Shown: piece by piece, positions 1 to 64,000 of the stretch
How positions within the stretch are numbered: position 1 is the stretch's first letter
How the letters are laid out: the number at the start of each line of letters is the position of its first letter
Notes under the pieces: model-generated
Told to the model about the DNA's origin: nothing
What the model saw: the letters and a program-made list of their open reading frames with translations, nothing else
Databases searched by the model: none
From: Patescibacteria group bacterium
GTDB lineage: Bacteria > Patescibacteriota > Patescibacteriia > Buchananbacterales > SURF-54
Reading direction: 5' to 3'
NCBI GenBank assembly: GCA_018818885.1
Contig: JAHIRB010000018.1
Location: forward strand, 5,041 to 69,040
Length of the DNA stretch: 64,000 nt
Program-made: the position numbers and the translations under genes

Positions 1-1
1 T

Positions 2-217
2 TCTAGTGTCAGTAACAAGCTTAATGAAGTAATGAAGGTTTTAACAATTTTTGCTGCAATATTTATTCCTCTAACCTTTATTGCAGGAATTTATGGCATG
101 AATTTTAAATATATGCCTGAGCTTGGATGGAAATTCGGTTACTTGGGATTTTGGGGTATCATTTTTACAGTTGCGATAGGGTTGTTATACTATTTCAAAA
201 AAAAGAAATGGTTGTAA
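2..217 (+). CDS. corA: CorA-family Mg2+/Co2+ transporter, C-terminal fragment (5' end lies upstream of the window)
   Basis: Reading frame is open from the window edge. C-terminal TM helix, YGMNF (GMN signature), a second TM and a KKKKW tail. Confidence 0.75.
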   Translation, partial: SSVSNKLNEVMKVLTIFAAIFIPLTFIAGIYGMNFKYMPELGWKFGYLGFWGIIFTVAIGLLYYFKKKKWL

Positions 218-280
218 TAATATTAGAAAATATAATAATTTTATAAATTATCTTCTTTAAATAATTAATTTTTAAAATTA

Positions 281-664
281 ATGAAAACATTACTTAAAAT
301 TTTAAATGCTTTTTTTGTGGTTTTGGGTGTAATCTTCTTTATTTTGATGATTGCAGCAGTAATTTTTATAATTACTGACCCCTACAACTTAAAACCACTA
401 TTAAAGCAAGTTGATATCCCCAGCGGTATCAAGTCAACACTCAACGATTCCACACCAGTTGATGAGCATCCAATGCTTACTTCAGATCAAGAAAAAACTT
501 TGCAAACATTTGGTATTGATCCAGCTAGTCTTCCCACCACCATTACACCAGAAATGGAAAGCTGTGCGATTGAAAAATTAGGTCAAACTCGGGTAAATGA
601 AATCAAAGCGGGCGCAGAGCCATCATTTACTGATTATCTAAAAGCAAATTCTTGTCTTAATTAG
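281..664 (+). CDS. hypothetical N-terminally membrane-anchored protein
   Basis: 127-aa ORF with an N-terminal hydrophobic helix and a soluble Thr/Pro-rich C-terminal part. No recognisable family. Confidence 0.4.
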   Translation: MKTLLKILNAFFVVLGVIFFILMIAAVIFIITDPYNLKPLLKQVDIPSGIKSTLNDSTPVDEHPMLTSDQEKTLQTFGIDPASLPTTITPEMESCAIEKLGQTRVNEIKAGAEPSFTDYLKANSCLN

Positions 665-702
665 CTTATGGCATTTGGCTTATAGCTTATTGCCTATTAA
701 TC

Positions 703-731
703 TTGACAAAATATGCTATTTATTTTAATAT
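703..731 (+). promoter_or_regulatory. sigma70-like promoter TTGACA-17-TAATAT upstream of ORF 808
   Basis: TTGACA at 703-708 and TAATAT at 726-731, with a 17-nt spacer. Confidence 0.4.
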
Positions 732-807
732 TGAAAATAGGTTTTTAGATAATGAGATTGGTAAGCACAAAAAAACTTCTAATTTAAATTATTAATTATA
801 CAAATTT

Positions 808-1356
808 ATGGCAGTAGAACATCGCTCAGATGAAAATATAGGTGAGGATGTAGAAACAATCCCGACACTTAGTAGACTAGTAGAAGATTTTGTACCACCT
901 GATTGGGAAAGTCCTTTAGCAGGGAGGATCTCAGAATTCAGTACTGATATTAAAGCCATGATAATGGACAAAAGTCGTGAAGAAATAAATAAGTTAAAAG
1001 AAGAAGGAAAATATCCAACAAAAATGGAGGAGATAAAAGTTAAAAAAATTGAAGATAAATATGGTGATATTCTCAGTGAGGTAGATAAAAAATTATTGGA
1101 ACGATTGTCTAAATTAAAAGATAAATACTTCGGTAACGAAAAATCTTTGGGAAGAGGAAAAATTAAGAATAGCGCGAGTGATTCATTTCAAGAAGGTACT
1201 TCAAATGCAAATACTAAGGAAAATTACAAAAAACTTGAAGAAGAAATTGATAATGAGTTAGCAGAAATCGCTAAAGGCATATTACCTGAATCATTTCAAG
1301 AGAATTGGCAAGAAAGAAATACACCAGAACAAGAAGAAGAAAAAATGGCAGCATAA
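808..1356 (+). CDS. hypothetical acidic K/E-rich coiled-coil protein
   Basis: 182-aa ORF with a low-complexity charged sequence. No family recognised. Confidence 0.4.
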   Translation: MAVEHRSDENIGEDVETIPTLSRLVEDFVPPDWESPLAGRISEFSTDIKAMIMDKSREEINKLKEEGKYPTKMEEIKVKKIEDKYGDILSEVDKKLLERLSKLKDKYFGNEKSLGRGKIKNSASDSFQEGTSNANTKENYKKLEEEIDNELAEIAKGILPESFQENWQERNTPEQEEEKMAA

Positions 1357-1437
1357 TATTAATAAATAATTTCTTTACCAACTAGGCCCACTGAACATCT
1401 TCGTATTAGAGTATGTTTTTTGGTATAATAAAAACAT

Positions 1438-1692
1438 ATGAAGATATTAATATTTTTTATATTATTACTATCAATACTATTGAATCCAATTGTATTATTT
1501 GCTGCTGATAATCAGTCTATAAATTATGGTGGAAAGACTTTACAGCTTGGACAAACTTATGCAGATGGCCCCGAAGCTTTTGATCGTCGTTCAGTGTTTC
1601 CTAATATTTTATTTGCTGCAATCGGTGTATTGATTATACTTTTTATCATTATTAATTTAATTAGGTATTTGGAATATAGGAAAATCAGATAA
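1438..1692 (+). CDS. hypothetical small membrane protein
   Basis: 84 aa with N-terminal and C-terminal hydrophobic helices. Preceded by an extended -10 TGgTATAAT. Confidence 0.35.
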   Translation: MKILIFFILLLSILLNPIVLFAADNQSINYGGKTLQLGQTYADGPEAFDRRSVFPNILFAAIGVLIILFIIINLIRYLEYRKIR

Positions 1693-1873
1693 GCAACAAC
1701 GAAAGAGGTTTATAAAAATATGTTTTATCGTGCTCTCAATATTATTGATTTTAGATATTATTATATTATTTGCACTCTAAACATCTGCTGCTCTAGCCCT
1801 TTGAGGAATAGCAATAAATCAAGAAACAAATTATTAAAAGATTAACGCACGCATCTTATTTTGATTTTGATTT

Positions 1874-1903
1874 AACACCTTTGTATTAGAAGGTGTTTTT
1901 ATT
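1874..1903 (+). terminator. intrinsic terminator hairpin (cacctttgtattagaaggtg) plus T-run
   Basis: Inverted repeat CACCTT/AAGGTG followed by TTTTTATTT. Confidence 0.4.
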
Positions 1904-1957
1904 TGTCTGTCGAAATTAGAGTATAATACTCCATTACAGCTATGCTATAATAAAATC

Positions 1958-3295
1958 ATGCAGAAGAGAATTGAACAATTTATCGCAAATCCTAAGAAAG
2001 CTTTATGGAAGCTTTCTTTGCCAATTATTATCGGAATGTTAGTCCAAGTTTTATACAACATTGTGGATACCGCCTTTGTTGGTAGGCTTGGCGCAGAAGC
2101 CATTGCGGCATTAACATTTTCTTGGCCATTATTTTTTGTATTGATTTCATTGAATGGAGGGCTGGGAGCAGGCATGAACTCTCGCCTATCACGTTACTTG
2201 GGCGAAAAAAACATACCCCAAGCGGAAAATACAGCAACCCATGGCATGGTATTGTCTTTAGTCGTAGGTTTTATTATTTTTGTTTTAGGCATGATTTTTT
2301 TAAAACCTTTATTAGTAGTTTTCGGCGCTTCTGATTATGTTTTGAAATATGCTTTGGATTATATGAGAATTATTTTAGTGGCAGGGTTATTTATGTATCC
2401 CTCGTATATTATGTATTATATATTCGCCGCACAGGGAGATACCAAAACTCCGATGAAAGTTCAAATAATTGCTTTGGTTGTTAACATGATTTTAGACCCG
2501 ATATTTATTTATTTTTTAGGCCTTGGAGTTAAAGGTGCTGCTTATGCAACCATGATTTCTTTTTTACTTTCTTTAATAATCTATATATATCTGTTTAAGA
2601 AAAGATCACATATAAAAATTAATATCAAAACTTTTAAGTTTTCGTGGCGTATTACTAAAGAAATCCTTGCTGTAGGGCTACCTGCCACCATCATGATGCT
2701 TTTGATGTCTGTTTATTTTATTTTTATAAATCGTTTGATGGCATCTTTTGATGTTGAAACAGTGGCAGCGTTTGGTATAGTAGCTCGGCTTGATAGTGTT
2801 GCAGTTATGCCGGTGGTTGGCCTTTCGGCTGCACTCATTACTTTAGTTGCAATGTTTTATGGAGCAAAAAGATACGACCTTCTAAGAAGTATCGTTTGGT
2901 ATGCAATTAGGGTGATGATAATTTTTAGTATTATTATAGGCTTTATATTTTTTGTTTTCCCACAATTATTTTTGATGATATTTACCAAAGATAAAAATTT
3001 GATTAATCTTGGTTCCCAATATTTAAGAATACAGTTGTTTACTTATCCTTTTATGGTAATCGCCATGATAATTGGTAGAACTATGCAAGGGCTTGGTTTG
3101 GGTTTGCCTGGTTTGATAATTAATTCATTAAGAATGATTTTGATTGCTGTTCCTTTAGCTTATGTTTTTGTTTTAATATTTAACTTTTCTTATTTGTCTA
3201 TTGCGGTTGCTTCGGTAATCGCGGCAGTCATAGCAGCAATTGTTGCGATAATTTGGATAGAAATTAAATTAAAGAAATTAAAATTACTTATTTGA
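1958..3295 (+). CDS. MATE family multidrug/oligosaccharidyl-lipid efflux transporter
   Basis: 445 aa, 12 predicted TM segments. The N-terminal ALWKLSLPIIIGMLVQVLYNIVDTAFVGRLG is typical of MATE/NorM/DinF. Confidence 0.8.
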   Translation: MQKRIEQFIANPKKALWKLSLPIIIGMLVQVLYNIVDTAFVGRLGAEAIAALTFSWPLFFVLISLNGGLGAGMNSRLSRYLGEKNIPQAENTATHGMVLSLVVGFIIFVLGMIFLKPLLVVFGASDYVLKYALDYMRIILVAGLFMYPSYIMYYIFAAQGDTKTPMKVQIIALVVNMILDPIFIYFLGLGVKGAAYATMISFLLSLIIYIYLFKKRSHIKINIKTFKFSWRITKEILAVGLPATIMMLLMSVYFIFINRLMASFDVETVAAFGIVARLDSVAVMPVVGLSAALITLVAMFYGAKRYDLLRSIVWYAIRVMIIFSIIIGFIFFVFPQLFLMIFTKDKNLINLGSQYLRIQLFTYPFMVIAMIIGRTMQGLGLGLPGLIINSLRMILIAVPLAYVFVLIFNFSYLSIAVASVIAAVIAAIVAIIWIEIKLKKLKLLI

Positions 3296-3350
3296 TTAAA
3301 ATGAAAATTAAATATATACTTGGTATGATCTAATAATTAATTTAAAAAAT

Positions 3351-3596
3351 ATGAATAAAGTAACCGTTTACTCTACCCCAACCTGTCCTTATTGTTTACA
3401 AGCAAAAGCTTATTTTAAAGAAAATAATGTTGAGTTCAAAGACATTGATGTAGCAGCAGATGAAAAAAAAGCAGAAGAAATGATTCATAAATCAGGCCAG
3501 ATGGGTGTCCCTGTTATAATCATAGAAAAAGATGGTAAGGAAGAAGTAGTCGTCGGTTTTGAAAAAGAAAAGATAGCTGGACTTCTTAGCTTATAA
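3351..3596 (+). CDS. glutaredoxin-like protein (CPYC active site)
   Basis: 81 aa with a YSTPTCPYC motif and the GVPVI fold signature of the glutaredoxin/NrdH family. Confidence 0.75.
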   Translation: MNKVTVYSTPTCPYCLQAKAYFKENNVEFKDIDVAADEKKAEEMIHKSGQMGVPVIIIEKDGKEEVVVGFEKEKIAGLLSL

Positions 3597-3714
3597 TCAA
3601 TTTTGTCGATACATACATAAAATAGACCCTGCTTTCGTAGGGCTTATTTTTTTAGGTAATTTTATAAATTTATCGTATAATAAAGATAGGATTAATTAAT
3701 ATATTACAAATAGT

Positions 3715-4152
3715 ATGATTTATATCGGAGCAGATCACGCCGGTTTTAAGCTTAAGGAACAAATTAAAAGATATTTTAAAAGTAAAGATATGAGTTTTGA
3801 AGACCTGGGAAACTTAAAGTACGAAAAAACAGACGACTATCCCGACTACGCTTTTAAGGTAGCAAAAAAAGTGTCACAAACAAACAGCCGAGGCATTTTA
3901 GTTTGTGGCAGTGGCGTGGGAGTTTGTATTGCAGCAAACAAAGTAAAGGGTGTTAGAGCAACTCAACCAGTCAACGTCAGTATGGCAAAACAGTCACGTG
4001 AGCATGATGATACCAATGTATTATGTTTTGGACAAAACTTTATAAAGATTAAAGATGTAAAAAAAATAATTGATGTTTGGTTAAAAACTAAACAAAGTCC
4101 AGCCAAAAGACATAAACGTCGTCTTAACAAAATTAAGAAAATTGAGAAGTAA
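3715..4152 (+). CDS. rpiB: ribose-5-phosphate isomerase B
   Basis: IGADHAGF and LVCGSGVGVCIAANK motifs of RpiB/LacAB. Confidence 0.85.
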   Translation: MIYIGADHAGFKLKEQIKRYFKSKDMSFEDLGNLKYEKTDDYPDYAFKVAKKVSQTNSRGILVCGSGVGVCIAANKVKGVRATQPVNVSMAKQSREHDDTNVLCFGQNFIKIKDVKKIIDVWLKTKQSPAKRHKRRLNKIKKIEK

Positions 4153-4155
4153 TCT

Positions 4156-4788
4156 ATGCCAGAAATAATTCCCGCAATTTTGACTGATGGTTTAGAAGAT
4201 TTTAAGGATAAACTAAAAAAATTAGAAGGGCTTACCAAGTGGGTGCAAATTGACATCATGGATGGCAAGTTTGTCAATAATAAATCAATCAAGCTCGAAG
4301 ATATTGTTAGTATTGATCATAATTTTAAATTAGAAGTACATCTGATGGTAGAAAATCCAGAAAAGTATTTTAAGGTCTGTCAAAAATTAAAATGCAAAAG
4401 AGTTCTTTTTCATTTTGAAGCTGTAAAAGATCCGTTGAAAACAATTGAGGAGATGAACCAATATGATTTTGCCAAAGGTATATCAATTAACCCCCCAACA
4501 CCAGTAGATGATGTGTTGCCTTACGTAGATTTGGTTGATGTAGTTTTGTTTTTAGCAGTTAACCCAGGTTGGCAGGGGCAAAAGTTTGATCCTAATGTTT
4601 TAAAAAAGATAGAAAAGATTAGAGAAACTCATCCCAATAAACAAATATCTATTGATGGTGGAGTGAATATGGATAATATCAAAAGAGTAGTTAGTGCAGG
4701 ATTTAATATAATAAATATTGGTAGCGCAATTTTTCAAAATGATCAAGTTGAGAAAAATATTATATCATTTAAAAGTATTATTAAATAA
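4156..4788 (+). CDS. rpe: ribulose-phosphate 3-epimerase
   Basis: IPAIL and DIMDGKFV motifs. 210 aa, adjacent to rpiB and tkt. Confidence 0.85.
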   Translation: MPEIIPAILTDGLEDFKDKLKKLEGLTKWVQIDIMDGKFVNNKSIKLEDIVSIDHNFKLEVHLMVENPEKYFKVCQKLKCKRVLFHFEAVKDPLKTIEEMNQYDFAKGISINPPTPVDDVLPYVDLVDVVLFLAVNPGWQGQKFDPNVLKKIEKIRETHPNKQISIDGGVNMDNIKRVVSAGFNIINIGSAIFQNDQVEKNIISFKSIIK

Positions 4789-4863
4789 AAAGACTGGGCA
4801 ATTCATAATTAACTTACCCAGTCAGTTGTGCGAAGCCTAGTAGCTAATAGGTATCCATACAAG

Positions 4864-5124
4864 TTAAAGGTGCGATATTAACAACATTAACCAAGCTGTG
4901 AATACGAAGCGGAATGCCCACATACGATATGATTCTGACTGGGCAATTTCAGCTTTAGCATCTTTGCTGAATTTAATGCCAATTAAGTTGTGATCAGAAA
5001 ATCCTAATGATTCGAGGATTTGAAAGTCACGTGCATTATCCGAATATATTTTGGCTGCAAGCATAGCAAGCAATCCAAGAAATGCAAACATGATTGAGAC
5101 TATCAAATTCCATGTCATTGACAT
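4864..5124 (-). CDS. small 2-TM membrane protein of the SD-bearing small-ORF class
   Basis: 86 aa. AGGGAGGTGA SD 9 nt upstream of the ATG. Hairpin ACTGGGCAA/TTACCCAGT plus T-run terminator downstream on the minus strand (4790-4830). Confidence 0.45.
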   Translation of the reverse strand: MSMTWNLIVSIMFAFLGLLAMLAAKIYSDNARDFQILESLGFSDHNLIGIKFSKDAKAEIAQSESYRMWAFRFVFTAWLMLLISHL

Positions 5125-5251
5125 TATTTGTCACCTCCCTGTTTCGTATAAATTTTTAGTTGTTGGATTTTCTTGATTGAGACATTGATATATTACTATA
5201 TGTGTTAAATAATTTCAAGTCATATATTAGTTATTGATATTATATAGATTT

Positions 5252-7264
5252 ATGGATCAAAAACAACTAGATCAACTTTCCATTAACACAATTCGTTTTT
5301 TAGCAGTAGATGCAGTGCAAAAAGCCAATTCAGGACACCCAGGTTTGCCTATGGGAGCAGCACCAATGGCTTATACTCTTTGGACTAAGTTTTTAAGTCA
5401 TAACCCAAATAATCCCGAGTGGCTAAATCGGGATAGGTTTATTTTGTCTGCTGGGCATGGATCAATGCTGTTATATTCTTTACTCCATTTGACTGGGTAT
5501 GACATACCTTTAAGTCAGATTAAACGATTTCGTCAATGGGATTCTAAAACACCTGGTCATCCTGAATACGAAATTAAATCAGGCATTGAAACTACAACCG
5601 GTCCATTAGGCCAAGGTTTTGGTAATGGAATTGGTATGGCAATAGCGCAAAGGTATTTATCAAACCGATATAACAAGCGTGGATTTAAATTATTTGATTA
5701 TTATATTTACAGTATTGTTTCAGACGGTGATTTAATGGAAGGAGTGTCGTCAGAAACAGCTTCTATGGCTGGTAACTTAAAATTAGGCAAGTTGATATAT
5801 TTATATGATGATAACGACATATCAATTGAAGGATCAACGAACATAACTTTCACAGAAGATGTTGCTACTAGATTTAAGGCATTTGAATGGCACGTTCAAA
5901 AAGTCAATGATGGAAACAATATCAAAGCAATTGAGGGTGCAATAGAAAAAGCAAAAAAGGACAACCGGCCATCCATCATTATTATCAAAACAACAATAGG
6001 TTATGGTAGTCCAAATAAAGCTAATACTGCTTCTGCCCATGGTGAAGCTTTGGGAGAAGAAGAGGTAGAATTAACCAAAGAAAATTTAAACTGGCCAAAG
6101 GAACCAGCATTTTACATTCCAAAAGAAGCTTTAGAACATTTCAGAACAGCAGTAGAAAAAGGTCATAAACAAGAAAAAGAATGGAACGAAATGTTGAAAG
6201 AGTATAAAAAGAAGTATCCTACCTTGGCAAAAGCATTAGTTACTTTAAAACCACAAAGGTTACCAGTTGGTTGGGCAAAAAAACTATCAGAATATTCTGC
6301 AAAAAAAGATCCAGTTGCTACTCGTGTAGTTTCAGGGGAAGTTTTGAATATTTTAGCTAAGTTTTTGCCAAATTTAATTGGAGGTTCTGCAGATCTAGAA
6401 CCATCAAACAAAACTTATCTAAAAGGTAAAGGAGATTTCAGCGCTAAGACAGCTAACAGAGAAACTCACAACTTGCATTTTGGAGTGAGAGAGCACGGCA
6501 TGGCTGCAATTTTAAATGGAATCGCATTGTCAAAACTAGTAATCCCCTATGGCGGAACATTTTTGATATTTTCAGATTACATGCGGCCATCAATTAGGCT
6601 GGCAGCTTTGATGGGGCTACGCGTAGTTTATGTATTTACTCACGATTCTATTGGTTTGGGAGAAGACGGGCCAACACATCAACCAATTGAGCAGTTAATG
6701 GCTTTGCGGGCTATCCCTAATATGACTGTTATACGTCCAGCAGATGCTAACGAAACCGTACAAGCGTGGAAAGTAGCAATAGAAAATACAACAGGCCCAA
6801 CAGCTATATGTCTAACACGTCAAAGTTTACCAATCATTGACCAAAAAACCTACTCGTCAGCCAAGAATTTATCAAAAGGTGCATACATACTTAATCCCAA
6901 AGTAAAAAATCCAGATATTATTCTAATAGCAACAGGATCTGAAGTGCAATTAGCTATGGAAGCATCAGAAAAATTATCCCCCAAAGTCAACGCTAGAGTA
7001 GTAAGCATGCCAAGCTGGGAGTTGTTCGAAAAACAACCACAAAGTTATAAAGATAAAGTTTTACCTCCAGAAGTAAAGTCAAGACTAGCAATTGAAGCAG
7101 GAGTTACGCAGGGTTGGTATAAATATGTTGGCGATAAAGGTGATATTATCGGAATAGATAAATTTGGTGCTTCAGCGCCAGGTAAAGTTGTTATGAAAAA
7201 ATACGGGTTTGGTTTAGCAAATGTTGTAAAAAAAGCCAGAGAGATTATTAAAAAGAATAAATAA
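5252..7264 (+). CDS. tkt: transketolase
   Basis: GHPGLPMGAAPMAYTLW thiamine-diphosphate motif and full-length homology. Start chosen at the internal Met (MDQKQL) by alignment to known Tkt N-termini; the ORF track starts at 5234. Confidence 0.9.
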   Translation: MDQKQLDQLSINTIRFLAVDAVQKANSGHPGLPMGAAPMAYTLWTKFLSHNPNNPEWLNRDRFILSAGHGSMLLYSLLHLTGYDIPLSQIKRFRQWDSKTPGHPEYEIKSGIETTTGPLGQGFGNGIGMAIAQRYLSNRYNKRGFKLFDYYIYSIVSDGDLMEGVSSETASMAGNLKLGKLIYLYDDNDISIEGSTNITFTEDVATRFKAFEWHVQKVNDGNNIKAIEGAIEKAKKDNRPSIIIIKTTIGYGSPNKANTASAHGEALGEEEVELTKENLNWPKEPAFYIPKEALEHFRTAVEKGHKQEKEWNEMLKEYKKKYPTLAKALVTLKPQRLPVGWAKKLSEYSAKKDPVATRVVSGEVLNILAKFLPNLIGGSADLEPSNKTYLKGKGDFSAKTANRETHNLHFGVREHGMAAILNGIALSKLVIPYGGTFLIFSDYMRPSIRLAALMGLRVVYVFTHDSIGLGEDGPTHQPIEQLMALRAIPNMTVIRPADANETVQAWKVAIENTTGPTAICLTRQSLPIIDQKTYSSAKNLSKGAYILNPKVKNPDIILIATGSEVQLAMEASEKLSPKVNARVVSMPSWELFEKQPQSYKDKVLPPEVKSRLAIEAGVTQGWYKYVGDKGDIIGIDKFGASAPGKVVMKKYGFGLANVVKKAREIIKKNK

Positions 7265-7271
7265 ATGAAAA

Positions 7272-7296
7272 AGCCCAAGCGCGAGAGCGTTGGGCT
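7272..7296. terminator. bidirectional hairpin AGCCCAAGCGCGAGAGCGTTGGGCT between tkt and the minus-strand small ORF
   Basis: Perfect 7-bp stem with an A-run upstream and a T-run on the minus strand (rc ...GGGCTTTTTCATTT). Confidence 0.45.
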
Positions 7297-7322
7297 GTCT
7301 TGTCGGATAATTAATTGATTGT

Positions 7323-7541
7323 TTATTGAACGTCGGTAATGATTTGATCTACCTTACCTCTGAATTTGGAGTTTTCGTCCGGTTTATAGTATCTCTCTGC
7401 AACATGTTTGACATAAATGCCAAGGTCATGGACGATAAGTTCAGACAAACATTCCCAGTCTGGAATCTCAATTTCTTCGCTGATTCCCTGGAAAACGAAC
7501 TCATCATTGCGAAATATTGATAGCAATAATCTTATCTTCAT
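7323..7541 (-). CDS. small protein of the SD-bearing small-ORF class
   Basis: 72 aa. GGGAGGGTGG SD 4 nt upstream of the ATG (core GGAGG about 8 nt). Its own terminator is at 7272-7296. Preferred over the overlapping plus-strand ORFs 7326-7520 and 7417-7605, which lack translation signals. Confidence 0.45.
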   Translation of the reverse strand: MKIRLLLSIFRNDEFVFQGISEEIEIPDWECLSELIVHDLGIYVKHVAERYYKPDENSKFRGKVDQIITDVQ

Positions 7542-7615
7542 ATTTCCACCCTCCCTGCAGGACTATGTCAAATTATCTACAACAAGACCCAGTATACTAT
7601 CATAGATACTTAAAA

Positions 7616-8473
7616 ATGTCGTATATGAAACCAAACAATTTAGCAACAAAAATATTCTTAGATTCTGGTGATCCTATAGAAACAAAAAAGACATTAGAAA
7701 TATTAGATTTTTTAGATGGCCAAACTACCAATCCATCATTAATCGCTAAAAATCCTCAAACAGCAGGCAAGAAATTTTCAAAAGAAGAAATTTATGAGTT
7801 TTACAAAAAAGTAGTTAAGGAGATTGCTCTAATGATTCAGCAGGGGTCCGTATCCGTAGAAGTGTATGCAGACAAAAATACTAAAGCTGAAAGTATGATT
7901 GTGCAAGGCAAAGAAATGTTTTCTTGGATTCCAAATGCACACATTAAACTGCCAACAAATACAGAAGGGCTCAAAGCTGCTGAAAGTTTGGTTCAAGATG
8001 GTTTGAGAGTAAATATGACCTTAGTATTCAGTCAGGAGCAAGCTGCAGCTGTCCATGCTGCAACAAAAGGTGCAAATAAAGGTGATGTCTTTGTTTCCCC
8101 TTTTGTGGGTAGGCTAGATGATCGTGGAGAGAATGGCATGGATTTAATCAAAAACATTATTGAAATGTATAAAAAAGCAGATAGTCATGTTGAAGTTTTA
8201 GCAGCAAGTGTAAGAAGTCTAGATCATTTTATGTATTCTTTGCAGTTGGGGTCTGATATTATTACTGCTCCGTTGAAGGTTTATCAAGAGTGGAACGAAA
8301 AAGGTATAAAAATTCCAGATGCAAACTATCAATACTTATTTAAAAACTTAATTCCCATGCCCTATCACGAGCTGGACTTAAGCAAGTCTTGGCAGGAATT
8401 TAATATTAACCATGGTTTAACCGATGCAGGCATAGAACACTTTGCCAAAGATTGGAACAATTTAATTAGATAA
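7616..8473 (+). CDS. tal: transaldolase / fructose-6-phosphate aldolase family
   Basis: FLDSGDPIE and TTNPSLIAK motifs. Start set at ATG 7616 (MSYMKPNN), because the longer ORF from 7517 overlaps the minus-strand small gene. Confidence 0.85.
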   Translation: MSYMKPNNLATKIFLDSGDPIETKKTLEILDFLDGQTTNPSLIAKNPQTAGKKFSKEEIYEFYKKVVKEIALMIQQGSVSVEVYADKNTKAESMIVQGKEMFSWIPNAHIKLPTNTEGLKAAESLVQDGLRVNMTLVFSQEQAAAVHAATKGANKGDVFVSPFVGRLDDRGENGMDLIKNIIEMYKKADSHVEVLAASVRSLDHFMYSLQLGSDIITAPLKVYQEWNEKGIKIPDANYQYLFKNLIPMPYHELDLSKSWQEFNINHGLTDAGIEHFAKDWNNLIR

Positions 8474-8560
8474 TACAAATTACGAATGAATACGAATATA
8501 CGAATCACATAATAAAATTAGCATTTGTATATTCGTATCTAATTAGTAATTCGTAATTTT
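8474..8560. repeat. palindromic intergenic repeat, copy A (AATTACGAAT...AATACGAATATACGAAT / ATTTGTATATTCGTAT...ATTCGTAATT)
   Basis: Imperfect inverted repeat of about 85 bp. The same arms recur at 29689-29770 and 42812-42898. Confidence 0.6.
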
Positions 8561-9301
8561 ATGAAAAACATAATCAATAAGATGAAACCAAGAATTAAGC
8601 AGATAGTTTCTAGGAGAGATACAAGTTTTTCCTGGCGGATTTTTAAAATTATGGGAGAGTTTGTGACTGGTTTTGAGTTTTTACAGCAATATGGATTAGC
8701 TGCCACATTTTTTGGCACTGCGCGTTGCAGAAAAGAAACCAAAATATACAAAGAAGCAACAAAACTTGCCAAGGAACTTGCTAAAATGGGTTTTGCTATA
8801 ATCACTGGAGGTGGCCCTGGTATTATGGAGGCTGCTAATAAAGGCGCAGTAGAAGCTAAAGGAGATTCAGTGGGTTTAAATATCCAACTCCCAAATGAAC
8901 AACGTATCAATCCGTATGTCAAAGAATCTAGAGCTTTTCACTATTTTTTTACTAGAAAAGTTATGCTTTCATACGCCTCGGAAGTCTATATATTTTTTCC
9001 TGGCGGTTTTGGTACCCTTGACGAGCTTTATGAAATTTTAACTTTAATCCAGACACGAAAAATATGCAAGATTCCAGTTATTCTCGTGGATAAAGATTTT
9101 TGGCAGCCTTTGGTGGAGTGGATGTACGGCAGGCTTTATAGGCAAGATAAAGCAATTGATAAAGAAGATTTAAATTTGTTTAAGGTTGTTGATAATGCAG
9201 ACGAGGCTTTAAAATTAATTAAAAAAGTAATTAAGAGCAAGAAGCTGGTTGCTTCCGAAACCCCAATTGAATACGTTGCTGGTGAAAAAATTCAAAAATA
9301 A
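8561..9301 (+). CDS. LOG-family (TIGR00730) Rossmann-fold nucleotide-binding protein
   Basis: ITGGGPGIMEAANKGA and PGGFGTLDE motifs of cytokinin riboside 5'-monophosphate phosphoribohydrolase-like proteins. Confidence 0.75.
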   Translation: MKNIINKMKPRIKQIVSRRDTSFSWRIFKIMGEFVTGFEFLQQYGLAATFFGTARCRKETKIYKEATKLAKELAKMGFAIITGGGPGIMEAANKGAVEAKGDSVGLNIQLPNEQRINPYVKESRAFHYFFTRKVMLSYASEVYIFFPGGFGTLDELYEILTLIQTRKICKIPVILVDKDFWQPLVEWMYGRLYRQDKAIDKEDLNLFKVVDNADEALKLIKKVIKSKKLVASETPIEYVAGEKIQK

Positions 9302-9302
9302 A

Positions 9303-10613
9303 ATGCCAAATATAGAATTCAATTACAAAAACATCAGCTTTATCAAAGAGGATAAAATAAAAAATTCTGCAGAAAGTTTAAAGACCTATGTAGACCATCT
9401 TAAAATTGTTGCAGAGGCAAACAACTATGAATCAGACGAAGCTTCTATTTTTGCACCTTTTGATTTAGCTGCACAAAAAGAAATAAAGAGTGCGGTAGAA
9501 CAAACAAGTAGCAATATTTTAAAATATATTATTGTAGTAGGAATTGGCGGTTCAAACTTAGGTACTAAAGCAGTTTACGAAGCATTATTTGGAAATTTAG
9601 ATTCATTAAAAAAGAGACAACCTAAAATAATTTTTATAGATACAGTTGCTCCAAGTTTAATGGCAAATGTAAAATTAATTTTGGATGAAATTAAAACCAC
9701 AGAAGAAGTATTAATAAATCTCATCACAAAATCAGGCACTAATACCGAACCGATAGTTAACTTTGAGGGATTATATGCTTATCTGATAAAGCGTTTTCCA
9801 AACATTAACGAAAGAATAGTAGTTACAACAAGCGGTGGGACAAAACTATGGCAAAAATCTCATGAACTGGGTCTTACTATTTTAGACCACCCTACAGTTG
9901 GTGGCAGATATTCAGTTTTCACAGCTGTTGGTTTATTTCCGTTAGCTGTTGTTGGTGTTAATATTAATTCTTTACTAAAGGGTGCACAAGAAATGAGAGA
10001 TTTATGCATATCGTCGGACTTTGATGAAAATGTTGCATTGATTTCTGCAGTTTTGATACATCAACATTATCAAAAAGGCAAAAATATTTTAAACAACTTC
10101 TTTTTTAATCCAGAGCTTGAATCAGTCGGCAAGTGGTATCGCCAACTCATAGGTGAAAGTATTGGTAAAGAAAAAGATACGCGTGGAAACGAAGTCAACG
10201 CAGGCATCACACCCATTGTTTCCATTGGTTCAACAGATCTTCATTCCATGGCGCAACTATATTTAGGTGGACCAGATGATAAATTTACAAATTTTGTATA
10301 TGCTACAGACAAATCAGAGGCAGCTGTTCCAACACAGCAACTATTTCCAGGAGTAGTTGAAGGCCTAGAGGGTAAAGATTTAAAAATAATAATGAACGCA
10401 ATAATAGAGGGAGTTAAAAAAGCCTATTACAAAAAACAAATACCATACATGGAAATAAATATGCCAGAAATTTCTGCTTATACAATAGGACAATTTTTAC
10501 AGTTTAAGATGATGGAGATGATGTATTTGGCTAAGTTGATGGGAGTAAATGCATTCGATCAACCTAATGTAGAAGAATACAAAGAAGAGACTAGAAAACT
10601 CCTTGAATCTTAG
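9303..10613 (+). CDS. pgi: glucose-6-phosphate isomerase
   Basis: VVGIGGSNLGTKAV (SIS domain) and GGRYSVFTAVG motifs. Start set at ATG 9303, immediately after the LOG stop. Confidence 0.85.
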   Translation: MPNIEFNYKNISFIKEDKIKNSAESLKTYVDHLKIVAEANNYESDEASIFAPFDLAAQKEIKSAVEQTSSNILKYIIVVGIGGSNLGTKAVYEALFGNLDSLKKRQPKIIFIDTVAPSLMANVKLILDEIKTTEEVLINLITKSGTNTEPIVNFEGLYAYLIKRFPNINERIVVTTSGGTKLWQKSHELGLTILDHPTVGGRYSVFTAVGLFPLAVVGVNINSLLKGAQEMRDLCISSDFDENVALISAVLIHQHYQKGKNILNNFFFNPELESVGKWYRQLIGESIGKEKDTRGNEVNAGITPIVSIGSTDLHSMAQLYLGGPDDKFTNFVYATDKSEAAVPTQQLFPGVVEGLEGKDLKIIMNAIIEGVKKAYYKKQIPYMEINMPEISAYTIGQFLQFKMMEMMYLAKLMGVNAFDQPNVEEYKEETRKLLES

Positions 10614-10709
10614 CTTTCTTATTTTTACAAATTATTTTTTTAGTTAATGATGGGTATGTACTCATTTTTTTCTTTGATACTTTTGTAACCAAAAGTATCC
10701 AAAAGTTTT

Positions 10710-10783
10710 GGGGTGGCGAAACTCGCACTTGCCTATGGGAAGGTGTGAGTATACTTTCCACGGGCTCGGACAGTCGCCACCCC
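10710..10783. other. tRNA-sized (74 nt) GC-rich structured element with a 10-bp terminal helix GGGGTGGCGA/TCGCCACCCC
   Basis: Closing helix plus internal hairpins (GCGAAACTCGC). No T-loop consensus, so not called as a tRNA. Lies just upstream of the corA promoter. Confidence 0.3.
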
Positions 10784-10811
10784 AAACCCCAGTCTTTCTA
10801 AGATATTCTCT

Positions 10812-10840
10812 TGTCAATATTCCCAAAGTATACTACAATG
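10812..10840 (+). promoter_or_regulatory. sigma70-like promoter TTGTCA-17-TACAAT for corA
   Basis: TTGTCA at 10812-10817, 17-nt spacer, TACAAT at 10835-10840. About 38 nt upstream of the corA ATG. Confidence 0.4.
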
Positions 10841-10877
10841 ATAACGTAAAAAATAAAACAGTTGAGGGTATTTTTTT

Positions 10878-11798
10878 ATGATTAAAATTTATAAGAAGAC
10901 AGTTAAAGAAGCAGAACTAACCGAAGTAAATGATTTTATTTTGGGTTCTTGGGTTAGAGTTGTGGATCCAACCCAAGAAGAAGTTCAATTGTTGGCAGAT
11001 AAAACTGGCATTGCTTTAGATATTTTGGAAGACGCGGTTGATGAAGCAGAGCTACCTCGTATTGAATACGACCAAGGTAACCTCGTAGCTATTATTCGTG
11101 TCCCTGTGTCTAATGGTGATGGTGTTACGTCGATTCCTTTAACAATTATTATCACCAATAGATACATCGTTACGATTAGTATCAAATCTAATGAAATTAT
11201 TAAATTGTTTTTAGAAAATAAAATTGAATGCTTTACAACACAGAAGTCCAAATTTTTATTAAAGATTTTAGATCAAACTAATCGTTCATACGACAAATTG
11301 ATCAAAGGGATTTCAAAAAATATTAGTAGACAAAAATACAAGCTTGATAGTTTAAAAAATAAAGATATTTTTAATTTAGTACAACAAGAAGAAGTTTTGA
11401 ATAATTTTATTTCTTCCTTGGTTCCCAATTCCAATGTTTTTGATAGAATTTTAAAGGGAAAATATTTAAAATTATACGAACAAGACGAAGAATTAGTAGA
11501 AGATTTACTTATTGATGTACGACAGGTTATTGATCTATGTAACACCAACATCAAAACTATTAAAAACGTTCGTGAAGCATACCAAACTATACTTTCGAAC
11601 AACTTAAATAAGTTATTGAAGTTTTTGACATCAATTACCATAATCTTGACTTTGCCGACAATAATTGCTAGTATCTACGGAATGAATGTTGAGCTGCCAG
11701 GCGGCGGATCTCATTTTGCATTTTATTATATAGCGGGATTTACTATTATTGTTATGGCAGCAGCCTACGCAATATTTAATTGGAAAAAGTGGTTGTAA
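10878..11798 (+). CDS. corA: CorA-family Mg2+/Co2+ transporter
   Basis: 306 aa, a cytoplasmic domain then two C-terminal TM helices with YGMNV (GMN motif). Second CorA paralog in the window. Confidence 0.85.
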   Translation: MIKIYKKTVKEAELTEVNDFILGSWVRVVDPTQEEVQLLADKTGIALDILEDAVDEAELPRIEYDQGNLVAIIRVPVSNGDGVTSIPLTIIITNRYIVTISIKSNEIIKLFLENKIECFTTQKSKFLLKILDQTNRSYDKLIKGISKNISRQKYKLDSLKNKDIFNLVQQEEVLNNFISSLVPNSNVFDRILKGKYLKLYEQDEELVEDLLIDVRQVIDLCNTNIKTIKNVREAYQTILSNNLNKLLKFLTSITIILTLPTIIASIYGMNVELPGGGSHFAFYYIAGFTIIVMAAAYAIFNWKKWL

Positions 11799-11804
11799 TT
11801 TAAA

Positions 11805-12251
11805 ATGATAAATATGAAGAAATTTTTTGTCCTATCAGGATTAGTTTTAATTTTAATCACCGGGTGTAAACAAAACACGTCAATAAATATTATTGAGCAG
11901 GTTTGTTTAAAAAATTATTGTTTTTATGTAGAGCTGGCTCAGACTTCAGAAGAAAGATCGCAAGGGTTGATGTATAGAACAGAGTTAGGTCAAAACAAAG
12001 GAATGTTGTTTGTTTATCCAGACGAGGCAATAAGAAGTTTTTGGATGAAAAATACAAAGATCCCATTGGATATAATTTTTATCGATAATAATAAGCGAGT
12101 AGTTAGCATAAGTAAGGATACGCAGCCATGTATAGAGGATCCATGCCCCAGTTATAAGTCTGCCGATAAGGCACAATACGTTTTGGAAATAAATGGTGGA
12201 ATGTCAGACCAGATAGGATTGAAAGTTGGATCAATATTACAATTTAGATAA
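11805..12251 (+). CDS. DUF192-domain lipoprotein
   Basis: Signal peptide plus a lipobox-like LITGC, and ERSQGLMYR...GMLFVY...WMKNTKIPLDIIFID, which match the DUF192 consensus. Confidence 0.55.
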   Translation: MINMKKFFVLSGLVLILITGCKQNTSINIIEQVCLKNYCFYVELAQTSEERSQGLMYRTELGQNKGMLFVYPDEAIRSFWMKNTKIPLDIIFIDNNKRVVSISKDTQPCIEDPCPSYKSADKAQYVLEINGGMSDQIGLKVGSILQFR

Positions 12252-12254
12252 TTT

Positions 12255-12340
12255 GCGGGTATAGTGGTTTATTGTCACTCTCAGCCGCAGAGAGCGGGTA
12301 TAGTATAATGGCTTATTATGTCAGCCTTCCAAGCTGAAGA
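12255..12340 (+). pseudogene. two truncated 5' copies of tRNA-Gly (through the D-arm and through the anticodon arm)
   Basis: GCGGGTATAGTGGTTTATT... and GCGGGTATAGTATAATGGCTTATTATGTCAGCCTTCCAAGCTGAAG match the downstream tRNA-Gly up to the anticodon stem, then diverge. No T-arm. Confidence 0.45.
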
Positions 12341-12380
12341 TTAAACAATTAAAAAATAATATTTTCATCGTGTATTAAGA

Positions 12381-12453
12381 GCGGGTGTCGTATAGTGGTT
12401 TATTATGTCAGCCTTCCAAGCTGAAGAGGGCGGTTCGATTCCGCTCACCCGCT
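12381..12453 (+). tRNA. tRNA-Gly (anticodon TCC)
   Basis: Acceptor GCGGGTG/CACCCGC, anticodon arm TCAGC-CTTCCAA-GCTGA, T-arm GGCGG-TTCGATT-CCGCT. The flanks extend the acceptor helix to 14 bp (ATTAAGAGCGGGTG...CACCCGCTCTTAAT). Folded by hand. Confidence 0.75.
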
Positions 12454-12542
12454 CTTAATACGGGATTTTGGATTCCCGCCTGCCCCGTAAACGACTCTGA
12501 GTTTATCGAATAGAGTTTTACGGGGTTACCCGCTCCATGATA

Positions 12543-12568
12543 AAAGCCCCTTAAAACGGGGCTTTTGT
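12543..12568 (+). terminator. intrinsic terminator AAGCCCC-TTAAAAC-GGGGCTTTT
   Basis: 7-bp GC stem plus a T-run. Preceded by a longer hairpin CCCCGTAAA...TTTACGGGG at 12484-12526. Confidence 0.5.
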
Positions 12569-12595
12569 GATAGACTGGTAAAGCAAGTTAGAATT

Positions 12596-13321
12596 TTATT
12601 TAATATTATTCCAAAGATGCTGAATCATTGTTTTGTGCGTATCAGCAATATCTTTATCTTCAATAATCACACCCATTAGGTTATTTAAAGAAACCATAGT
12701 TGTTTTGTTATCAAATACTAAGATATCTGTAGCTATCTTAAAACTACGAGGTAAAAACTTAGTTTCACTTAGTCCCGTTCTGTATTTTTTTTGTGCATAT
12801 TCTCTGGCTTTTTTACTTTCCTGCATTAAATCATAAATAATACCTCCCTGACGATTCAAGATATTAAATAGATGTCTGTTTTCTTTCTCTGTAAAAACAT
12901 CAGAATAATTATCAAATGAAAACATAGACCAAATTTCTTTTGATCTAAAGACTTCCTCATACATTTTAGTAAGTCTATCTTTGCCTTCATAAAATCTTAC
13001 TTTAGGTTGTTTTGAGCTTTTTTGGTATATAGATTCTAAGTCTGGCAGAATATCCTTAATTTTTTCCTTTTTTTCTTCTAAATACTCAATTAGCTTACTG
13101 GGCTTTTCAGCTTTATAGTGTGTAATAGTCCCAGAGGGAATAGATATTAAAAGATTCTTTTTTAATAATTCTTCAATAATAAGATAAGTGGTGGGTCTTT
13201 TTAGACCCGCCCTTTTTGATAATTGGGTGATAGAGCATGTGCCTAAGGTTAAAGCAGCCAAATAAACGTTGGTTTCCTTATCGTTTAAGCCAAATTGTTG
13301 AAGGATAGTTTCTTTTTCCAT
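12596..13321 (-). CDS. TrmB-family transcriptional regulator (paralog 1)
   Basis: N-terminal winged HTH (NVYLAALTLGTCSITQLSKRAGLKRPTTYLIIEELLKKNLL) typical of TrmB. 241 aa. Confidence 0.7.
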   Translation of the reverse strand: MEKETILQQFGLNDKETNVYLAALTLGTCSITQLSKRAGLKRPTTYLIIEELLKKNLLISIPSGTITHYKAEKPSKLIEYLEEKKEKIKDILPDLESIYQKSSKQPKVRFYEGKDRLTKMYEEVFRSKEIWSMFSFDNYSDVFTEKENRHLFNILNRQGGIIYDLMQESKKAREYAQKKYRTGLSETKFLPRSFKIATDILVFDNKTTMVSLNNLMGVIIEDKDIADTHKTMIQHLWNNIK

Positions 13322-13472
13322 ATATTTAATCTTTATATCAGTTTAGCATAATTTTACTAAAATGTCAAGATTTCTGACGAATTTATAAAAAAAAATAGCA
13401 GGTTTTATAAATCTATTGTATGATGCAAAGTTAAAATTAACAGTACATTGAAAACTAAAAATGAGGTAGAAA

Positions 13473-13880
13473 ATGGGTGAGATAATTTTAACAGAAGGCG
13501 AAGAAAACTGTGTAAACAATATAGTTGGCGAGCTATTCTTTCATGTCCGAAAGGGTACGCTCACACACGGTATGGGAAAGGGGGTATTTCAGAGAAACTG
13601 TATTCATGAGATAGACTGCCACTGGTCAGATCGGGGGTGTATCGACATCAGTATGAGCGAATACGTCAGCGAGATTAACACCAACATGCTTTTAATCTTG
13701 TTTGCAGTTGTAAACAAGATTACTGCAAAACACTCAGTGCATGTTAGCCTTAGTTTTCCTTCTTGGGAAGAACTAAATGCTAACAGGTCACAACCTCCAC
13801 CACCAGATACTTTCTGGATGGAAGCGCTTGCCAGTCAGGGAGAGCCTGAACAGGTAACGGAGGAAGATTGGAAGGAATAA
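13473..13880 (+). CDS. Cys/His-rich small protein (SD-bearing small-ORF class), divergent from TrmB paralog 1
   Basis: 135 aa. GAGGT SD. Cys/His cluster (C13, H24, H32, C43, H45, C49, H50, C56). GC-richer than its surroundings. Own terminator at 13911-13948. Confidence 0.45.
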   Translation: MGEIILTEGEENCVNNIVGELFFHVRKGTLTHGMGKGVFQRNCIHEIDCHWSDRGCIDISMSEYVSEINTNMLLILFAVVNKITAKHSVHVSLSFPSWEELNANRSQPPPPDTFWMEALASQGEPEQVTEEDWKE

Positions 13881-13910
13881 AAAGAATATGTTTCTTTAAG
13901 GGAGGTGATA

Positions 13911-13948
13911 TAGAGACTCATTAAGTATTATAATGGGTCTCTTTTTTA
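13911..13948 (+). terminator. intrinsic terminator AGAGACTCATTAAGTATTATAATGGGTCTCT plus T7
   Basis: GAGAC/GTCTC stem followed by TTTTTTATTTT. Confidence 0.5.
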
Positions 13949-13979
13949 TTTTAGAATTTATGCACAAACTTAATCTTAA

Positions 13980-14007
13980 TTCATCACCACAGTTCTAATA
14001 TCATTGA
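13980..14007 (+). repeat. 28-bp direct repeat copy 1 (CAGTTCTAATATCATTGACTAACCCGCT)
   Basis: Copy 1 of four near-identical copies downstream of consecutive plus-strand ORFs. Ends in ACCCGCT, identical to the tRNA-Gly 3' acceptor core. Confidence 0.6.
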
Positions 14008-14089
14008 CTAACCCGCTTGGCGAAAAGCTGTCCCTACAGGACGGTTTTTTGCTTACACTGAGTTTGCCGAAGTGGTATACTGAAAGTGT

Positions 14090-14485
14090 ATGAAAAAAAT
14101 TTATTTCTTAATATTAATTTTCTTTTTCTTTAACATTATCAATAATGTAGAAGCACTTTTTGTAGATTTTATTGATATGCCGTACAGTCCCGAATATGAG
14201 CATTGTTTTAATAAAGAAGGATACCAGTGTATAGGGATTTATTATGCCAACGGACCTTGCAAAGGCACTGAAGATGTAGATAAGTATTGTATTAAAAAAT
14301 CTGATTCGAAAATTGTGAAATTGTATAAAGAAAAAAAGTTTATGCTAATAAAATTCAAAAATAGGGTTTTTAGTGATATAAAACGCAATCCCGCATCTTC
14401 AGCAGGAATAGCTATTACTATACTATTAGTTATATATTTAATTTTTAGTATCATAAAAAAAAAGTTAAATAAGATAAAAAAATAA
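14090..14485 (+). CDS. hypothetical secreted/membrane-anchored Cys-containing protein
   Basis: 131 aa with a signal peptide, a 6-Cys ectodomain and a C-terminal TM anchor plus K-rich tail. Confidence 0.45.
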   Translation: MKKIYFLILIFFFFNIINNVEALFVDFIDMPYSPEYEHCFNKEGYQCIGIYYANGPCKGTEDVDKYCIKKSDSKIVKLYKEKKFMLIKFKNRVFSDIKRNPASSAGIAITILLVIYLIFSIIKKKLNKIKK

Positions 14486-14516
14486 TCCTTCAAAATTTAT
14501 ATAGTATTTGATATGA

Positions 14517-14544
14517 CAGTTCTAACATCATTGACTAACCCGCT
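14517..14544 (+). repeat. 28-bp direct repeat copy 2 (CAGTTCTAACATCATTGACTAACCCGCT)
   Basis: 27/28 identical to copy 1. Followed by the terminator CACTCCC-CTAAA-GGGAGTG-TTTTT. Confidence 0.6.
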
Positions 14545-14592
14545 CCAGCATTAGCACTCCCCTAAAGGGAGTGTTTTTGATATAATTTTAAT

Positions 14593-15978
14593 ATGAATTT
14601 AATATTACTAAGTTTGGCTGTAATCGTCATTCTTTATTTCACAATTAACCCTTCAAAGAAATGGAAAGTGGCTTTTAATATGGCCACTGTTTCCATTGCA
14701 GCTTTAATTGTTTTATTATTGTTGAAAGTTATTGATATCGAAACAATCATTTCTGGCATCATCGGCACTAATGGAATTGAGCCTTGGAAGGTTTTAGTTA
14801 TATTTTTTAGCGTTGCTTACGTAAGCGTGAGTACAGATGTAACTGGTATTTTTGATTATATAGCATATAGGTTAGTAAGATTAGCAAACGGTGACGGTAT
14901 TAAGCTTTTTTTGTTTTTTTATTGCTTTGCAGGATTCTTAAGTATATTTACTTCTAATGATATTGTTATTTTAACTTTGACTCCGATCATTTTTTATTTA
15001 GGCAAACATGCAAAGATAAATATTATTCCATTATTGTTTGCGGAGTTTTTTGCTGCCAACACCCTTAGTATGCTGTTGTATATTGATAATCCTACAAACA
15101 TTATAATGGTTAATGCGCTAGGGATCGGGTTTGTAGAATATTTGTCAGTCATGTGGCTTCCAACCTTGGTTGCAGCAATTGTTAACTATATATTGTTATA
15201 TTTAATATTTAGAAAACAAATAACTAAAAAATATAATTTAAATGAGAATTCTGAGTTTACAGTAAGAAATAAATTAGACGCCACAATAAGCAGTACATTG
15301 ATGATCGCAATGTTTATTTTTTTAGTATTATCAGACAGTATGGAATTTTCTATTTGGAAAATAACATCTATTTTTGCTATGTTGTTTATAATAGAAGATA
15401 TTTTATTTAGTTTATATTATCAAAGAAAATCACGACAATTATCAGCACCACAACTTGATAAACGAGAAGTCGTGTTAGGTATACCGAAAGAAAAAAATGA
15501 ATTTTGGTTAGCAATAAAGCGTGTACCTTGGAAAATATTACCATTTGTAACAGTTTTTTTTATTTTGGTTTATCATTTAAGTCACATAGGTGTTATTGAA
15601 AGTATAAGTGAGTGGTTATCTGCTGGATCAAATTCTCTTCTGTCGAGTATTGGCTTAAATGGTGTGGTAGCTTTCATCAGTGCGAACATAATTAACAATC
15701 AGCCAATGGCAATTTTGTATTCTTATGTATTTACAAATGCAAAATTAACATTACAAGGGATTGAATTGCGGGGGGCAGTTTATGCAGTTATAATTGCTAG
15801 TAATTTAGCTGCAAATTTTACAATAATAGGTGCTTTGGCAGGCCTAATGTGGAAGAAAATATTAAAAGACAAAGGAGTTCAAATATCATATTTTGATTTT
15901 ATAAAAAAAGGTATTGTAATAACGCCGTTGGTTTTTGTAGCAACATTGGCTACACTCTATGTAATACTTCAGTTCTAA
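14593..15978 (+). CDS. ArsB/NhaD-superfamily anion permease (arsenite efflux pump ArsB-like)
   Basis: 461 aa polytopic protein. CFAGFLSIFTSNDIVILTLTPII...AANTLSMLLYIDNPTNIIMVN aligns to ArsB SNDATALLMTPI...AANVGS...PIGHPTNLVMV. Confidence 0.75.
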   Translation: MNLILLSLAVIVILYFTINPSKKWKVAFNMATVSIAALIVLLLLKVIDIETIISGIIGTNGIEPWKVLVIFFSVAYVSVSTDVTGIFDYIAYRLVRLANGDGIKLFLFFYCFAGFLSIFTSNDIVILTLTPIIFYLGKHAKINIIPLLFAEFFAANTLSMLLYIDNPTNIIMVNALGIGFVEYLSVMWLPTLVAAIVNYILLYLIFRKQITKKYNLNENSEFTVRNKLDATISSTLMIAMFIFLVLSDSMEFSIWKITSIFAMLFIIEDILFSLYYQRKSRQLSAPQLDKREVVLGIPKEKNEFWLAIKRVPWKILPFVTVFFILVYHLSHIGVIESISEWLSAGSNSLLSSIGLNGVVAFISANIINNQPMAILYSYVFTNAKLTLQGIELRGAVYAVIIASNLAANFTIIGALAGLMWKKILKDKGVQISYFDFIKKGIVITPLVFVATLATLYVILQF

Positions 15979-15997
15979 TATCATTGACTAACTCGCT
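15970..15997 (+). repeat. 28-bp direct repeat copy 3 (CAGTTCTAATATCATTGACTAACTCGCT)
   Basis: Overlaps the last codons and stop of the permease gene. 27/28 identical to copy 1. Confidence 0.6.
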
Positions 15998-16200
15998 GTT
16001 TGTATTTATTTTCACCTTCCCCTCCTACACTTCTCGTTTCACTCGAAGTTTTGGAGGGCAGGCAAGTTTACCTGCCGAATCCGCCAGAGGCGGAGAAGGC
16101 AGGCTGAAAATATGGGTTCTGCGCCAGGGGCGCACCAGCCTGGCTGGAATTCCTCTTCACACGCTTTTGACTAGATCATCGCCGAAAGGGTGGTTTTTTA
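15998..16200 (+). other. GC-rich multi-hairpin element (candidate structured RNA or decayed GC-rich repeat) ending in a T-run
   Basis: Consecutive short hairpins CCCTCC..GGAGGG, GGCAGG..CCTGCC, CCGCCAGAGGCGG, TGCGCCAGGGGCGCA and CCAGCCTGGCTGG, then GGGTGGTTTTTT. The ORF 15984-16208 called here is probably spurious. Confidence 0.35.
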
Positions 16201-16240
16201 TTACTTAATAATGAAAAGTTGGAACTATTATAATAATCTA

Positions 16241-16269
16241 TTGACAAACTATTAACCGTTGTATATACT
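16241..16269 (+). promoter_or_regulatory. consensus sigma70 promoter TTGACA-17-TATACT for the dinJ-yafQ operon
   Basis: TTGACA at 16241-16246, 17-nt spacer, TATACT at 16264-16269, 27 nt upstream of the dinJ ATG. Confidence 0.55.
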
Positions 16270-16295
16270 TTAGTTATATAATTAATACAAAGAAT

Positions 16296-16571
16296 ATGAA
16301 AACAATTATCAACATTAAATCCGACAGAGATATAAAAGAGAAAGCTCAAAAAATTGCTAAAAATTTAGGGTTGCCCCTAAGTACTTTGATCAATGCTTAT
16401 TTACGCCAGCTTATTAGAAATGAAGAGATTCATTTCTCTACTGCCCCTATGATGACGAAAGAACTTGAAGAAACAATAACAATTGCCATGCAAGACTTAA
16501 AGGCCAAGAAAAATGTTTCTCCCACTTTTTCTAGCAAAAAAGTCATGAATGATTATCTTGATTCTTTATGA
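16296..16571 (+). CDS. dinJ: type II antitoxin, RelB/DinJ family
   Basis: 91-aa RHH protein (LGLPLSTLINAYLRQLI). 4-bp ATGA overlap with the downstream toxin. Confidence 0.75.
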   Translation: MKTIINIKSDRDIKEKAQKIAKNLGLPLSTLINAYLRQLIRNEEIHFSTAPMMTKELEETITIAMQDLKAKKNVSPTFSSKKVMNDYLDSL

Positions 16572-16828
16572 AAATAAAGTATCATAAGATATTCACTAAT
16601 AAATTTGGCAAGCTTAAGATAAAAGTACGAGAGAAAGCAAAAGAAAGATTAATAATTTTTTTTGACGATCCATTTAATGAAAGGTTAAATAATCATGCTC
16701 TGCAAGGTAAGTATATAGGATTTCGTAGTATAAATATTAGTGGCGATCTTAGGGCAATATATAAAATGATTAATAATGACACAGTTTTTTTTATTGACTT
16801 GGATACACATAGCAACCTTTATTCTTGA
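16568..16828 (+). CDS. yafQ: type II toxin, YafQ/RelE family mRNA interferase
   Basis: 86 aa. LNNHALQGKYIGFRSINISGDLRAIYKMIN...THSNLY matches the YafQ/RelE core. Confidence 0.75.
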   Translation: MKIKYHKIFTNKFGKLKIKVREKAKERLIIFFDDPFNERLNNHALQGKYIGFRSINISGDLRAIYKMINNDTVFFIDLDTHSNLYS

Positions 16829-16831
16829 TTT

Positions 16832-16859
16832 CAGTTTTAATATCATTGTCTAATTTGCT
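16832..16859 (+). repeat. 28-bp direct repeat copy 4, degenerate (CAGTTTTAATATCATTGTCTAATTTGCT)
   Basis: 22/28 identical to copy 1, immediately after the yafQ stop. Last copy before the PurD-like gene. Confidence 0.5.
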
Positions 16860-16995
16860 TTCTGCGCCTGCATCAAAGATTAGATATTTGACTATTAACA
16901 AACGAATCGCCTACTTAGGTGTTTTTTTGTTTAGTCTGGTATATGCAAACTTTTAAAAACTGCTATAATTATATTGTTTTTACTTATCAACACTT

Positions 16996-18321
16996 ATGAA
17001 CAATCATAATAATACTACACAACCATTTACAAAAAGAAAATTTTTGTTTGTTTCCTATGATGCCTTAATTTCTGACGTCGCTTGGCAGGTAATTAAAGAA
17101 GGGCACGAAGCCAAATATTATATCAAACACGAAGAAGATAAAGACATCGCTGACGGTTTTGTACCCAAAGTAGATAATTGGGAGGCAGAAGTTGATTGGG
17201 CAGACATTGTTGTGTTTGATGATGTTTTAGGGATGGGTAGATGGGCAGAAAAATTGAGAAAACAAGGAAAGCTTGTAGTTGGCGGGTCAACCTATACGGA
17301 TAAGCTCGAAGATGACCGTTCTTTTGGCCAAGAAGAACTAAAGAAATTTGGTATCCCAATTATTGCTTATCGAAATTTTACTTCTTTTGACGATGGTATT
17401 GATTTTGTTAGAGAAAATCCAGGAAGGTACGTAGTTAAGCCAAGTGGCGAATCACAAAACGTTAAACTTTATCTTTTTGTCGGACAAGATGAAGATGGCA
17501 AGGATATCATCCAAGTTCTAGAAGCCTACAAAAGGATTGTTGGTAAAAAAATTAGAGAATTTCAATTACAAAAATATGTAACTGGGGTAGAAGTTGGCGT
17601 AGGTGGTTTTTTTAATGGCAATGAATTTGTTTATCCAATAAATATTAATTTTGAACATAAAAAGCTTTTTCCAGGAAATATCGGGCCTTCCACAGGCGAA
17701 ATGGGAACTAGCATGTTTTGGAGTAATGCTAACCGTCTTTATAATGCAACTTTGAAAAAAATGGAAGCTAAATTAGCAGAAGAAAAATATGTTGGCTATT
17801 TTGATTTAAATTGCATTGTCAACAGCCATGGAATATACCCATTAGAATTTACTTCTCGTTTTGGTTATCCAACAATTCATATCCAGCAAGAAGGCATATT
17901 AATGACAATTGCTGATTTTTTATACGGCTTAGCAGATGGTAGCTTAAAAAAGTTTAAAGCAAGAAATGGTTTTCAAGTAGGAATTAGGCTGGTTGTACCA
18001 CCTTTTCCTTATGGAGGGGGAGAAGTAAGCCAAGAAGCTAGTTCCAAAGACACAGTTATACTTTTTAAAAAACCAAATTTAGAAGGAATCCGAATTGAAG
18101 AAACAAAATTAATCAATGGTGAATGGGTAGTGGCCGGAACTTATGGTGTGGTGTTGGTTGTAGTTGGTTGTGGACCAACCATGAAGCAAGCACAACGCCA
18201 AGCATATACTAGAATGAAAAATATTGCCATACCTAATATGTATTATAGAACAGATATTGGCGACCGTTGGTTCGAAGACAGTGATAAGCTACATAACTGG
18301 GGATATTTGAGAGAATTATGA
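16996..18321 (+). CDS. purD: phosphoribosylamine--glycine ligase (PurD)-like ATP-grasp enzyme
   Basis: GNIGPSTGEMGT aligns to PurD DTGPNTGGMGAY. The C-terminal GVVLVVVGCGPTMKQAQRQAYTRMKNIAIPNMYYRTDIG aligns to PurD GRVLCVTALGHTVAEAQKRAYALMTDIHWDDCFCRKDIG. No other pur genes in the window. Confidence 0.65.
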   Translation: MNNHNNTTQPFTKRKFLFVSYDALISDVAWQVIKEGHEAKYYIKHEEDKDIADGFVPKVDNWEAEVDWADIVVFDDVLGMGRWAEKLRKQGKLVVGGSTYTDKLEDDRSFGQEELKKFGIPIIAYRNFTSFDDGIDFVRENPGRYVVKPSGESQNVKLYLFVGQDEDGKDIIQVLEAYKRIVGKKIREFQLQKYVTGVEVGVGGFFNGNEFVYPININFEHKKLFPGNIGPSTGEMGTSMFWSNANRLYNATLKKMEAKLAEEKYVGYFDLNCIVNSHGIYPLEFTSRFGYPTIHIQQEGILMTIADFLYGLADGSLKKFKARNGFQVGIRLVVPPFPYGGGEVSQEASSKDTVILFKKPNLEGIRIEETKLINGEWVVAGTYGVVLVVVGCGPTMKQAQRQAYTRMKNIAIPNMYYRTDIGDRWFEDSDKLHNWGYLREL

Positions 18322-19226
18322 TAATAAAAAAAATAACTGACATTAAAGATTGCCAGCGTATCTGGCAACTTTTTTCACCCAAAGATACCCTTTGGGATTT
18401 ATGGGAATTAGTTGAATCAATATATAATCCAAAGATTCATTCTCCCTTATTTTTAGTTGGTGTAAGAGGTGGTAAAGAAACTGGACTTTTACCTTTGTGG
18501 TTTGATAAATCTCAAAAAGTTTATTATTCTTTTGGCGGATCAATTTGTGAATTCAGGGATTTTTGGTTTGGGCCACAAGATTTTCCATTTTATTTTGAAA
18601 AAATCCCAACTCCAATATTGATAAATGATATTGATGCAGTTTCGGTTGAACAAATCTTAAAAGTGAATCCAGATTATCGTAAATATTTTTTTGAAATTGA
18701 TAATAAATACATTCTTAATTTTAAAGAAATAAATTACAGTTTAGAAGGATTTTATAAACGCTTTACACCAAAACATAGAAAAAATTTAAAGTATGATATA
18801 AAGAAACTTGACAGTTTAAAATATGTTATAAAATGGGAAAAATTTAACCACTTTGATTTAATGATACAATTTAATAAAAACCGTTTTGGTGTGGAATCAA
18901 ATTTTGAAGATATCAATAATATAGATGAACTCAAAAAATTACTTCAGTTTTTTTCAGATAAAAAATGGCTACATACTTTATCCGTTAACATAGATAATAA
19001 AGTACAGGCTATTGAATATGCTGCTTTTTATAATCATACCTATTATGTCATTAATGGTGGTTTTAATCATAAGTATAAAAATTTTGGTAAATTAGTGTTG
19101 ATTGAGCATATTAAAAATGCAATGGAGTTAAAAGCTGATATAGTTGATTTTATGGTTGGAGATAGTGGCTGGAAAGAATTATGGAATTTAGATAAATTAC
19201 CGTGTTATTCCCTGAATAAAGACTAA
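18318..19226 (+). CDS. hypothetical protein, possibly FemAB/GNAT (Acetyltransf_6)-like, in an operon with the PurD-like gene
   Basis: 302 aa with a 4-bp ATGA overlap with the upstream gene. Only weak resemblance to the peptidyl-transferase/GNAT fold; family not securely recognised. Confidence 0.3.
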   Translation: MIIKKITDIKDCQRIWQLFSPKDTLWDLWELVESIYNPKIHSPLFLVGVRGGKETGLLPLWFDKSQKVYYSFGGSICEFRDFWFGPQDFPFYFEKIPTPILINDIDAVSVEQILKVNPDYRKYFFEIDNKYILNFKEINYSLEGFYKRFTPKHRKNLKYDIKKLDSLKYVIKWEKFNHFDLMIQFNKNRFGVESNFEDINNIDELKKLLQFFSDKKWLHTLSVNIDNKVQAIEYAAFYNHTYYVINGGFNHKYKNFGKLVLIEHIKNAMELKADIVDFMVGDSGWKELWNLDKLPCYSLNKD

Positions 19227-19276
19227 TTATTACTTAAAATAAAATTGCTGTTTAGACGATTTTTGTATTTTAATTT

Positions 19277-20314
19277 TTGATAATGTATAATCAATTTATG
19301 ATTTTTGTGCGGAAAACATGTTTATTATTAATAATAAGCGCGACATTATCCATGCCGTTTTTTGTTGAAGCAGCGGAAATTCGTCAAATTACTTTTCCGG
19401 TAGCTGGCGAATATAGTTTTACAGATAGTTTTGGCGACCCCCGCTCTGATGGTAGAACACATTTAGGTACTGATATTATGGCAGAAAAAATGACGCCTGT
19501 TGTTTCGGCAGTGGATGGTTATGTCAGCTATTTGACTGTTACAGAACCTTATTGGGGTTATGCTATTTATATTAAAGATAGTGATAATTATGAGTACCGT
19601 TATCTTCATATAAACGACGATACACCTGGCACGGACGATGGCAATGGCGGAATTCAGTATGCTTTTGCACCAACAATAAAAAGAGGCGTAAATGTTTCTG
19701 CTGGACAGCTTATCGGTTGGGTTGGAGATAGTGGTAATGCAGAAAATGCTGGGTCGCATCTACATTTTGAAATCTGGACACCAAGCAGATCAGTAATAAA
19801 TTCATACCCTAGCTTAATGGCAGCGACACATACTCCAATAATAAATATTAGTTTTGTATTCAGTAAGGATTTGTCATTAGGATCTAAAGGACAAGAAGTT
19901 TATGAGTTGCAAAAATATCTTAATCACAATGGTTTTATTGTTGCAACGACTGGAGCAGGATCAATGGGTAATGAAACAACTTATTTTGGACCAGCAACTC
20001 AGGCAGCTTTAATAAAATTTCAAAAAGCAAAAAATATCAGTCCAGCCGTCGGTTATTTCGGGCCTATCACCAGATCGTTTATAAATAGCAGTTACGTAGT
20101 ACCAAGTGAAACAATAACAACACTCCAGCCTGGTTTGTTAGTCAAAAATAAAAAAACAGTAGAGGTTTTCTATGTTGATGAAAATATGGAACTAAGATGG
20201 ATTATCAACGAGCAGGTTGCAGAAAAACATTTTGGTCCAACCTGGAATCAAATTATTAAAGAAGTAGATGATATCAATGAATTTGGGTTAGCCTATGGTC
20301 CGAATTTACAATAG
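19277..20314 (+). CDS. secreted M23 (LytM) peptidase with a C-terminal peptidoglycan-binding domain
   Basis: Signal peptide. HLGTDIMA...DGYVSY...SHLHFEI (HxxxD/HxH M23 motifs). C-terminal LGSKGQEVYELQKYLNHNGF...GPATQAALIKFQ matches PG_binding_1. Confidence 0.75.
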   Translation: MIMYNQFMIFVRKTCLLLIISATLSMPFFVEAAEIRQITFPVAGEYSFTDSFGDPRSDGRTHLGTDIMAEKMTPVVSAVDGYVSYLTVTEPYWGYAIYIKDSDNYEYRYLHINDDTPGTDDGNGGIQYAFAPTIKRGVNVSAGQLIGWVGDSGNAENAGSHLHFEIWTPSRSVINSYPSLMAATHTPIINISFVFSKDLSLGSKGQEVYELQKYLNHNGFIVATTGAGSMGNETTYFGPATQAALIKFQKAKNISPAVGYFGPITRSFINSSYVVPSETITTLQPGLLVKNKKTVEVFYVDENMELRWIINEQVAEKHFGPTWNQIIKEVDDINEFGLAYGPNLQ

Positions 20315-20370
20315 CCATTCAGCAGGAAACAAAAGTCGTCTAATAGGCGATTTTTTGATATACTTGTTTT

Positions 20371-20898
20371 ATGAATAATCTAATAGTTTTATGTGGTCCC
20401 GTTGGTTGCGGTAAGACAACTTTTATAAAAGAGTTTTCAATTAAACATCCGACTTTTAGCCATGTTGATATTATTAATTACATCCAAAAATACAAAGACG
20501 AATTCGGCCATATAGAACCAGAAGGATCTCTCAAGGCTCATCAAGAACTTTATCAAGAATTAAAAAGAATGAAAGGAGATTTAATTTTAGAGCTGGGAAC
20601 AAATAGAGAAGAAATAAACCTCAATGGTTTAAATGATTTAAAAACTAAATACAAAATACACATATTTTTTTGTTTGCTAGATGCAGAAATTTGTATTAAG
20701 CGAGTAATGACGCGAGCAGAAAATGATCAGAAACGTATAATCCATAGAGAAGATTTAGAAAAAAAATTCAAAAGAGTGTTTCCGAACAATCATGTAAAAA
20801 TAGCTGAAGAATTAAATCTTTCTTATGTCACCCTGGACATGAGCCTACCGCTTGAAGAAAAAATAAAGATAATTAATGATTGGTTAAAAATGATATGA
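20371..20898 (+). CDS. P-loop NTPase (AAA/kinase-like) hypothetical protein
   Basis: Walker A LCGPVGCGKTT at the N-terminus. 175 aa. Confidence 0.5.
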   Translation: MNNLIVLCGPVGCGKTTFIKEFSIKHPTFSHVDIINYIQKYKDEFGHIEPEGSLKAHQELYQELKRMKGDLILELGTNREEINLNGLNDLKTKYKIHIFFCLLDAEICIKRVMTRAENDQKRIIHREDLEKKFKRVFPNNHVKIAEELNLSYVTLDMSLPLEEKIKIINDWLKMI

Positions 20899-21671
20899 GA
20901 AAAAAAGTATTTATCAAAAATAGAAAAGGTCTCAAGATGTCAGTTCTGATTGAAGAATCATCCAATCAGAAGGGTCTTGCTATTATTCAGCATGGTTTAG
21001 GAGGTTTTAAAGAACAAGCTCACATCCAAACTTTTGCCGACGCATTTAGGGAAAGTGGATATACGGTAGTTAGGCTTGATACTACGAATTCTTGTAACGA
21101 AAGCGAAGGCAAACTCGAAGATTCTACACCAACAAAATCATACGAAGATTTAGTTGATTTTTTAGAATGGTCAAAAGAACAAAGTTGGTATCAAGAACCA
21201 TTTGTTTTAGTGGCACATAGTTTGGGAGGTTTGTGTATTTCATTGTATGCTAAAAATTATCCAGAAAAAGTCAAAGCGTTGGCTCCAATTGCAACAGTTG
21301 TTTCAGGAAAATTAAAATTGGTTTCACCTGGTTGGCAAGAATTTTTAAAAGATTGGAAGAGAGATGGCATACGAGAATGGGAGAGTTCAACAAAAAAAGG
21401 TTTGATAAAAAGATTAAAGTGGGAATTTGTAGAAGATTTGCAAAAATATGATCTACTGCAAAGTGCTAACAAGCTAACAATGCCAGTTTTAATGATTGTT
21501 GGTGAAGATGATGAATCAATTCCAGTTGAGCATCAAAAAAAGTTATTTGATAAATTACCTGGCCCAAAAGAATTTCATATCATAAAAGGTGCACCACATA
21601 CTTTTAAAGACAAAAAGCATCTTAAAGAGATAAAAAAGATATTTGTAGATTGGATAAACAAGTTAAAATAA
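20895..21671 (+). CDS. alpha/beta-hydrolase fold protein
   Basis: Nucleophile elbow VAHSLGG, with a downstream Asp and a C-terminal His (GAPHTF). Start set at the ATGA overlap with the upstream gene. Confidence 0.65.
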   Translation: MRKKVFIKNRKGLKMSVLIEESSNQKGLAIIQHGLGGFKEQAHIQTFADAFRESGYTVVRLDTTNSCNESEGKLEDSTPTKSYEDLVDFLEWSKEQSWYQEPFVLVAHSLGGLCISLYAKNYPEKVKALAPIATVVSGKLKLVSPGWQEFLKDWKRDGIREWESSTKKGLIKRLKWEFVEDLQKYDLLQSANKLTMPVLMIVGEDDESIPVEHQKKLFDKLPGPKEFHIIKGAPHTFKDKKHLKEIKKIFVDWINKLK

Positions 21672-21832
21672 ATTAAGTAAAAAAATACCGTTACGACAAC
21701 GGTATTTTTATGTTGATCCTCAAAGAGGTCACGGCCTCGTAGAACTCATCATAGATAGATTCTACATCATTTACGAGGCAAGCCCCGAAAAATAAATATT
21801 CGGGTCAAGCGGGATTCTTTACTTTTTCAAAA

Positions 21833-21850
21833 AGGCCTGGATGGGATTTT
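21833..21850 (-). pseudogene. duplicated 3'-end fragment of tRNA-Cys (AGGCCTGGATGGGATTTT) about 90 bp downstream of the gene
   Basis: 16/18 identical to the tRNA-Cys 3' region AGGCCTGGACGGGATTCG in the same orientation. GC-rich palindromes lie between the copies. Confidence 0.35.
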
Positions 21851-21938
21851 CCGCCTGCGGCGGATGCGCCCGCTTCGACTCCGAAGAGAGGCGAGCCTCT
21901 GGCGCAGAACCTTAAACCTAGAACATTCAAAACCAATA

Positions 21939-22012
21939 AGGCCTGGACGGGATTCGAACCCGTGAATAGAGGTTTTGCAGACCCCCGCCTTAGACCACTT
22001 GGCTACCAGGCC
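21939..22012 (-). tRNA. tRNA-Cys (anticodon GCA)
   Basis: rc reads GGCCTGG-TA-GCCAAGTGGTCTAAGGC-GGGGT-CTGCAAA-ACCTC-...ACGGG-TTCGAAT-CCCGT-CCAGGCC-T. Flanked by a perfect 14-bp inverted repeat CATTCAAAACCAAT/ATTGGTTTTGAATG. Folded by hand. Confidence 0.75.
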
Positions 22013-22036
22013 ATATTGGTTTTGAATGATTATTAT

Positions 22037-22136
22037 GCGAATAGAGGTTTTGCAGATTTACCCCGCAAAATGAGTCACGTTACGTATAACTGAATTTCTG
22101 CGGGGCTTCCGCCTTAGACCACTTGGCTACGTGACC
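22037..22136 (-). pseudogene. tRNA-Cys-like 5' half with an altered acceptor arm, a 52-nt hairpin insertion and no T-arm
   Basis: rc GGTCACG-TA-GCCAAGTGGTCTAAGGC, then hairpin CCCCGCA...TGCGGGG, then TCTGCAAAACCTCTATTCGC. D-arm and anticodon loop are identical to tRNA-Cys. Confidence 0.35.
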
Positions 22137-22247
22137 TCTCTAGGGACCAATTTTATCTCGCCGAAGTTCCGCGTCAGCGGAACGTAGGCGGAAAATGCAC
22201 TTTTCAAATATAGCAGAATATTAATAATTATTCAATAGTCATAACGG

Positions 22248-22271
22248 AGGCGACATTGGCCAATGTCGCCT
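22248..22271. repeat. perfect 24-bp palindrome AGGCGACATT-GGCC-AATGTCGCCT
   Basis: Perfect dyad. The same 10-bp arms recur at 59576-59599 with a CGCG centre. Confidence 0.5.
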
Positions 22272-22349
22272 GTTGATTTATATCCTTGATTTTTATCATA
22301 CAATAAAGTAAAATATATTCATACTTTATAATAATTAATTTAAAAAAAT

Positions 22350-22679
22350 ATGATGGAATCAAGAGAAGGAGAATCGCAAGGCAATCTAGAGAATATCCTT
22401 AGCGAAATGGATAGAGCATCAGAAGCAATGAAGGGTTGGACTGACGATACATTTGATGAAAAGCGTAAAGCAGCTATTGAAATTTTAGGAATAGGACGTG
22501 CTTTAGATGAGTCTGGCCCTTTACAGGAACTTCAACAATTGATAGAACAAGGGTCTTTAAGTGATTCTGATCTTGAGAGAGTAAAGGAAAGTATGAAAGG
22601 TGGTTTGTCAACAGCAGATCCTGAGTTTCAGAGAAAGCTACGGGAAATAGGTATCGCAATAAGAGCTCAAGAAAAATAA
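22350..22679 (+). CDS. hypothetical acidic protein
   Basis: 109-aa ORF followed by a terminator. No SD, no family recognised. Confidence 0.4.
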   Translation: MMESREGESQGNLENILSEMDRASEAMKGWTDDTFDEKRKAAIEILGIGRALDESGPLQELQQLIEQGSLSDSDLERVKESMKGGLSTADPEFQRKLREIGIAIRAQEK

Positions 22680-22688
22680 TTTTTACGA

Positions 22689-22722
22689 TAAAATACCTTC
22701 ATTAGAGGGTATTTTATTTTTT
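22689..22722 (+). terminator. intrinsic terminator ATACCTTCATTAGAGGGTAT plus T-run
   Basis: Stem ATACC/GGTAT followed by TTTATTTTTT. Confidence 0.45.
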
Positions 22723-22833
22723 ATTATACTATTTATTATATTATAGTTTACAACATTCGCAATTTAATCTACCATAAGCCATCCTTGATTTATTTAAGCA
22801 TTTGTAGTAGACTCAAGTAGTATAAAAAAATAT

Positions 22834-22975
22834 ACCCGGTAGTAGAATTTCAAATTAAAAGTATGTTATAAAAATTTTACATCGGTTATATATATTATTG
22901 ATTACTTAATATGTTTAATAACAGATATCGAATATATATGCAAAAAAATAACTATTTGAAATTTCACTACCGGGT
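22834..22975 (+). promoter_or_regulatory. 22-bp inverted repeat pair (ACCCGGTAGTAGAATTTCAAAT / ATTTGAAATTTCACTACCGGGT) bracketing the infB 5' region
   Basis: Arms at 22834-22855 and 22954-22975, 21/22 complementary. The second arm abuts the infB ATG. A third copy of the core is at 42132-42150. Confidence 0.3.
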
Positions 22976-24952
22976 ATGAATCTATCAGAACTTGCACGAA
23001 AAATAAGAGTACCAATGGCAGAACTTCGCCTTAAGTTACCGGCGATGGGTTTTGATATTGGCGGACGCGCAATTAAGGTTGATAATCGTGTCGCAAGCAA
23101 GATTATGGCTGATTGGAAAAATTTAAATGCAAAATATGAGGCAGATCGTAAAAAAGATGAAGCAGAAGAAGAGGAAGTAGTTGATAAAACTGCAGAAAAA
23201 CAGATTGTCAAAATTCCAGAATTTATTACAGTCAGAGATTTTTCAGCTAGGCTAGGTATTGGAGTAACTAAAGTTTTAGGTGAACTTATGAAAAACGGAG
23301 TTTTAGCTTCTATGAACGAAAATATTGATTTTGATACTGCTGCAATTATCGCTTCTGAACTTAATTTTGAAGTAGAGCAAGATACTACAGATGCCACACA
23401 AGAAAAAGCAGTCGAAGCTTTAGAAGAAAAATTAAAATCACAAAATAAAAAAGATTTGGTTGAGCGAGCACCAGTAGTTGTTGTGATGGGACACGTTGAT
23501 CATGGCAAAACCAAACTTTTAGATGCCATTAGAATGACAAATGTTGTAGATAATGAGCATGGGGGCATTACCCAACATATTGGAGCGTATCAAGTAGAAA
23601 AAAATAATAGAAAAATTACTTTTATCGATACTCCTGGCCACGAAGCGTTTACTACCATGAGATCACGTGGTGCTAGAGTAGCAGATATTGCAATTTTGGT
23701 TATTGCAGCAGATGATGGTTTTAAACCTCAAACCGAAGAATCACTCAAAATCATAAAATCAGCAGGTATACCTATGGTTGTGGCCATAAATAAGATTGAT
23801 AAACCAGATGCTAATCCAGATATGGTTAAAAAACAACTAGCAGATCATAACTTAACTTCCGAAGAATGGGGAGGAAAGCAAGTTACCGCAGAAATTTCTG
23901 CAAAGAAAAATATTGGTATAGATAGTCTGTTAGATATTGTACTTTTAGTTGCTGATTTAGAAAAAGATAGTCTTAAAGCAAATCCAACAGGGCTAGCAAT
24001 AGGTACAATTATTGAATCTCATGTTGATAAGGGAGAAGGTCCTGTATCAACTGCATTAATTCAAAGTGGCACTCTTAACGCTGGAGATGGTGTATCTGTT
24101 GCAGGAAATTACTATGGTAAGGTTAGGTTACTAAAAAATTATAAAGGCGAAAGTTTAAAAAGCGCAGGGCCATCAGTGCCAGTAAGAATAGTTGGCTTAA
24201 AAGCCTCACCAAGTATCGGAGATATACTACAAGCAGGAGATGTTCAAAAAGCTAAGGTTTCAAAATATCAATTAGATAAACAGGCCACTGGTTTTTCTGC
24301 TGCACACGTAGCAGTTGATGAAGATAATGAAAGTGGTGTCAGCACTTTAAACTTAATAGTCAAAGCAGATGTTTTAGGTTCTTTAGAAGCAATCTTAACA
24401 TCTTTGGAAGCATTAAATCATAAGGAAGTAAAAGCAAAGATCATATCAAAGGGTTTGGGTAATATTACTTCTGCAGACATCGAACAAGCCTCTGCAGGTA
24501 AAGCAGCAATATTTGGTTTTCATGTTATTGCAGATACAGATACTATGAGTTTAGCATCAGAAAAAAAAGTAGAAGTTCAACTCTATGGAGTTATTTATCA
24601 TTTAATTGATGAGGCAAAAAAAAGATTGCAGGCTATGCTTTCACCAGATGTTGTGCAGACTGATCTAGGTCGCTTAAAAGTACTAGCAATCTTTAAAAAG
24701 GAAAAAAATGCTATGATTTTAGGTGGAACAGTCACTAAAGGTAAGATTACCAAGAGTTGTAAAGCTAATGTACTAAGAGACGACGTTAAAATTGGAACTG
24801 GAGACATCACGCAAGTTCAACAAGGGAAAGTTGATGTCAATGAATGCAAGCAGGGCAATGAGTGTGGATTAAGATTTGAAGGAAAACCAATCTTAGCTGA
24901 AGGTGATTTTATTGAATGTTTTTTAGAGGAAGTTAAAGAAAAGATATTGTAG
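22976..24952 (+). CDS. infB: translation initiation factor IF-2
   Basis: GTPase motifs [13 protein letters not shown] and NKID, and full-length IF-2 architecture. 658 aa. Confidence 0.9.
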
Positions 24953-24970
24953 TGTATAAATTTGTAATAT

Positions 24971-25312
24971 ATGTCTGAGCGTATTCTTCGCATAAACGAA
25001 CTTATTCGTCAACATGTTAACGAATTATTGTTAACAGAAGTTGATTTTCCTAAAGGCTGTTTAGCAACTATAGTACAAGTAGAAACATCTAAAGATCTTC
25101 GTCACAGTAAAATTTATATCAGTGTACTGCCAGTAAAATATACTTCAAAAGTTATTAATAAATTAAAACATAATATAGGAAAAATTCAGCATCAACTCAA
25201 GAAAAGACTAAGTCTAAAACCTCTACCACGCATATCATTTGCCATAGATAGAACCGAAAAAGAAGCAAATGATATTGAATTGCTCCTTGACAGCATCAAG
25301 AAATCAAGCTAA
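24971..25312 (+). CDS. rbfA: ribosome-binding factor A
   Basis: 113 aa. Conserved infB-rbfA gene order and RbfA-like sequence (RINELIRQHVNELLL). Confidence 0.8.
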   Translation: MSERILRINELIRQHVNELLLTEVDFPKGCLATIVQVETSKDLRHSKIYISVLPVKYTSKVINKLKHNIGKIQHQLKKRLSLKPLPRISFAIDRTEKEANDIELLLDSIKKSS

Positions 25313-25323
25313 TATAGTTAGCT

Positions 25324-26301
25324 ATGATTACAACGCAATTAGCCGAGAAAATACACAGTCAAATCAATAACAGCACAAAGATTATGCTAGTAGCCCATCA
25401 AAACGCTGATGGGGATGCTTTAGGCGCACTGTGTGCTATGTATGTATATTTGAAGGATTTAGAAAAGCAAGTTTTTATCTACTCACCAGAAGCTGTAATA
25501 AACAAATATCAGTTTTTACCATACATCGAACATGTCAACTCAGATATAGAAGCAGCTAAAGCTTTTGATCCAGATTTGATTATTGTTTTAGATACTGGCG
25601 ACTTAAGACACGCAGGGCTTGCTGATCATTTAGAAGATTTTTCTAAACCAAAAATAATCAACATTGATCACCACCCCACCAATGAAAATTATGGGCACAT
25701 CAATTTAGTTAGAACTCAAGCAGTTTCTACAAGCGAGATCATCCTGCAATTTTTCAAAATAATAAAATTTCAAATTACAAAAGAGGTAGCTACTTGTCTT
25801 TTAACAGGAATTATATTTGATAGCAACAATTTTACTAATCCAAACACAACTTTATCATCTTTACAAGCAACTGCTGAATTACTAAAACTTGGCGCGCGAA
25901 TGCCACAAGTAAACGACAATTTTATCAGAAATAAAAGCTTAGAAACTCTACAACTTTGGGGTGATGTACTTTCAAGATTAAAATACGACGAAGAATACGG
26001 TACCGCAACTACAGTAGTTACAAAAAAAGATTTAAAAAAATATAACCTGGAACCCGAAGCTTACGATGGCATATCTAATTTTTTAAATAATTTGGGCGGT
26101 GTCAAGGCATCTATTTTATTAAAAGAAGAAGAAGGTGGTATAATTAGAGGTAGTATGAGAACGAATTCTGATAATGTTGATTTATCGGAATTAGCGAAAA
26201 CACTCGGTGCTGGCGGAAAAGGTGGTGGGCATAGGAAGGCCGCGGGGTTTACAGTCAAGGGGAAGTTGCGCGAGACAGACACGGGATGGGAAGTTGTGTG
26301 A
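25324..26301 (+). CDS. DHH/DHHA1 phosphoesterase (NrnA-like nanoRNase / pAp phosphatase)
   Basis: DHH motifs HQNADGDALGA and DHH, C-terminal GGGH (DHHA1). Follows rbfA as in many bacteria. Confidence 0.75.
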   Translation: MITTQLAEKIHSQINNSTKIMLVAHQNADGDALGALCAMYVYLKDLEKQVFIYSPEAVINKYQFLPYIEHVNSDIEAAKAFDPDLIIVLDTGDLRHAGLADHLEDFSKPKIINIDHHPTNENYGHINLVRTQAVSTSEIILQFFKIIKFQITKEVATCLLTGIIFDSNNFTNPNTTLSSLQATAELLKLGARMPQVNDNFIRNKSLETLQLWGDVLSRLKYDEEYGTATTVVTKKDLKKYNLEPEAYDGISNFLNNLGGVKASILLKEEEGGIIRGSMRTNSDNVDLSELAKTLGAGGKGGGHRKAAGFTVKGKLRETDTGWEVV

Positions 26302-26390
26302 ATTAGCGATAGGGCGATAAAGCGATAAAGCGATAAAGTTAATTGGAGATGAAAAATTTTGAAAACTCCATCGCTCCATCGCTTTATAAC
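26302..26390. repeat. inverted repeat built from tandem AGCGATAAAG-like octamers
   Basis: AGCGATAGGGCGATAAAGCGATAAAGCGATAAAG ... CCATCGCTCCATCGCTTTAT. Confidence 0.4.
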
Positions 26391-26410
26391 TCTATTAACT
26401 CAACAAAACT

Positions 26411-26986
26411 ATGCAACTTATACCAACAGTTATCGAAAAATCACACATGGGCGAACGCGCCTACGACATCTACTCTCGTTTGCTAAAAGAGCGAATCATT
26501 TTTTTAGGTTCACCAATAGATGATGTGGTAGCAAACACTGTTATTGCTCAACTTTTATTTTTAGAATCAGAAGATTCAAAAAAAGATATCAAAATTTATG
26601 TTAACTCCCCTGGTGGTTCGGTAACAGCAGGTTTGGCAATTTATGATACCATGCAATATGTAAAACCAGATGTTATGACAATTTGTGTTGGTTTGGCAGC
26701 AAGCATGGGAGCAGTACTTTTATCTTCAGGAAAAAAAGGAAAAAGAATAGCATTGCCTAATTCAGAAATTATGCTTCATCAAGTAATGGGTGGTGCAGAA
26801 GGCCAAGCAGCAGATATTAAAGTACGTGCAGAACATATCTTAAAAATACACGCTAGACTTAATCAAATACTGGCAAAACATACTGAACAGCCATTAGCAA
26901 AAATTGAAAAAGATACAGATAGAGATTTCTTTATGTCTGCAGAAGAAGCCAAGAAATATGGCTTAGTAGATAAGATTATCAAGTAG
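26411..26986 (+). CDS. clpP: ATP-dependent Clp protease proteolytic subunit
   Basis: 191 aa. [25 protein letters not shown] and a catalytic GLAASMGA serine motif. Confidence 0.9.
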
Positions 26987-27017
26987 AGTACTGAGAATTG
27001 GCACTAATAATAACCAA

Positions 27018-27140
27018 TAATCAAGAACCAATAAACAAACAATGTCCAATGATCAATTTTCAATATTCAAATGCTTAGCTGTTTGTAAATTGATTATTGG
27101 GATTTAAAATTTGTTTGGAAATTGGAATTTGAAATTTGGA
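27018..27140. repeat. long imperfect inverted repeat: CCAAT-rich left arm, ATTGG/ATTTG-rich right arm
   Basis: Left arm CCAATAATCAAGAACCAATAAACAAACAATGTCCAATGATCAATTTTCAATATTCAAAT, right arm ATTTGTAAATTGATTATTGGGATTTAAAATTTGTTTGGAAATTGGAATTTGAAATTTGG. Confidence 0.3.
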
Positions 27141-27207
27141 GCTTAATTAATCATAGCTAAATTTAGTTAAATAAGCTATATTAATCAACTTTTATCCCCA
27201 CAGGGTC

Positions 27208-27236
27208 TTGACGTATTTTAATGGGTATGATAAATT
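27208..27236 (+). promoter_or_regulatory. candidate promoter TTGACG-17-TAAATT upstream of the riboswitch-like leader
   Basis: TTGACG at 27208-27213, 17-nt spacer, TAAATT at 27231-27236. The -10 element is weak. Confidence 0.35.
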
Positions 27237-27261
27237 ATGTTTAACCTTACAATTTCATAGG

Positions 27262-27400
27262 TTATTTAGAGAGCTACATGCTATCCAGCCTCTCTCGAGA
27301 AGCTGGATTAAAGGGAAATGGCCCGAAGGTAGCCAGCAACTCTCTTCGATATTATATCGGGGGCAAGAGTGCTAATTCCACCCATAAAAGGGAAAGATAA
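27262..27400 (+). promoter_or_regulatory. candidate SAM-I (S-box) riboswitch aptamer
   Basis: AAGGGAAATGGCCCGAAGGTAGCCAGCAAC matches S-box GGAGGGAcUGGCCCGAUGAAACCCGGCAACC. A P4-like hairpin CTCTTCGATATTATATCGGGGGCAAGAG follows, then an exact GUGCUAAUUCC block. The P1 helix could not be verified by hand. Confidence 0.5.
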
Positions 27401-27435
27401 CGTTGTATGTCGTGCCAAATACGATGTAGACAAAA

Positions 27436-27471
27436 AACTCTTAAAAATCTTTCTGTTTTGAGAGTTTTTTG
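27436..27471 (+). terminator. intrinsic terminator AACTCTTAAAA...TTTTGAGAGT plus T6 (riboswitch expression platform)
   Basis: 10-bp stem with one G-U pair followed by TTTTTTG. A second hairpin, GCCTTCC-TTTTG-GAAAGGC plus T-run, follows at 27493-27518. Confidence 0.5.
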
Positions 27472-27563
27472 TTTGCATCCACGATGTGAACTGCCTTCCT
27501 TTTGGAAAGGCTTTTTAATTGGGGACAAATGAACATCCACATAGATGGAAGGAGGAATCGAAA

Positions 27564-27839
27564 ATGGCAAATGCATGGAGGGAAGCACAACAGGCGCTTG
27601 AAACAGAACTCAAGAAAGCTCAAAAAAAGGGCATAGCACGAGGAAAGACCATCCGTGATTTTGTGATCATGGTTGATGGTGACCAGCTCTGCCTGGGCGT
27701 GCTTACCGGTAAATTGCTCAACAATGAGAGAGAAGTAAAGAGGTACCCTGACATTGAAGGGATTAAGAATGAAGTCAGTTCAGAGTCTTACCCTACAGAT
27801 GGGGTACGGTTTATGTCCATGGCTGGTTACGACGTTTAA
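27564..27839 (+). CDS. small protein of the SD-bearing small-ORF class, downstream of the SAM-I-like leader
   Basis: 91 aa. GGAAGGAGGA SD 8 nt upstream of the ATG. GC-richer. Its own strong terminator follows. Confidence 0.5.
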   Translation: MANAWREAQQALETELKKAQKKGIARGKTIRDFVIMVDGDQLCLGVLTGKLLNNEREVKRYPDIEGIKNEVSSESYPTDGVRFMSMAGYDV

Positions 27840-27857
27840 CGAGCAATGACGTCTGGC

Positions 27858-27896
27858 GGGGAGTTAGTCTTTTTAAGACTCCCCACCTTTTTTTTA
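27858..27896 (+). terminator. intrinsic terminator GGGGAGTTAGTCTTTTTAAGACTCCCC plus T8
   Basis: Perfect nested hairpin followed by ACCTTTTTTTT. Confidence 0.55.
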
Positions 27897-27924
27897 CTAG
27901 CTCTGTTGTTCGTAAAGACAAAGC

Positions 27925-27953
27925 TTGACATCAATAAAACATTGTGATATGAT
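27925..27953 (+). promoter_or_regulatory. consensus sigma70 promoter TTGACA-17-TATGAT for rny (leader of about 200 nt)
   Basis: TTGACA at 27925-27930, TATGAT at 27948-27953. Confidence 0.5.
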
Positions 27954-28158
27954 GCAATAAGCTTAATAAAAATTAAACTAGGAAATATTGAGAAAATAAG
28001 CGAATAGCTAGATTTCACTAGAAATTGTATAGCAATTACTTAAAAAATTTAATTCCGTTGCATATAAAACGCAAAAAATTAGAAAAACTCAGCAGACAAC
28101 AAAGAAAACATATAGTTTTTTAATTTCGCTACTTCTCTTTTCCTTTTGAGGAAAAAAC

Positions 28159-29688
28159 ATGGATACAATTAATGTTTGGCCTTTCGCGCTAGCGGTGGGC
28201 ATTATAACCGGTTTGATCACTGGTTTTTATTTACGTAAAGTAATTGTAGTAAAAAGAAAAGATTCAATTGAGCGCAAAATTCAAAACATGATTCAAGAAG
28301 CCAAGGCTAAGCAAAAAGAAATTTTGCTTGAGGCTAACGACAAGGCTTTAAAGTTTATAGAAGATGCTAAAGGAGAAATTCGTGCCAGGCAGCAAGATTT
28401 ACAAAGTTCACAAAGAAGATTCGAACAAAGAGAAGGTCTATTTGACCAAAAACTTATTGAGCTTGAATCTAAAAAGCAAGAACTTTTAGATAAAGCAGAA
28501 AAAATAGAGGACATCAAAAAACAAGTAATAAAAATTAAAGAAGAGCAAACTACTAAATTAGAAAAAATTGCAGCTTTAAGCAAAGCAGAAGCTAAGGAAC
28601 TTTTACTTGAAAATGTTGAAAAAGAATCAAAAGAAGATATTTTGCAGCGTATTAAGAAATTAACCCAACAAGGTTCCGAAGAACTTGAACGTAAAGCCAA
28701 AGAAATGCTTTCTACGGTAATTGAGCGTGTTGCTATTTCTCATGCAACAGAAAGTACAGCTACTGTAGTTGATCTACCATCAGACGAAATGAAGGGACGT
28801 ATCATTGGACGTGAAGGAAGAAACATCAAATCATTCGAACAACAAACAGGAGTTGAAATTATCGTAGACGATACCCCCCAAGCCATTACAATTTCTGGCT
28901 TTTCTCCAATTAGACGTCATGTAGCAAAAAAAGCATTAGAGAAATTAATACAAGATGGAAGAATTCACCCAGCAAGAATAGAAGAAACAATAGCAGAAGC
29001 TAAACAAGAAATTGCACTGGCAATCAAAAAAGCAGGTGAAGACGCACTCTACGATGTTGGTGTTACTGGTATTGATCCTAAATTAGTCCAAATTTTAGGT
29101 CGCTTGATGTATCGTACAAGTTACGGACAAAATATCTTGCAGCATTCAATTGAAATTGCGCACCTTTCAACTTTACTGGCAGAACTACTTGGAGCAGATG
29201 TTACATTAGCAAAAAAGGGCGGGCTTTTTCATGACATTGGTAAAGCTGTAGATCACGAAGTTCAAGGCGGTCACCCAGAAATTGGCTATGATATTTTAAA
29301 GAAATTTGATATGCCAGAAGAAGTAGCCTATTGCGCCAAAGGACATCACGAAGATCATCCAAAAACTCTAGAAGCAGTTATAGTTAAGGTAGCAGATGCA
29401 ATTTCTGGTGCACGTCCAGGAGCACGAAAAGATACTTACGAAAACTATTTGCAGCGTTTGGAAGAACTAGAAAAAGTTGCAACTTCGTTTGATGGTGTAG
29501 AAAAATCATATGCTATTCAAGCAGGGCGTGAAATTAGAGTATTTGTAGTGCCAGAGGAAATTGATGATTTAGAAGCAGTAAAGTTAGCACAAAACATTGC
29601 TAAAAAAATTGAAGCAGAATTAAAATATCCAGGTGAAATAAAAGTTAATGTAATACGCGAAAAACGTATCGTGGAGTACGCGAGGTAA
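28159..29688 (+). CDS. rny: ribonuclease Y
   Basis: N-terminal TM, coiled coil, KH domain (GRIIGREGRNIKSFE) and HD domain (HSIEIAHL...FHDIGK). 509 aa. Confidence 0.9.
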   Translation: MDTINVWPFALAVGIITGLITGFYLRKVIVVKRKDSIERKIQNMIQEAKAKQKEILLEANDKALKFIEDAKGEIRARQQDLQSSQRRFEQREGLFDQKLIELESKKQELLDKAEKIEDIKKQVIKIKEEQTTKLEKIAALSKAEAKELLLENVEKESKEDILQRIKKLTQQGSEELERKAKEMLSTVIERVAISHATESTATVVDLPSDEMKGRIIGREGRNIKSFEQQTGVEIIVDDTPQAITISGFSPIRRHVAKKALEKLIQDGRIHPARIEETIAEAKQEIALAIKKAGEDALYDVGVTGIDPKLVQILGRLMYRTSYGQNILQHSIEIAHLSTLLAELLGADVTLAKKGGLFHDIGKAVDHEVQGGHPEIGYDILKKFDMPEEVAYCAKGHHEDHPKTLEAVIVKVADAISGARPGARKDTYENYLQRLEELEKVATSFDGVEKSYAIQAGREIRVFVVPEEIDDLEAVKLAQNIAKKIEAELKYPGEIKVNVIREKRIVEYAR

Positions 29689-29770
29689 ATTACGAATTAC
29701 CAATCAATACGAATATACGAATAGATAATACGTAATTTGTATATTAGTTTAAATTCGTAATTGGTATTAA
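29689..29770. repeat. palindromic intergenic repeat, copy B (AATTACGAATTACCAATCAATACGAATATACGAAT ... ATTTGTATATT...AATTCGTAATTGGTAT)
   Basis: Same arm sequences as copies A and C. Lies between rny and the YmdB-like gene. Confidence 0.6.
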
Positions 29771-29792
29771 GAATTATGTAATTAATTAAAAT

Positions 29793-30590
29793 ATGAGAAT
29801 TTTATTCTTTGGTGATGTGGTAGGAAAAATTGGTAGGCGTGGGATGAAAGAAGTTGCGTCACAACTAAAAGAAGAATTAAAAGCAGATTTTGTAATTGCG
29901 AATGTAGAAAACTTAGCGCATGGTACGGGAGTTACAAAAAAGACATTAAAGCAACTAGAAGATGCTGGAGTAGATTTTTTTACCTCTGGAAATCACATTT
30001 GGAAAAAAGAAGAAGCAAAAGAAATACTGGTAGAACAAAAAGTAAAATTAATTAGGCCGGATAATTATATCGAAAAACTTCCAGGAACAGGTGCAACAAT
30101 TATTGAAATAAAAAAGAAAAAAGTGTTAATGGTCAATTTAGTAGGACAGGCGTTTATGCACGAGGAGTTTAACAGTCCGTTTGTTGCAATAGATAATATC
30201 TTAGAAAAATATCAAAAAGACAAACCAGACATTATCATTATAGACTTTCATGCAGAAGCAACTTCGGAAAAAAATGCTTTAGGTTGGCATGTAGATGGTA
30301 GAGTATCAGCAATTGTTGGCACTCACACCCATGTTCCCACAGCAGATGCTAAGATATTAACTAATGGCACAGGATATATAACTGATGTAGGTATGGTTGG
30401 AGCAAAAAATTCAATCATAGGTGGCAACAAAGATGAAATTTTAGAGAGTTTTTTAAGCGGGGATCCGTTTAGCCATAACATCGCAGAAACCGGTGTGTGC
30501 CAAGTCAACGCTGTGCTTATAACAATAGATGCCAAGACATCAAAAACTAAAAAGATTGAAAGAGTAGACAGAGAAGTAGAAATTTGCTAA
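29793..30590 (+). CDS. ymdB: YmdB-like 2',3'-cyclic-nucleotide phosphodiesterase / metallophosphoesterase (TIGR00282)
   Basis: MRILFFGDVVGKIGR...ANVENLAHGTG and a conserved rny-ymdB neighbourhood. Confidence 0.8.
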   Translation: MRILFFGDVVGKIGRRGMKEVASQLKEELKADFVIANVENLAHGTGVTKKTLKQLEDAGVDFFTSGNHIWKKEEAKEILVEQKVKLIRPDNYIEKLPGTGATIIEIKKKKVLMVNLVGQAFMHEEFNSPFVAIDNILEKYQKDKPDIIIIDFHAEATSEKNALGWHVDGRVSAIVGTHTHVPTADAKILTNGTGYITDVGMVGAKNSIIGGNKDEILESFLSGDPFSHNIAETGVCQVNAVLITIDAKTSKTKKIERVDREVEIC

Positions 30591-30643
30591 AATTACACTA
30601 TCTTAAATTAATCATAAAAACCCTTTGAAGGGAGGTGGTAAAC

Positions 30644-30985
30644 ATGAACAAAGACGAGTTAAGCAATTCTTTAGCTGATAAAATTGGTATAACCAAAAAA
30701 CAGGCTTTAGATGCTCTAGATTACTTAACTGAAACAATTACAAGCACCATTAAAGATGGTGGCGATGTTACCTTGACTGGCTTTGGTACTTTTTCAGCAC
30801 GCCAAAGAAAGGGTCGTATTGGAGTAAATCCTCGTAATATTTCAGAAAAAATTGAAATTCCGTCAGTTTTAGTAGCAAAATTCAAAGCTGGAAAAAATTT
30901 AAAGGAAGCTTTGAAATCAAGTGGTTCTAGTAGTTCAGAAAGCGTATCCGAAAGTACCGAAGAGGCTTCCCCAACAGAAGAGTAA
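30644..30985 (+). CDS. hup: DNA-binding protein HU with a Ser/Glu-rich C-terminal extension
   Basis: MNKDELSNSLADKIGITKKQA...GFGTFSARQRKGRIGVNPRN HU/IHF signature. Strong GGAGG SD 8 nt upstream, so start set at 30644 rather than 30635. Confidence 0.85.
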   Translation: MNKDELSNSLADKIGITKKQALDALDYLTETITSTIKDGGDVTLTGFGTFSARQRKGRIGVNPRNISEKIEIPSVLVAKFKAGKNLKEALKSSGSSSSESVSESTEEASPTEE

Positions 30986-31023
30986 TCACATTGATATACA
31001 TCCCTTGGACCTTGGGATAAACA

Positions 31024-31055
31024 AAAACCCCATACATCTTAAAGAGGGGTTTTTG
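31024..31055 (+). terminator. intrinsic terminator ACCCCATACATCTTAAAGAGGGGT plus T-run
   Basis: CCCC(T)/(A)GGGG stem followed by TTTTTG. Confidence 0.45.
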
Positions 31056-31122
31056 TATTGGTTGAAATTAAATTAATATTTTGTTACAGTAGTAAAGTAG
31101 TTATATAAATAAAACATAATTT

Positions 31123-31863
31123 ATGGAAGCAAAAAAAATAAAACAAATTATCAAAGATAAATATGGCAAAATTGCTAATTCGAATGCCGGTTGTGGCTGC
31201 CAATGCAGATGTAATGATAGCGAAGATATTTCGAAAGAGATTGGATATAGCCAAGAAGAAATTAACAATGTGCCAGAAGCAAACCTAGGCCTTGGTTGCG
31301 GTAATCCCATAGCACATAGTCGAATAAAAGAAGGTGATGTAGTGCTAGATTTGGGAAGTGGAGCAGGATTTGATTCTTTTTTGGCAGCAAAAAAAGTAGG
31401 TCCAGCCGGAAAAGTCATCGGAGTCGATATGACACAAGAAATGCTAAATAAAGCTAAAGCGAACGCCAAAAAGTATAATTATGATAACGTAGAGTTTAGG
31501 CTTGGTGATATCGAAGATCTGTCAGTTGAAGATAATATGATAGATGTTATCATTACTAACTGCGTAATTAATTTAGCACCAGACAAACTAAAAGTTTTCA
31601 AAGAAGCTTACAGAGTATTAAAAAAAGGTGGCAGAATGTATATTTCTGATATTGTGTTACTTAAGCAATTAACCCAAGAACAACGAGATAACGAAGAGCT
31701 GGTAACGGGTTGTATTGGGGGTGCAATGCTAAAAGATGAATATATAGAAACAATTAAAAAGTCAGGCTTTGAAGTCAACGTATTAAACGAAGATAAGGAT
31801 ATTAGCAAAAAACAATATCAAGGTTTACCGCTTGTGAGTTTATCCATAGAAGCAATCAAGTAA
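31123..31863 (+). CDS. arsM: arsenite S-adenosylmethionine methyltransferase
   Basis: Three conserved Cys (CGCQC...C) and a class-I SAM motif. LGCGNP...VLDLGSGAGFD...GVDMT...NCVINLAPDK matches the ArsM consensus. Confidence 0.85.
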   Translation: MEAKKIKQIIKDKYGKIANSNAGCGCQCRCNDSEDISKEIGYSQEEINNVPEANLGLGCGNPIAHSRIKEGDVVLDLGSGAGFDSFLAAKKVGPAGKVIGVDMTQEMLNKAKANAKKYNYDNVEFRLGDIEDLSVEDNMIDVIITNCVINLAPDKLKVFKEAYRVLKKGGRMYISDIVLLKQLTQEQRDNEELVTGCIGGAMLKDEYIETIKKSGFEVNVLNEDKDISKKQYQGLPLVSLSIEAIK

Positions 31864-31875
31864 AGCAAGATAACA

Positions 31876-31907
31876 AAAAAACTTCTCAGTAAATGAGAGG
31901 TTTTTTG
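31876..31907 (+). terminator. intrinsic terminator CTCTCA-GTAAA-TGAGAG plus T6
   Basis: A-run, 6-bp stem, then GGTTTTTTG. Confidence 0.5.
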
Positions 31908-31984
31908 AATGCCCTTATTTTTGTAAAATCTACGGGAAGAAAGACTTTTTATTAGTATAGCAATTATTGAATATAATGAAAATT

Positions 31985-32752
31985 TTATTTATAAGGCTTT
32001 GATAATTTCCAAATCGAATCAAATTGTGTTTTCATCATTTCAGCCAGTTCAGCACTTTCTACTAGAAAACCAAAATTTTCTTTACTTGAAGAAATAAATC
32101 GTACACTATTACCATAAATTGCATAGCCGAGCGAGAAATCTACTTCGGCTGGAGCAATTTTTGCATCTCTTTTGGATTCGGTTCCTGTTTTAGAATAGGG
32201 ATATTTTTTTATTGAAGAAATTTCGTTTTGCGGCCAAATTACTTTTATATTAATGTTTCGTTTTACTCTTTCTTTATGAAAAGATGTTAAGAATTCACCT
32301 GAGAGTAGTTTATTTAATTTTATAACAGGCCAGTATGCATAGACAGTTATATCTCTAAACAATAACATATCTTTCATCATCTGCTGTAATTCTTTCTTCC
32401 CCTCATAAATTTGCATTCTTGGTTTAGAAGATGTTTTTTGAGATAAATATTCTGATTGTAATATGTCCAAAGCAATTTTGGCTTTTTTTAATTCTTTTTC
32501 TTTTTCTTCAATTAGTAAATGTAGTTTTTCTGGTGGACAAGCAGCAAACATCTTTACACCACCTTTTTGCGTTTCAAAAACTATACCAATTTCGATTAGC
32601 CTTTCTAACAAATCATAAACTGAAGTTCTGCTAATTTCAGATTGTTTAGCTAGTTGAGTAGCAGACATTTGCCCGCCGTAAAAAAGTTTTTGGTATAAAT
32701 CAAGTTCAATTTTTCTTAAGTTGAATATTGAGAGTAGAGTTGCTATTTTCAT
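31985..32752 (-). CDS. TrmB-family transcriptional regulator (paralog 2)
   Basis: N-terminal wHTH LDLYQKLFYGGQMSATQLAKQSEISRTSVYDLLERLIEIGIV. 255 aa. Convergent with arsM and divergent from the small Cys-rich ORFs. Confidence 0.7.
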   Translation of the reverse strand: MKIATLLSIFNLRKIELDLYQKLFYGGQMSATQLAKQSEISRTSVYDLLERLIEIGIVFETQKGGVKMFAACPPEKLHLLIEEKEKELKKAKIALDILQSEYLSQKTSSKPRMQIYEGKKELQQMMKDMLLFRDITVYAYWPVIKLNKLLSGEFLTSFHKERVKRNINIKVIWPQNEISSIKKYPYSKTGTESKRDAKIAPAEVDFSLGYAIYGNSVRFISSSKENFGFLVESAELAEMMKTQFDSIWKLSKPYK

Positions 32753-32763
32753 ATATTTTAATG

Positions 32764-32786
32764 ATGTCGTGGAATTGTCACGACAT
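32764..32786. promoter_or_regulatory. 8-bp-arm palindrome ATGTCGTG-N7-CACGACAT in the divergent promoter region (candidate operator)
   Basis: Perfect dyad between TrmB paralog 2 and ORF 32870. Confidence 0.3.
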
Positions 32787-32788
32787 AG

Positions 32789-32817
32789 TTTACAATATCA
32801 CAATTAAACATTAAAGT
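32789..32817 (+). promoter_or_regulatory. candidate promoter TTTACA-17-TAAAGT
   Basis: TTTACA at 32789-32794, TAAAGT at 32812-32817. Confidence 0.3.
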
Positions 32818-32869
32818 CAAGAGTTGAACGTTGACAATTGGTTGAGTGGTAAAGGGAGGTATGTATATT

Positions 32870-33130
32870 ATGTACAAAACAATAGGGGCTTCATTATTAG
32901 CATTTCAAATGGGTATGGTGTTTAATGTCGAACTGTTTCATAAAAAGACAGGAGTGTGGCTTGATAGTCTTGAACAAATCGATGAATACCGATCCGGACT
33001 GAAAGTTGAGGAAAGATGTTACTTCGACGTATTCGTAATCCAGAAGAGAGCTCAAATTGATGTGTTAGGACTTGAAGAAGACGAAGTGAAAAAAGTTTTT
33101 CAAGTCATAAAGGCTTGTTTTTCAAAATAA
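32870..33130 (+). CDS. small protein of the SD-bearing small-ORF class
   Basis: GGGAGG SD at 32854-32859. The ATG at 32870 has the best spacing; the ORF track's longer 32846 start was rejected. About 86 aa. Confidence 0.4.
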   Translation: MYKTIGASLLAFQMGMVFNVELFHKKTGVWLDSLEQIDEYRSGLKVEERCYFDVFVIQKRAQIDVLGLEEDEVKKVFQVIKACFSK

Positions 33131-33181
33131 CTTCTCAAATAATTGTTTTAGGACGAAGTGAATGAAAATGGAGATGATAAA

Positions 33182-33610
33182 ATGCCAAAGAAGGAGTCAA
33201 AGTTTAAGGACTGGGGCGTACAACCACATCAGGGTATGAGACACAATTGGGACGTAACTAGTTGCCCACATTGTAATCATGATTTTAATCAATATAGGAT
33301 GTTGTATTGTAGATTCATAGTAGGATTCACTACGAAAGAAGAATATAGAAGGCCTACATACGATGGGACAAAAATTGTAGGATTTTATGCAGAGGGAGCT
33401 GTTATTTTAGAATGTCCAAAATGTTTTGAGCATTCATGGATTCACAGTTGTGGCACTACCAGGCAGTTATTTGATGCGACAGAAGATGACGATAATTTCC
33501 TTTTAGTCCCTGGAGCAAAGGAGGCTTTTTTGAGAAGTGTAAAGAAAAAGTCGAAAAAGAAACCGACCAAAAAAAAGCTAAAGAAAAAATTGGTTAAGAA
33601 GAAGAATTAA
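33182..33610 (+). CDS. zinc-ribbon small protein with a Lys-rich tail (SD-bearing small-ORF class)
   Basis: CPHCNH...CPKC four-Cys ribbon and a C-terminal KKKSKKKPTKKKLKKKLVKKK. GGAGA SD 7 nt before ATG 33182; a GTG start at 33158 is also possible. Confidence 0.45.
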   Translation: MPKKESKFKDWGVQPHQGMRHNWDVTSCPHCNHDFNQYRMLYCRFIVGFTTKEEYRRPTYDGTKIVGFYAEGAVILECPKCFEHSWIHSCGTTRQLFDATEDDDNFLLVPGAKEAFLRSVKKKSKKKPTKKKLKKKLVKKKN

Positions 33611-33619
33611 ATCTATATA

Positions 33620-33651
33620 CCGCCTGAAAAGTAATATCAGGCGGTTTTTTA
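33620..33651 (+). terminator. intrinsic terminator CCGCCTG-AAAAGTAATAT-CAGGCGG plus T6
   Basis: Perfect 7-bp GC stem and TTTTTT. Confidence 0.55.
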
Positions 33652-33662
33652 TATCCAAAAAA

Positions 33663-33687
33663 CTGTCCAATTAGGACAGCTCTTTTT
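33663..33687 (+). terminator. second tandem terminator CTGTCC-AATTA-GGACAG plus CTCTTTTT
   Basis: 6-bp stem followed by a T-run. Confidence 0.45.
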
Positions 33688-33693
33688 ATCTAA

Positions 33694-33835
33694 GATGCGC
33701 GCAGAGGGACCCCCTTCGATTTACTCAGGGTAAGCGAACCCCCGCCTGTCCTCCGAATCCACCTCCGGCGGAGTAGGAGGAACCGTTTGCTTAACCCCGT
33801 ACAATGCTCGCGTGAGCTCGCATATACGGGGCAAG
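33694..33835. other. GC-rich hairpin cluster adjacent to tRNA-Lys
   Basis: Hairpins CTCCGGCGGAG, TCCTCC..GGAGGA and CCCCGTA...TACGGGG. Shares short GC modules with the other GC islands in the window. Confidence 0.3.
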
Positions 33836-33858
33836 GAGTCAACAATTTTTCATTTCTT

Positions 33859-33932
33859 TGCGCCCAGAGGGATTTGAACCCCCGACCATTTGCTTAAGAG
33901 GCAACTGCTCTACCAGCCTGAGCTATGGGCGC
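33859..33932 (-). tRNA. tRNA-Lys (anticodon CTT)
   Basis: rc GCGCCCA-TA-GCTCAGGCTGGTAGAGC-A-GTTGC-CTCTTAA-GCAAA-TGGTC-GGGGG-TTCAAAT-CCCTC-TGGGCGC-A. Folded by hand. Confidence 0.75.
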
Positions 33933-34009
33933 ATAATTAATGTGATTAATAGTTATGTAGATATTTTGGGTTGAGTGTACAAATGATAAACGATGAAAAA
34001 TAAAATAAT

Positions 34010-34038
34010 GCGGGTCTACCAGGCTGAGCTATGGGCGC
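34010..34038 (-). pseudogene. truncated 5' fragment of tRNA-Lys (acceptor plus D-arm only)
   Basis: rc GCGCCCATAGCTCAGCCTGGTAGACCCGC, about 90% identical to the 5' 27 nt of tRNA-Lys and lying 5'-upstream of it. Confidence 0.4.
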
Positions 34039-34064
34039 ATATTTAAGAGGACTATTATTATAAG

Positions 34065-34137
34065 CGCGCCCGGTAGGAGTCGAACCTACAACCCCTTGGT
34101 CCGAAGCCAAGTGCTCTATCCATTAAGCTACGGGCGC
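34065..34137 (-). tRNA. tRNA-Arg (anticodon TCG)
   Basis: rc GCGCCCG-TA-GCTTAATGGATAGAGC-A-CTTGG-CTTCGGA-CCAAG-GGGTT-GTAGG-TTCGACT-CCTAC-CGGGCGC-G. Folded by hand. Confidence 0.75.
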
Positions 34138-34143
34138 ATAAAT

Positions 34144-34410
34144 TTATTTTTTTAATGAATTTTTTATTCTTACTTTTAAGAATTCTCTTTGTTGACCTTT
34201 ATTTTTTATCTCTAACTCACGTTTCCTAGCATCTGTTTTAGAAATATATGCTTCATAGTAAACAAGTGATAATGGCCTTCTGCTTTTAGTTGATTTCACT
34301 TTGCCAGTATTATGATCGACTACTCGTTTTTTAAGATCTCCACTTATACCATAATATAGTTCATTATCCAACTTACTTTTTAAGACATAGAAATAATATA
34401 TATTAAACAT
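34144..34410 (-). CDS. GIY-YIG nuclease-domain protein (YhbQ/UPF0213-like)
   Basis: 88 aa. YYFYVLKSKLDNELYYGISGDLKKRVVDHNTGK..STKSRRPLSLVYYEAY matches the GIY-YIG consensus. Confidence 0.75.
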   Translation of the reverse strand: MFNIYYFYVLKSKLDNELYYGISGDLKKRVVDHNTGKVKSTKSRRPLSLVYYEAYISKTDARKRELEIKNKGQQREFLKVRIKNSLKK

Positions 34411-34454
34411 TTATTCATTTGGTCCGCCCGCCTGCGGCGGGTCCGCCGTAGGCG

Positions 34455-34488
34455 GAAAGCCAAGCGCTCTATCCAGTTGTCCCGACGC
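34455..34488 (-). pseudogene. degenerate tRNA-Arg-like D-arm-region fragment upstream of the GIY-YIG gene
   Basis: GAAAGCCAAGCGCTCTATCCAGTTGTCCCGACGC versus tRNA-Arg GAAGCCAAGTGCTCTATCCATTAAGCTACGGGCGC. Embedded in GC-rich hairpins (CCGCCTGCGGCGG). Confidence 0.3.
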
Positions 34489-34596
34489 AAGGTCGGGATC
34501 CCGACTTCAATATAAAAATATTATATCGTCGGGAAGCTACAGGTGCAAAAAAGTATTACGTAATATATCATATTATACAAAATAAATCAAGAAGAC

Positions 34597-34616
34597 CCCA
34601 AAGGAAGGGGTTTTTT
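34597..34616. terminator. hairpin CCCC-AAAGGAA-GGGG with a T-run, downstream of pilT
   Basis: A/T runs on both sides, so it may act bidirectionally. Confidence 0.4.
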
Positions 34617-34636
34617 GGTATCAGATATGATTTTTT

Positions 34637-35671
34637 CTATTTTGTAGGAACAGAAAGATTAAATTCTAAAGTTTCTTTATCAATTAGATTTTCTTTTTGC
34701 AGTCTTGTTAAATCTTGATCCATGGTAAACATTCCTTCGTCTGCACTGGTCTGTACTACAGTTTTTATTTGAGCAATTTTGTTTTCTCTAATTAGATTAG
34801 AAATCGCAGGAGTATTAACTAAAATTTCTCTGGTGGCTATTCTTCCCCCGCCCTGCTTAGGGATAAGTCTTTGTGAAATAATTCCTTTTAGAGTCATAGA
34901 AAGCTGTAGCCTAATTTGTGCTTGTTGGTGCGAAGGAAATATATCAATAATACGATCAACAGTCTGAGCTGAGTTATGTGTATGTAATGTAGCAAACACT
35001 AGATGTCCTGTTTCAGCTAAAGTAATGGTAGTAGCAATGGTTTCTAAATCTCTCATTTCTCCAACCATAATGACATTTGGGTCTTGTCGCAACACATGTA
35101 TCAAAGCATTATTGAAATTGACCATATCTGTATGCAGTTGTCTTTGTTTGATAATACTTTTGTTTGATTTGAAGATAAATTCAATTGGGTCTTCTAGCGT
35201 TACAATATGTTCGGAACGTTCATTATTAATATGGTTAATTATTGAAGCTAAAGTAGTTGATTTACCGCAACCCGTAGGTCCAGTAACTAAAATTAATCCT
35301 TGATTCAAACTAATTAAATCAAAAACAATTTGCGGCATTTGCAATTCTTCCATTGTTGGAATTTTGGTGGGAATAATTCTTGCCACTAGTCCAATATTTC
35401 CTTTTTCTTGATGAACATTAACTCTAAAACGAGCAGTTTCTCCAATTTCATACGAAAGATCTAGTTCCTTTGTCTCGTCAAAAATTGTTTTTTGTCGTTC
35501 TGACATTAAGCCATAAATCATGCTTTCAGCCGTTTTGTCGTTTACTACTGGTTCATCAGTTTGTGGAGTTAGTTTACCGTCGATTCTAAAAACTGGTGAC
35601 ATTCCAACAATCAAATGAATATCAGAAGCGTTTTTTTCAGCTGCTTTTTTAAAAAGTGTATCAATAGACAT
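34637..35671 (-). CDS. pilT: type IV pilus retraction ATPase PilT
   Basis: Walker A GPTGCGKSTT, Asp box and His box. 344 aa. Confidence 0.85.
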   Translation of the reverse strand: MSIDTLFKKAAEKNASDIHLIVGMSPVFRIDGKLTPQTDEPVVNDKTAESMIYGLMSERQKTIFDETKELDLSYEIGETARFRVNVHQEKGNIGLVARIIPTKIPTMEELQMPQIVFDLISLNQGLILVTGPTGCGKSTTLASIINHINNERSEHIVTLEDPIEFIFKSNKSIIKQRQLHTDMVNFNNALIHVLRQDPNVIMVGEMRDLETIATTITLAETGHLVFATLHTHNSAQTVDRIIDIFPSHQQAQIRLQLSMTLKGIISQRLIPKQGGGRIATREILVNTPAISNLIRENKIAQIKTVVQTSADEGMFTMDQDLTRLQKENLIDKETLEFNLSVPTK

Positions 35672-35752
35672 AGTTTTGTAGTTAATGAAGTTATAAAGTT
35701 AATGAAGTATTTTTTAAACTACATTAACTTCATCTCTCCATCACCCTATACT

Positions 35753-36445
35753 CTACTTCCAGCCTTTTTTCTTTAAAGCATTTGCTGCGGCATCAATTTG
35801 CCCCTCTTGCTTAGAAGATCCAATGCCAGTAGCAATTTTTTCTGCTTCTAGAAACACCGCCATTTTAAACTTTTTGTTATGGTCTGGACCTGTTTCTTCA
35901 ATCACTTTATAGTTTGGTGTAATGCCAACTTTCTCTTGGGCAATTTCTTGGAACTTACTTTTTGGATCAATATATAGTTGATTTTTTAAAATGTAATCAA
36001 GTTGGGAAATTAGATTCTTCTCTAGAAATTTTTTTGTTTTGATAAAACCCAGGTCTAAATACATAGCACCAATTAAAGCCTCAAAAGCATTAGCCAAAAT
36101 AAATTGGCGAGCTTTGGTATTTTTATCTTTAGATTCCCCCTTACTTAGTAGTATGTGGTCATCAAGTTCAAATTGTTTACCTAGCGTGGCAAGCATTTTA
36201 CTATTTACTAAGCTGGCGCGCCAATTGGTAAGCTCTCCTTCTGGATTTGGATAGTTTTGATATAAGTATTCAGTAACTGCCAACTCTAATGCAGCATCAC
36301 CTAAAAACTCTAGACGTTCATTGTGGTCTATACCAAAATTAGGATGTTCATTCAGATATGAACGATGAACCAATGCTTGTTGCAATATTTTTGAATCTTT
36401 AAATTTTACCCCGAGTTTTTTTTGAAGTTGAGTTAAATCTTTCAT
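35753..36445 (-). CDS. rnc: ribonuclease III
   Basis: ERLEFLGDAALE RNase III signature and a C-terminal dsRBD. Confidence 0.9.
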   Translation of the reverse strand: MKDLTQLQKKLGVKFKDSKILQQALVHRSYLNEHPNFGIDHNERLEFLGDAALELAVTEYLYQNYPNPEGELTNWRASLVNSKMLATLGKQFELDDHILLSKGESKDKNTKARQFILANAFEALIGAMYLDLGFIKTKKFLEKNLISQLDYILKNQLYIDPKSKFQEIAQEKVGITPNYKVIEETGPDHNKKFKMAVFLEAEKIATGIGSSKQEGQIDAAANALKKKGWK

Positions 36446-36525
36446 TATTATTAACTCCTTTGAAGTTATCAGTAGAGAAATACCCTACATCTTAAGAGTG
36501 TATCACTCTGCTGATAGCTAATTTA

Positions 36526-36990
36526 TTATTTAGCATCTTTTTTACTTTCTGGTTTATCTTTTGATTCTTCTTTTTCGTCTACCTTATCTTTATATATGCT
36601 TCCCAGCACCCCGTTTACAAATTTTCCAGAAGAATCTCCACCAAAAGCTTTGGCTAGTTCAATGGATTCGTTGATAGCAACTTTAGCTGGGATGTCTTGA
36701 TCATAAAGCATTTCGTAAATTCCCATCCTTAGTGCATTTCTATCAACTATCGTAATTTGTTCAATAGGCCATTCTGGGGCGTACTCAATAATATACTTAT
36801 CAATTTGATTTAAGTATTTTAGGAGGCCTACAATAAGCTCATCAATAAAACCCTTGTCGTCGAATTCTGGAGCAAATTCAGAAAGATTTCTTTTTACCAT
36901 AGAAGGCAATTGGCCTTCTGGTTTTTCGTTGAAGTCCCACTGGTAGAGTGATTGTAAAACTATGGTGCGTGCTAAGTGTCTATTAGACAT
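36526..36990 (-). CDS. nusB: transcription antitermination factor NusB
   Basis: [15 protein letters not shown]-terminus and NusB length. K/E/D-rich tail. Confidence 0.85.
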
Positions 36991-37011
36991 AAAGGTACAA
37001 AAAAGATCAAG

Positions 37012-37227
37012 TTATTTTTTTTCTGATTTTTTAGATTTAGATTTCTTTTCATCCTTAAATTTAATAACATCCCGGCCATTGTATACTCCGCAATTAGGGC
37101 AGGCATGGTGTGGTCGGATTGGTTTATCACATTTAGGACATTTAACTAATTTAACTTTTTTTAGGGCAAGATGCGATCTTCGGCGTTTTCCCGCAGACGC
37201 TGGTCTTTTCTTGGCTGGTACAGACAT
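37012..37227 (-). CDS. rpmF: 50S ribosomal protein L32 with a Lys-rich C-terminal extension
   Basis: AVPKKRTS-like start (SVPAKKRPAS), KCPKCDKPIRPHHACPNCGVY zinc ribbon. Confidence 0.85.
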   Translation of the reverse strand: MSVPAKKRPASAGKRRRSHLALKKVKLVKCPKCDKPIRPHHACPNCGVYNGRDVIKFKDEKKSKSKKSEKK

Positions 37228-37293
37228 AGGTTAAAATTTCTAATTACTAATTAATAATTTCTAATAGGTAAAGTATAGGATATTTTTTTGAGT

Positions 37294-37322
37294 TTGACAA
37301 GTATGACATTTTTTAATAAGGT
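37294..37322 (+). promoter_or_regulatory. promoter-like TTGACA-17-TAAGGT upstream of the three-gene small-ORF operon
   Basis: Identical hexamers and spacing recur at 52699-52727. Confidence 0.4.
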
Positions 37323-37349
37323 ATTAGCACAAATGAAAGGGGGTCGCAC

Positions 37350-37568
37350 ATGCCTACATATATAGCATTTGAGATAATACAAGAAGGAGGTATGGCAGCA
37401 GAAATAATCGATAAAGCAGATAGTATAATGGAAGCGGTTCAAAGAACCAAAGTAGTTCGGCTTTATGCAGTCAAACTGTTGGGTGATTGTCCTGGACATG
37501 ATTTTATGCCAGCACAAAGTGATTGTGGAATCACAGAATTTTGTCAGATTTGCGCAGAGATCAGATAA
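37350..37568 (+). CDS. small Cys/His protein with one copy of a CPxH...CxICxE domain
   Basis: 72 aa. AAAGGGGGT SD 5 nt upstream. VKLLGDCPGHDF...EFCQICAEI. Confidence 0.5.
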   Translation: MPTYIAFEIIQEGGMAAEIIDKADSIMEAVQRTKVVRLYAVKLLGDCPGHDFMPAQSDCGITEFCQICAEIR

Positions 37569-37587
37569 TTAGAACAGGGGGGTATTG

Positions 37588-37953
37588 ATGAATGGCAAAA
37601 ATCTTGAACTTCAAAACCAGAATGAGAACATAAAACATGCGGGTTGGTGGGGCATAGCCTCATGTCTTATTTTCTCAGCAGCATTGTTGTATTATATTTT
37701 TGCTCTTATATTTAATATACTCTCGGTTTTTGAAGCAAGAGAGGAAGGGCAATATTATACAGCTTATGCTATTTTGTTTGCCATCTTCTTTTTACTCGGT
37801 TGGGTAATCAGTATGATTGGCACAGTTGTTGGATTCTATGGATTGTGTCAGAGTCACAGGAAAAAAATGTTTGCCGTTATTAGTACAATTCTCAACTCGT
37901 TGATTTTTTGGGGAACTATCGTACTATTTTATTGGGCGTCGAAGTTCAACTAA
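37588..37953 (+). CDS. small 4-TM membrane protein, middle gene of the operon
   Basis: GGGGGG SD. About 121 aa with four hydrophobic helices. Confidence 0.45.
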   Translation: MNGKNLELQNQNENIKHAGWWGIASCLIFSAALLYYIFALIFNILSVFEAREEGQYYTAYAILFAIFFLLGWVISMIGTVVGFYGLCQSHRKKMFAVISTILNSLIFWGTIVLFYWASKFN

Positions 37954-37970
37954 ACAAGGAGGAGATTTAG

Positions 37971-38387
37971 ATGCCAGAATTTAGTGTTCATGTAGTGTTG
38001 AGCGCAAGTACATTTAAGAATGCATTAAAAATGGCCATTCGTGACGGTTGTCCTGGCGCTCCCGAAGTCGTGATAATTGGAGGATGCCCAGATCACAAAA
38101 TCGAACCTCCAGAACCATCTGCACCATATTCCTTAGAGTTGTCTTTTTGCCGGATATGCGGCGAAAGAAGCATGAGTGATAATCCAATGCACGTATATCA
38201 AGCAGAACGAGAAGACAACGTGCGTAGTATCGGCGCACACTCTTTCAGAGATGCTGTGGAAACAGCGAAAGTCGCATTGGGAGGATCTGTTGAGGTAAAA
38301 CTCGTAGGAAAATGCCCCAAGCATAAGTTCGTACACTTGGATGCTCCGATTAACGAGGTTTGCGAAATTTGCGGGCACATGCAGTAG
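37971..38387 (+). CDS. small Cys/His protein with two tandem CPxH...CxICxE domains
   Basis: 138 aa. AAGGAGGAG SD 6 nt upstream. IIGGCPDHKI...FCRICGE and LVGKCPKHKF...VCEICGH repeat the domain of ORF 37350. Confidence 0.5.
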   Translation: MPEFSVHVVLSASTFKNALKMAIRDGCPGAPEVVIIGGCPDHKIEPPEPSAPYSLELSFCRICGERSMSDNPMHVYQAEREDNVRSIGAHSFRDAVETAKVALGGSVEVKLVGKCPKHKFVHLDAPINEVCEICGHMQ

Positions 38388-38419
38388 GTCACAAGCGACC
38401 AACTAAAAACCCCAGGTCA

Positions 38420-38459
38420 ATCAACGTTTTGGCCTGGGGTGTTGTTTTTGACCTCCCCC
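38420..38459 (+). terminator. intrinsic terminator CCCCAGG...CCTGGGG plus TGTTGTTTTT
   Basis: 7-bp GC stem and a T-rich tail ending the three-gene operon. Confidence 0.5.
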
Positions 38460-38608
38460 TGTCCTCCCCCTCGAAGAGGGGGAGGGACTCGTTTAAGTAT
38501 GTAATGTGTAAAAATAATGTCTGACTACTACAAACTTACAAACATCCTTAACCGAGTTCCCCCTCCTTTATAAGGAGGGGGACAGGGGGAGGTCAAAATA
38601 CAAAAAGC
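38456..38608. mobile_element. MITE-like element with perfect 17-bp terminal inverted repeats (TTTTGACCTCCCCCTGT / ACAGGGGGAGGTCAAAA)
   Basis: Each terminal repeat abuts an internal C8/G8 hairpin (CCTCCCCC-TCGAAGA-GGGGGAGG and CCCCCTCC-TTTATAA-GGAGGGGG). About 70 bp of AT-rich core. No ORF. Confidence 0.35.
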
Positions 38609-38618
38609 AAGGCTTCTA

Positions 38619-38640
38619 AGCCTCGGCTTTTGTATGTCAT
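38619..38640. terminator. hairpin AAGGCTTCTAAGCCTCGGCTTTT, terminator for gyrA on the minus strand
   Basis: On the minus strand the stem is followed by TTTTTGTATTTT. Confidence 0.45.
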
Positions 38641-38677
38641 TAATAACAGTCTGAAGACTGTTATTCCGTTAATAATT

Positions 38678-41293
38678 TTATATAAAGGTGACTGTTGCTA
38701 CAGAATCACCACCTTCTTTAAATCTCATCAACCTGACACCTTGAGTTGCTCTACCTATCACGTTAACTGTTTTAAGTGGCAATCTAATAACTTGCCCTTT
38801 TTTAGAAATAATAATTGCGTCTTCATCTACTGCTTTAGAATTTACTACACTAAAGTATACAATCTTTCCTGTCTTTGGGGTAATTTTCGCAGTTTTGATT
38901 CCAGAACCACCTCTACCTTGGGTTTTAAACGAACCTAGTACACTTCGTTTACCAAAACCATTTTCCATCACCACTAAAACTTGTCCAACTTTTGTCAAAA
39001 CTGAATCAATAATATCCATGCCTACAACATCGTCACCTGCTTTTAGTCGAATTCCTCTAACGCCACCAGCTCCTCTACCCATAGATCTAACACTTGATTC
39101 TTTGAATTTAATTGCTTGGCCGTCTGCTGTTACAAGCATGATGTCGTCTTTTCCTGTTGAAGGTTTTACCCATTCGAGTTCATCTTTTTTACGTAAGCGT
39201 ATAGCAATTAAACCTGAACGTCTTACATTATCAAGATCAGAAATAACAACTTTTTTAGTGAATCCATTCTTGGTAACCATGACTAAGAATTTATAATCTG
39301 CTAATTCAGTCAATGGTAATATCGAAGTTACCTTTTCGTCGGAACTAAGTTGCAAGAAATTTACAATTGCTTGTCCCTTTGAGGTTCTAGAAGTTTGTGG
39401 AATGTCGTAAGCTTTAAGTTGGAATACACGTCCGGTGGTAGTAAAAAATAGTACATCTGAATGTGTCATAGTAGTAAAGAAGTGTTCTACGAAGTCTTCT
39501 TCCTTAGTAGTTAATCCAATAACACCTTTACCACCACGCGTTTGTGTTTTAAAAGTATCAGGAGGTAGACGCTTAATATAACCAGCTTGCGTCATGGTAA
39601 TGATTGTTTCTTCGTTTGGAATTAAATCTTCTTGTTTAAATTCTTTGACACTGCCAGCAACAATTTCTGTTCTACGTTTATCGCCAAACTTTTCTTTTAT
39701 TTCGGTTAATTCTTTTTTGATTACACCCAAAATTTTTGCAGGAGATTTAAGTAGTGCTTCTAATTCTTTTATCAAATCTTTCTTTTCTTTTAGTTCTTGT
39801 TCCACCTTTAGTCTTTCAAGTCCAGCTAGTTGTTGCAACTTCATTTCCAAAATTGCCACGGATTGTCGTTCGGATAATTTAAATTTCTTAATCAAATTAA
39901 TTTTGGCAACTTCCCTATCTTTTGATTTTTTGATTGTACTTATGATGGCATCAATTTTTATTAGCGCCATCCTCAATCCTTCTAGAATATGTGCTCTATC
40001 TTTTGCTTTGGCTAGGTCGTATTCTGCTCTACGTCTGACCACTTCCTGTCTATGTTTAATATATTCTTCTAATACCATTTTCAACGTCAAAACTCGAGGC
40101 TGAATACCATCAACAAGCGCTAACATGTTGACGTGAAAAGTTGTCTGAAGATCAGTTAGTTTAAAAAGTCGATTTAAAATCTTTTTAGGATAAGTATCTT
40201 TTTTTAGTTCAATGACTACTCGTACTCCATCTTTTGAAGATTCATCACGTAAATCTTTTATACCTTCGATTTTTTTGTCTTTGATTAATTCTGCCAATCT
40301 TTCTAAAACAGTTGCCTTGTTAACTTGATACGGAACTTCTGATACAAGTATTCTATGTGCTCCTTTGTGTTCTACAATTTCAGTTTTTGCACGCATTACA
40401 ATGCCACCTTTTCCTGTGGCGTATGCTTGTTTTATTTCTTTTGCATCGTAAATAATAGCACCAGTTGGAAAATCTGGGCCTTTAACATACTGCATTAAAT
40501 CGTCTACGTTAGCATCTTTGTTATCAATTAAATGTATGATTGCATCAACTAGTTCTGATAGGTTATGCGGTGGGATATTGGTTGCCATTCCAACTGCAAT
40601 GCCTAAAGTACCGTTTAAGAGCAAGTTGGGCAGTTTTGCTGGCATGACTAGTGGTTCTTTTATGGTACCGTCGTAATTTGGACTAAAGTTAACGGTATCT
40701 TTATCAATATCATTTAAAAGTTCATCTGCAATACTTTCAAGTTTTGCTTCTGTGTAACGCATAGCAGCAGCGCGGTCGCCATCCATAGAACCAAAATTAC
40801 CTTGGCCATTAACCAAGGGATAACGTAAGGAAAATTCTTGTGCCATCCTAACCATGGAATCGTAAACTGCAGTATCACCATGAGGATGGTATTTACCTAA
40901 AACTTCACCAACTACTGTAGCAGATTTTCTAAACTTCGCAGAAGATCTAAGACCAATAGTCCACATAGCATATAAAATACGTCTGTGAACTGGTTTTAAA
41001 CCGTCACGCACATCTGGTAAAGCGCGAGCAACAATAACAGACATAGCATAGTCGAGATAGCTTTCTTTTACCTCGTCCACAATGGGTCGTTTTTGCACTT
41101 TACCGACACCTGCTTGTTCTACAACTCCGTTTACAGTCAAAGCTTGTTCTAGTGGAGCTTCTTTTGGTTTTTCAGCCTTCTTGTTTTTAGGTTTAGCACT
41201 AGCTTGCTTTTTGGAAGCAGGCTTTTTGGTGGGCTGTTTTCCGCCAGAGGCGGATCGGCCTTTGGAGGATTTAGTTGTTTTATTCTTCGGCAT
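38678..41293 (-). CDS. gyrA: DNA gyrase subunit A with a roughly 60-aa Lys-rich N-terminal extension
   Basis: [33 protein letters not shown] GyrA N-terminal motif, preceded by [39 protein letters not shown]... 871 aa. Confidence 0.9.
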
Positions 41294-42041
41294 TATTTAA
41301 GTTAGTAAATTGTATTGTTGAAATAATATTATTTTGATTTTTGCATGCTTGCTGATTATTGCATCTAAAAATATAAGTGTTTTTATTGTTATCGATTAAT
41401 ATGCTACGCACTTTAATTTTATCTATATCACCTGTGAGTGCAGGAATTTCGTATTCAATTATGGTAAAATCGTTTTGTCCATATGTTACAGATGTCACCT
41501 CAGTGTTTTCATATTTTTTTAGAATATCTGCAATTTTAACACCTAGTGTGGTAGAAGAAATTTCCAATACAATTTCTACTGGGCAATTATCGTACATTGG
41601 AGTTTTCCCAAAACTCGTGATATTTTCGTTTTTTATAAATTCGTAATCAGGTGGGTATTTAAATGTGATTCTTTCATTTTCATCATTGTAAATTTGCCAG
41701 TCTGGATTATTTGCTAACGCTTTTTTTATTTTTTGAATTTGTTCTGGAGTTAGAAGTAGTTCGCTTTCTATACCCGCGAGGTTTTGTTCTTGATCTAATT
41801 CGGTTTTAATTTCTTCGAATTGCTGTTTTGCTTCGTTGAATACATCTCCTAGCTCATCAGCTACTTGTTGTAATTGGCTTGGTTGATTTTGGTCTTGTTT
41901 AGTTGATTTAGAAAAATTAAAAGCTAAACTTATCAACCAAATGATAATTATGATTGCGGTCAAAACCATTACAGAAATAAACAGGATCTGTTTTCTTACA
42001 GCCAAAGGAAGTTTTTCGATTTTTGATTGCTTCTTTGGCAT
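41280..42041 (-). CDS. hypothetical N-terminally anchored protein
   Basis: 253 aa with one TM helix and a Q/E-rich coiled region. Overlaps the gyrA start by 14 nt. Confidence 0.4.
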
Positions 42042-42159
42042 ACCTGGTAGTGAAAATTTAATAATTAATATTTATGTAATTATATAGTATTAAATTTTTT
42101 ATTCATCCCCGATAATAAAGAGAAACTGATTAAATTTCTACTACCGGGCATATGAATTT

Positions 42160-42810
42160 TTAGGTATTAGCCAAAACAAATACTTTCATTTCTTCTGTTG
42201 GTAAATCTTTTTTTGTAATTTTTAATTTTGGCATTTTATCTGTTGAACACACCCCAATTTCTTTACAGAATTTATCAATGGATTCTAAATTTACTTTTAA
42301 TCCCTTCACTTTATAATGCATAGGTATTACTATTCTTGGTTCAATTTGCGAAATTACTTGCGAAGCCTCCTTGGCATTAATGGTATATGTTCCCCCTACA
42401 GGAATCATCAAAATATCTACACTTTTTAATTTTTCAAGCTGGCCATTGGATAGATTATGTCCTAAATCACCAAGATGAACCAAACTCATACCCTCTGCTT
42501 CTATACGATAAATAGTGTTTGTTCCTCTATCTGTTCCTTCCTTTGTGTCGTGATACGAAGGTATGCCGTAAATAAAAACTCCTTTTGCTTCGTATTCGCC
42601 TGGACCAGATACAATAAATGGTTTTTCACCCTCAATTCCTCGAATTGCAGAGATATTATTATGATCTTTGTGGTCGTGTGTAACCAAAACTAAATTAGCA
42701 CCAAAGTGTGGTACTTTTAACCCAATACTATTATCATATGGATCAATAGCTAAGATTGTATTGTTGGTTTGAATCTTAAAACAAGCTTGACCCAACCATG
42801 TGATTTGCAT
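42160..42810 (-). CDS. MBL-fold metallo-hydrolase
   Basis: VTHDHKDH (HxHxDH) and a downstream His/Asp. 216 aa. Confidence 0.75.
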   Translation of the reverse strand: MQITWLGQACFKIQTNNTILAIDPYDNSIGLKVPHFGANLVLVTHDHKDHNNISAIRGIEGEKPFIVSGPGEYEAKGVFIYGIPSYHDTKEGTDRGTNTIYRIEAEGMSLVHLGDLGHNLSNGQLEKLKSVDILMIPVGGTYTINAKEASQVISQIEPRIVIPMHYKVKGLKVNLESIDKFCKEIGVCSTDKMPKLKITKKDLPTEEMKVFVLANT

Positions 42811-42811
42811 A

Positions 42812-42898
42812 GGTTACAAATTACGAATTAATACGAATATACGAATAGGCTTAAATTTCGCATTTGTATATTTGTATGTATTCGTAATTCGTACATTC
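42812..42898. repeat. palindromic intergenic repeat, copy C (AAATTACGAATTAATACGAATATACGAAT ... ATTTGTATATTTGTATGTATTCGTAATTCGTA)
   Basis: Same arms as copies A and B. Starts 2 bp upstream of the MBL-hydrolase start codon. Confidence 0.6.
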
Positions 42899-43198
42899 TA
42901 ACGAAAAATTCGGGCTATAAACCCACTACTATTTTAACATATTTTACTCTTTTTTTAAAGACCATTTGTGGGTATTTTGTGGTTAAATAATTGGCTAAAT
43001 TAAGATAAAATAATTAAGATATTTCAGACATTCAAACTAGTCTTTTGCAACTTTTCTTACTTGACATAAATATCATTATACTATAGTATAAAATGTACCT
43101 GTAAATTATAAATTTCATAAGCTAATTAATCCCGCAAAGTGGGAGCTTGGTTCACAGAATTGAATCGGGTTAAAGCAATTTTTTTTATTGCATTATTT

Positions 43199-44581
43199 AT
43201 GACTAAAACTACAGATACCAAGAGTAAAAAAACAATTGATGACTCACAAAAAAGCGAGTTTAAGAAGTTAATGGAAACTGGTGATTTTGTTAAATTGCCA
43301 AATGTTGGTGATTTAGTAAAAGGTAAATTAATTACAATTTCCAAGTCCGAAGCTCATGTTGATATTGACGGCCTAACAACAGGTATTGTACGAGGACGCG
43401 AATTTTTTGATGAAGCCTCAGAAGCCAAAGGATTAAAACCCGGTGATGTTGTAGAAGCAACTGTTTTAGAATTAGAAAATGAAAACGGAGAAATGGAACT
43501 TAGTTTTAGATATGCTGGACATCAAAAAGCTTGGGAAGAATTAAATAAATTTTTAGAATCTGGTGAAGTAGTCAAGGCCAAGATTATGGATGCCAATAAG
43601 GGTGGTCTAATGGTCAAGATAAATATGGTGCAAGGATTTTTACCTGTTTCTCAACTTTCAACAGAACACTACCCACGTGTGCCTGGTGGAGATAAGAATA
43701 AAATTTTAGAAAGATTAAAATCATACATTGGACAAAGTTTTAATGTTAAAATTATTACTGCACAAGACGAAGAAGACAAACTTATAGTATCTGAAAAATC
43801 TGTTTGGGATGAACAGCAAAAAGATATTATTGCTAAGTTTAAAGTTGGAGAAAAGGTTGAAACAAAAATTACCGCAGTTACAGATTTTGGAGTTTTTGTT
43901 GAATTTGGTGAAAAGTTAGAAGGCTTAGTTCATATTTCCGAACTTGCATGGCAAAGAATTGATGACCCTAGATTACATTTTAAAGTTGGAGAAAAGAAAA
44001 AAGCAGAAATTATTACTGTTGATGGATCTAAAATATTTCTTTCCTTTAGAAAATTAATTCAAGATCCTTGGCACGATGTAGATAAAAAATACAAAATAGG
44101 ACAAATTGTAAAAGGAAAAGTTATCAAAACAAATCCATTTGGAGTGTTTGTAGAACTTGATGCTGATATTCATGGCCTAGCTCACATATCCGAACTTGCA
44201 GATAAACCAATTGCTAATCCAGACGAAATTGCAAAACCAGGCGATATGTTAAATTTTAAAATCTTATCTATAGAACCAGTCAATCACAGACTAGGCCTAA
44301 GTCTAAAAGGTGCAAAAGCAAAGTCAAAAACATTATCTAAGCAAGAAGTAAAGTCAGGCGAGGAAGTTAAGCAAGATGGAGAAAAGCCGAAATTAGTCGA
44401 AAAGGTTGATGCAGTTAATACAGTTGATAAAGATCAGGAGCAAAAAAAAGTTTCTGAAAAGTCAGAAACAAAAAAAGAGAAGTTAGATTCCAAAAGTCCT
44501 TCGACAAGCTCAGGACAAGAGAAAAAATCAGATACCAAAAGTAAAAAAGCTGGCAACAGCAAGGATGATGGCAAGAAATAA
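43199..44581 (+). CDS. rpsA: 30S ribosomal protein S1
   Basis: Four or five S1 domains (GxV...G.VHISE) and a K/E-rich C-terminal tail. Start set at the internal Met (MTKTTD). Confidence 0.85.
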   Translation: MTKTTDTKSKKTIDDSQKSEFKKLMETGDFVKLPNVGDLVKGKLITISKSEAHVDIDGLTTGIVRGREFFDEASEAKGLKPGDVVEATVLELENENGEMELSFRYAGHQKAWEELNKFLESGEVVKAKIMDANKGGLMVKINMVQGFLPVSQLSTEHYPRVPGGDKNKILERLKSYIGQSFNVKIITAQDEEDKLIVSEKSVWDEQQKDIIAKFKVGEKVETKITAVTDFGVFVEFGEKLEGLVHISELAWQRIDDPRLHFKVGEKKKAEIITVDGSKIFLSFRKLIQDPWHDVDKKYKIGQIVKGKVIKTNPFGVFVELDADIHGLAHISELADKPIANPDEIAKPGDMLNFKILSIEPVNHRLGLSLKGAKAKSKTLSKQEVKSGEEVKQDGEKPKLVEKVDAVNTVDKDQEQKKVSEKSETKKEKLDSKSPSTSSGQEKKSDTKSKKAGNSKDDGKK

Positions 44582-45109
44582 CGAAATTAGTGCATAAGGA
44601 AACAACATAGCAGCATTAAGATATAAAGCTAAAAGAATTAAAACAAGGCCTACTACTTGCATAAACATCTTAAACTTTCCCCAGATATTTGCCGAAATAT
44701 CAATACCTCTTTTTCTTCTGCTCCAACCAGTAATAATAAACGCAAATTCAAAAATAATTACTGTCATGGTAGTCCAAAAAAAGTATTTTATGGCAACGAT
44801 AATCAATGATGACCCAATTAGTAGTTTATCTGCTAAGGGGTCGAATGCTTTACCCCAGTCTGTAATTTGATTTCTTGTTCTTGCCATGGAGCCATCAATA
44901 GCATCAGTTAAAGCTACACCAATTAAGAAAGGTACACCAATTGAATAGTTTTCTAGCCATAAAAGATAAACAACAATTGGGGATAGTACAAATCGTAATA
45001 TTGTGACATGATTTGGCTTAATCCATTTTGGGATAAATGGCAAAATTGTGTATTTAAGAATAAAGTCTTGCGGATACAATTTTGGGCTAGAATTAGATAA
45101 GTTTTGCAT
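44528..45109 (-). CDS. CDP-alcohol phosphatidyltransferase (PgsA-like)
   Basis: DAIDGSMARTRNQITDWGKAFDPLADK (D-G-x2-A-R-x8-G-x3-D-x3-D). 3' end overlaps rpsA by 54 nt. Confidence 0.75.
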   Translation of the reverse strand: MQNLSNSSPKLYPQDFILKYTILPFIPKWIKPNHVTILRFVLSPIVVYLLWLENYSIGVPFLIGVALTDAIDGSMARTRNQITDWGKAFDPLADKLLIGSSLIIVAIKYFFWTTMTVIIFEFAFIITGWSRRKRGIDISANIWGKFKMFMQVVGLVLILLALYLNAAMLFPYALISLFLAIILAVASFFTFGI

Positions 45110-45192
45110 ATTAATATCATTATACGTTCAATCTACATCTTTTACAACTTACTTGTTCAAAATAAAAAAAAATAGTATAATCAAAATACTTT

Positions 45193-47025
45193 ATGCGACA
45201 ATTTTCAAAAAACTTTCTTATATTTTTGATCATCTTTTTTGTTTTGGCTGGTTTAGCAAGTATGCTAACCCCTTCTTTAGAAAAACAAGATAAAACGGAT
45301 ATCTCAACCTTGATAGCTCAAATAAACAACGAAGAGGTAGAATCTATTGAAGTTTCTGGCAATAAATTAACAATAAAGTTAAATGATGGGACTAAAGAAA
45401 CAGTTCAAAAAGAAGGAGCAGAATCATTAACAGCGCTGCTAAAAAATTACGAGGTATCAAGCGCCAAAATTCAAAAAATAGATATAGCAGTAAAAGATGA
45501 AAGTGGGCTGGCTTTTTGGTTAATTACTCTTTCGCCAATTTTGATTCCCCTTTTGCTTTTTATAGGTATCATATACTTTATGATGAGGCAGGTTCAGGGT
45601 GCTAATTCACGTGCAATGATGTTTGGAAAAAGTAAAGCAAGAGAAGTATCAAATCAACTAACCACAAAAGAAAAAACCACCTTCAAAGATGTTGCAGGTG
45701 TTAAGGAAGCTAAGGAAGAATTAGATGAAGTAGTCGATTTTTTAAAAAATCCAAAAAAGTTTATTAACGTAGGAGCTAAAATTCCTAAAGGTGTGTTACT
45801 GGTTGGTCCTCCTGGCACAGGAAAAACATTGCTTGCTAAAGCGGTGTCTGGTGAAGCTGGAGTGCCATTTTTTAATATCTCTGGTTCTGAATTTGTAGAA
45901 ATGTTTGTGGGTGTTGGAGCGTCTCGCGTTAGGGATTTGTTTCATAAGGCAAAGAAGAGCTCTCCTTGTATTGTTTTTATTGATGAACTCGACGCAGTTG
46001 GGCGTCAAAGAGGTGCAGGATTGGGTGGATCAAACGACGAACGTGAACAAACTCTAAATCAGATATTAGTTGAAATGGATGGTTTTGATGTAAACACAAA
46101 CATTATTGTGATAGCAGCAACTAATCGTCCTGATGTTTTGGATGCTGCACTACTACGTCCAGGCAGATTTGATCGTAGAGTTGTTCTAGATTTTCCAGAT
46201 ATTGCAGATAGAGAAGCAATTCTAAAAGTACATGCAAAAAATAAACCAATAGTTAAAGAAGTTGATCTTAGAAAAATCGCTGCACGTACCCCAGGCTTTA
46301 CAGGAGCAGATTTAGCAAATCTTTTAAACGAAGCTGCTATTTTAACAGCCAGAAAAGATAAGAAACAAGTAGACGAAACAGCAATTTTAGAAAGTATCGA
46401 AAAAGTAATGCTTGGCCCAGAAAGAAAAAGCCATATTCTTAATGAACAGGAAAGAAAAATAACTGCCTATCACGAAGCTGGTCACGCCTTGGTGGCACAT
46501 GAACTACCTAATGCAGATCCAGTACATAAAGTTTCCATAGTATCACGTGGACGCGCAGCTGGTTACACCTTAAAATTACCAACCGAAGATAAACATCTTC
46601 ATACTAGAGCAGAATTTATTGATGATTTAGCCGTCTTTTTAGCAGGCCATACTACAGAAAAAGAAATTTTTGGTGATATCTCTACAGGTGCATCAAACGA
46701 TCTAAAGCAAGCTACGCGCTTAGCTCGAAGATTGATTATGGAATATGGTATGTCAGAAAATTTAGTTCCAAGAACATTTGGTGAAAAAGAAGAATTAATA
46801 TTTCTGGGGAGAGAAATACACGAACAACGCGATTATAGTGAAAAAGTAGCAGAAGTTATTGATGAAGAAATTAGTCACTTAATTAGCGAAGCCAGAAAAA
46901 CAGCCTTAAATATTATCAAAAAGAAAAAAACAAAATTAGAAGAAATTGTTAAAATATTACTAGAGAAAGAAGCTATAGAAAAAGATGAGTTTGAAAAAAT
47001 ATTTGGCAAAAAAACAAAAGAATAA
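45193..47025 (+). CDS. ftsH: ATP-dependent zinc metalloprotease FtsH
   Basis: Two TM helices, AAA module ([12 protein letters not shown] second-region motif) and an HEAGH zinc site. 610 aa. Confidence 0.9.
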
Positions 47026-47040
47026 ATAAAACATCATTAT

Positions 47041-48003
47041 ATGACTACCTACAAAGAAGTTTTCAAAAAATCTTTTAAATTAGCTTGGAAACCTAAAAGT
47101 ATATGGATTTATGGTTTATTCGCTTCTTTTTTAGGTATTGGAGGAAGTGTAGCAAAAAGTATGGATTTAACTGGTAGCCGTAATATTTTGATAAATTTAT
47201 TGCAAACACTCATAGAGGTTAACTTTTTTTCTTTACAAGCTTTAAAAAACATACCAACGGTTTTTGCACAAAGTCCAATTTCTGTTACTATTTCAGTTTT
47301 GATTTTTTTAATTGTTACAGTTTTGACAATTATTTTGTTGATTTTAGCAATTGTATCACAATCAACTCTTATTAATACAATATATAAAAAGAGTATAGGC
47401 AAAAAAGTAAGTTATATCGAGGGAATTTCTTTTGGACTAAATAATTTTTGGCCAATACTTGGGTTAAATGTGATAACGCGAGCCGTAGGATTTATTGCTT
47501 TTATGTTTTTAGTCTATGTCGTCGCAGCTAGCAGACCATCACTTTTTGTTCCTCTGGGTATAATATATATTATTTTAGTTTTGATCACAGTTGTGATTTC
47601 ATTTGTTATACGTTATGCAACCTGCCACCTCGTTATTAATGGTGATACATTTAAAAATTCCCTTCACAAAGGAAAAGAACTATTTCTTTCGAACTGGCTA
47701 ATTACCTTCGAAGTAGCATTAATGTTGTTGATTATCCAGATGGTATTTGTTTTTTTGTTGTATCTTTTGATAAAAATTGATACCTTTGTTTTATACATAA
47801 TTTTTGTAGCAACAAATTTATTACAAGCTGCTGGTGCTTCAAACTTTGTACTCTTTTTAGTTTTGTTTACAGTTACATTAATTACTTTGCTTTTTTTAAG
47901 TTTCTTTACAGTTCTTGCATGGTCTGTATGGACAGAGCTAACCTTAGAGCTAGAGAAGGGAAATATTACAAGTAAAATCAAGAGTTGGTTGAAGATAGCT
48001 TAG
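47041..48003 (+). CDS. hypothetical polytopic membrane protein
   Basis: 320 aa with 7-8 hydrophobic helices. No family recognised. Confidence 0.4.
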   Translation: MTTYKEVFKKSFKLAWKPKSIWIYGLFASFLGIGGSVAKSMDLTGSRNILINLLQTLIEVNFFSLQALKNIPTVFAQSPISVTISVLIFLIVTVLTIILLILAIVSQSTLINTIYKKSIGKKVSYIEGISFGLNNFWPILGLNVITRAVGFIAFMFLVYVVAASRPSLFVPLGIIYIILVLITVVISFVIRYATCHLVINGDTFKNSLHKGKELFLSNWLITFEVALMLLIIQMVFVFLLYLLIKIDTFVLYIIFVATNLLQAAGASNFVLFLVLFTVTLITLLFLSFFTVLAWSVWTELTLELEKGNITSKIKSWLKIA

Positions 48004-48103
48004 CATATATCTTTAGATTATTATAAACACCAGGTTAGTTCCTGGTGTTTTTACTTGTAAGAATTACTAAAAAAAACTATAATTAAAGTAAGTATAATAA
48101 TAT

Positions 48104-49834
48104 ATGACTCAAATAAATCCAAAAGCTCCCCTGCCTTCTAATATGCCAGAGATATCATCAGAAGAGGTAAAAGAAAAGTATAAAAAGAAAATGTTTGATA
48201 TTCGTATTAGACAGAAAGAAACAGAATCTAACGAAATTGCCAGACAGATGGGTATACAACATATTAATTTAAAAGCTTTTCCTATTAGTCCGGAAACTTT
48301 AACTACGATAGAAGAAGAAACTTCTAAAAAACTTCAAGCGATTTGTTTTTATCGTGATGACGATGCTATTAGGATAGGTGCAGTAGATCCAACTACAGCA
48401 GGAGTCAAAGAGGAAATTGAAGCAATTAAAGAAAGGACTGCCAAAAAAATTGTAGTTTATAAAATTTCCGAACACAGCTATGATCTTGCCTTTAAGTTGT
48501 ATGCCGTACTGCCAAAATTTAGAGAAGTATTAACAGGTGTAGAAATAACAGAAGCAGATGTTAAGCGATTTGAACAAGAACTCAAAACTTTTAAAGATTT
48601 AAGCACAGCACTTGAAAGAATAAATTTAACAGATATGGTTGCTTTGATTATCGCAGGAGCTATAAAAGTAGCTGCCTCTGATATCCATATCGAAGCAGAA
48701 TCAAAGGAAATAAAAATACGTTACAGAATTGATGGATTTTTACACGACGCTGCAACAATAAAAAAATCTTTATGGACTAAAATAATCGCTAGAGTAAAAC
48801 TTGTTGCACATCTAAAAATTAATGTTACCGATCGGCCTCAAGATGGACGATTTACAATTTTTATGGGAGAAGAACAAATTGATGTTAGAGTATCTACTGT
48901 ACCAACTGCTTACGGCGAAAGTGTAGTTATGAGAATTTTGATTTCTTCTAAACAAGGCTTAGCTTTTGAGGATTTAGGTTTAAGAGGTAAAGCTTTTATT
49001 GATCTAGAAGCAGAAGTGAAAAAACCAAATGGCATGATTATTGCCACGGGTCCAACTGGTTCTGGTAAAACCACTACACTCTATTCAATTTTAATGAAGG
49101 TAAACACACCAGGAAATAAAATATTAACTTTAGAAGACCCTGTTGAATATAGAATTTCAGGTATTTCACAAAGCCAAGTTGATGCATCTAAAGAATATAC
49201 TTTTGCCAAAGGCTTGCGTTCACTTCTTAGACAAGATCCAGACATAATTATGGTTGGTGAGGTTAGAGATTTAGAAACTGCAGACATATCAATTAACGCA
49301 GCACTAACTGGTCATCTTGTTACAACAACTTTGCACACTAACGATGCCTCTGGTGCAATTCCGCGTTTAATAGCAATGGGAGTAAAATCATTTTTATTAC
49401 CACCCGCACTTAATGCAATCATTGGACAAAGGCTTGTACGTAAGATTTGTCCTAAATGTAAAACAGAAATTGAGTTAGACAACAAATTAATGTCTACGGT
49501 AATGAAAATAATTGATATGATCCCTCAGGAATCTGGAACAAAACCAAAGAGTTTAAAAAATTTACAATTTTATAAAGGTAAAGGATGCGATTATTGCCAA
49601 GGTATTGGTTATAAAGGAAGAATTGGTATTTTTGAAATCATGACTATGAATCACGAATATGAACCTCTAATACTTTCTGGTCAGGTTTCAGAATACGATT
49701 TAAAAAAGATTGCTTTAAAGCATGGCATGGTAACCATGGTGCAAGATGGATTGCTTAAAGCAATGGACGGTTTAACATCAGTTGAAGAAGTATTTAGAGT
49801 AGCAAAAGATATTTCTGGTTTGTTGGGTGATTAA
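48104..49834 (+). CDS. pilB: type II/IV secretion ATPase, GspE/PilB family (type IV pilus assembly ATPase)
   Basis: Walker A GPTGSGKTTT, Asp and His boxes, and a C-terminal tetracysteine CPKC...CDYC. 576 aa. Confidence 0.85.
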   Translation: MTQINPKAPLPSNMPEISSEEVKEKYKKKMFDIRIRQKETESNEIARQMGIQHINLKAFPISPETLTTIEEETSKKLQAICFYRDDDAIRIGAVDPTTAGVKEEIEAIKERTAKKIVVYKISEHSYDLAFKLYAVLPKFREVLTGVEITEADVKRFEQELKTFKDLSTALERINLTDMVALIIAGAIKVAASDIHIEAESKEIKIRYRIDGFLHDAATIKKSLWTKIIARVKLVAHLKINVTDRPQDGRFTIFMGEEQIDVRVSTVPTAYGESVVMRILISSKQGLAFEDLGLRGKAFIDLEAEVKKPNGMIIATGPTGSGKTTTLYSILMKVNTPGNKILTLEDPVEYRISGISQSQVDASKEYTFAKGLRSLLRQDPDIIMVGEVRDLETADISINAALTGHLVTTTLHTNDASGAIPRLIAMGVKSFLLPPALNAIIGQRLVRKICPKCKTEIELDNKLMSTVMKIIDMIPQESGTKPKSLKNLQFYKGKGCDYCQGIGYKGRIGIFEIMTMNHEYEPLILSGQVSEYDLKKIALKHGMVTMVQDGLLKAMDGLTSVEEVFRVAKDISGLLGD

Positions 49835-49846
49835 ATCAACTAAAAA

Positions 49847-49877
49847 AACACCTTGATAGTTTATAGGTGTTTTTTGT
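49847..49877 (+). terminator. intrinsic terminator AACACC-TTGATAGTTTATA-GGTGTT plus T6
   Basis: A-run, 6-bp stem, TTTTTTG. Confidence 0.5.
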
Positions 49878-49945
49878 ATTGAGGGATTGACATATAAATG
49901 ATATTTTGATAAGATTTTTTTGCGCGTTTAGAGAGGGGTGGAAAA

Positions 49946-50302
49946 TTGAAAAGCCAGAGTACAAAGAAGAAAGTGTCGAAGCGAATGATAAGAGTCTTAA
50001 CTTTAAGTAATATTCTTAAATTATTTCCCAAAACTCCAGAAGGCAGAAGGGCTAAGAATGCATTTCTGCAGCATTGTAAAAACTATTACCTTGAGAGAAA
50101 AAGGATGGAACAAGATCAGATTGCTAATCAAGAAACAAAAAATCCACAACGTGCAATATATCATGGACAAATTATGTCAATATTTGCATTATTACGACTA
50201 GTGCCCGGTGCAGAAAAAAAATGTCCTGCCTATAGCAAGGATCAAGTCGGTGATGCAGTAATGAAATGGTTTGCTATCAATGGCTCAGTAGATTCAAGCT
50301 GA
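49946..50302 (+). CDS. small basic protein, paralog of the convergent gene 50294-50803
   Basis: 118 aa. TTG start with a GAGGGGTGG SD. Shares FPKTPEGRRAKNAFLQHCKNYYLE with FPNTKDGRAAKDNFLKLCREYMEE of the partner. Confidence 0.4.
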   Translation: MKSQSTKKKVSKRMIRVLTLSNILKLFPKTPEGRRAKNAFLQHCKNYYLERKRMEQDQIANQETKNPQRAIYHGQIMSIFALLRLVPGAEKKCPAYSKDQVGDAVMKWFAINGSVDSS

Positions 50303-50803
50303 GCCATTCTTTTTTTTAGAATTTTTGTCTTTTTGTATCTCTTTTGCTAAGTCGGGATCAACAAACATTTCATCTTCCTTTATTCTATTATATACACCAT
50401 TTTTATTTGTTTTACCAAAATCTACAACTTTAAAATATCTATCTAATATTTCTGTAATATAATTTTTATCTCCAAGTCTTGAAAATAATTCAATATTACT
50501 TACTCTACTTGAGGTAGATAATTTACCAATAATACTACGGATATCATTATGCTTTGCTGCGCGTTGTTTTCCATGATGTTGTAAGCTACCACTAACACTT
50601 TGTCTTTTTTGTGCGGCAACTTCTTCCATGTATTCTCTACATAGTTTTAAGAAATTATCTTTTGCGGCTCTACCATCTTTAGTATTGGGAAAGTTATCTA
50701 GTAAAGCATCCATATCAGCAATAGGTAGTTCAGGATTTAGATTTCTTAGATCAACAAATTCTTGAGGAGGGGGTTGTGGTATTTGTTCGAGTCTTCTAGC
50801 CAT
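50294..50803 (-). CDS. hypothetical protein, paralog of 49946-50302; last gene of the tsaE transcription unit
   Basis: 169 aa. Start 3 nt after the tsaE stop. 9-bp convergent 3' overlap with its paralog. Confidence 0.45.
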   Translation of the reverse strand: MARRLEQIPQPPPQEFVDLRNLNPELPIADMDALLDNFPNTKDGRAAKDNFLKLCREYMEEVAAQKRQSVSGSLQHHGKQRAAKHNDIRSIIGKLSTSSRVSNIELFSRLGDKNYITEILDRYFKVVDFGKTNKNGVYNRIKEDEMFVDPDLAKEIQKDKNSKKKNGSA

Positions 50804-50806
50804 ATA

Positions 50807-51259
50807 TTAAGTAATATTAATAATTCTTGTATTTTGATTATTTCCCAACTCTAACAAAATTTTCTTAGTTTGTCTAGGAAGGATTTTTTTTATTTTTTCT
50901 GCCCATTCGATCACTACAACAGTATTTTTATCTCCAAAATATTCATCTGCACCAATATCAACAATTTCTTGTGGAGATTTAGTTCTGTAACAATCGATAT
51001 GAACAAATTGACGAATGTAAATCACGCCTCGGCGAGACGCCTTCGGCGAATTAACTTGGTATACTTTCATCAACACAAAAGTAGGGCTGGTAATTATTTT
51101 TTTTATTCCTAAACCTTGCGCGATGCCTTTGATCAACGTGGTCTTCCCTGCACCCAAATCTCCTGTTAAAGCCAAAACTTCGCCATCCTTAAGACCGCTT
51201 GCAATTTTTTTACCTAAAGCTATTGTCTGTTTTTCTGATGTAGTAATATGTTTTGACAT
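50807..51259 (-). CDS. tsaE: tRNA threonylcarbamoyladenosine biosynthesis protein TsaE
   Basis: Walker A LTGDLGAGKTTL. 150 aa. Confidence 0.8.
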   Translation of the reverse strand: MSKHITTSEKQTIALGKKIASGLKDGEVLALTGDLGAGKTTLIKGIAQGLGIKKIITSPTFVLMKVYQVNSPKASRRGVIYIRQFVHIDCYRTKSPQEIVDIGADEYFGDKNTVVVIEWAEKIKKILPRQTKKILLELGNNQNTRIINIT

Positions 51260-51281
51260 ATTTAATTATATTTGGTAAATT
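51253..51281 (+). promoter_or_regulatory. candidate promoter TTGACA-17-TAAATT for ORF 51323
   Basis: TTGACA at 51253-51258 (overlapping the tsaE start codon on the other strand), TAAATT at 51276-51281. Confidence 0.3.
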
Positions 51282-51322
51282 ATTGTAATCAGGAGGGGAT
51301 ATAAAACCAAAGGAGGCAACAA

Positions 51323-51619
51323 ATGGGAACTGAACAGGTAGTAACTTGCCAGCCACTTCCGACCTCATATGTGGGTCATGGCATGAAAACATTGAAAGCC
51401 CAGATGGCACTCATCAAAGAAGCAGTAGAACAACAGAACAAGGGCATAAGAGGTTGTCAATTTGAAGGTGTTGCAGTTCTCCAAGTCTCTATTGATGGCA
51501 ACTGCCCAAATCCAGATTGTGGCTCATCGAATATTAATTCGCACAAAGCCCCGGCGGAATTTGGATTGGATGCCAGAAGATGTAAATGCAACGATTGCAG
51601 AACAGTTTTTAATTTTTAA
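51323..51619 (+). CDS. zinc-ribbon small protein (SD-bearing small-ORF class) inserted between tsaD and tsaE on the opposite strand
   Basis: 98 aa. AAAGGAGG SD 6 nt upstream. NCPNPDCGS...CKCNDCRTVF. Confidence 0.5.
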   Translation: MGTEQVVTCQPLPTSYVGHGMKTLKAQMALIKEAVEQQNKGIRGCQFEGVAVLQVSIDGNCPNPDCGSSNINSHKAPAEFGLDARRCKCNDCRTVFNF

Positions 51620-51632
51620 CACTAGAATAATT

Positions 51633-52679
51633 CTAGTTCGGTTCAACTTTGACTTCACTCCACGGGGTGAAATCTTTTTTTAGTATTTTAAAATATGCTG
51701 CTGCAGCAATTATAGCAGCATTATCTGTACAAAGATTAAACGATGGGATCAGCAAGTCAACATTTACATTCTTTTTCATTTCATTGCGAAGTAATTTATT
51801 AGCAGTAACTCCACCGCCTAGTAAAATTGTTTTTACTTTATATTTTGTAGCAGCATCAATAGTTTTTTTAACTAGTACGTCAACTACTGCTTTTTCAAAG
51901 CTAGCAGCTATGCCAGTCTTTTGTTTTACAGACAATTTTTTTAAGCCTCTTACTTTATATAGAACAGAAGTTTTTATCCCAGAAAAGGAAAAGTTGAAGT
52001 CTTTAGAATTAATCATACCGCGCGGAAAATCAAAAGCATCTGGTTTACCCTTTGTCGCCATTTTAGATATCACGGGGCCTCCAGGGTAGCCTAGGTTTAA
52101 TATTTTAGCAACTTTATCAAACGCTTCGCCAGCTGCATCGTCTAAAGTCTGGCCAATGTTTTTAAAACTGAATTTATCTTTCATGTAGATTAGTTCTGTG
52201 TGTCCGCCTGATACGATTAGTCCTATTGACGGGAATTTGATGGGTAGATCGGGCGCCTCTGCCCGATCGTTGCGATGGGACGCAGGGGCCCCTCCCACCC
52301 CACTAGGTAGCCAATTAGCATAAATATGTGCTTTTAAGTGGTTGACTGTTATTAGTGGTTTTTTCCAAACATAAGAAAGTACTTTAGCAGTTTCAGTGCC
52401 AACCAATAACGACGTTATTAAGCCAGGCTTATTGGTCACAGCAATATAATCAATTTTTTTTTGATTAACTTTGGCTTTAATCAAAGCTTGATTTAGAACT
52501 GGTAGCATGTTTTTTAAGTGATTTCTGGCTGCAACTTCTGGCACAATACCACCAAACTTCGCGTGAATCGCGATTTGAGAAGAAACAACATTACTAAGAA
52601 TTTTAAAATTGCCACGGTCAACTTTTATAACCGCGACGGCAGTTTCGTCACATGATGTTTCAATTCCTAAAATAATCAT
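51633..52679 (-). CDS. tsaD: tRNA N6-adenosine threonylcarbamoyltransferase TsaD
   Basis: MIILGIETSCDETAVAV, HxxxH metal motifs, 348 aa. The ATG lies 6 nt after a TATAAT, consistent with a near-leaderless mRNA. Confidence 0.9.
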   Translation of the reverse strand: MIILGIETSCDETAVAVIKVDRGNFKILSNVVSSQIAIHAKFGGIVPEVAARNHLKNMLPVLNQALIKAKVNQKKIDYIAVTNKPGLITSLLVGTETAKVLSYVWKKPLITVNHLKAHIYANWLPSGVGGAPASHRNDRAEAPDLPIKFPSIGLIVSGGHTELIYMKDKFSFKNIGQTLDDAAGEAFDKVAKILNLGYPGGPVISKMATKGKPDAFDFPRGMINSKDFNFSFSGIKTSVLYKVRGLKKLSVKQKTGIAASFEKAVVDVLVKKTIDAATKYKVKTILLGGGVTANKLLRNEMKKNVNVDLLIPSFNLCTDNAAIIAAAAYFKILKKDFTPWSEVKVEPN

Positions 52680-52698
52680 ACAAATGTATTATAGCATA

Positions 52699-52727
52699 TT
52701 GACATTTTCATAAATAACTAGTAAGGT
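52699..52727 (+). promoter_or_regulatory. promoter-like TTGACA-17-TAAGGT upstream of ORF 52762
   Basis: Same hexamers and spacing as 37294-37322. Confidence 0.4.
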
Positions 52728-52761
52728 TTGCATACAAAACTAAAAAGGAGGGGAAAGACTG

Positions 52762-53133
52762 ATGACAAAAGATCGTCGGATATTCGGTACCAAAAAAACA
52801 AAAGTTTTACTGAAGGACGTCAAGAAGGGAGACACAATTGAGATACGAGTGCCTGTAGAAGACACTGAAACTGCTTTTGTCAAACCCGACGACAAGTCCT
52901 ACTGGATTGGCCTGGAGGTGATCACAGTAGTTGAAGGTATGATCAATGCCAAGATTGTCGAACCAGACGAGGTCAAAAGCGGATGCGAAGCCAATGTGTG
53001 GTTTCCAGAAGTTGAAGTAGGTGAACCCCTTAACTTATCTTGGACGCATGAAGTGTCGGAAGATATCGCATTCAGGATTCAGTCTGTCAACGAAATACTG
53101 CTCATTTCATTCAAAGAAGCAAAAGTCGGGTGA
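52762..53133 (+). CDS. small acidic protein of the SD-bearing small-ORF class
   Basis: 123 aa. AAAAAGGAGGGG SD 8 nt upstream. Terminator hairpin GAGGCGC...GCGCCTC at 53151-53186. Confidence 0.45.
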   Translation: MTKDRRIFGTKKTKVLLKDVKKGDTIEIRVPVEDTETAFVKPDDKSYWIGLEVITVVEGMINAKIVEPDEVKSGCEANVWFPEVEVGEPLNLSWTHEVSEDIAFRIQSVNEILLISFKEAKVG

Positions 53134-53150
53134 TTCACCAAAAATTAAGG

Positions 53151-53186
53151 GAGGCGCTTTCATTGCGAATGCGCCTCTTCTCTATT
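53151..53186 (+). terminator. terminator hairpin GAGGCGC-TTTCATTGCGAAT-GCGCCTC plus a T-rich tail
   Basis: 7-bp GC stem followed by TTCTCTATTTG. Confidence 0.4.
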
Positions 53187-53299
53187 TGTCATTTCGACCA
53201 ATGTTTAGTCAAATTCACGTGCGTGGAGAGAATTCTTCCCATGCTCATTGGAAGGTGTGGGATCCTTCGCTATCGCTCAGGATGACAAAAAATTATTGA

Positions 53300-54001
53300 C
53301 TACTTCTTTAAGTAATTTTGCCTTTTCTTTTCTGGAAATTTTTCAATTGCATATCTTAGCATTGTTCGTGGCATTTGTTTGACATGCTTTTTTAAAAAAA
53401 CTTCTTCAATTTTCATGTCACGATTGCCGACTTCGCGAAGCATCCACCCAACTGCTTTGTGGATTAAGTCGTGATCGTCATTAAGTAATATTTTGGATAT
53501 TTTGAGTGTGTCAGAAAAATCATTCTGGCGTATAAAAGCATATGTAGCTAAAATCGAAATTCTTTTTTCCCAGAGATTTTTCGATTTTGCGAGCTTGTAT
53601 AATACTTCGCGTTTTTTATCTAAAAGATAGGTACCCACGATATTTGGCGCAGAAAGATCAACAAGATCCCAATTATTGATGTTCCTTGTATTTTTTAGAT
53701 AGAATTGGAAGATTTTTTTCTTTTGGCTTTCATTAGATTTGTTATATTGAGCAATTAAGATAAAGAGCGCAATTAATCTGTATTCGTGAATTTTTGTAGT
53801 TAGAAGTTTTTGCAGTTCACCTAACGTCAGATTATTATATTTCTTAGAAACTTTTCTTTGGACAGGGACTTTAATACCTAAGAAAATGTCACCTTCTCCG
53901 TATTGACCTTTACCAGTTTTAAAAAAACCTTGTAAAAGTAAAGCTTGTTTTTTGTTTTTTAATTTATCTAATTCTTTTTTTAATTCATTTAACTTCGCCA
54001 T
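53300..54001 (-). CDS. DNA alkylation repair protein (AlkD/AlkC HEAT-repeat family)
   Basis: 233 aa. Overall similarity to DNA_alkylation family proteins. Confidence 0.65.
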   Translation of the reverse strand: MAKLNELKKELDKLKNKKQALLLQGFFKTGKGQYGEGDIFLGIKVPVQRKVSKKYNNLTLGELQKLLTTKIHEYRLIALFILIAQYNKSNESQKKKIFQFYLKNTRNINNWDLVDLSAPNIVGTYLLDKKREVLYKLAKSKNLWEKRISILATYAFIRQNDFSDTLKISKILLNDDHDLIHKAVGWMLREVGNRDMKIEEVFLKKHVKQMPRTMLRYAIEKFPEKKRQNYLKK

Positions 54002-54597
54002 TTCAAATTAATATACTTTTTAAATTTTTCATTTTTCAAATAAAAATATCCCATCATAGAAACAAACCCACCACCTAGCGAATCAACTATTAGATCCCAC
54101 ATAGTATCTACTAAACCTCGCTTTTGCATATTCACACCAAAGAATTGATCCATGGAAAATTCAAAAATTTCCCACAAAGCACCCAAGGCAATAGCAAAAG
54201 AAAAGGCAAACATTGCCACAAATCCCGCACTTAATTTAAGAGGTTTATATTCTTTATTTAAGGAATAAACAAGAGAAAAACCGATCACTCCAATAATTAC
54301 TCCAGAAAGCGTATGCAAAAATAAATCCCACCACCAAAATTTCAAATAAAAATCCAATACTCCACCAAAAAATATTGAAGTGTAAATAAAAAAGACGATC
54401 AAAATTTCAAATTCAGAAGGGTACTGATGTTTTAATCTTTTCGAAAGAATGCTTGGCAGAAACGTCAAAATAAAAGTTATAATTGTTAGTCCAAGGTTTA
54501 ACCAGTCCCCTTTAATAATGGTTATAGTTGCAGCAATCATTAAAAGCAGGCGAAAAAGTATTGAAATCCAGGATTTTAAACTTTTATTATTGAACAT
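53989..54597 (-). CDS. hypothetical polytopic membrane protein
   Basis: 202 aa with 5-6 TM helices. Overlaps the AlkD-like start by 13 nt. Confidence 0.4.
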   Translation of the reverse strand: MFNNKSLKSWISILFRLLLMIAATITIIKGDWLNLGLTIITFILTFLPSILSKRLKHQYPSEFEILIVFFIYTSIFFGGVLDFYLKFWWWDLFLHTLSGVIIGVIGFSLVYSLNKEYKPLKLSAGFVAMFAFSFAIALGALWEIFEFSMDQFFGVNMQKRGLVDTMWDLIVDSLGGGFVSMMGYFYLKNEKFKKYINLKWRS

Positions 54598-54605
54598 AAT
54601 TTATC

Positions 54606-55274
54606 TTATAAATAATCTTTAGGAAAGTTAGTACAAATTGCATCAATACCTTTTTTGATTACTTTATCCCCAATTTTCTTATTTAATATTTTCCAAGCAT
54701 AACATTCCAGTCCAAGTTCATGCGCTTTCTTTATTCTTCTTTTTTTAACTAAGTTGTAACGAAAGCCAATGCTATCTAATGGTATTGATAGCGCAAATTT
54801 CCAGATATTTTTTGAATATTTTCTTATCAAATAACTTACCTTAAGATTCGGGTTGGCTGTTTTGATTTCTTTTATCATATCAATGTCAAAAGAACTCACC
54901 CTAACATCATCTGTTAAATTATTTTTTAGTATTATTTCGTTTACTGGTTTCGCTGTTTTTTTGCCTTTTAATTCAATATATAAATTAATTTTACCTTTAC
55001 ACAAGTCAATTACTTCTTGCAACGTGGGAATTTTCTGACCTTCTTCGCAATTTAGTTTTTTTAGTTCATCAAGAGTCATCCCTGATACATAACCATGGCC
55101 ATCTGTAGTCCTATCAACTTTTTCGTCGTGGATTACAACAACTTCTCCATCTTTGGTTAGGTGAACATCCAATTCTGTGCCATTACAACCCAAATCAATT
55201 GCCTTTTGGAATGAAAGCAAAGTGTTTTCTGGGGCATAACCGCAAGCCCCGCGATGTCCGATAATGAGTGTCAT
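54606..55274 (-). CDS. glycerophosphodiester phosphodiesterase
   Basis: IIGHRGA...ENTLLSF...GTELDVHLTKDGEVVVIHD GDPD motifs. 222 aa. Confidence 0.8.
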   Translation of the reverse strand: MTLIIGHRGACGYAPENTLLSFQKAIDLGCNGTELDVHLTKDGEVVVIHDEKVDRTTDGHGYVSGMTLDELKKLNCEEGQKIPTLQEVIDLCKGKINLYIELKGKKTAKPVNEIILKNNLTDDVRVSSFDIDMIKEIKTANPNLKVSYLIRKYSKNIWKFALSIPLDSIGFRYNLVKKRRIKKAHELGLECYAWKILNKKIGDKVIKKGIDAICTNFPKDYL

Positions 55275-55283
55275 ATTATTTAA

Positions 55284-55472
55284 TTAAAACACAAATAAGT
55301 CATCAATAGTTGTTTTAAGTGCTTTGGCTACATCATGCGCAAGCTGTAGTGAAGGATTATATTTCCCCTTCTCTAAAAATACAATAGTTTCACGCCTCAC
55401 TCCTACTTTACGCGCAAGATCTTCTTGAGTTAAGTTATATTGCTGTCTAAGTTCCTTGATTTTGTTATTCAT
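55284..55472 (-). CDS. XRE-family HTH transcriptional regulator
   Basis: 62 aa. [45 protein letters not shown] Cro/C1-type HTH. Confidence 0.75.
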
Positions 55473-55475
55473 AGA

Positions 55476-55520
55476 TTACAAATTACGTATCAATACAAAT
55501 ATACTAATGACGAATTAGAG
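55476..55520. repeat. degenerate partial copy D of the palindromic repeat family (AAATTACGTATCAATACAAATATACTAAT...GACGAATTAG)
   Basis: Matches the left arm with several substitutions. No clear right arm. Confidence 0.35.
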
Positions 55521-55564
55521 TATAAAATAAATAAATAAATTGTACCTTGGCTCGTTGTACATTG

Positions 55565-55948
55565 TTACTTGTCACAGCGCTTTTGGTAAACCTGAAACGT
55601 TACAATTTTTGTAATCATTATAAAACAAACAATATACAAAAATAATAATCCAATTCTTTTAAATTCTGGATAATTCACGCTAACTGCCATCAGTGTTGCG
55701 CCAATAGTTACTAAAGTAATTGTAACAATGTTGATAGTTGCTAGTGCACCTCTTCCAGCAACTTTGTAATCACGTTCATCCGCAGTAACTTCGTCTACCT
55801 GACGAAATAAATAATAGATTAAAAAGGTTGCCACTATTATTGATATTGGCACAACTACAGAATATCCTTGACTGACAGAAATTCCCATTATAATAGCAAG
55901 TGAGACAATTATAACGATTCTAATTTTTTCAAATGTTTTCTTCTTCAT
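55565..55948 (-). CDS. hypothetical 3-4 TM membrane protein (typical partner of a small XRE regulator)
   Basis: 127 aa, hydrophobic. Confidence 0.4.
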   Translation of the reverse strand: MKKKTFEKIRIVIIVSLAIIMGISVSQGYSVVVPISIIVATFLIYYLFRQVDEVTADERDYKVAGRGALATINIVTITLVTIGATLMAVSVNYPEFKRIGLLFLYIVCFIMITKIVTFQVYQKRCDK

Positions 55949-55954
55949 ATGTTA

Positions 55955-55985
55955 CTAATTAATACAAATATTACGAATTGGATTT
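55955..55985. repeat. degenerate partial copy E of the palindromic repeat family (TAATTAATACAAATATTACGAATTGG)
   Basis: Left-arm-like fragment only. Confidence 0.3.
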
Positions 55986-55990
55986 ATTAT

Positions 55991-56476
55991 TTATAATTTG
56001 CCCTTCCTTTCAAAATATAATAGTAAAGAGATAAATACTATTGCCATAACAAGTATGGCAGTACCCGTTGCTTGTGATGGTCGAGTAAAGTAATCATCAC
56101 CAAACCAGCCGAGAAAGAGCAACAGATAAATAGAAAATAAGAATGTATAATGGCCTGCTTTATAGCTGGCTTTTTTAGATCTTTCGTCTTCTACTGGGAC
56201 ATTGTCTTTAACACTTTTAGCATTTCTAATAATAACTGGGATAACCACCGCAATTATTAGTAGTAAAATAATTGGTAGCGCGAGATTAAAAAGATTGAAA
56301 TCAGAATTGTTTTGCCAAGATTTAACTAGCCAAAGTCCAGATGTGCCAATAAACATGACAAGCAATATTACTAGTAATGTGAGTTTAATTTTGTCTTTTG
56401 ACATAGGTTTTTGCTTATTATATGTTAGAAATATATCACTATCTATAATGTTATATAATTCTAACATAGATGTCAA
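55991..56476 (-). CDS. hypothetical 4-TM membrane protein
   Basis: 161 aa, hydrophobic. Confidence 0.4.
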   Translation of the reverse strand: MTSMLELYNIIDSDIFLTYNKQKPMSKDKIKLTLLVILLVMFIGTSGLWLVKSWQNNSDFNLFNLALPIILLLIIAVVIPVIIRNAKSVKDNVPVEDERSKKASYKAGHYTFLFSIYLLLFLGWFGDDYFTRPSQATGTAILVMAIVFISLLLYFERKGKL

Positions 56477-56490
56477 GGGGTAGTTGTGGA

Positions 56491-56532
56491 TAAAATAAAA
56501 GGGGCCGTTTTCTACGAAAGAAACGTGCCCCT
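56491..56532 (-). terminator. terminator for the anti-sigma gene: hairpin AGGGGCCGTTTTCT...AAACGTGCCCCT followed on the minus strand by TTTTATTTT
   Basis: Long nested stem. The T-run is on the minus strand only. Confidence 0.5.
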
Positions 56533-56545
56533 GGTTTATATGAAT

Positions 56546-58102
56546 TTAATTTTGTATTACTTCTACTTTTACTTCCTCTACATCATTTATATCTATTTGC
56601 ACGGCTGGCATTGGTAAGGGTTCAATTCTTGAGCCATCGTCTTCAGATTCAAATTCGACCAATATTTCTGTAATTAATGGCACCACAACATTTTTCTTAT
56701 TTAAGTTTGGCACTACACGTCCATCGACACCATCAATATTAGGCCTGCTAATTATCGGGAAGATTAATGCAGGAACTAACAGCTCATCATTTTGTTCGTT
56801 CTGATAGACCCATTTTCTAAAATAACCCAAGCTTGGCTGTCCAACTTCAATTTCTAATGTATCTTGAGCATTGCCATAGTTATAAGAAAAAATACCGCCT
56901 TTTTCCACCCACTTCATTACAAGATTTGCATCAGTAATTGCAGGGTAGGAAGAACTTTGGTAATTTTGTGTGGTTAAACTTGTAACATTGTTAACTTTTT
57001 TTTCTTTAACATCTACTGCTATATTAAGCCCTATTGGATAACCATTGCCTTCGAATACCCCCTGCCCATTAATTTCTAACGGATATGTAACCATTAAAGT
57101 ATCTGGTACATAAAAGCTAGCTTTATCGGTTGCTTGTTCATAGAATATTTTCCAGTTATTATCTATAAACGGCTGACCATAATTAGCTAAGCTTATTTTT
57201 GCTGCATTCAAGAAATCACTAGCAATTTTTATTATCACATCATCTGCTGGCAGATCATTTATGTTTATACGTTGCTGGTCGTAGCACTTTTGGTCGTTAC
57301 ATCTAACTTGCGGCCATTGCTTATGATTTTTAAAGATAGTTAAGGCGCCTTCGTCTAAATTAGCATTAATAGTGTAGCCATAAGGTTTGTTTTGGGAAAA
57401 ACTTATGTTTTGAACCTGACTGTTAGAAAATCCAGATAGATCGGCTAGGCCTAAGTTGAAACTTTGTAGTAAGCTAGTTAAGCTGTCAGCGCTTGTATTA
57501 CCTTTAACTTTTTTTAAAACATCAAGAGTTTGTTGATCTAAAGTAATTGGCTCGCCTTTATAGACATACTTGTAATTAATTGCTTCATAATAAGGTGGAA
57601 TAAGATTTCCAACTTCTGATGTAGGCATTCCTCCTCCTCCGCCACTCTGAGTGCGGGGCTGGGCTGCGCCGATACCATCAGTTGAGCCGAGTTGTTCACT
57701 ACCACCTGCTAAACTGCCAAAAGCGCTGTCTGTAACTTTAGATATTTGTAATCCAGTCAAAAATGTTTGAGTAAATTCACCTTTTGATTTGTTTAAGGTA
57801 TAGGCCACTGGAATCATGATAACTATTGCTATCACAGCACCAACTGCCGCGTAATTTAGTTTTCTCATAGTCAATGAATTAATAATTAGATCGATGACTG
57901 AAAATTGATTTTTGGTTTTTATTTCAGTTGCTTTATCAATTAACTCCGCGCGAAGTTTTTTGGCAAAGCTGGCATCGAATGTAGTGTTTGGCTTTGTAGC
58001 CAAAATATTTTTAATGATAATTTTTAGTTCGTTTTCGTATTTTTTAAAGCTTGAATCAATCTGATAAAGTTCATTTAAAATTTGTTGTAGATCATTTTTC
58101 AT
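56546..58102 (-). CDS. putative anti-sigma factor: N-terminal cytoplasmic segment, one TM helix, large extracytoplasmic domain
   Basis: 518 aa. 4-bp overlap with the upstream ECF sigma gene. TM at about residues 80-100. Assignment is by position and topology only. Confidence 0.45.
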   Translation of the reverse strand: MKNDLQQILNELYQIDSSFKKYENELKIIIKNILATKPNTTFDASFAKKLRAELIDKATEIKTKNQFSVIDLIINSLTMRKLNYAAVGAVIAIVIMIPVAYTLNKSKGEFTQTFLTGLQISKVTDSAFGSLAGGSEQLGSTDGIGAAQPRTQSGGGGGMPTSEVGNLIPPYYEAINYKYVYKGEPITLDQQTLDVLKKVKGNTSADSLTSLLQSFNLGLADLSGFSNSQVQNISFSQNKPYGYTINANLDEGALTIFKNHKQWPQVRCNDQKCYDQQRININDLPADDVIIKIASDFLNAAKISLANYGQPFIDNNWKIFYEQATDKASFYVPDTLMVTYPLEINGQGVFEGNGYPIGLNIAVDVKEKKVNNVTSLTTQNYQSSSYPAITDANLVMKWVEKGGIFSYNYGNAQDTLEIEVGQPSLGYFRKWVYQNEQNDELLVPALIFPIISRPNIDGVDGRVVPNLNKKNVVVPLITEILVEFESEDDGSRIEPLPMPAVQIDINDVEEVKVEVIQN

Positions 58103-58668
58103 ATTATGTTGGTAATATTTATAACGAAAAATAAGATAATTAGTGACATTTCTTCACGCAATTTTCTAATACTTCGGGAAAATATCATTTTAGAGTTAGC
58201 AACAGAGTTTTTGGTAATTTCAGAAATTTCTTGATAGGACAGTTGATCCCAAAGTCTCATCACTACAATTTCTTTCTGAAGGGGTTTTAATTTATTGAGA
58301 TGTTTTGAAACCTCTTGTAATTTTTGTTTAACATCGATATCACGTTCAATGTCGCTATCGGTTGATAAGTCCCATATAGCATCAATATCTATAGCATTTT
58401 TTTTAGAACGATAATAGTCTATTACATTATTTCTTGCGATTCTATATAGCCACGAAGAAAAACTACCTTTAGTAGAATCGTATTTGTTGATATTTTGCAG
58501 TGCTTTAAAAAAAGTCTGCGAGGTTAAATCTTCTGCTGTTTCTTTGTGAGAAGTTTTATAAAAGATAAAACTATAGATTTTTTTGATATAAACGTCGTAA
58601 AGCTGAGCGAATTGTTCTAATTCCCCCGCCTGACATCTTGTAATGATTGTGGATTCAGCGTTTTCCAT
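58099..58668 (-). CDS. ECF-type RNA polymerase sigma-70 family factor
   Basis: Region 2 (YSFIFYKT...WLYRIARNNVIDYYR) and region 4 HTH (LSYQEISEITKNSVANSKMIFSRSIRKLRE). 189 aa. Confidence 0.75.
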   Translation of the reverse strand: MENAESTIITRCQAGELEQFAQLYDVYIKKIYSFIFYKTSHKETAEDLTSQTFFKALQNINKYDSTKGSFSSWLYRIARNNVIDYYRSKKNAIDIDAIWDLSTDSDIERDIDVKQKLQEVSKHLNKLKPLQKEIVVMRLWDQLSYQEISEITKNSVANSKMIFSRSIRKLREEMSLIILFFVINITNII

Positions 58669-58835
58669 GTTAAACCGAACTTTAAGTCAATTGAGCTATT
58701 TTGTTTAGATATTCCTAAGAATTTAAGTATTTTTGTAAACATATTTCCTTTAGTTATTTAATTTTTCTGTAATATATAACGAAACTAAAGGTGAAAGGTA
58801 ACATATTAAGTATATCCTGCCTGCGCCAGACAAGC

Positions 58836-58866
58836 AAAAAAATCACCTATACAGTGATTTTTTTGT
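58836..58866. terminator. bidirectional terminator A-run, ATCAC-CTATACA-GTGAT, T-run
   Basis: Symmetric A/T runs flank a 5-bp stem. Confidence 0.45.
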
Positions 58867-58875
58867 ATGTTTAGA

Positions 58876-59184
58876 TTAAGCCCCAGTAGCATTCAATATA
58901 TTAGCAACTACAAAGTTAGTAATTGCTAACGCCGAAAGGATTATGACCAGTCCGATCACACCAGCAGCAACAACTTTTTGGCCAGAACCGCTTTTATCTG
59001 CATTGCCACCTGCTGTCATCATCATAACACCGCCAGCAATAATTCCAACAATAACTAGTATTGCTAAAAATCCCAAGGCTACATTAACAATTGTCATTAC
59101 CGATTCTCTCAATTCTCTTGTTCCTAAACCTGTAGAAGAAAGATAACCCATCCCAGTATCGAGTGCATAAACTGGCAAGGTCAC
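58876..59184 (-). CDS. small 2-TM membrane protein, possibly pilin-like (VirB2/TrbC-type)
   Basis: 102 aa with two long Gly/Ala/Val/Ile-rich helices flanking GNADKSGSGQK. The family call is tentative. Confidence 0.35.
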   Translation of the reverse strand: MTLPVYALDTGMGYLSSTGLGTRELRESVMTIVNVALGFLAILVIVGIIAGGVMMMTAGGNADKSGSGQKVVAAGVIGLVIILSALAITNFVVANILNATGA

Positions 59185-59334
59185 AAATAGAAAAATTGAA
59201 AGTAAGCAAAGTACTGTAATTAATGTTTTTATATATTTTTAAATTATTTTTTCTTCTATTTTGGCTTTGTTTTCTAAACCCCTGAATTTGTAGTTAAATA
59301 GCATTTAGCCAGTTATTATGTTTGACATAATGGT

Positions 59335-59562
59335 TTATTCTTTTTTCTTCTTCTTAAAGATTGTTATATAAAGATGTAGAGCTAATAAAATTAAGAAAGG
59401 ATAAAGTATCCAGTCGTGAAGTTTAAAAGACAAAGCTTTGGTTAAAACACCAAAAGTTATTTTTTCCATCACACGATAGTAAGTAATGCCTAGGCCGGAA
59501 ATTAAATAAATTACAATTGCTACTAGTAGTCCGTAGTGGACAGATTTTTTGAAAGTTTTCAT
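59335..59562 (-). CDS. small 2-TM membrane protein
   Basis: Start set at the internal Met (MKTFKK), because the ORF's N-terminal 24 codons lie inside the GC-rich palindrome. Confidence 0.35.
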   Translation of the reverse strand: MKTFKKSVHYGLLVAIVIYLISGLGITYYRVMEKITFGVLTKALSFKLHDWILYPFLILLALHLYITIFKKKKKE

Positions 59563-59575
59563 AGATTCTCTCCGT

Positions 59576-59697
59576 AGGCGACATTCGCGAATGTCGCCTG
59601 CCGCTGTTAGATTTAATTTTTTCGTAGGCGACACGCCCGCTTCGACAAGCCCGCCTAGCCGTCGAGGCTGGCGAAGCGAGGCGAGTCGACGTGTCGC
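59576..59697. repeat. GC-rich palindrome cluster: AGGCGACATT-CGCG-AATGTCGCCT, then GCGACACG...CGTGTCGC enclosing GCCCGCTTCGAC and GAGGCGAG modules
   Basis: The first palindrome shares its 10-bp arms with 22248-22271. GCCCGCTTCGAC also occurs at 21868-21879. Confidence 0.5.
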
Positions 59698-59710
59698 TTT
59701 CCGGTATTTA

Positions 59711-60394
59711 TTACTTTAGAAAATGCTCATCTAATTCCCCAGAAACTGAATAACCCCTTCTTTCCCAAAAACCCTCGTAATCTTTGTCATCAGAAAACTC
59801 AATTTCAGAAATCCATTTTATCCATTTATAACCCCACTTTGTTTCTGCAACCAGTTGAAAAGGAAAGCCGCGCTCTGGCACCATGGCCGCATCATTCATC
59901 TTATATGCCATCAATATGTCATTTTGATAAAAATATTCTATGGGGAATGCAGTTGAATAACCATCAACCGCTCTAAAAATTATTACATTAGCGTCTGCAG
60001 TTGGTTTGGCTACGTCAATTAATTCTCTAAACAACATTCCTTCCCACAAAATTGTTGCAGACCAGCCTTCTACACAGTTTAAGGTGACAACTTTTTTATA
60101 ACTATCAAATCCGTTTATAATTTCGTCATACTTATAGTTTTTTGGATTTTCAATTAACCCCGTAACTTCGAGTTCGTATTTATCAATATCTACATATTGT
60201 GGTCCTTTGATTGAGTTTTCTCTAAAAGCATTAATTGAATCAAGTTTCTGACCTTGGTAGTTAGCAATTTCAATAATATCAAGATGTTTAGTACCTCGTA
60301 CTTTATTAAATTCAATCGATAAAAAATATACTGCGCTGATAATTACTACCAGTATAAATATTACCAAAATGACGTTTGTTATTTTTTTATTCAT
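59711..60394 (-). CDS. molybdopterin-dependent oxidoreductase, MsrP/YedY (sulfite-oxidase) family, membrane-anchored
   Basis: LNCVEGWSATILWEGMLF aligns to YedY RCVEAWSMVVPWIGFPL, and GFPFQLVAETKWGYKWIKWISEIEF aligns to [25 protein letters not shown]. N-terminal TM, no Tat motif. Confidence 0.6.
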   Translation of the reverse strand: MNKKITNVILVIFILVVIISAVYFLSIEFNKVRGTKHLDIIEIANYQGQKLDSINAFRENSIKGPQYVDIDKYELEVTGLIENPKNYKYDEIINGFDSYKKVVTLNCVEGWSATILWEGMLFRELIDVAKPTADANVIIFRAVDGYSTAFPIEYFYQNDILMAYKMNDAAMVPERGFPFQLVAETKWGYKWIKWISEIEFSDDKDYEGFWERRGYSVSGELDEHFLK

Positions 60395-60477
60395 GGAGTT
60401 AGTTGATTAGAGTTAATTGTAGTAATTTGAGTAATTATAGTTGCATACTATAATTAACTACAATAACTATAATCGCT

Positions 60478-60861
60478 TTATTGCTTCTTAAAGTTTAGAC
60501 ACGCTGAGTTGATGCAATACCTCTTGCCTGTTGGGGTGGGTCCGTCCTCAAAAACATGTCCTAAATGAGAATCACAATTAGCACACTTTACTTCAATACG
60601 ATTAATACCATGGTCACTATCATCAACCAGCTCTACATTATCACTTTTTGCGACATCAGAGAAACTTGGCCAGCCAGTACCTGAATCGAATTTAGTGTCA
60701 GAAGAAAATAGTTCGTGTCCACAAGCCATACATGTGTAAGTACCCTCTTCTTTATTATTAAGATGTTCACCAGAAAATGGGGTTTCAGTACCCTTTTCGC
60801 GTAGAATGTGATATTGTTCGGGCGTTAGTTTTTTCTTAAGTTCTTCTTCGTTGATACTCAT
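60478..60861 (-). CDS. msrB: peptide-methionine (R)-S-oxide reductase
   Basis: CxxC...CxxC zinc site, GTGWPSF and HLGHVF motifs. Start set at the internal Met (MSINEEE), because upstream codons lie in GC-rich hairpins. Confidence 0.8.
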
Positions 60862-60904
60862 ATGATTATTCCTTTTGTCTTTTCGACCGATGTTAAATAT
60901 TATA

Positions 60905-60985
60905 CCTGGAGACCAGCCAGAGGCTGGTGTTCGCCAGAGGCGAATCTGCCTTTGGCATGACGCCTCTGGCGCAGATCTCACATCA
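60905..60985. repeat. GC-rich hairpin cluster (CCAGCCAGAGGCTGG, TTCGCCAGAGGCGAA, CGCCTCTGGCG)
   Basis: Three hairpins with AGAG-type loops. The CCGCCAGAGGCGG variant occurs at 16075-16089. Confidence 0.4.
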
Positions 60986-61056
60986 TACTTTATTGAAGGG
61001 TGTGGGATTTCTCCATTTCGTTCGTTACGCTCACTTCAGTCGAAATGACAAACAGG

Positions 61057-61530
61057 TTAATGACAAACCTTCTTACCAGTTTTTTTAAAATATTTTTGAT
61101 GGTACTCTTCTGCTGGGTAAAATTTTGTTGCTTTAGTAATTTCGGTTACAATATTATTGTCAAATTCAGATTGATGGTCTTGCTTAGATTTTTCTGCCTT
61201 GTCTTTTTGTGTATCATCATGATAAAAAATTGTAGAACGATATTGCGAACCTACGTCTGAGCCTTGACGGTGCATTTGTGTTGGGTTATGCATTTTCCAG
61301 AAATTATTCAATAGTTCCTCGTAGCTAATAACTTCGGGATCAAATTTAACTTGTACTGCTTCCGCGTGTCCAGTAGTATCAGAACAAACTTGTTCATAGT
61401 TTGGGTCTTCTGTTTTACCCCCGGTATAACCTACTGTTGTTTCTACCACACCATCAAGTTGATCAAAACTATCTTGAATACCCCAAAAGCATCCTGCAGC
61501 AAATGTTGCAGTATGTAATTTATCATTCAT
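61057..61530 (-). CDS. msrA: peptide-methionine (S)-S-oxide reductase
   Basis: ATFAAGCFWG active-site motif. 157 aa. Confidence 0.85.
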   Translation of the reverse strand: MNDKLHTATFAAGCFWGIQDSFDQLDGVVETTVGYTGGKTEDPNYEQVCSDTTGHAEAVQVKFDPEVISYEELLNNFWKMHNPTQMHRQGSDVGSQYRSTIFYHDDTQKDKAEKSKQDHQSEFDNNIVTEITKATKFYPAEEYHQKYFKKTGKKVCH

Positions 61531-61536
61531 ATGTAT

Positions 61537-62385
61537 TTAATCTTCTACGATTGCAGCGCATTGTCCGTCTAGACACACGCATCTTAAATATTCACCAGGC
61601 CATTGCTTACAATCACAATCTGAATTAACACTGCATTCAACTTGATAGCTTTTACTTTCTTTAGGATCTGGAGAATGCTCCCACATAGGGCAGGCCACAA
61701 CACACGAACTGTTTTCGCAAAAAGCTTGATAAGGACAATTAGATTGCACAGCATAACGCATAGGAACTTCACAATTAGAGCTGGACTTGCATATAACGCC
61801 AACCTCGGTATCAAGTATCACTGGAATTTCTAAAGCATCGTCGTTTTCTGGCAAACCAGAAGGATTATCTTTTTGAAGAATTAATGATCCATTGTTTTTG
61901 TAATTAGGTACTTCAAATTCTAAAGTTGCTGTAAATGGCACAAAATTTTCTGTCATCCACTCTCCCTGGGCGGTGGCATAACTTTCGGCAATAATTAAGC
62001 CGTCCCAATTAGTTAAAACCACGGGAAAAGTTGCTTCAAAAAACCAGTATCCACGTGCTTCACCCGAAATTTCCAATGGGCTTGCAATTATTTGATTGGG
62101 TCGTGGATTATTAAGCCTAATAAGGTCAGTTTTTTCTTGTTCATTGCCGATATTTTCTACAAAAGTTTTGCCATTTGCCATGCATTGTCTTGGATAGCTT
62201 TCCATGGCAGGGTTGCCTGCTTTAATGCAGTCATCAAAATTTTCAATTGTAGTGACATGGGTGTTTGAATTTTCAATGTTGAGGTTAATATCTGCTTTTT
62301 CTTTTGGTAAAAAGAAAATAAAGAGCACTAAAACGATAAATATGACAAGAATTGCAGCAAAAATTCTTGATAGTGTTTTTGACAT
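61537..62385 (-). CDS. secreted/anchored protein with a Gmad2-like immunoglobulin-like domain and a Cys-rich C-terminal module
   Basis: N-terminal signal-anchor. SGEARGYWFFEATFPVVLTNWDGLIIAESYATAQGEWMT resembles Gmad2/GerMN-associated domains. C-terminal 80 aa contain 12 Cys. Confidence 0.45.
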   Translation of the reverse strand: MSKTLSRIFAAILVIFIVLVLFIFFLPKEKADINLNIENSNTHVTTIENFDDCIKAGNPAMESYPRQCMANGKTFVENIGNEQEKTDLIRLNNPRPNQIIASPLEISGEARGYWFFEATFPVVLTNWDGLIIAESYATAQGEWMTENFVPFTATLEFEVPNYKNNGSLILQKDNPSGLPENDDALEIPVILDTEVGVICKSSSNCEVPMRYAVQSNCPYQAFCENSSCVVACPMWEHSPDPKESKSYQVECSVNSDCDCKQWPGEYLRCVCLDGQCAAIVED

Positions 62386-62456
62386 AGATTTTTTTAGCTA
62401 TTATTTATACTTGTTTAAGTATAGCAAAACAAGCACAAAGTGTGTAATTACTTGAT

Positions 62457-62492
62457 CAAAAAAAGCTGCCTCATGCATTGAGACAGCTTTTG
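62457..62492. terminator. bidirectional terminator A-run, AGCTGCCTCATGCATTGAGACAGCT, T-run
   Basis: Nearly perfect 11-bp palindromic stem. Confidence 0.5.
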
Positions 62493-62501
62493 TGTTAACT
62501 A

Positions 62502-64000
62502 TTAGAAATTAGTAAATTCACCCTTAAGATCTAGTCCTATAATTTCTGTATCAATTTTGAATTCAATGGTTTCGTATTGTGTCTGATTCTCATATCTATC
62601 GAGCATACATGGAAACTGCATTGGAACCGAAGCAGGCACTATTCCAGAAGTTGGTCCTGGGAAGTCTAGCCATATTGGAGGTTCACTTTGTAGAGACCAA
62701 TTTGCACCTGGAGGCCCATCAATATGAACTGGAGTAATAGGAAGAGGACATTGAGGATGAGCGTGGTCATAAACAAAACTAACTGCTGGTGGATACAATG
62801 ATGGAGAAGGTCCTCCGCCAATTAAGTCGTTGCCGTCACCTCCGTCGATAATCAAGTCGTCATCTGGACTTCCTATTAAAGTATCTGAGCCTTCTGCACC
62901 AATTAGATCATCACCACCACTACCATCAATCATCAGCGCATTGTCAGGTTCATCTGCTCCAGGTAAAGCAGTTATGCTTACAGTAAGAGGAATGGTATTG
63001 ATTAGATTTCCATCAGCATCATAAATAGTAATATGTCCAGCAGCAATATATGTTCCAGGAGCTGTAAACGAGCCACGATCAATTGTTACGTCAGAATCAT
63101 CTGGTAGCTGACCTCCTACTTGCGAAAAGTCCAACCAACCTGGAATGTTTCCGGTAATTTCGTATCTAGCTGAATCAGCAGATGCTGGTTGTAAGTTTAA
63201 TTGTCTTAATTTATTTGTTCCTTGAGCACCGATAACAATAACGTCAGAAATAAAAATCCCAACAGATTCTGCACCATCAGCAGGAGCAACACATTGAGCT
63301 GGCTTGCCAGAACAAATTTCTTCATTTTCGCATTCTTGTTTTTCTGCTGCACATTCTCCGCTGTCACAATACACCCAGCCTATTTCTGTTTCACTACAAC
63401 ACACTTTGGTAGTGTCACCGCAATCACTATCAGTTTGGCATTTACGTGGTCCGGCAGCCATATCTGTTCTTAATTCATTCATTTTTGCAGACAAACTATT
63501 AGCACCACCTAAGCCCTCATATTTACCACCTGCAACTGCTTGGTTGTAAAGTGATCGAAGTCTATTTATTTCTGCTTGTGTTTCTGGATCATAACCAGAA
63601 AAACTTCCAGTACATGCAGGACTTGCTGATTGTACTACTGTTCCTGTGCCACCTGTTGTTATACCACCTGCACCTACGCTTACTTTTGGAGCAGGTCTAT
63701 TGCATTCTTCTTCAAAAGCATCTAAAGCAGCGTGTTTTGATTTGTGAGCAGAGTTAGCATCATTAATAGCTTGAGTACGTGCACTTGCAGCTGCGCCTTC
63801 AGCTGTCTGTCGAGTTTGTTTAGCAGTCGCGTCACCATTTGCTAAATCAGCTTCGCATTTTGCTTTCTTACCTTCGTAAGTATCTTCTTTTGGAGGATTA
63901 TTTTGACAATCTTTCCAAACTTGTTTTGCATTCTCGTAAGTTTCAACATTTGCATCAGTTGGGTCGTTAATAGCAGTTTGCCCTGCTTTATAAGAATTTT
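62502..64000 (-). CDS. large secreted protein with RTX-type GGxGxDxLx calcium-binding repeats and Cys-rich modules (5' end beyond the window)
   Basis: The frame stays open on the minus strand to position 64000, with no stop. Repeats DGSGGDDLIGAEGSDTLIGSPDDDLIIDGGDGNDLIGGG. Cys-rich CQTDSDCGDTTKVCCSE...CENEEICSGKPAQC. The ORF track's TTG start at 63494 is internal. Confidence 0.55.
   Translation of the reverse strand, partial: NSYKAGQTAINDPTDANVETYENAKQVWKDCQNNPPKEDTYEGKKAKCEADLANGDATAKQTRQTAEGAAASARTQAINDANSAHKSKHAALDAFEEECNRPAPKVSVGAGGITTGGTGTVVQSASPACTGSFSGYDPETQAEINRLRSLYNQAVAGGKYEGLGGANSLSAKMNELRTDMAAGPRKCQTDSDCGDTTKVCCSETEIGWVYCDSGECAAEKQECENEEICSGKPAQCVAPADGAESVGIFISDVIVIGAQGTNKLRQLNLQPASADSARYEITGNIPGWLDFSQVGGQLPDDSDVTIDRGSFTAPGTYIAAGHITIYDADGNLINTIPLTVSITALPGADEPDNALMIDGSGGDDLIGAEGSDTLIGSPDDDLIIDGGDGNDLIGGGPSPSLYPPAVSFVYDHAHPQCPLPITPVHIDGPPGANWSLQSEPPIWLDFPGPTSGIVPASVPMQFPCMLDRYENQTQYETIEFKIDTEIIGLDLKGEFTNF

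Follow-up and report, generated by a model that had tools for sequence, protein, structure and literature searches.

Two TrmB-like regulators of a Patescibacteria genome, their predicted operators and their variable divergent neighbours

Archaeal TrmB proteins bind palindromes in promoters, and some of them regulate their own genes (PMC4158304). The position of the site sets the outcome, as a site at or downstream of the promoter leads to repression and a site upstream leads to activation (PMC4158304). TrmBL2 is an abundant protein, found widely on both coding and intergenic DNA (PMC4158304). A TrmB-family regulator of oxidative stress, OxsR of Haloferax volcanii, is described as thiol-based (PMC9426492).

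The window analysed here is a stretch of 64,000 nucleotides (64 kb) from a Patescibacteria group bacterium. The genomes of Patescibacteria are small, and their control of transcription is poorly known; no paper that treats TrmB in Patescibacteria or in the candidate phyla radiation was found in the literature searched. Two loci of the window carry a TrmB-like gene that is divergent from small ORFs (Table 1). Locus 1 contains TrmB1 and orf135, and locus 2 contains TrmB2, orf94 and orf150. In a preliminary description, both were taken as copies of one module. The reading favoured here, which we consider likely, is that TrmB1 and TrmB2 are ordinary local autoregulators of separate ortholog groups, that the genes opposite them vary between lineages, and that the adjacency of ars genes is coincidental. 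The chief value of the analysis is negative, as it gives no support to an arsenic- or metal-sensing module and shows that the module is not duplicated.

Table 1 Features of the two loci and their surroundings, with positions in the window
Feature	Position	Strand	Remarks
Partial 5' copies of tRNA-Gly	12253-12290, 12294-12367		
tRNA-Gly(UCC)	12381-12454	+	3' end faces TrmB1 3' end; ARAGORN, Rfam
Hairpin between A-run and T-run	12542-12566		AAAAGCCCC-TTAAAAC-GGGGCTTTT; read from sequence
TrmB1	12596-13321	-	241-aa TrmB-family winged-helix regulator; C-terminal domain conserved across family
TrmB1-orf135 intergenic region	13322-13472		151 bp
TrmB1 predicted promoter	13340-13368	-	-35 TTGACA 13368-13363, 17-nt spacer, TG-extended -10 TAAACT 13345-13340
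Operator O1 (predicted)	13362-13380		Palindrome TCGTCAGAAATCTTGACAT as written on - strand; core GTCA-N7-TGAC 13364-13378
AT-rich perfect 10-nt inverted repeat	13381-13412		ATTTATAAAA-N12-TTTTATAAAT; adjoins candidate orf135 -35 box 13395-13400
orf135	13473-13880	+	135-aa ORF without homolog; all four Cys in residues 13-56
Terminator-like hairpin and T-run	13912-13950 (terminator 13912-13942)	+	After orf135
28-nt direct repeat	13990-14017, 14517-14544, 15970-15997, 16832-16859	+	CAGTTCTAATATCATTGACTAA(CCCGCT); four copies
orf131	14090-14485	+	Hydrophobic N-terminus, hydrophobic C-terminal stretch, 4 Cys
ArsB/CitMHS-superfamily ion-transporter permease	14593-15978	+	Not a confirmed ArsB
arsM-family methyltransferase	31123-31863	+	Convergent (tail-to-tail) with TrmB2
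TrmB2	31985-32752	-	255-aa TrmB-family regulator, separate ortholog group
Operator O2 (predicted)	32765-32785		Perfect palindrome TGTCGTG-N7-CACGACA; directly after -10 box of TrmB2 promoter
TrmB2 predicted promoter	-35 TTGACT 32820-32815, -10 TATTGT 32797-32792	-	Consensus match only
orf94	32846-33130	+	86 aa if start is ATG 32870, as in public gene calls
orf150	33158-33610	+	Small undescribed four-Cys family; homolog P0076
Terminator-like hairpin	33620-33650	+	CCGCCTGA-N9-TCAGGCGG and T-run after orf150; read from sequence, inferred

TrmB-like regulators and their predicted operators

TrmB1 and orf135 were confirmed at the positions and on the strands first given for them, and the divergent control region, put at about 150 bp, has the length given in Table 1. 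Both regulators belong to the TrmB family. Pfam PF01978 (cut-off 25.6 bits) matches residues 7-75 of each, TrmB1 with 39.5 bits (E 5e-10) and TrmB2 with 48.4 bits (E 9e-13), and the TrmB1 profile also matches residues 7-157 of P. furiosus TrmB (3qph, E 1e-6), an alignment that stops at residue 157. No assignment is reached at the equivalog level, since the NCBIfam models of TrmB, TrmBL1 and haloarchaeal TrmB give about 15-30 bits against cut-offs of 500-650; the TrmBL2 model gives 25.5 bits against a 530-bit cut-off. In the TrmB-like family, a winged helix-turn-helix at the N-terminus is joined by a coiled-coil linker to a C-terminal domain of about 130 aa. PF11495, the effector-domain model of Pfam, matched neither TrmB1 nor TrmB2, and for this reason the sensor role of their C-terminal domain is only assumed. 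Each regulator has a single Cys, which is conserved in neither ortholog group. No sugar-metabolism genes are found in the divergent units of the two regulators or nearby.

TrmB1 and TrmB2 share 24% identity, against 42-76% between TrmB1 and about 40 relatives in other Patescibacteria (many more lie at 25-36%) and 49-60% between TrmB2 and its orthologs there. This alignment speaks against a duplicated module. The two ortholog groups are separate, and hhalign finds full-length homology between them with a probability of 99.6% and 22% identity. Judged by these comparisons, TrmB1 and TrmB2 separated long ago within a family of TrmB-like regulators that is widespread in Patescibacteria.

The operators O1 and O2 were derived by comparison of orthologous upstream regions. 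The promoter predicted for TrmB1 agrees with the consensus at 10 of 12 positions and is the top match in the region, by consensus only. O1, with the consensus yGTCA-N7-TGACr, overlaps the -35 box of this promoter. All nine TrmB1-ortholog upstream regions (9/9) contain the palindrome, which overlaps TTGACA and ends 28-54 nt ahead of the start codon. The O1 core occurs once in the window, and the site has a weight-matrix score of 24.9 bits, against 9.7 for the runner-up. Every distinct TrmB2-ortholog upstream region has O2 at the same position, in the form TGTyGTG-N7-CACrACA, and the window has no further O2 site with fewer than 3 mismatches. A comparison of the intergenic regions of the two loci for shared operator dyads had been suggested; these regions give different motifs, each present once in the window, and an operator common to both was ruled out. 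As O1 and O2 differ, there is no shared regulon. The conserved, single-copy predicted operators argue for specific binding. The AT-rich dyad next to O1 was also considered as an operator and rejected, as it is not conserved in the orthologs.

Most likely, each regulator would act as a dimeric local autoregulator on its own palindrome. Binding of TrmB1 to O1, over its own -35 box, may occlude RNA polymerase, and binding of TrmB2 to O2, which begins just after the -10 box, may block initiation or promoter escape. Since both sites lie within shared divergent spacers, of 151 bp at locus 1 and 93 bp at locus 2, each regulator would probably also modulate the opposite gene. Relative to the likely start site of orf135, the centre of O1 is located about 60 bp upstream, a distance compatible with activation and with repression alike. 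In three TrmB1 orthologs (L003, L004, L084), a weaker second site is found towards the divergent gene. In the window, by contrast, no second O1 site lies near orf135, so that TrmB1 is only a candidate regulator of orf135. A putative ligand at the C-terminal domain may release or alter DNA binding.

Genes opposite the regulators

The divergent arrangement is a trait of the TrmB-like family. Using a crude home-made gene caller, a divergent neighbour was counted for 78 of 94 TrmB-like genes (83%) in Patescibacteria, against 290 of 864 other genes (34%; Fisher p 1e-20). The neighbours themselves are very diverse, and 55 of the 78 have no relative among the rest. In the favoured reading, the genes opposite the regulators, orf135 at locus 1 and orf94 and orf150 at locus 2, are lineage-variable accessory genes. 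These three ORFs show no similarity to one another. A phage or defence origin was ruled out, as no PHROG matches were obtained and the PADLOC matches cover the generic winged helix only.

orf135 is found in this organism only. A search of 5.8 billion clusters returned the protein itself and nothing else, and an exhaustive phmmer search of 1.84 billion representatives returned itself and two tandem-repeat artefacts. No relative was detected in viral contigs, phage DNA, Pfam, NCBIfam, PHROGs or PADLOC, and neither the 80 TrmB-like loci nor the loci of TrmB1 orthologs contain the ORF. As first described, it bears a Shine-Dalgarno motif (GAGGT, 13463-13467, which stops 5 nt short of the ATG) and is richer in GC than the neighbouring genes (0.44 vs about 0.30). 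Its GC3 of 0.44 (window mean 0.27 +/- 0.06) marks it as compositionally foreign. It had also been called Cys/His-rich. Its 4 Cys and 6 His (7.4%) do place it at the 95th percentile of window proteins, but the enrichment is moderate, not strong. The hairpin and T-run after orf135 make it a single-gene transcription unit.

orf135 is probably protein-coding. Alternatively, the GC-rich stretch 13460-13950 could be a structured non-coding RNA, or decaying foreign DNA with an open frame that arose by chance, which we regard as unlikely. The lack of a homolog among about 15 billion proteins and the GC content, set in a genome of about 0.30-0.35, would fit such an origin. The RNA is predicted to fold with unusual stability (z = -3.4, second among the 28 coding segments tested) and to contain several hairpins of 10-17 bp; nevertheless, no Rfam match to the region was found even at E <= 1. 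In Rfam, no family was found either for the GC-rich stretches 15995-16200 and 33690-33845 or for the spacers. The NCBI annotation (P0001) covers only the last 75 codons (residues 61-135), but GAGGT is well placed before the first ATG, and no Shine-Dalgarno-like motif is seen before the NCBI start. The protein model points in the same direction as the missing homologs: AlphaFold2, run on the single sequence, gave a low mean pLDDT of 58.5, and Foldseek against the PDB returned nothing better than E 0.08, with TM-scores <=0.39 and no fold match. Against a non-coding origin stand the open frame, whose 135 codons at the composition of orf135 have a chance of about 1e-4 per frame as estimated from base composition, and the terminator after the stop codon. 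Moreover, the frame scores -0.14 in codon usage, against -0.58 to -0.96 for the five other frames, all of which it exceeds in both halves of the ORF; typical genes score 0.14 +/- 0.17.

At locus 2, a second TrmB-like gene does face two small ORFs, as had been reported. Both had been called Cys-rich, which holds for orf150 alone. orf94 has 2 Cys and lies at the 65th percentile for Cys+His; no homolog occurs in any fetched locus, the search having covered those loci. orf150, with 6 Cys and 6 His, lies at the 97th percentile of window proteins. It has two CxxC motifs about 46 residues apart and belongs to a newly defined small family that is linked to TrmB-like regulators and has four invariant Cys. 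Across 7 domain copies from 5 loci, the invariant residues are C36, C39, C86, C89, H29, D32, E85 and H96, with the signature WG..P..M.H..D...CP.C ... (I/V)VGFS ... ECP.CF ... H ... VPG..E; a Lys-rich tail is peculiar to the copy in the window. Members of the family lie opposite a TrmB-like gene, in divergent orientation, in at least four further lineages (L090-94, L100/101, L107, L108). The idea that small Cys ORFs are conserved beside the regulators is therefore borne out by the orf150 family and fails for orf135, which recurs nowhere. No viral relatives of orf150 were found. Matches to zinc-finger families stayed below threshold (E 0.002 to 0.5), with no curated family above it, and the AlphaFold2 model (mean pLDDT 47.5, alignment of 3 sequences) was too poor for a fold search. 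The pairing of a regulator with a small Cys-rich protein at locus 2 is real, and nothing ties it to metal(loid)s.

Flanking repeats and arsenic-related genes

The hairpin between tRNA-Gly and TrmB1 is probably a bidirectional terminator for both genes, as suggested by its flanking A-run and T-run. Beyond orf135, the 28-nt repeat, also written CAGTTYTAAYATCATTGWCTAA, follows four transcription units, namely orf135, orf131, the ArsB-like gene and a DUF6364/YafQ pair (copies 1-4). orf131 has no family match and no homolog in the fetched loci.

A second alternative, which seems quite improbable, builds on these repeats. In this view, a small accreted genomic island or cassette array would have formed at tRNA-Gly, and locus 1 would be its end nearest to the tRNA, with TrmB1 as resident regulator and segments bounded by the 28-nt repeat (TrmB1 with orf135, orf131, the permease, and the toxin-antitoxin pair). 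Indeed, four same-strand matches to CAGTTCTAATATCATTGACTAA, each just after a transcription unit, were counted in the window against 0 expected. The 3' end of copies 1 and 2 (CTAACCCGCT) equals the tRNA-Gly 3' end (CTCACCCGCT) at 9/10 positions, and no other such sites exist in the window; this tRNA-like part is nevertheless just 10 nt long and has decayed in copies 3 and 4. Partial tRNA-Gly copies adjoin the intact gene, one of them a weak tRNA match (26 bits, E 0.012), and a 50-nt repeat there is 92% identical. The cargo is not conserved, and orf135 is of foreign composition. The TrmB1 orthologs in L003, L004 and L087 also adjoin tRNA genes, with variable small ORFs in between, and in L004 and L087 it is again tRNA-Gly that lies 3' of the ortholog; however, the position of TrmB1 beside tRNA-Gly may be mere inherited gene order. 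Moreover, the annotated gene tables for these parts of the contig list no integrase, recombinase or transposase, the repeats do not form hairpins like integron attC sites, the repeat is absent from every other fetched locus and from viral contigs, and nothing comparable is found for the tRNA-Lys 3' end at locus 2. Slightly more doubtful still is the bolder form of this idea. The 4.4 kb from tRNA-Gly to 16860 would then represent four mini-cassettes, each ending in the 28-nt repeat, whose 3' end mimics the tRNA-Gly acceptor end, and moved by a recombinase encoded elsewhere, and the TrmB-like family would be the resident regulator of hypervariable small-protein cargo, with orf150-type proteins as recurrent partners. 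If true, it would amount to a cassette-accretion system in Patescibacteria. An island at tRNA-Lys at locus 2 was considered separately and rejected, since the far side showed no repeat of the tRNA 3' end.

In the favoured reading of local autoregulators with variable neighbours, it is by coincidence that arsM and the ArsB-superfamily permease lie close to the regulators. Both loci had been said to adjoin arsenic genes. The arsM-family gene is genuine, with 313.8 bits against NF008823 (cut-off 263), which places it in ArsM with a predicted activity, but it is convergent with TrmB2. At locus 1, the permease lies two transcription units away from the TrmB1/orf135 pair, beyond the orf135 terminator and orf131. 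Its best Pfam match is CitMHS (E 9e-45), followed by ArsB (E 7e-32), and it falls below the NCBIfam ArsB cut-offs (166, 145 and 143 bits vs 457, 760 and 415). The neighbourhoods of the TrmB1 and TrmB2 relatives examined, taken as 4-5 kb, contain no arsM or ArsB-like gene. Neither locus shows the co- or divergent transcription and the conserved linkage of an ars operon with a dedicated regulator.

The third alternative is the original proposal of a duplicated module, in which a TrmB-like sensor of arsenic or another metal(loid) controls a small Cys/His metal-binding protein together with neighbouring ars genes. Apart from the genuine arsM, it can draw on orf135 and orf150, which both rank among the 5% of window proteins richest in Cys+His, on the four invariant Cys and several invariant His/Asp/Glu of the orf150 family recurring beside TrmB-like regulators, and on the thiol-based TrmB-family regulator of Haloferax (PMC9426492). 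Small divergent neighbours of TrmB-like genes are also slightly richer in Cys than other small ORFs (median 2.3% vs 1.4%, p 0.004), but two CxxC motifs occur in 0 of 30 of them. Beyond the low identity of the regulators and the different operators, the partner ORFs are unrelated, orf135 has no homolog, neither regulator group has a conserved Cys, the ars linkage is confined to this genome, and the permease, below the ArsB cut-offs, is separated from orf135 by terminators. Two outcomes had been named beforehand as speaking against the module, namely regulators no closer to each other than to generic TrmB proteins and small ORFs not conserved beside them, and both were obtained for locus 1. The model of a duplicated metal(loid) module is largely refuted for this locus, and as a whole it is very improbable. 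A general rule of Cys-rich partners was likewise ruled out, given the small Cys excess and the lack of double CxxC among the 30 small neighbours.

Comparison with known systems

Locus 1 is mostly ordinary, and the modest new leads are the operators, the divergent arrangement and the orf150 family. The TrmB-like family is widespread in Patescibacteria, comprises paralogous ortholog groups and nearly always has a divergent neighbour. Two of its groups have conserved palindromes on their own promoters, which provides testable pairs of predicted operator and regulator in unculturable organisms.

ArsR/SmtB-controlled ars operons resemble the window in that arsM and an ArsB-superfamily permease are also present. 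In contrast to these operons, the window gives no ArsR-type helix-turn-helix match, arsM lies tail-to-tail with TrmB2, the permease stays under the ArsB cut-offs, and ars linkage is not conserved. As for zinc-ribbon and zinc-finger proteins (DNL/Tim15, YnfU, HVO_2753-like), their weak matches sit on the CxxC motifs of orf150, whose family is set apart from them by its own conserved signature.

Archaeal TrmB and TrmBL1/Tgr of Pyrococcus and Thermococcus (3qph) likewise begin with a PF01978 winged helix, which is followed by a coiled coil and a C-terminal domain, and as in the window, where the operators are predicted, palindromic operators are located at promoters. Nevertheless, TrmB1 and TrmB2 (241-255 aa) are about 100 aa shorter than the 3qph chain (342 aa), and their operators, GTCA-N7-TGAC and TGTCGTG-N7-CACGACA, differ from the archaeal TACT-N3-AGTA and TATCAC-N5-GTGATA. 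Furthermore, unlike in archaea, their predicted promoters are of the bacterial sigma-70 type, and no sugar genes lie nearby.

TrmBL2, a chromatin protein and global repressor of Thermococcales (5bpd, 5box), is closer in length (about 262-264 aa), shares the overall layout without a full sugar-binding domain, and is matched by the profile with E 8e-6; unlike TrmBL2, TrmB1 and TrmB2 have specific, conserved, single-copy predicted operators at their own promoters. Finally, OxsR, described as a thiol-based regulator, is a PF01978 protein with a non-sugar signal and the nearest precedent for a redox- or metal-sensing TrmB. It has a single winged-helix domain, whereas TrmB1 and TrmB2 carry an extra C-terminal domain and one non-conserved Cys each.

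Divergent arrangement of the two regulators

The window has a low GC content (about 0.30-0.38), and its sequence is present in ENA and Logan assemblies besides the NCBI record. Only two PF01978-family members are encoded in it, TrmB1 at locus 1 and TrmB2 at locus 2. The observation made in the preliminary description was largely correct: TrmB1 lies opposite orf135, and TrmB2 opposite two plus-strand ORFs, orf94 and orf150.

Positions of the genes, candidate operators, repeats and structured stretches
Feature	Position	Strand	Remarks
CorA gene, first 408 nt	10878-11285	+	most stable predicted RNA fold among 28 coding segments (z = -4.7)
Partial 5' tRNA-Gly copies (two)	12253-12367	+	just upstream of intact tRNA-Gly
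tRNA-Gly, intact	12381-12454
TrmB1	12596-13321	-	241 aa; PF01978 over residues 7-74, E 5e-10, 39.5 bits (cut-off 25.6)
Spacer TrmB1/orf135			151 bp
O1, candidate operator of TrmB1	13362-13380		minus-strand reading TCGTCAGAAATCTTGACAT
orf135	13473-13880	+	135 codons; GAGGT motif ending 5 nt 5' of ATG
Terminator-like hairpin	13912-13942		strong; 3' of orf135
Direct repeat CAGTTCTAATATCATTGACTAA(CCCGCT), four copies	13990-14017, 14517-14544, 15970-15997, 16832-16859	+
Permease	14593-15978		top Pfam match CitMHS
Structured GC-rich stretch	15995-16200	+	~200 nt; fold z = -4.2; terminator-like hairpin at end
TrmB2	31985-32752	-	255 aa; PF01978, E 9e-13
O2, candidate operator of TrmB2	32765-32785		perfect palindrome
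orf94	32846-33130	+	opposite TrmB2
orf150	33158-33610	+	opposite TrmB2
GC-rich stretch	33690-33845	-	~155 nt; adjoins tRNA-Lys; moderately stable predicted stem-loops, z = -2.2
tRNA-Lys	33858-33933	-
Copy of tRNA-Lys 5' end	34017-34040		24 nt; ~100 nt upstream of tRNA-Lys, between it and tRNA-Arg
Three consecutive small ORFs	37350-38387	+	72, 121-122 and 138 aa; between gyrA and L32 genes; GC up to 0.46, unusually rich

The data give no support for reading locus 1 as one copy of a duplicated, metal(loid)-responsive module. As judged from their sequences, TrmB1 and TrmB2 are members of one family; comparison of the profiles of the two groups gave full-length homology (probability 99.6%, 22% identity, 245 columns). 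The two proteins are, however, only 24% identical (E 2e-13), and each is nearer to outside relatives than to the other. About 40 relatives of TrmB1 in other Patescibacteria share 42-76% identity with it and many more 25-36%, and those of TrmB2 share 49-60%. The two regulators are therefore old paralogs of separate ortholog groups. No similarity was seen among orf135, orf94 and orf150, and duplication of the module was rejected on these grounds.

Divergence is common across the family. In the fetched loci, 78 of 94 TrmB-like genes have a divergent upstream neighbour, compared to 290 of 864 other genes (Fisher p 1e-20), and these neighbours are diverse (55 of the 78 without a relative among the remaining ones). 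The architecture shared by the 12.6-kb and 32-kb loci thus reflects a trait of the TrmB-like family and not a duplication. The largest neighbour cluster consists of homologous 395-480-aa proteins opposite six TrmB-like genes (L031, L036, L041, L043, L052 and L054), several from Peregrinibacteria or Peribacteria genomes; presumably, judged by their N-terminal sequence, they resemble class I aminoacyl-tRNA synthetases (TyrRS/TrpRS-like).

TrmB1 orthologs always stand opposite small ORFs, yet unrelated ones, e.g., membrane peptides in L003, L004 and L087. Homologous 72-73-aa ORFs diverge from the orthologs in L083 (2097-2318, minus strand) and L084 (5616-5834, minus strand). They have weak Pfam matches to Frankia_peptide and LigA and resemble NHLP-type leaders. 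Possibly, they encode precursors of ribosomal peptides controlled by TrmB-like regulators.

The genes opposite the regulators

Conservation of orf135 beside TrmB-like regulators was not observed. Within 5 kb of 80 TrmB-like loci from species-representative genomes, no homolog of orf135, orf131, the permease, arsM, orf94 or orf150 was found. A search of 5.8 billion clusters returned orf135 as its sole match, and exhaustive phmmer against 1.84 billion representatives added only two tandem-repeat artefacts. No relative turned up in viral contigs, phage records or profile libraries either.

The lack of homologs could mean that orf135 is non-coding. Its codon score falls ~1.6 sd short of the value for typical genes, and it has a foreign GC3 (0.44 vs a window gene mean of 0.27 +/- 0.06). 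Its RNA folds with unusual stability (z -3.4), ranking second among the 28 coding segments tested, and its AlphaFold2 model has a mean pLDDT of 58.5 and no fold match. Nevertheless, an open frame of this length is expected at the given composition with an estimated chance of ~1e-4 per frame, and none of the five alternative frames (-0.58 to -0.96) reaches the in-frame codon score (-0.14) in either half. The ORF was rightly described as GC-richer (GC 0.44) and bearing a Shine-Dalgarno-like motif, which precedes the first ATG; none is visible before the internal start chosen by NCBI, whose annotation keeps residues 61-135 alone and loses all four Cys. The hairpin behind it makes orf135 a single-gene unit. 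Taken together, orf135 is probably protein-coding, and its sequence is most likely a recent acquisition or a recently emerged one.

The small ORFs had been called Cys-rich or Cys/His-rich, which holds to a moderate degree for orf135 (4 Cys and 6 His, 7.4%, 95th percentile among window proteins) and also for orf150 (6 Cys and 6 His, 97th percentile) but not for the unremarkable orf94 (2 Cys, 1 His). The proposed co-occurrence of TrmB-like regulators with small Cys proteins was borne out in part: Cys is slightly raised in small divergent neighbours (median 2.3% vs 1.4%, p 0.004) and orf150 recurs, but none of these small neighbours has two CxxC motifs.

The single database relative of orf150, P0076, is a tandem duplication of its domain (38-39% identity per copy). 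It has the layout of locus 2, with a TrmB-like gene on the minus strand and a small ORF and the orf150 homolog on the plus strand, flanked by rpsB/tsf and ruvA. One or two orf150-domain genes lie opposite TrmB2 orthologs in L100/L101, L107 and L108 and none in L099, L102 and L105; the upstream sequence of L103 was too short to judge. Invariant in seven domain copies are W19, G20, M27, H29, D32, C36, P37, C39, G56, F57, G80, E85, C86, P87, C89, F90, H96, V117 and E122. All matches of orf150 to curated zinc-finger families were under threshold, and its AlphaFold2 model was poor. In L091, a 414-bp spacer (2268-2681) between a TrmB-like gene and an operon with an orf150 homolog carries several long, perfect inverted repeats, e.g., GAGTGCTGTCAGGTACG...CGTACCTGACGGCACTC.

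Arsenic genes, tRNA genes and repeats

Both loci had been said to adjoin arsenic-related genes. At locus 2 this applies to arsM, which exceeds its NCBIfam cut-off (314 bits vs 263) but is convergent with TrmB2. At locus 1, the "ArsB-like" permease is two transcription units distant from the TrmB1/orf135 pair and far under every NCBIfam ArsB cut-off. Moreover, no Cys is conserved in either group of regulators, evidence against a thiol- or metal-sensing role of the regulators themselves. With orf135 lacking homologs, a metal(loid)-responsive module finds no support at locus 1.

Each copy of the direct repeat lies 3' of a transcription unit and 5' of a terminator-like hairpin; the permease reading frame ends at a TAA within copy 3. 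The 3' ends of copies 1 and 2 match the tRNA-Gly 3' end at 9/10 positions, a likeness unique to them in the window. One partial tRNA-Gly copy is 92% identical over 50 nt, with a weak tRNA score (26 bits). Elsewhere, TrmB1 orthologs with variable small ORFs lie between or beside tRNA genes, i.e., tRNA-Thr(CGU) and tRNA-Gly(CCC) in L004 (3556-5852) and L087 (4037-10196) and tRNA-Leu in L003 (2018-3923); in L004 and the window, the tRNA-Gly 3' end faces that of the regulator. Neither the other fetched loci nor viral contigs yielded a copy of the repeat, no annotated recombinase lies near it, and attC-like folding was not seen. An island or cassette reading of this region is speculative.

The structured stretch that separates the permease from the DUF6364/YafQ toxin-antitoxin pair has no Rfam match and may be an undescribed small RNA. 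The GC-rich stretch beside tRNA-Lys likewise has no Rfam match, and the three ORFs between gyrA and L32 have no Pfam match.

Candidate operators and predicted regulation

O1 was derived by aligning the sequences 5' of nine TrmB1-group genes. An invariant GTCA-N7-TGAC core is present in all of them (9/9), and the site ends 28-54 nt ahead of the start codon. The right half of O1 coincides with the TTGACA -35 box of the top predicted promoter. The core occurs once in the 64 kb, with a weight-matrix score of 24.9 bits vs 9.7 for the runner-up; a second site is absent from the window and present in L003, L004 and L084. Every TrmB2-group upstream region contains TGTyGTG-N7-CACrACA directly 3' of a TAnTGT -10 box, and no further O2 site with <3 mismatches was found in the window. 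Shared operator dyads were not found, and the different motifs point to separate regulons. With the O1 centre ~60 bp 5' of the likely start site of orf135, activation and repression of this gene by TrmB1 are both possible.

Locus 1 is thus best described, from its sequence, as encoding a TrmB-family protein from an uncharacterised clade of bacteria, predicted to be a local autoregulator, opposite a homolog-less gene. The new results are modest: two conserved candidate operators, a near-universal divergent arrangement of the TrmB-like genes, and a family of orf150-type proteins that has four invariant cysteines and is linked to these genes. By the position of the candidate operators, TrmB1 and TrmB2 would repress their own promoters via O1 and O2. 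In archaeal TrmB proteins, a palindrome overlapping or following the promoter goes with repression and an upstream one with activation, and some members autoregulate (PMC4158304); the positions of O1 and O2 are compatible with such autorepression.

What the first reader, a model, noticed from the sequence alone, without database searches (positions are those of the whole stretch)
21735..22271. tRNA-Cys locus embedded in GC-rich palindromes, partial tRNA copies and a perfect 24-bp palindrome
The 600 bp between the alpha/beta-hydrolase gene and ORF 22350 contain no protein gene. They contain:
- the hairpin CCTCGTAGAA...TTCTAC...TACGAGG
- CCGCCTGCGGCGG
- GCCCGCTTCGAC and GAGGCGAGCCTC modules
- the tRNA-Cys 3'-end duplicate, the tRNA itself inside 14-bp inverted flanks, and the 5'-half pseudo-copy with its hairpin insertion
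- GTTCCGCGTCAGCGGAAC
- the perfect palindrome AGGCGACATTGGCCAATGTCGCCT

The modules recur at 34420-34440, 59576-59697 and 60905-60985. This looks like the footprint of a small GC-rich non-autonomous element family that targets or accumulates around tRNA genes.
Basis: seen in the sequence. Interest (0 to 1): 0.55.

Follow-up and report, generated by a model that had tools for sequence, protein, structure and literature searches.

The report
Dead tRNA-Cys pieces around live copy
This stretch holds one working tRNA-Cys gene nested inside the broken halves of older tRNA-Cys genes, all studded with small GC-rich hairpins; it looks like the relic of a nuclease-linked selfish cassette that invades tRNA genes in ultra-small (CPR) bacteria while carrying a spare tRNA.

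Summary
The host is an AT-rich Patescibacteria (CPR) bacterium.

The region is not a loose pile of palindromes. It holds one intact tRNA-Cys (21939-22012, minus strand) nested between the two halves of an older tRNA-Cys. The acceptor strands of those halves (GGTCACG / CGTGACC) pair with each other, not with the live gene. A second displaced 3' fragment lies downstream. The dead pieces carry GC-rich hairpin inserts.

All four tRNA genes in the window have such partial copies. At tRNA-Arg, 12 kb away, the unit is complete: tRNA fragment, double hairpin, an intact 88-aa GIY-YIG nuclease gene, then the intact tRNA.

Homologues of that nuclease in 76 non-redundant metagenomic loci sit next to a same-strand tRNA about 27 times more often than background. 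About half of those tRNAs have the same partial copies.

My reading: an ORF-less relic of a hairpin-plus-nuclease cassette that targets structured-RNA genes. It resembles the Ssn/NTS hairpin-nuclease systems and phage SegB. I found no description of the tRNA-in-tRNA form in CPR. The mobility mechanism is inferred, not shown.

The parts
21939..22012 (-). Intact tRNA-Cys(GCA), the only canonical copy. Acceptor stem GGCCTGG/CCAGGCC, discriminator U73.
   Evidence: ARAGORN; Rfam RF00005, 65.3 bits, full length.
22013..22028 (-). 5' arm of the AT-rich inverted repeat that extends the acceptor stem of the intact tRNA (CATTCAAAACCAATAT).
   Evidence: the repeat finder I1: 23-nt arms, 96% complementary. 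The helix is predicted in the fold.
21924..21938 (-). 3' arm of the same inverted repeat (TATTGGTTTTGAATG).
22109..22136 (-). Older tRNA-Cys, 5' piece a: acceptor 5' strand GGTCACG plus the D-arm (roughly tRNA positions 1-27).
   Evidence: 22 nt identical to the live tRNA, but 3 of 7 acceptor positions differ.
22057..22108 (-). 52-nt hairpin insert in the anticodon-stem region of the older gene. Arms are CCCCGCAGAAAT / ATTTTGCGGGG. Its shape matches the inverted repeats that flank GIY-YIG ORFs elsewhere (for example L109), but here no ORF is enclosed.
   Evidence: Replaces GGG of the live gene; compared.
22037..22056 (-). Older tRNA-Cys, 5' piece b: anticodon loop, 3' side of the anticodon stem, variable loop and the first 2 nt of the T-stem (TCTGCAAAACCTCTATTCGC).
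   Evidence: 18 nt identical to the live tRNA. The GC ending matches the relatives' TATTCGCGGG.
21726..21779 (-). Older tRNA-Cys, 3' piece: T-arm position (stem GCCTC/GAGGC with a 36-nt AT-rich hairpin where the loop should be), then acceptor 3' strand CGTGACC and U73.
   Evidence: CGTGACC is the exact complement of GGTCACG at 22130-36, and it is followed by T as in tRNA-Cys.
21713..21733 (-). 3' arm of the outer 21-nt inverted repeat that closes the whole nested unit. Its partner is 22130-22150.
   Evidence: the repeat finder I2, 81% complementary. On the tRNA-sense strand 3 of the 4 mismatches are G-U, giving 20 of 21 pairs.
22130..22150 (-). 5' arm of the outer inverted repeat, including the acceptor 5' strand of the older gene.
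21828..21849 (-). Second displaced 3' fragment: AAATCCCATCCAGGCCT plus 5 nt of trailer. Its T-stem and acceptor are of the type seen in the closest relative, L023.
   Evidence: D4 direct repeat, 90%; L023 tRNA-Cys ends CCCATCCAGGCCT.
21850..21906 (-). GC-rich hairpin insert in the T-loop of that fragment: TGCGCC...GGCGCA with nested modules, then TCCGCCGCAGGCGGA.
   Evidence: Preceded by AAGGTTC (21907-13) and followed by AAATCCC, so it lies after C56 of a T-loop. Weak match to the double-hairpin model (E=0.086). Same layout as L078 and L073.
21780..21817 (-). Further debris: a T-loop/acceptor-like fragment GAATCCCGCTTGACCC, and the hairpin CCCGAA...TTCGGGG with a tail complementary to the start of the 52-nt insert.
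   Evidence: (I10). The tRNA-fragment reading is by eye.
22159..22196 (-). Nested hairpin upstream of the older gene: GTTCCGC-TGAC-GCGGAAC set inside CGCC...GGCG.
   Evidence: the repeat finder I7.
22248..22271 (.). Perfect 24-nt palindrome AGGCGACATTGGCCAATGTCGCCT. It belongs to a second hairpin type, also found at 59576-59599 and, with an insert in its loop, at 59626-59697.
   Evidence: I9; 92% match to 59576-59600.
34144..34410 (-). Intact 88-aa single-domain GIY-YIG nuclease gene. Its stop codon lies 6 nt before tRNA-Arg.
   Evidence: ORF; PF01541, E=1.3e-14; 273 homologues, mostly CPR; nearest solved structures are UPF0213 proteins.
34426..34456 (-). Double hairpin TCCGCCTACGGCGGA-CCCGCCGCAGGCGGG followed by C, inserted in the anticodon loop of a tRNA-Arg fragment. 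The insert is 30 nt (34427-34456); the C at 34426 belongs to the tRNA.
   Evidence: 46.1 bits, E=1.8e-8 against a model built only from other organisms' ORF-proximal double hairpins.
34457..34475 (-). tRNA-Arg fragment, from the D-arm to anticodon position 34. It continues as CGGACCAA at 34419-34426, beyond the hairpin.
   Evidence: 19 nt, 95% identical to tRNA-Arg.
34064..34137 (-). Intact tRNA-Arg(TCG), immediately downstream of the nuclease gene.
12255..12340 (+). Two 5' fragments of tRNA-Gly separated by a hairpin. Their acceptor is GCGGGTA, against GCGGGTG in the live gene (12381-12454).
   Evidence: 47 nt at 91% and 15 nt at 100%.
12464..12536 (+). 3' debris of tRNA-Gly: GGATTCCCGCC, a 46-nt hairpin insert, then TACCCGCTC, which is the complement of the fragments' GCGGGTA.
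34015..34039 (-). 5' fragment of tRNA-Lys (positions 1-25), lying between tRNA-Arg and the live tRNA-Lys (33858-33933).
   Evidence: 25 nt, 96%. In relatives Arg and Lys are 18 nt apart with no fragment.
33697..33722 (-). 3' fragment of tRNA-Lys (GGGGGT-CCCTCTGCGCGC) at the end of a GC-rich island.
   Evidence: Read from the sequence.
16066..16148 (+). Hairpin-module island not next to a tRNA. It includes TCCGCCAGAGGCGGA and GGTTCTGCGCCAG..., the latter shared with 21899-21911.
   Evidence: double-hairpin model E=0.017.
60904..60975 (-). Hairpin-module island between msrA and msrB. It shares TCTGCGCCAGAGGC with the tRNA-Cys locus.
   Evidence: model E=0.03.
59573..59697 (+). Hairpin island between two co-directional genes. 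It holds a copy of the palindrome and a GTCGAAGCGGGCG module shared with 21867-79.
41237..41269 (+). A further copy of TCCGCCAGAGGCGGA with a neighbouring hairpin, in the spacer upstream of gyrA.

Best explanation
The interval 21713-22271 is a layered tRNA-Cys locus.

Shown by the sequence:
- One intact tRNA-Cys gene sits, within its own 23-bp extended stem, inside the two halves of an older tRNA-Cys gene.
- The acceptor strands of those halves pair with each other but not with the live gene.
- A further displaced 3' fragment lies downstream.
- Each dead piece carries GC-rich hairpin inserts in or beside what used to be tRNA loops.

Shown by comparison:
- The same layout recurs with a small GIY-YIG nuclease gene in it: tRNA 5' fragment, GC-rich double hairpin followed by C, a few more tRNA bases, nuclease ORF, intact same-strand tRNA, and often a hairpin plus 3' fragment.
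- This fuller form is found at tRNA-Arg in this window and in many independent CPR contigs.
- The same nuclease family is also found inside RNase P RNA and 23S rRNA genes.

Inferred:
- The locus is the ORF-less relic of a hairpin-associated nuclease cassette.
- The nuclease probably recognises its hairpin in single-stranded DNA and cuts nearby, as Ssn nucleases do.
- Repair of the break copies the cassette into a tRNA gene, or amplifies the neighbouring segment.
- Because the tRNA is essential and single-copy in these tiny genomes, only outcomes that leave or bring an intact tRNA survive. The displaced halves persist as decaying fragments.
- The hairpins behave as the non-autonomous part of the system and also spread to ordinary intergenic spacers.
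- The live tRNA is probably transcribed from the older gene's promoter, through the dead 5' half.
For: 1. Nesting and covariation. The 5' piece has GGTCACG and the distal 3' piece has CGTGACC plus U73, extended to a 21-nt inverted repeat. The live gene has GGCCTGG/CCAGGCC. Meanwhile 40 nt of the D and anticodon arms are identical. tRNA-Gly repeats the logic: fragments GCGGGTA / TACCCGC against live GCGGGTG / CACCCGC. So do the foreign loci L060 and L096.

2. All 4 tRNAs in the window have partial copies. None of 6 tRNAs at syntenic or nearby positions in relatives do.

3. An intact GIY-YIG ORF lies between the tRNA-Arg fragment and tRNA-Arg.

4. Among 76 non-redundant homologue loci, 29 have a tRNA within 100 nt. 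All 30 of these tRNAs are on the nuclease's strand and 24 are downstream of it. Density is 2.0 per kb against 0.074 per kb elsewhere in the same loci.

5. 14 of those 30 adjacent tRNAs have partial copies. In L056 and L073 the 5' and 3' fragments add up exactly to one tRNA.

6. Double hairpins end 0-60 nt upstream of the ATG in 12 of 76 loci, against 9 in 272 kb elsewhere. All 12 are followed by C. A model built from them finds the window's tRNA-Arg hairpin at E=1.8e-8 and weaker copies at 16120, 60929, 21850 and 41240.

7. L078 shows tRNA-Cys, then ORF, then double hairpin in a T-loop, then a 3' fragment. That is the layout downstream of the window's tRNA-Cys, with the ORF added.

8. The nuclease family also sits inside RNase P RNA (L080) and 23S rRNA (L077).

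9. Copy number varies: L092 and L093 differ by exactly one 78-nt hairpin-bearing tRNA-Cys unit.

10. Precedents. Ssn nucleases are about 94 aa, single-domain GIY-YIG enzymes. They bind hairpin repeats as ssDNA and cut beside them, their genes are flanked by those repeats, and the C after the palindrome is critical (PMC11893778). Phage SegB is enriched next to tRNA genes and drives segmental amplification of a tRNA gene (PMC13096335).

11. Promoter-like sites lie only upstream of the older 5' half. The 438-nt unit folds as nested helices, z = -8.6.
Against: - There is no nuclease ORF or detectable remnant at the tRNA-Cys locus itself (tblastn). The link rests on shared architecture.
- The tRNA-Cys hairpins match the double-hairpin model only weakly (E=0.086, 13-16 bits).
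- No closely related genome was found (best IF-2 identity 66%). There is therefore no true filled-versus-empty pair at the strain level and no direct evidence of movement.
- Breakpoints within the tRNA vary (D-arm, positions 26-30, 34/35, about 43-50, 55/56). This fits poorly with one sequence-specific homing site.
- What protects the intact tRNA copy from the nuclease is unknown.
- The hairpins do not fit the published SRM consensus (0 hits). The protein's nearest solved relatives are UPF0213 proteins, not shown to be Ssn.
- The double hairpins were picked by a perfect-stem filter, so their high pairing statistics are partly circular.
- Three of 10 tRNAs far from the ORF in the same contigs also have fragments. 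The ORF is therefore not needed locally for the scars to persist.
Confidence: 0.62

Rival explanations
1. Local duplication and decay plus an unrelated REP-like hairpin family. The tRNA-Cys region was duplicated in tandem by slippage or unequal recombination and the extra copies decayed. GC-rich hairpins (terminator- or REP-like stabilisers) accumulated independently. The GIY-YIG gene at tRNA-Arg is incidental to this locus.
For: No nuclease ORF or remnant at tRNA-Cys. Hairpin islands also occur between ordinary genes. Tandem arrays of partial tRNA units exist elsewhere (L092). Tandem duplication is the simplest source of nearby partial copies.
Against: The outer 5' and 3' pieces share three compensatory acceptor differences from the inner gene, while 40 nt are identical. 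This is unlikely for independently decaying copies of one duplicated gene. The same nested layout, with hairpins at the same loop positions, recurs with the nuclease ORF in many unrelated contigs. The tRNA association of the ORF is 27-fold.
Confidence: 0.17
2. Attachment-site scars of integrase-type integrative elements or prophages. These elements repeatedly integrated into, and were deleted from, tRNA-Cys, leaving direct repeats of the tRNA ends.
For: A 21-nt direct repeat of the tRNA 3' end lies 106 nt downstream (D4). Partial tRNA genes are a known by-product of element integration (PMC9897764).
Against: No integrase, recombinase or transposase domain appears in the Pfam lists for window 12350-64000. 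5' fragments are as common as 3' fragments. The imported unit carries a complete tRNA with both acceptor strands different from the outer halves, which att-type exchange would not produce. Spacers are only 27-110 nt. The only ORF repeatedly associated with this layout is the GIY-YIG gene.
Confidence: 0.1
3. A functional structured RNA: a nested pre-tRNA, a split or intron-containing tRNA, or a tRNA-like leader whose helices are selected at the RNA level.
For: Very stable nested fold (z = -8.6). Three of the four mismatches in the outer helix are G-U on the tRNA-sense strand. Promoter-like sites lie only upstream of the outer 5' half.
Against: A canonical intact tRNA-Cys is present. The outer copy lacks a normal T-loop and has a broken anticodon stem. 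The opposite strand folds almost as well (z = -7.5), as expected for DNA palindromes. There is no Rfam family; the weak YrlA hit merely overlaps the tRNA. Relatives have a plain tRNA-Cys at the syntenic site. No tRNA-splicing endonuclease was looked for in this genome; from general knowledge, bacteria are not known to have one.
Confidence: 0.06

Closest known systems
Ssn nucleases with NTS/SRM hairpin repeats (cd10448 GIY-YIG; Chenal et al. 2025, PMC11893778)
   Same: - A single-domain GIY-YIG protein of about 90 aa.
- The gene is flanked by GC-rich hairpin repeats with a 6-8-bp stem and a 3-4-nt loop, which are also scattered through the genome.
- A conserved C follows the palindrome directly.
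- Some hairpin cores are nearly the same (L078 TCCCGCGAAGCGGGA against NTS TTCCCGCG-MAV-GCGGGAA).
- An IS-like repeat-gene-repeat layout.
   Different: - The published SRM consensus does not match here (0 hits in the window, 2 in 292 kb).
- The protein's nearest solved relatives are UPF0213 proteins, and cd10448 membership could not be tested.
- The repeats here are tandem double hairpins.
- The system sits inside tRNA, RNase P RNA and rRNA genes and is coupled to duplicated tRNA genes. The Ssn paper does not mention tRNA.
- No biochemistry exists for the CPR proteins.
Phage free-standing GIY-YIG homing endonuclease SegB (T4/T6; PMC13096335)
   Same: A GIY-YIG nuclease gene that is significantly co-located with tRNA genes of many isotypes. 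Nuclease activity drives segmental amplification of a segment holding a full-length tRNA gene. The tandem partial tRNA-Cys units in L092/L093 are comparable.
   Different: From memory, SegB is a larger multi-domain protein that recognises double-stranded tRNA-gene sequence. It is found in phages, not cellular genomes. No hairpin repeats and no nesting of a tRNA inside the halves of another are described for it.
GIY-YIG-encoding insertion sequences in CPR rRNA genes (Tsurumaki et al. 2024, PMC11270868)
   Same: Same bacterial group. The GIY-YIG ORFs lie in non-intron insertions located at the tops or bases of rRNA stem-loops. L077 here is such a case.
   Different: That work covers rRNA only and does not mention tRNA. 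It describes no duplicated host-gene halves and no double-hairpin partner.
Partial tRNA genes left by integrative elements (van der Gulik et al. 2023, PMC9897764)
   Same: tRNA fragments next to an intact tRNA are a footprint of mobile DNA.
   Different: Those are integrase att repeats of one tRNA end that bound kilobase-scale elements. Here both ends are duplicated, a complete tRNA is enclosed, spacers are tens of bases long, and no integrase is present.
Free-standing homing-endonuclease ORFs in fungal mitochondria that bring a piece of the target gene and leave the displaced piece as a pseudogene; GC-rich double-hairpin elements of Allomyces mtDNA (recalled from memory, not checked here)
   Same: A GIY-YIG ORF plus a replacement gene segment, with the resident segment left as a fragment. 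Small GC-rich two-hairpin elements in an AT-rich genome inserted in intergenic and RNA-gene regions.
   Different: The targets are protein-coding genes in an organellar setting. No sequence relationship was tested.
REP/BIME elements with RAYT (IS200/IS605-like) transposases
   Same: Short extragenic palindromes in clusters, thought to be mobilised as ssDNA hairpins by a single domesticated enzyme. Some hairpins here begin with GTAG.
   Different: No Y1 transposase was found in the window. The associated protein here is a GIY-YIG nuclease. The hairpins are shorter (15 nt).

Membership tests
Ssn / SRM hairpin-nuclease system | Single-domain GIY-YIG protein of about 90-100 aa | tested here: met
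   88-aa ORF. The only Pfam hit is PF01541, over residues 5-74.
Ssn / SRM hairpin-nuclease system | [quoted passage not shown] | not testable with these tools
   No CDD search and no SsnA sequence were available. The best solved-structure matches are UPF0213 proteins BH0048 (3e-13) and EF2693 (7e-10). There is no NCBIfam hit.
Ssn / SRM hairpin-nuclease system | Gene flanked by its cognate hairpin repeats | tested here: met
   A double hairpin lies 15 nt upstream of the window ORF. The same holds in 12 of 76 loci under strict criteria. Many other loci have 10-20-nt inverted repeats on both sides of the ORF.
Ssn / SRM hairpin-nuclease system | Repeats fit the SRM consensus HGTCWY..YYVSBRH..WNVSBRG..RNCYNB | tested here: not met
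   Regex on both strands: 0 matches in the window and 2 in 292 kb of homologue loci.
Ssn / SRM hairpin-nuclease system | Site-specific cleavage of ssDNA next to the hairpin | not testable with these tools
   Needs purified protein.
Free-standing GIY-YIG homing endonuclease (Seg type) | GIY-YIG catalytic domain joined to a DNA-binding domain that reads a long double-stranded target | tested here: not met
   The protein is 88 aa, the catalytic domain alone.
Free-standing GIY-YIG homing endonuclease (Seg type) | Enriched next to tRNA genes | tested here: met
   27-fold higher tRNA density within 100 nt of the ORF, all on the same strand.
Integrase-type tRNA-targeting integrative element | Tyrosine or serine recombinase gene between att repeats | tested here: not met
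   No such Pfam domain in window 12350-64000. The spacers are too short to hold a gene.
Integrase-type tRNA-targeting integrative element | Direct repeat of one end of the tRNA only | tested here: not met
   Both 5' and 3' fragments are present, and they enclose a complete tRNA.
REP / RAYT | IS200/IS605-like Y1 transposase in the genome | tested here: inconclusive
   None in the 64-kb window. The rest of the genome was not seen.
Split or intron-containing tRNA | The pieces together encode the only functional copy and carry a splicing motif | tested here: not met
   A canonical uninterrupted tRNA-Cys is present. The outer copy lacks a T-loop and half of its anticodon stem.
Any Rfam RNA family other than tRNA | Match at the gathering score | tested here: not met
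   Only tRNA passes. The best other hit is YrlA at 22 bits against a cut-off of 69, and it overlaps the tRNA.

The most novel reading that the evidence does not exclude
CPR bacteria may carry a so-far undescribed kind of selfish element. It would be a minimal (about 85 aa) hairpin-guided GIY-YIG nuclease gene travelling with a complete replacement tRNA gene, lodged inside the resident tRNA gene of the same type at hairpin-marked loop positions. This gives a 'tRNA-in-tRNA' arrangement. The host could not delete the element without losing an essential single-copy tRNA, so the element would be addictive. Its 15-30-nt hairpins would spread further as non-autonomous copies into other tRNAs, RNase P RNA, rRNA and intergenic spacers. 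The tRNA-Cys locus would be an ORF-less, multi-generation relic of this process.
Probability: 0.4. Interest if true: 0.8.

Novelty: new variant of a known kind. Interest (0 to 1): 0.64.

Why it matters
Practical consequences:
- tRNA counts and pseudo-tRNA calls in CPR genomes will be confused by these fragments.
- Assemblies tend to break at such loci. Many homologues sit on contigs of 0.5-2 kb.

Biological consequences, if the model holds:
- It links three observations that have been treated separately: small orphan GIY-YIG (UPF0213/Ssn-like) genes, GC-rich hairpin repeats, and insertions in structured-RNA genes of CPR bacteria.
- It offers a concrete, testable model for how a nuclease with no DNA-binding domain finds its targets, namely through hairpins in single-stranded DNA.
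- It shows how an element could invade an essential single-copy gene without killing the host, by bringing a spare copy.
- It gives candidate substrates for new programmable ssDNA nucleases.
- It gives a possible route for horizontal replacement of tRNA alleles in organisms thought to depend on DNA uptake.

Tried and rejected
- Rfam, at gathering and permissive thresholds, found nothing but the tRNA. The weak YrlA and SpF39 hits are chance or overlap the tRNA.
- I first considered tmRNA, a group I intron, an archaeal-type split or intron-bearing tRNA, and a giant-virus or mitochondrial origin. All were dropped: ARAGORN and Rfam give one canonical tRNA, and the neighbouring genes are bacterial (IF-2, RbfA, RNase Y, ClpP).
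- The ORF next door (22350-22679) has no homologues outside this organism. A look-up of its JGI variant failed.
- The genome-contig scan with IF-2 returned only distant chance matches at 44% identity or less. The closest IF-2 anywhere is 66% identical. Strain-level or genus-level comparison of the locus was therefore impossible.
- The Logan contig L002 ends exactly at the tRNA 3' end. I considered this as a sign of a population polymorphism, but a de Bruijn-graph branch at a conserved tRNA is expected in any metagenome, so I did not use it.
- The idea that long inverted repeats flanking the intact tRNA are a general feature of nuclease-adjacent tRNAs was not supported. The median extension is 2 nt for both adjacent and distant tRNAs. 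It holds only for tRNA-Cys and tRNA-Gly in the window and for L073 and L096.
- No target-site duplications were found for the double hairpins.
- The published SRM motif does not match.
- A search for GIY-YIG remnants at the tRNA-Cys, tRNA-Gly and tRNA-Lys loci found none.
Full report
**Setting.** The window is part of a 79-kb metagenomic contig (ENA ERZ27247128). It is identical to contigs from other assemblies. GC content is 34%. The gene content is bacterial (IF-2, RbfA, ClpP, RNase Y, RNase III). The best IF-2 matches carry Parcubacteria, Buchananbacteria and Patescibacteria names, at no more than 66% identity. The host is therefore a CPR bacterium with no close sequenced relative.

- Between the terminator of the alpha/beta-hydrolase gene (21681-21709) and ORF 22350 there is no credible protein gene.
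- GC content rises from about 30% to about 50%.
- The hairpin motifs are far above chance. CCGCCNNNGGCGG occurs 5 times against 0.00 expected. GCCAGRGGC occurs 7 times against 0.26. GC-rich 6-bp-stem hairpins number 17 against 1.8.
- The claimed recurrences at 34.4, 59.6 and 60.9 kb are confirmed, and there are more at 16.1 and 41.2 kb.

**Anatomy of the locus, read on the minus strand, which is the tRNA sense strand.** A promoter-like site lies at 22235-22207. After it come, in order:
- A nested hairpin (22196-22159).
- The 5' part of an older tRNA-Cys (22136-22037). Its acceptor strand is GGTCACG. Its D-arm and anticodon arm are 40 of 40 identical to the live gene. A 52-nt hairpin replaces three bases of the anticodon stem. 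The piece stops two bases into the T-stem.
- Eight AT-rich bases.
- The intact tRNA-Cys within a 23-bp extended stem (22028-21924).
- The remnant AAGGTTC.
- A 57-nt GC-rich hairpin insert (21906-21850).
- AAATCCCATCCAGGCCT plus trailer (21849-21828).
- More debris (21817-21780).
- A hairpin at the T-arm position, with the stem GCCTC/GAGGC (21779-21734).
- CGTGACC followed by T (21733-21726).

Three points follow from this layout:
- AAGGTTC, the 57-nt insert and AAATCCCATCCAGGCCT together form a T-arm and 3' end with the insert sitting after C56 of the T-loop.
- CGTGACC is the exact complement of the upstream GGTCACG, and it carries the U73 discriminator typical of tRNA-Cys.
- The pairing extends 14 nt further. 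It reaches 20 of 21 pairs if G-U is allowed, and three of the four DNA mismatches are G-U on this strand.

The outermost pieces are therefore the two halves of one former gene. Its acceptor stem differs from the live gene (GGCCTGG/CCAGGCC) at three compensated positions. Independent decay of tandem copies would not produce that. An older gene has been split by a segment that carries a complete tRNA-Cys.

The inner displaced 3' fragment has the T-stem and acceptor sequence of the closest relative's tRNA-Cys (L023). At least three tRNA-Cys versions have therefore left traces here.

**The pattern is not confined to tRNA-Cys.** All four tRNA genes in the window have partial copies within 50-400 nt.
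- tRNA-Gly has two 5' fragments and a 3' fragment. Their acceptor bases (GCGGGTA / TACCCGC) pair with each other and differ from the live gene. A 46-nt hairpin is inserted in the 3' debris.
- tRNA-Lys has a 25-nt 5' fragment and a 3' fragment at the end of a GC-rich island.
- tRNA-Arg is the informative case. A fragment that runs from the D-arm to the anticodon stem carries a 30-nt double hairpin (TCCGCCTACGGCGGA CCCGCCGCAGGCGGG). It is inserted exactly between positions 34 and 35. Eight more tRNA bases follow. Then comes an intact 88-aa ORF with a GIY-YIG catalytic domain and nothing else. Six bases after its stop comes the intact tRNA-Arg.

**Relatives have empty sites.** In contigs of relatives with conserved synteny (infB-rbfA-DHH-clpP-rny on one side, the T2SSE-family ATPase gene followed by tRNA-Arg and tRNA-Lys on the other), tRNA-Cys is a plain gene just upstream of infB. 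Arg and Lys are 18 nt apart. There is no nuclease gene, and none of the six tRNAs examined has a partial copy.

**The nuclease family and tRNAs.**
- The ORF has 273 homologues at E<=1e-5, mostly named from CPR phyla. Many sit on very short contigs.
- A scan of metagenome contigs with an alignment of 33 homologues returned 80 loci, 76 of them non-redundant.
- In 29 of the 76 loci a tRNA lies within 100 nt. All 30 such tRNAs are on the ORF's strand. Twenty-four lie downstream, usually 3-20 nt after the stop codon.
- tRNA density there is 2.0 per kb, against 0.074 per kb in the rest of the same loci.
- The isotypes are varied: Glu, Cys, Asp, Trp, Lys, Gly, Ala, Ile, Ser, Leu and Arg.
- Fourteen of the 30 adjacent tRNAs have partial copies of themselves. 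Typically a 5' fragment lies upstream of the ORF and often a 3' fragment lies downstream.
- In L056 (tRNA-Cys) the fragments 1-33, 34-54 and 55-72 add up exactly to one tRNA. In L073 (tRNA-Asp) the fragments 1-58 and 59-74 do the same. In both loci the fragments surround the ORF plus an intact tRNA.
- In L060 and L096 the outer halves again have mutually complementary acceptor strands that differ from the inner gene.

**The hairpins are part of the same unit.**
- At the break in the 5' fragment there is almost always a GC-rich insert. It is most often two adjacent hairpins, each with a 6-bp stem and a 3-5-nt loop (for example TCACCCTTCGGGTGA CCACCCGTAGGGTGG).
- The insert sits in the anticodon loop (after position 34 or 35), the T-loop (after 55 or 56), the D-arm, or, in tRNA-Cys, at positions 26-30.
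- It is followed by 5-12 more tRNA bases and then the ATG.
- Under strict criteria such a double hairpin ends 0-60 nt upstream of the ATG in 12 of 76 loci. Only 9 occur in the remaining 272 kb. All 12 begin with T and are followed by C.
- The stems covary: 8 of 12 pairs show changes on both sides. The set was chosen by a perfect-stem filter, so the pairing percentage itself is not independent evidence.
- A covariance model built only from foreign loci finds the window's tRNA-Arg hairpin at 46 bits (E=1.8e-8), in the tRNA-sense orientation. It finds weaker copies at 16120, 60929, 21850 and 41240.
- In several loci the hairpin element is directly repeated on both sides of the ORF-plus-tRNA segment (L056, L060, L073, L053, L095, L092).
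- L078 has tRNA-Cys, then the ORF, then a double hairpin in a T-loop, then a 3' fragment. That is exactly the arrangement downstream of the window's tRNA-Cys, with the ORF added.

**A second arrangement.** In many loci the ORF lies between 10-20-nt inverted repeats of the type CCCCCACACC.../...GGTGTGGGGG. The 52-nt insert in the window's older tRNA-Cys has arms of that form (CCCCGCAGAAAT / ATTTTGCGGGG, compare L109), but they enclose only 22 nt.

**Other host genes.** Members of the family also sit inside an RNase P RNA gene (L080) and a 23S rRNA gene (L077). That agrees with the reported GIY-YIG-encoding, non-intron insertions at stem-loops of CPR rRNA (PMC11270868).

**What the protein is.**
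- Its only domain is PF01541.
- The closest solved structures are the uncharacterised UPF0213 proteins BH0048 and EF2693. Weak matches to the I-TevI catalytic domain and to SLX1 follow.
- The best functional analogue in the literature is the Ssn family. These are about 94 aa, single-domain GIY-YIG enzymes that bind a GC-rich hairpin repeat only as single-stranded DNA and cut a few bases away. Their genes are flanked by the repeats in an IS-like layout. The base most critical for binding is the C immediately after the palindrome (PMC11893778).
- The C after every ORF-proximal double hairpin here, and near-identical hairpin cores in some loci, fit that picture.
- However, the published SRM consensus does not match, and clade membership could not be tested. 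I therefore claim 'works like', not 'is a member of'.
- The other analogue is phage SegB. It is a GIY-YIG homing endonuclease that is statistically associated with tRNA genes and drives segmental amplification of a tRNA gene (PMC13096335).
- L092 and L093 are otherwise identical but differ by one 78-nt hairpin-bearing tRNA-Cys unit (3 copies against 2). This shows the same kind of instability, unless one assembly collapsed a repeat.

**Proposed mechanism.**

Shown:
- The nested architecture.
- Its recurrence with the nuclease gene.
- The fixed position and orientation of the hairpins.
- The empty sites in relatives.

Inferred:
- The nuclease recognises its hairpin in single-stranded DNA, during replication, transcription or DNA uptake, and cuts beside it.
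- Repair copies hairpin, ORF and tRNA into a tRNA gene, or duplicates the neighbourhood.
- An intact tRNA must survive because the gene is essential. The displaced halves decay.
- ORF-less derivatives and solitary hairpins remain, or spread as non-autonomous copies.
- Carrying a complete replacement tRNA would also make the cassette hard to lose.
- In the tRNA-Cys locus the live gene is probably transcribed from the old promoter, through the dead 5' half.

Open problems:
- The breakpoints in the tRNA vary.
- What protects the intact copy is unknown.
- There is no ORF remnant at tRNA-Cys.
- Three of 10 tRNAs far from the ORF in the same contigs also carry fragments.
- No strain-level presence/absence pair is available.

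**Novelty.** Full-text searches found nothing that links GIY-YIG genes, hairpins and duplicated tRNA genes in CPR bacteria. The library is incomplete, so this is absence of evidence only. The components are known kinds: hairpin-guided small GIY-YIG nucleases, nuclease-driven tRNA amplification, and gene fragments left by mobile DNA. The combination, a complete tRNA nested in the hairpin-marked halves of its predecessor, is best called a new variant of a known kind.

Noticed in passing
window 10707-10786: An 80-nt GC-rich stem (GGGGTGGCGA...TCGCCACCCC, 13-nt perfect inverted repeat) lies in the spacer between two plus-strand genes. It has no Rfam match. It could be a small structured RNA or another hairpin element.
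   Followed up: no
window 38446-38598: A perfect 19-nt inverted repeat (TTTTGACCTCCCCCTGTCC / GGACAGGGGGAGGTCAAAA) encloses about 115 nt with C/G-run hairpins, just upstream of gyrA. It resembles the inverted repeats that flank GIY-YIG ORFs elsewhere, but no ORF is enclosed.
   Followed up: partly
L002 (Logan SRR6514274), equal to window 21939-26584: This independent assembly ends exactly at the 3' end of tRNA-Cys. That is probably a graph branch at a conserved tRNA, but it could reflect strain variation downstream of the tRNA.
   Followed up: partly
L092 2831-3064 and L093: Tandem array of 78-nt units follows an intact tRNA-Cys. Each unit is a tRNA-Cys without its 5' acceptor strand and with a hairpin in place of positions 26-30. 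One sample has three units and another has two.
   Followed up: partly
L080 208-849 and L077 126-3028: A GIY-YIG ORF lies inside an RNase P RNA gene (the Rfam match spans 642 nt for a 367-nt model). Another lies in a 2.1-kb insertion in 23S rRNA, near model position 2650.
   Followed up: partly
L095 130-263: A full-length tRNA-Trp copy carries two hairpin inserts, in the D-loop and the anticodon loop. It lies directly upstream of the GIY-YIG ATG, and an intact tRNA-Trp lies downstream.
   Followed up: no
window 22350-22679: A 109-aa ORF between the tRNA-Cys locus and infB has no Pfam or NCBIfam match and no homologue outside this organism among 5.8 billion proteins. In relatives tRNA-Cys abuts infB, so this ORF lies in lineage-specific DNA.
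   Followed up: partly
window 16296-16830 (L001 3947-4479): A DUF6364/YafQ-type antitoxin-toxin pair lies immediately downstream of the hairpin island at 16.1 kb.
   Followed up: no
L025 597-627: A double hairpin matching the model (27 bits) occurs in a relative's contig, far from any tRNA or GIY-YIG gene in the stretch seen.
   Followed up: no
L081 1111-1166; L043 3811-3837; L062 5119-5138: In contigs that carry the nuclease, tRNAs more than 700 nt from it also have partial copies. One of them has a 15-nt insert. These are ORF-less scars like the window's tRNA-Cys locus.
   Followed up: partly

Follow-up and report, generated by a model that had tools for sequence, protein, structure and literature searches.

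A candidate SAM-I-class riboswitch precedes exchangeable miniprotein genes between clpP and rny in a Patescibacteria lineage

What governs the small orphan gene that lies between clpP and rny in a genome of the ultrasmall Patescibacteria? A sequence-only reading of a 64,000-nucleotide stretch of a Patescibacteria MAG (hereafter the window) had proposed a SAM-I-type (S-box) aptamer and a terminator ahead of a small orphan ORF, in what looked like a CPR genome. Conservation, covariation and the state of the binding pocket all support this core claim, and the leader is likely to be a functional SAM-I-class riboswitch of a lineage-specific type, with SAM binding and switching predicted from its sequence. 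Natural riboswitches of Patescibacteria appear to be undescribed so far: full-text searches of the literature brought up no report of one, and one paper mentioned only a failure to find an FMN riboswitch in Parcubacteria. The accompanying view that SAM-I is chiefly a Firmicutes-type element was incorrect, as the class has been reported from eight other phyla (PMC3766115).

Pfam analysis identified the products of the flanking genes as ClpP and RNase Y, in agreement with the setting first proposed. The leader is syntenic, occupying the clpP-rny gap in 12 related Buchananbacteria-like species, and its adjacency to rny is invariant (12/12). A consensus scan recovered the TTGACG-17-TAAATT promoter that had been read upstream and added an extended -10 TG; the transcript start is predicted at ~27243. 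Relatives have equivalent promoters 5' of the aptamer, and a separate, conserved promoter serves rny (11/12 matches). On the basis of this upstream promoter, a terminator behind the downstream gene (the cargo) and the separate rny promoter, leader and cargo would form an independent transcription unit. The window contains the composite core pattern AGGGA-N3-GGCCC...GCAAC...GTGCNAATTCC just once, and none of 100 dinucleotide shuffles contains it. PROSITE-type signatures of MetK were unmatched within the window.

The features of the locus are collected in Table 1.

Table 1. Features of the leader, its cargo gene and their signals, in window coordinates
Feature	Positions	Strand	Basis
Sigma-70-type promoter (TTGACG, 17-nt spacer, TAAATT, extended -10 TG)	27208-27236	+	Consensus scan
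SAM-I-type aptamer, four helices and pseudoknot	27259-27403	+	Lineage covariance model, pair counts, RNAalifold
P1	27259-66 / 27396-403	+	
J1/2	27267-70	+	
P2a	27271 and 27273-77 / 27329-34	+	
Inserted 26-nt hairpin, 5' (non-bulged) strand of P2 internal loop	27283-27308	+	Folds in MFE
P2b	27313-15 / 27322-24	+	
Pseudoknot, P2 loop with J3/4, 3 bp	27319-21 with 27378-80	+	
P3, plus distal stem	27335-43 / 27366-73	+	
J3/4	27374-80	+	
P4, 3 bp only	27381-83 / 27390-92	+	
Proposed switching segment X1 (GGGAAAGAU): P4 3' strand, J4/1 and start of P1 3' strand	27390-27398	+	
Linker hairpin (AUGUCGU, 7-nt loop, ACGAUGU); 3' strand overlaps T1 base	27407-27427	+	
Terminator T1	27423-27479	+	Folding
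Terminator-like hairpin T2 (GCCUUCC, UUUU, GGAAAGGC, then UUUUU)	27493-27516	+	Folding
Shine-Dalgarno (SD) AGGAGG, 8 nt ahead of ATG	27550-27555	+	Direct reading
91-aa orphan ORF (cargo), ATG at 27564	27564-27839	+	ORF list
Cargo terminator (GGGGAGU...ACUCCCC, ACC, eight U)	27858-27895	+	Direct reading

When the window was compared with Rfam, the SAM-I family RF00162 was the best local match, at 22.6 bits over 27287-27403; the gathering threshold is 44.4 bits and nothing reached gathering. The same model passes gathering in two of the syntenic leaders (designated here by L numbers), L003 at 53.1 bits and L108 at 46.9 bits, gives 30.8-41.0 bits in L107, L109, L116, L118 and L120, and stays the best family at every locus under Infernal clan competition. 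Ten of the 12 species are below the Rfam SAM-I threshold or missed altogether, because hairpins are inserted into P2, P3 or P4. The leader of L003, the closest relative, lacks the P2 hairpin and is otherwise the same, and the low window score arises because Infernal threaded P1 and J1/2 into this inserted hairpin. A lineage covariance model (R1) scored the window aptamer at 154.5 bits, the top of all, with the window among its training sequences. Every relative with an RNase Y identity of at least 69% had a single R1 match in its clpP-rny spacer, and R1 found no aptamer in loci with an identity of 59% or less, the latter being the distant taxa that made up most of the RNase Y genome scan. A metagenome scan with GAAAGATAACN{3,8}ATGTCGTG, a pattern too short for the collection, returned 84 loci, nearly all by chance, among which only L024 was a true relative. 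Since insertions hide copies from the Rfam threshold, the riboswitch content of Patescibacteria genomes is probably underestimated by standard annotation.

The sequence features first listed all exist at or close to their claimed positions, and neither P1 nor the P2 hairpin had been located; the aptamer spans 27259-27403 (Table 1), compared with the 27262-27400 first given for the leader. Both the near match to the S-box core (AAGGGAAATGGCCCGAAGGTAGCCAGCAAC, 27311-27340) and the exact conserved block (GTGCTAATTCC, 27369-27379) are present as claimed, whereas the hairpin behind GCAAC that had been taken for a P4-like element corresponds to P3, and P4 itself has only 3 bp. A P1 helix encloses the conserved blocks, with AGGUUAUU pairing to GAUAACGU, and is kept in all relatives; it was their P1 at this position that led us to drop a first manual P1 at 27278-85, which had called for a 10-nt insertion before J1/2. 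RNAalifold independently recovered P1, P2a, P2b, P3 and P4, and the canonical fold (-42.5 kcal/mol) lies 1.6 kcal/mol from the MFE (-44.1 kcal/mol). The P1-P4 four-way junction and the pseudoknot between the P2 loop and J3/4 are shared with SAM-I (S-box) riboswitches of RF00162, such as those of T. tengcongensis metF and B. subtilis yitJ, and the junction and pocket nucleotides are identical (UUAU...AGAG, AGGGA, GCAAC, GUGCUAA and GAAAGAU). Using residue lists from PMC3764141 and bioRxiv 10.64898/2026.03.23.713157, 22 of 26 conserved or pocket positions (list of PMC3764141) were identical in the window, and the SAM-pocket residues A6, U7, G11, C44, A45, A46, C47, U57, G58, C59, A87 and U88 (T. 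tengcongensis numbering) are all unchanged. C8 has become U and G89 has become A, with base pairs preserved.

Pair counts, which were run on 5, 8 and 11 sequences, showed that the SAM-I fold is conserved: across the 11 sequences 92.0% of cells are paired, compared with 24-43% when the partners are slid. Compensatory changes affect 10 pairs (26 cells; 11 sequences): P2a contributes five of its six pairs, the pseudoknot and P3 two each, and P1 one. These counts do not represent independent events, all 12 sequences coming from one narrow clade. The covariation score was reached by 0/500 shuffles, with a similar outcome on a MAFFT alignment, alignments A2 and A5 being fitted to the model. Pairing in the pseudoknot amounts to 97.7% across the clade, with the states CUGG/CCAG, CUGA/UCAG and CUAG/CUAG. 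Taken together, the conservation, fold and covariation overturn the sub-threshold Rfam result.

One departure from SAM-I concerns P2, where the inserted hairpin (stem AUCCAGC / GCUGGAU, inner UCU / AGA) occupies the usual K-turn site. A hairpin is found at the same site in L004, L110, L116 and L120, and a longer one in L024, while L003, L107, L108, L109 and L118 have none; its stems are compensatory among species (AGC/GCU, GGU/ACC and GCC/GGC). The tandem G35.A20 and A36.G19 pairs that come after the 3-nt bulge in a SAM-I K-turn are missing lineage-wide. In the window, G19 corresponds to A27311 and A36 to G27329, a nucleotide with a Watson-Crick partner in P2a, and all relatives are the same. 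P2b and P2a are separated by 4 nt on the 3' strand versus 6 or more nt on the 5' strand, with or without the hairpin. From these sequences, the K-turn appears to be replaced by an asymmetric internal loop, and in the window the extra hairpin would make P2 a three-way junction; conservation of the pseudoknot points to a kink of another kind in P2. A third helix on the non-bulged strand is also a feature of the k-junctions of TPP riboswitches (PMC4005666, PMC10573300), whose definition also calls for conserved G.A and A.G pairs within the NC helix (PMC4005666). The position of the hairpin at 27283-27308 fits this definition; the G.A and A.G pairs, which k-turns share, are not conserved in the clade, and the junction may or may not take up a k-junction-like geometry.

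Compared with SAM-I, the clade aptamers have, instead of the K-turn, an asymmetric P2 loop of 6 nt against 3 nt, hairpin-bearing in half of the species, and a P4 cut to 3 bp. SAM-IV (RF00634) and SAM-I/IV (RF01725), which belong to the same Rfam clan as RF00162 (CL00012), have a SAM-I-like binding core with an altered periphery and no K-turn internal loop. The clade aptamers differ from these two classes in having P4 where SAM-I has it and a pseudoknot of the SAM-I type (P2 loop with J3/4). Such a periphery, with no K-turn, a minimal P4 and insertions in P2, P3 and P4, might suggest that specificity has shifted to SAH or another adenosyl-sulfur compound, which would also explain a regulon outside methionine metabolism in which no classical S-box gene lies downstream. 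We regard this as highly improbable, given that documented ligand changes among riboswitches involve substitutions in the pocket. All reported SAM contacts are unchanged here, including U7 and U88 at the sulfonium and the G11-C44-G58 triple (PMC3764141; bioRxiv 10.64898/2026.03.23.713157), and a SAM-I RNA can still bind SAM when an unrelated kink takes the place of its K-turn (PMC4316175). A SAM-I-class RNA that keeps its pocket and pseudoknot while its K-turn is swapped constitutes a natural experiment in RNA architecture, which complements the engineered replacements (PMC4316175).

As in SAM-I riboswitches, an intrinsic terminator follows the aptamer and is presumed to act as an OFF switch; unlike them, the clade leaders have two in tandem. 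The terminator claimed at 27436-27471 corresponds to T1, a long A/U-flanked hairpin with a core stem (27438-46 / 27456-64), a loop (AUCUUUCUG, 27447-55), a U-tract (27465-74) and an A-tract/U-tract extension that brings the stem to 24 bp in total. T1 folds in all leaders and its homologues were called by a consensus scanner in L108 and L120, whereas the window T1 was not called because its stem is GC-poor. T2, the second hairpin that had been read before the SD, is present in 10 of the 12 leaders, and its homologue was called as a terminator in L108. The linker hairpin, whose sequence is conserved in the window, L003, L004, L005 and L024, contains CACGAUGU, a second copy of which lies at 27480-87.

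Folding of transcripts to each U-tract, with P1 blocked or not, always retained T1 and T2, so that no antiterminator was found at equilibrium; the clade leaders appear to differ in this from SAM-I, where a classical stable antiterminator, mutually exclusive with the terminator, forms from the 3' strand of P1. For the 5' arm of T1, the best aptamer partners paired weakly, lacked consistency and did not outdo shuffles. Because there is no equilibrium antiterminator, the switching step is one that we infer, with X1 as the proposed switching segment. X1 has its complement at 27447-53, within the loop of T1, and such a complement is present in every leader, in terminator loops or distal 5' arms, persisting in L120 despite an unrelated terminator stem. 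When all aptamer windows were ranked by how well they pair with the platform of their leader, the X1 9-mer came 1-3 in eight of the 12 leaders, and an A-to-G change in X1 is tracked by the complement (GGGAAAGAU with AUCUUUCC; GGGGAAGAU with AUCUUCCCC). The pairing is weak in the window itself (-7.9 kcal/mol, rank 32/137), where the complement is cut to 7 nt in T1 and lost from T2.

In the mechanism that we propose, a transcript begun near the predicted start would fold to the SAM-I four-way junction with its pseudoknot and intact SAM pocket. With SAM bound, P1 and P4 would sequester X1, T1 and T2 would form, and transcription would halt ahead of the small ORF. When SAM is low, X1 would be freed to pair with its complement in a terminator loop or distal 5' arm and could impede the terminator hairpin, probably kinetically, leading to read-through into a miniprotein gene with a strong SD.

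The shortened X1 complement in the window raises the prospect of a decaying relic, in which the clade riboswitch works and the window copy has lost SAM binding or switching, its ORF being constitutive or silent. We judge this very unlikely. The window has the lowest score of the Rfam-detected copies, but R1 scores it highest (though as a training sequence) and its canonical fold is close to the MFE. Its P2 hairpin contains a C-A mismatch, but hairpins at this site are common to five other species and compensated, and are therefore not damage. The fourth pseudoknot pair has been lost (AUGG / CCA-), leaving three pairs instead of four; the T. tengcongensis aptamer also has three Watson-Crick pairs, which counts against decay. 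An orphan cargo with only marginal similarity to a family would fit a relic, whereas the pocket nucleotides and helices are all intact and the promoter, SD and both terminators have been kept.

The strong SD, start codon and 91-aa ORF of the earlier reading were all confirmed (Table 1). DNA homology between the window and L003 extends over 27192-27555 and resumes from 27923; the intervening non-homologous cassette (27556-27922) includes the ORF and its terminator. What is conserved is the riboswitch with its two terminators and the SD; ORF and cargo terminator form a cassette that is exchanged between species. The cargoes across the clade comprise the window orphan, a clade-restricted miniprotein family, zinc-ribbon miniproteins and a 167-aa protein without a known family. 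The regulated gene is accordingly a small orphan ORF, as had been proposed, but not a fixed partner of the leader, being one of several interchangeable cargoes at the locus. In contrast to SAM-I leaders, these do not precede met, cys or SAM genes: no cargo has a known tie to the synthesis, recycling or transport of methionine, cysteine or SAM, the link that marks an S-box regulon.

The 91-aa protein matched only itself among 5.8 billion proteins and has no family in Pfam, PHROG, PADLOC or a PDB sequence search. HMMER, run exhaustively over 1.84 billion representatives, hit only a cysteine-rich repeat in giant proteins, and these matches were judged spurious. Its similarity to the clade miniprotein family is marginal (28/2000 shuffles reach the real score), and an AlphaFold2 model (pLDDT 57.8) was too uncertain to justify a fold search. 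A homoserine dehydrogenase match in NCBIfam, tempting through its link to the methionine pathway, was weak (E 0.0058 and 15.6 bits, the cutoff being 286) and was rejected for want of support from Pfam or PDB searches.

A leader conserved far better than what follows it, with an unrelated cargo in L003, could indicate that the riboswitch RNA is itself the conserved product, in which case a SAM-terminated leader of ~230-270 nt would act in trans or on rny and the ORFs would be passengers. Two successive terminators would yield a discrete short RNA, and the place beside rny is constant. In Listeria, the trans-acting SAM riboswitches SreA and SreB are SAM-I leaders that end at their own terminators to give discrete small RNAs, and the SreA precedent counts in favour of this possibility. 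We nevertheless consider it unlikely, since the downstream ORFs here, unlike those of SreA/SreB, appear from their sequences to be translated: every cargo ORF in the relatives has a strong, correctly spaced SD and its own terminator. Zinc-ribbon cargoes recur in five species, as does the fast-evolving miniprotein family (~75 aa), which is tandemly duplicated in one of them and shows an excess of third-codon-position changes (38 vs 23 and 18). An action on rny is further opposed by the promoter of rny and by the cargo terminators, which divide the units.

The riboswitch interpretation can be extended to the whole clade, tentatively and with considerable doubt. The clade may keep a fixed SAM-gated slot between clpP and rny, in which a promoter and a SAM-I aptamer lacking the K-turn are followed by two terminators and an SD, and into which zinc ribbons, the ~75-aa family and orphans have repeatedly been swapped; SAM, as a proxy for host-supplied methionine, would then control small effectors rather than sulfur metabolism, and the SAM-I fold could replace its K-turn with a three-way junction. 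Such a regulon would be unusual in tying SAM sensing to swappable tiny-protein genes in organisms thought to be host-dependent for metabolites, and the combination of one ligand with one locus would offer a concrete handle on miniprotein roles. The ORF of the window cargo has a GC content of 0.46, compared with 0.34 for the window.

All motifs quoted in the sequence-only reading, which had proposed a SAM-I (S-box) riboswitch with a terminator ahead of a 91-aa orphan ORF, were found in the window; the composite core pattern has a single occurrence there and none in 100 dinucleotide shuffles. The leader and ORF are flanked by the genes for ClpP and RNase Y (rny). Between the clpP stop and the riboswitch promoter lies a 205-nt AT-rich stretch (26987-27191) with short tandem-like GGAAATTGGAATTTGAAATTTGGA motifs, which is absent from L003, the syntenic locus in the closest relative (RNase Y 91% identical; spacer of ~22 nt).

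Features of the candidate riboswitch leader and its ORF (window coordinates)
Feature	Position	Remarks
Promoter TTGACG-17-TAAATT		upstream of leader
Predicted aptamer	27259-27403	P1-P4
P1, 5' strand	27259-27266	AGGUUAUU; alignment with L003
P1, 3' strand	27396-27403	GAUAACGU; alignment with L003
Hairpin inserted within P2	27283-27308	26 nt; alignment with L003
AGGGA...GGCCC...GCAAC block	27311-27340	direct reading
GTGCTAATTCC	27369-27379	direct reading
Proposed switching segment	27390-27398	P4 3' strand, J4/1, start of P1 3' strand
T1	27423-27479	long hairpin and U-tract, between aptamer and SD
T2	27493-27516	second hairpin and U-run, between aptamer and SD
ORF	27564-27839	91 codons; strong SD, ATG at 27564

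An Rfam scan of the window at gathering thresholds returned four tRNAs and no riboswitch, while a permissive scan of the intergenic region gave RF00162 (SAM) as the best match at 22.6 bits, with agreement at the junction nucleotides and P1 flagged as unpaired. The gathering threshold is 44.4 bits and, taken alone, this score would refute the finding by the measure that the sequence-only reading had itself set. L003 has the same promoter, leader and terminators, and its aptamer scores 53.1 bits. Alignment with L003 revealed the true P1 of the window, a helix around the conserved blocks as that reading had required, together with the P2 insertion. The window copy fails the direct Rfam test because Infernal threaded P1 and J1/2 into this inserted hairpin. 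RF00162 scores within the clade fall on both sides of the threshold (L108 46.9, L107 41.0, L118 40.3, L120 39.7, L109 36.0, L116 30.8 and L005 26.9 bits), and the model did not detect the L004, L024 and L110 aptamers.

The relatives' clpP-rny loci were gathered via RNase Y homologues, plus one genuine match from a metagenome pattern scan, and a lineage covariance model (R1) was built from five leaders. R1 identified exactly one aptamer per clpP-rny spacer in every relative with RNase Y identity of at least 69%, including two named Candidatus Buchananbacteria genomes, and none in loci with identity of 59% or below. Across 11 distinct sequences the canonical SAM-I structure is 92.0% paired, compared with 24-43% in controls whose 3' partners were shifted by 1-3 columns. 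Pairing in P2a reaches 100% and five of its six pairs covary, and the pseudoknot is 97.7% paired in the states CUGG/CCAG, CUGA/UCAG and CUAG/CUAG. Compensatory changes occur in ten pairs (26 cells), which are not independent events because all sequences come from one narrow clade, and the model was used to fit alignments A2 and A5. The covariation score was reached by none of 500 shuffles, a MAFFT-only alignment of five sequences agrees with the pair counts, and RNAalifold independently recovers P1, P2a, P2b, P3 and P4. Elsewhere in the window, a weak AT-rich R1 match (17710-17793; 12.7 bits, E 0.64) was judged to be noise. On one contig (L105, 1555-2130) clpP is broken into ORFs of 53 and 121 aa, but it is intact on the otherwise equivalent contig L106; an assembly or sequencing frameshift is the probable cause.

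The canonical fold of the window leader costs 1.6 kcal/mol relative to the MFE (-42.5 versus -44.1), before any pseudoknot or ligand contribution. Comparison with highly conserved SAM-I positions (PMC3764141) and 13 pocket residues (bioRxiv 10.64898/2026.03.23.713157) showed identity at 22 of 26 positions; C8 to U yields a U.G pair, G89 to A yields a U-A pair, and G19 to A and A36 to G alter the K-turn. Because of these last two changes the window lacks the tandem G.A pairs by which the SAM-I K-turn is defined, and all relatives lack them too. The distance from P2b to P2a is only four nt on the 3' strand and six or more on the 5' strand. Conservation of the pseudoknot still requires a sharp bend in P2, with another kink predicted in place of the K-turn; an engineered SAM-I riboswitch whose K-turn was replaced by an unrelated pk-turn kept SAM binding (PMC4316175). 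In k-junctions (PMC4005666, PMC10573300) a third helix sits on the non-bulged strand, the site of the extra hairpin here, but k-junctions carry a k-turn sequence signature that this P2 lacks. The window shares the hairpin, at an unchanged position, with L004, L110, L116, L120 and L024 (where it is longer), and the hairpin stems show compensatory changes (AGC/GCU, GGU/ACC, GCC/GGC). It is absent from L003, L107, L108, L109 and L118, while L005 has two different hairpins there. Further insertions occur in P3 of L004 and the P4 loop of L110, and P4 is CCC/GGG in all cases and nothing longer. GC-rich, hairpin-forming CCCGAC...GTCGGGA repeats in L116, in distal P3 (2397-2420) and between T1 and T2 (2510-2580), suggest that this RNA is a target for insertion of a small repeat element.

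Two consecutive terminator hairpins separate aptamer and SD in 10 of 12 leaders; L120 has a single hairpin, and T1 alone is recognizable in L024. A consensus scanner calls terminators in the relatives but not in the window leader, where the stems are GC-poor or bulged. No classical stable antiterminator was evident, as transcript folds ending at each U-tract retain the terminator with the P1 5' strand either blocked or free, and the T1 5' arm has no consistent partner within the aptamer. Every leader, in contrast, conserves a complement of the segment that runs from the P4 3' strand through J4/1 into the first part of the P1 3' strand; T1, T2 or both carry this complement, either in the hairpin loop or distally in the 5' arm. 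Scored for pairing with its own platform, the 9-mer segment is among the top three of ~100-180 aptamer windows in 8 of 12 leaders. The complement tracks an A-to-G difference between leader groups (GGGAAAGAU with AUCUUUCC, GGGGAAGAU with AUCUUCCCC), and L120 keeps it although its terminator stem is otherwise unrelated. No leader has a weaker complement than the window (7 nt, -7.9 kcal/mol, rank 32), which has also lost the T2 copy. Based on this conserved, covarying complement, we propose that the segment is the switching strand: bound SAM would lock it in P4 and P1, whereas in the absence of SAM it would invade the loop or arm of the terminator and delay folding of the hairpin, an effect that is probably kinetic. 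A second copy of CACGAUGU follows T1 (27480-27487), and the pre-T2 stretch ACGAUGUGAAC repeats the pre-T1 stretch ACGAUGUAGAC, a pattern shared with L004 and L005, so the two terminator modules may have arisen by tandem duplication.

BLASTN of the window against L003 aligned clpP (26405-26986), the promoter and leader to the SD (27192-27555) and the rny promoter onward (27923-29691), whereas the ORF and its terminator (27556-27922) have no counterpart there. The same slot holds one or two CxxC...CxxC zinc-ribbon miniproteins in L003, L005, L024, L118 and L120, a clade-restricted ~72-82-aa family in L004, L107, L108 and L110 (tandemly duplicated in L116), and a 167-aa protein with no assigned family in L109. 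Leave-one-out profiles support the ~72-82-aa family (real score reached by 0/2000 shuffles), substitutions between L108 and L110 are concentrated at third codon positions (38 versus 23 and 18), and a profile search of 5.8 billion proteins found no members beyond these loci. In a search of 5.8 billion proteins the sole match to the 91-aa product was its own entry, annotated as hypothetical and assigned to a Patescibacteria MAG; HMMER, run exhaustively on 1.84 billion cluster representatives, gave only spurious repeat matches. The likeness of the product to the ~72-82-aa family is marginal (28/2000 shuffles; BLASTP E = 0.015 to L004). Every cargo has a strong SD, its own terminator and GC above that of its locus, and none matched a methionine/SAM gene, phage family or defence family. 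A weak homoserine dehydrogenase match for the 91-aa protein was not reproduced by Pfam or PDB searches, and its AlphaFold2 model was too uncertain for use. The 124-aa duplicated cargo of L116 (2663-3037) starts MVASPVL and ends PTISD, like L108 and L110. In L120, the gene caller overlooked a 62-aa CPSC...CPAC zinc-ribbon ORF with a good SD (2934-3122), calling a 42-aa ORF in another frame, and an extra 98-aa ORF with its own terminator (2349-2645) lies between clpP and the riboswitch promoter.

The binding core, helix order and pseudoknot place this aptamer in the SAM-I class, with SAM binding predicted, and Infernal clan competition kept RF00162 over SAM-IV and SAM-I/IV every time. It is not filed as a plain SAM-I member, as it departs from that class in the canonical K-turn, the usual regulon and, for the window copy, the Rfam threshold. 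SAM-I riboswitches have been reported from eight phyla other than Firmicutes (PMC3766115), so their portrayal as chiefly a Firmicutes-type element did not hold and one from a CPR genome is less of a surprise than the sequence-only reading suggested. No account of a natural riboswitch from Patescibacteria emerged from full-text literature searches. Of most interest is the combination of a K-turn-less, insertion-tolerant architecture with a putatively SAM-gated slot for swappable miniprotein genes.

Two further GC-rich small ORFs with strong SDs (51323-51619 and 52762-53133; 98 and 123 aa; GC 0.43-0.44 versus 0.34), the first Cys-rich and zinc-ribbon-like (CPNPDCG...CKCNDC), have no aptamer match nearby. 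Downstream of the cargo, rny has a near-consensus TTGACA-17-TATGAT promoter with TG (27925-53) and a 5' UTR of ~200 nt (27923-28158) with no Rfam match. Conservation of this upstream region begins at 27923 relative to L003 and at 27952 relative to L004, so it may be a regulatory leader of RNase Y.
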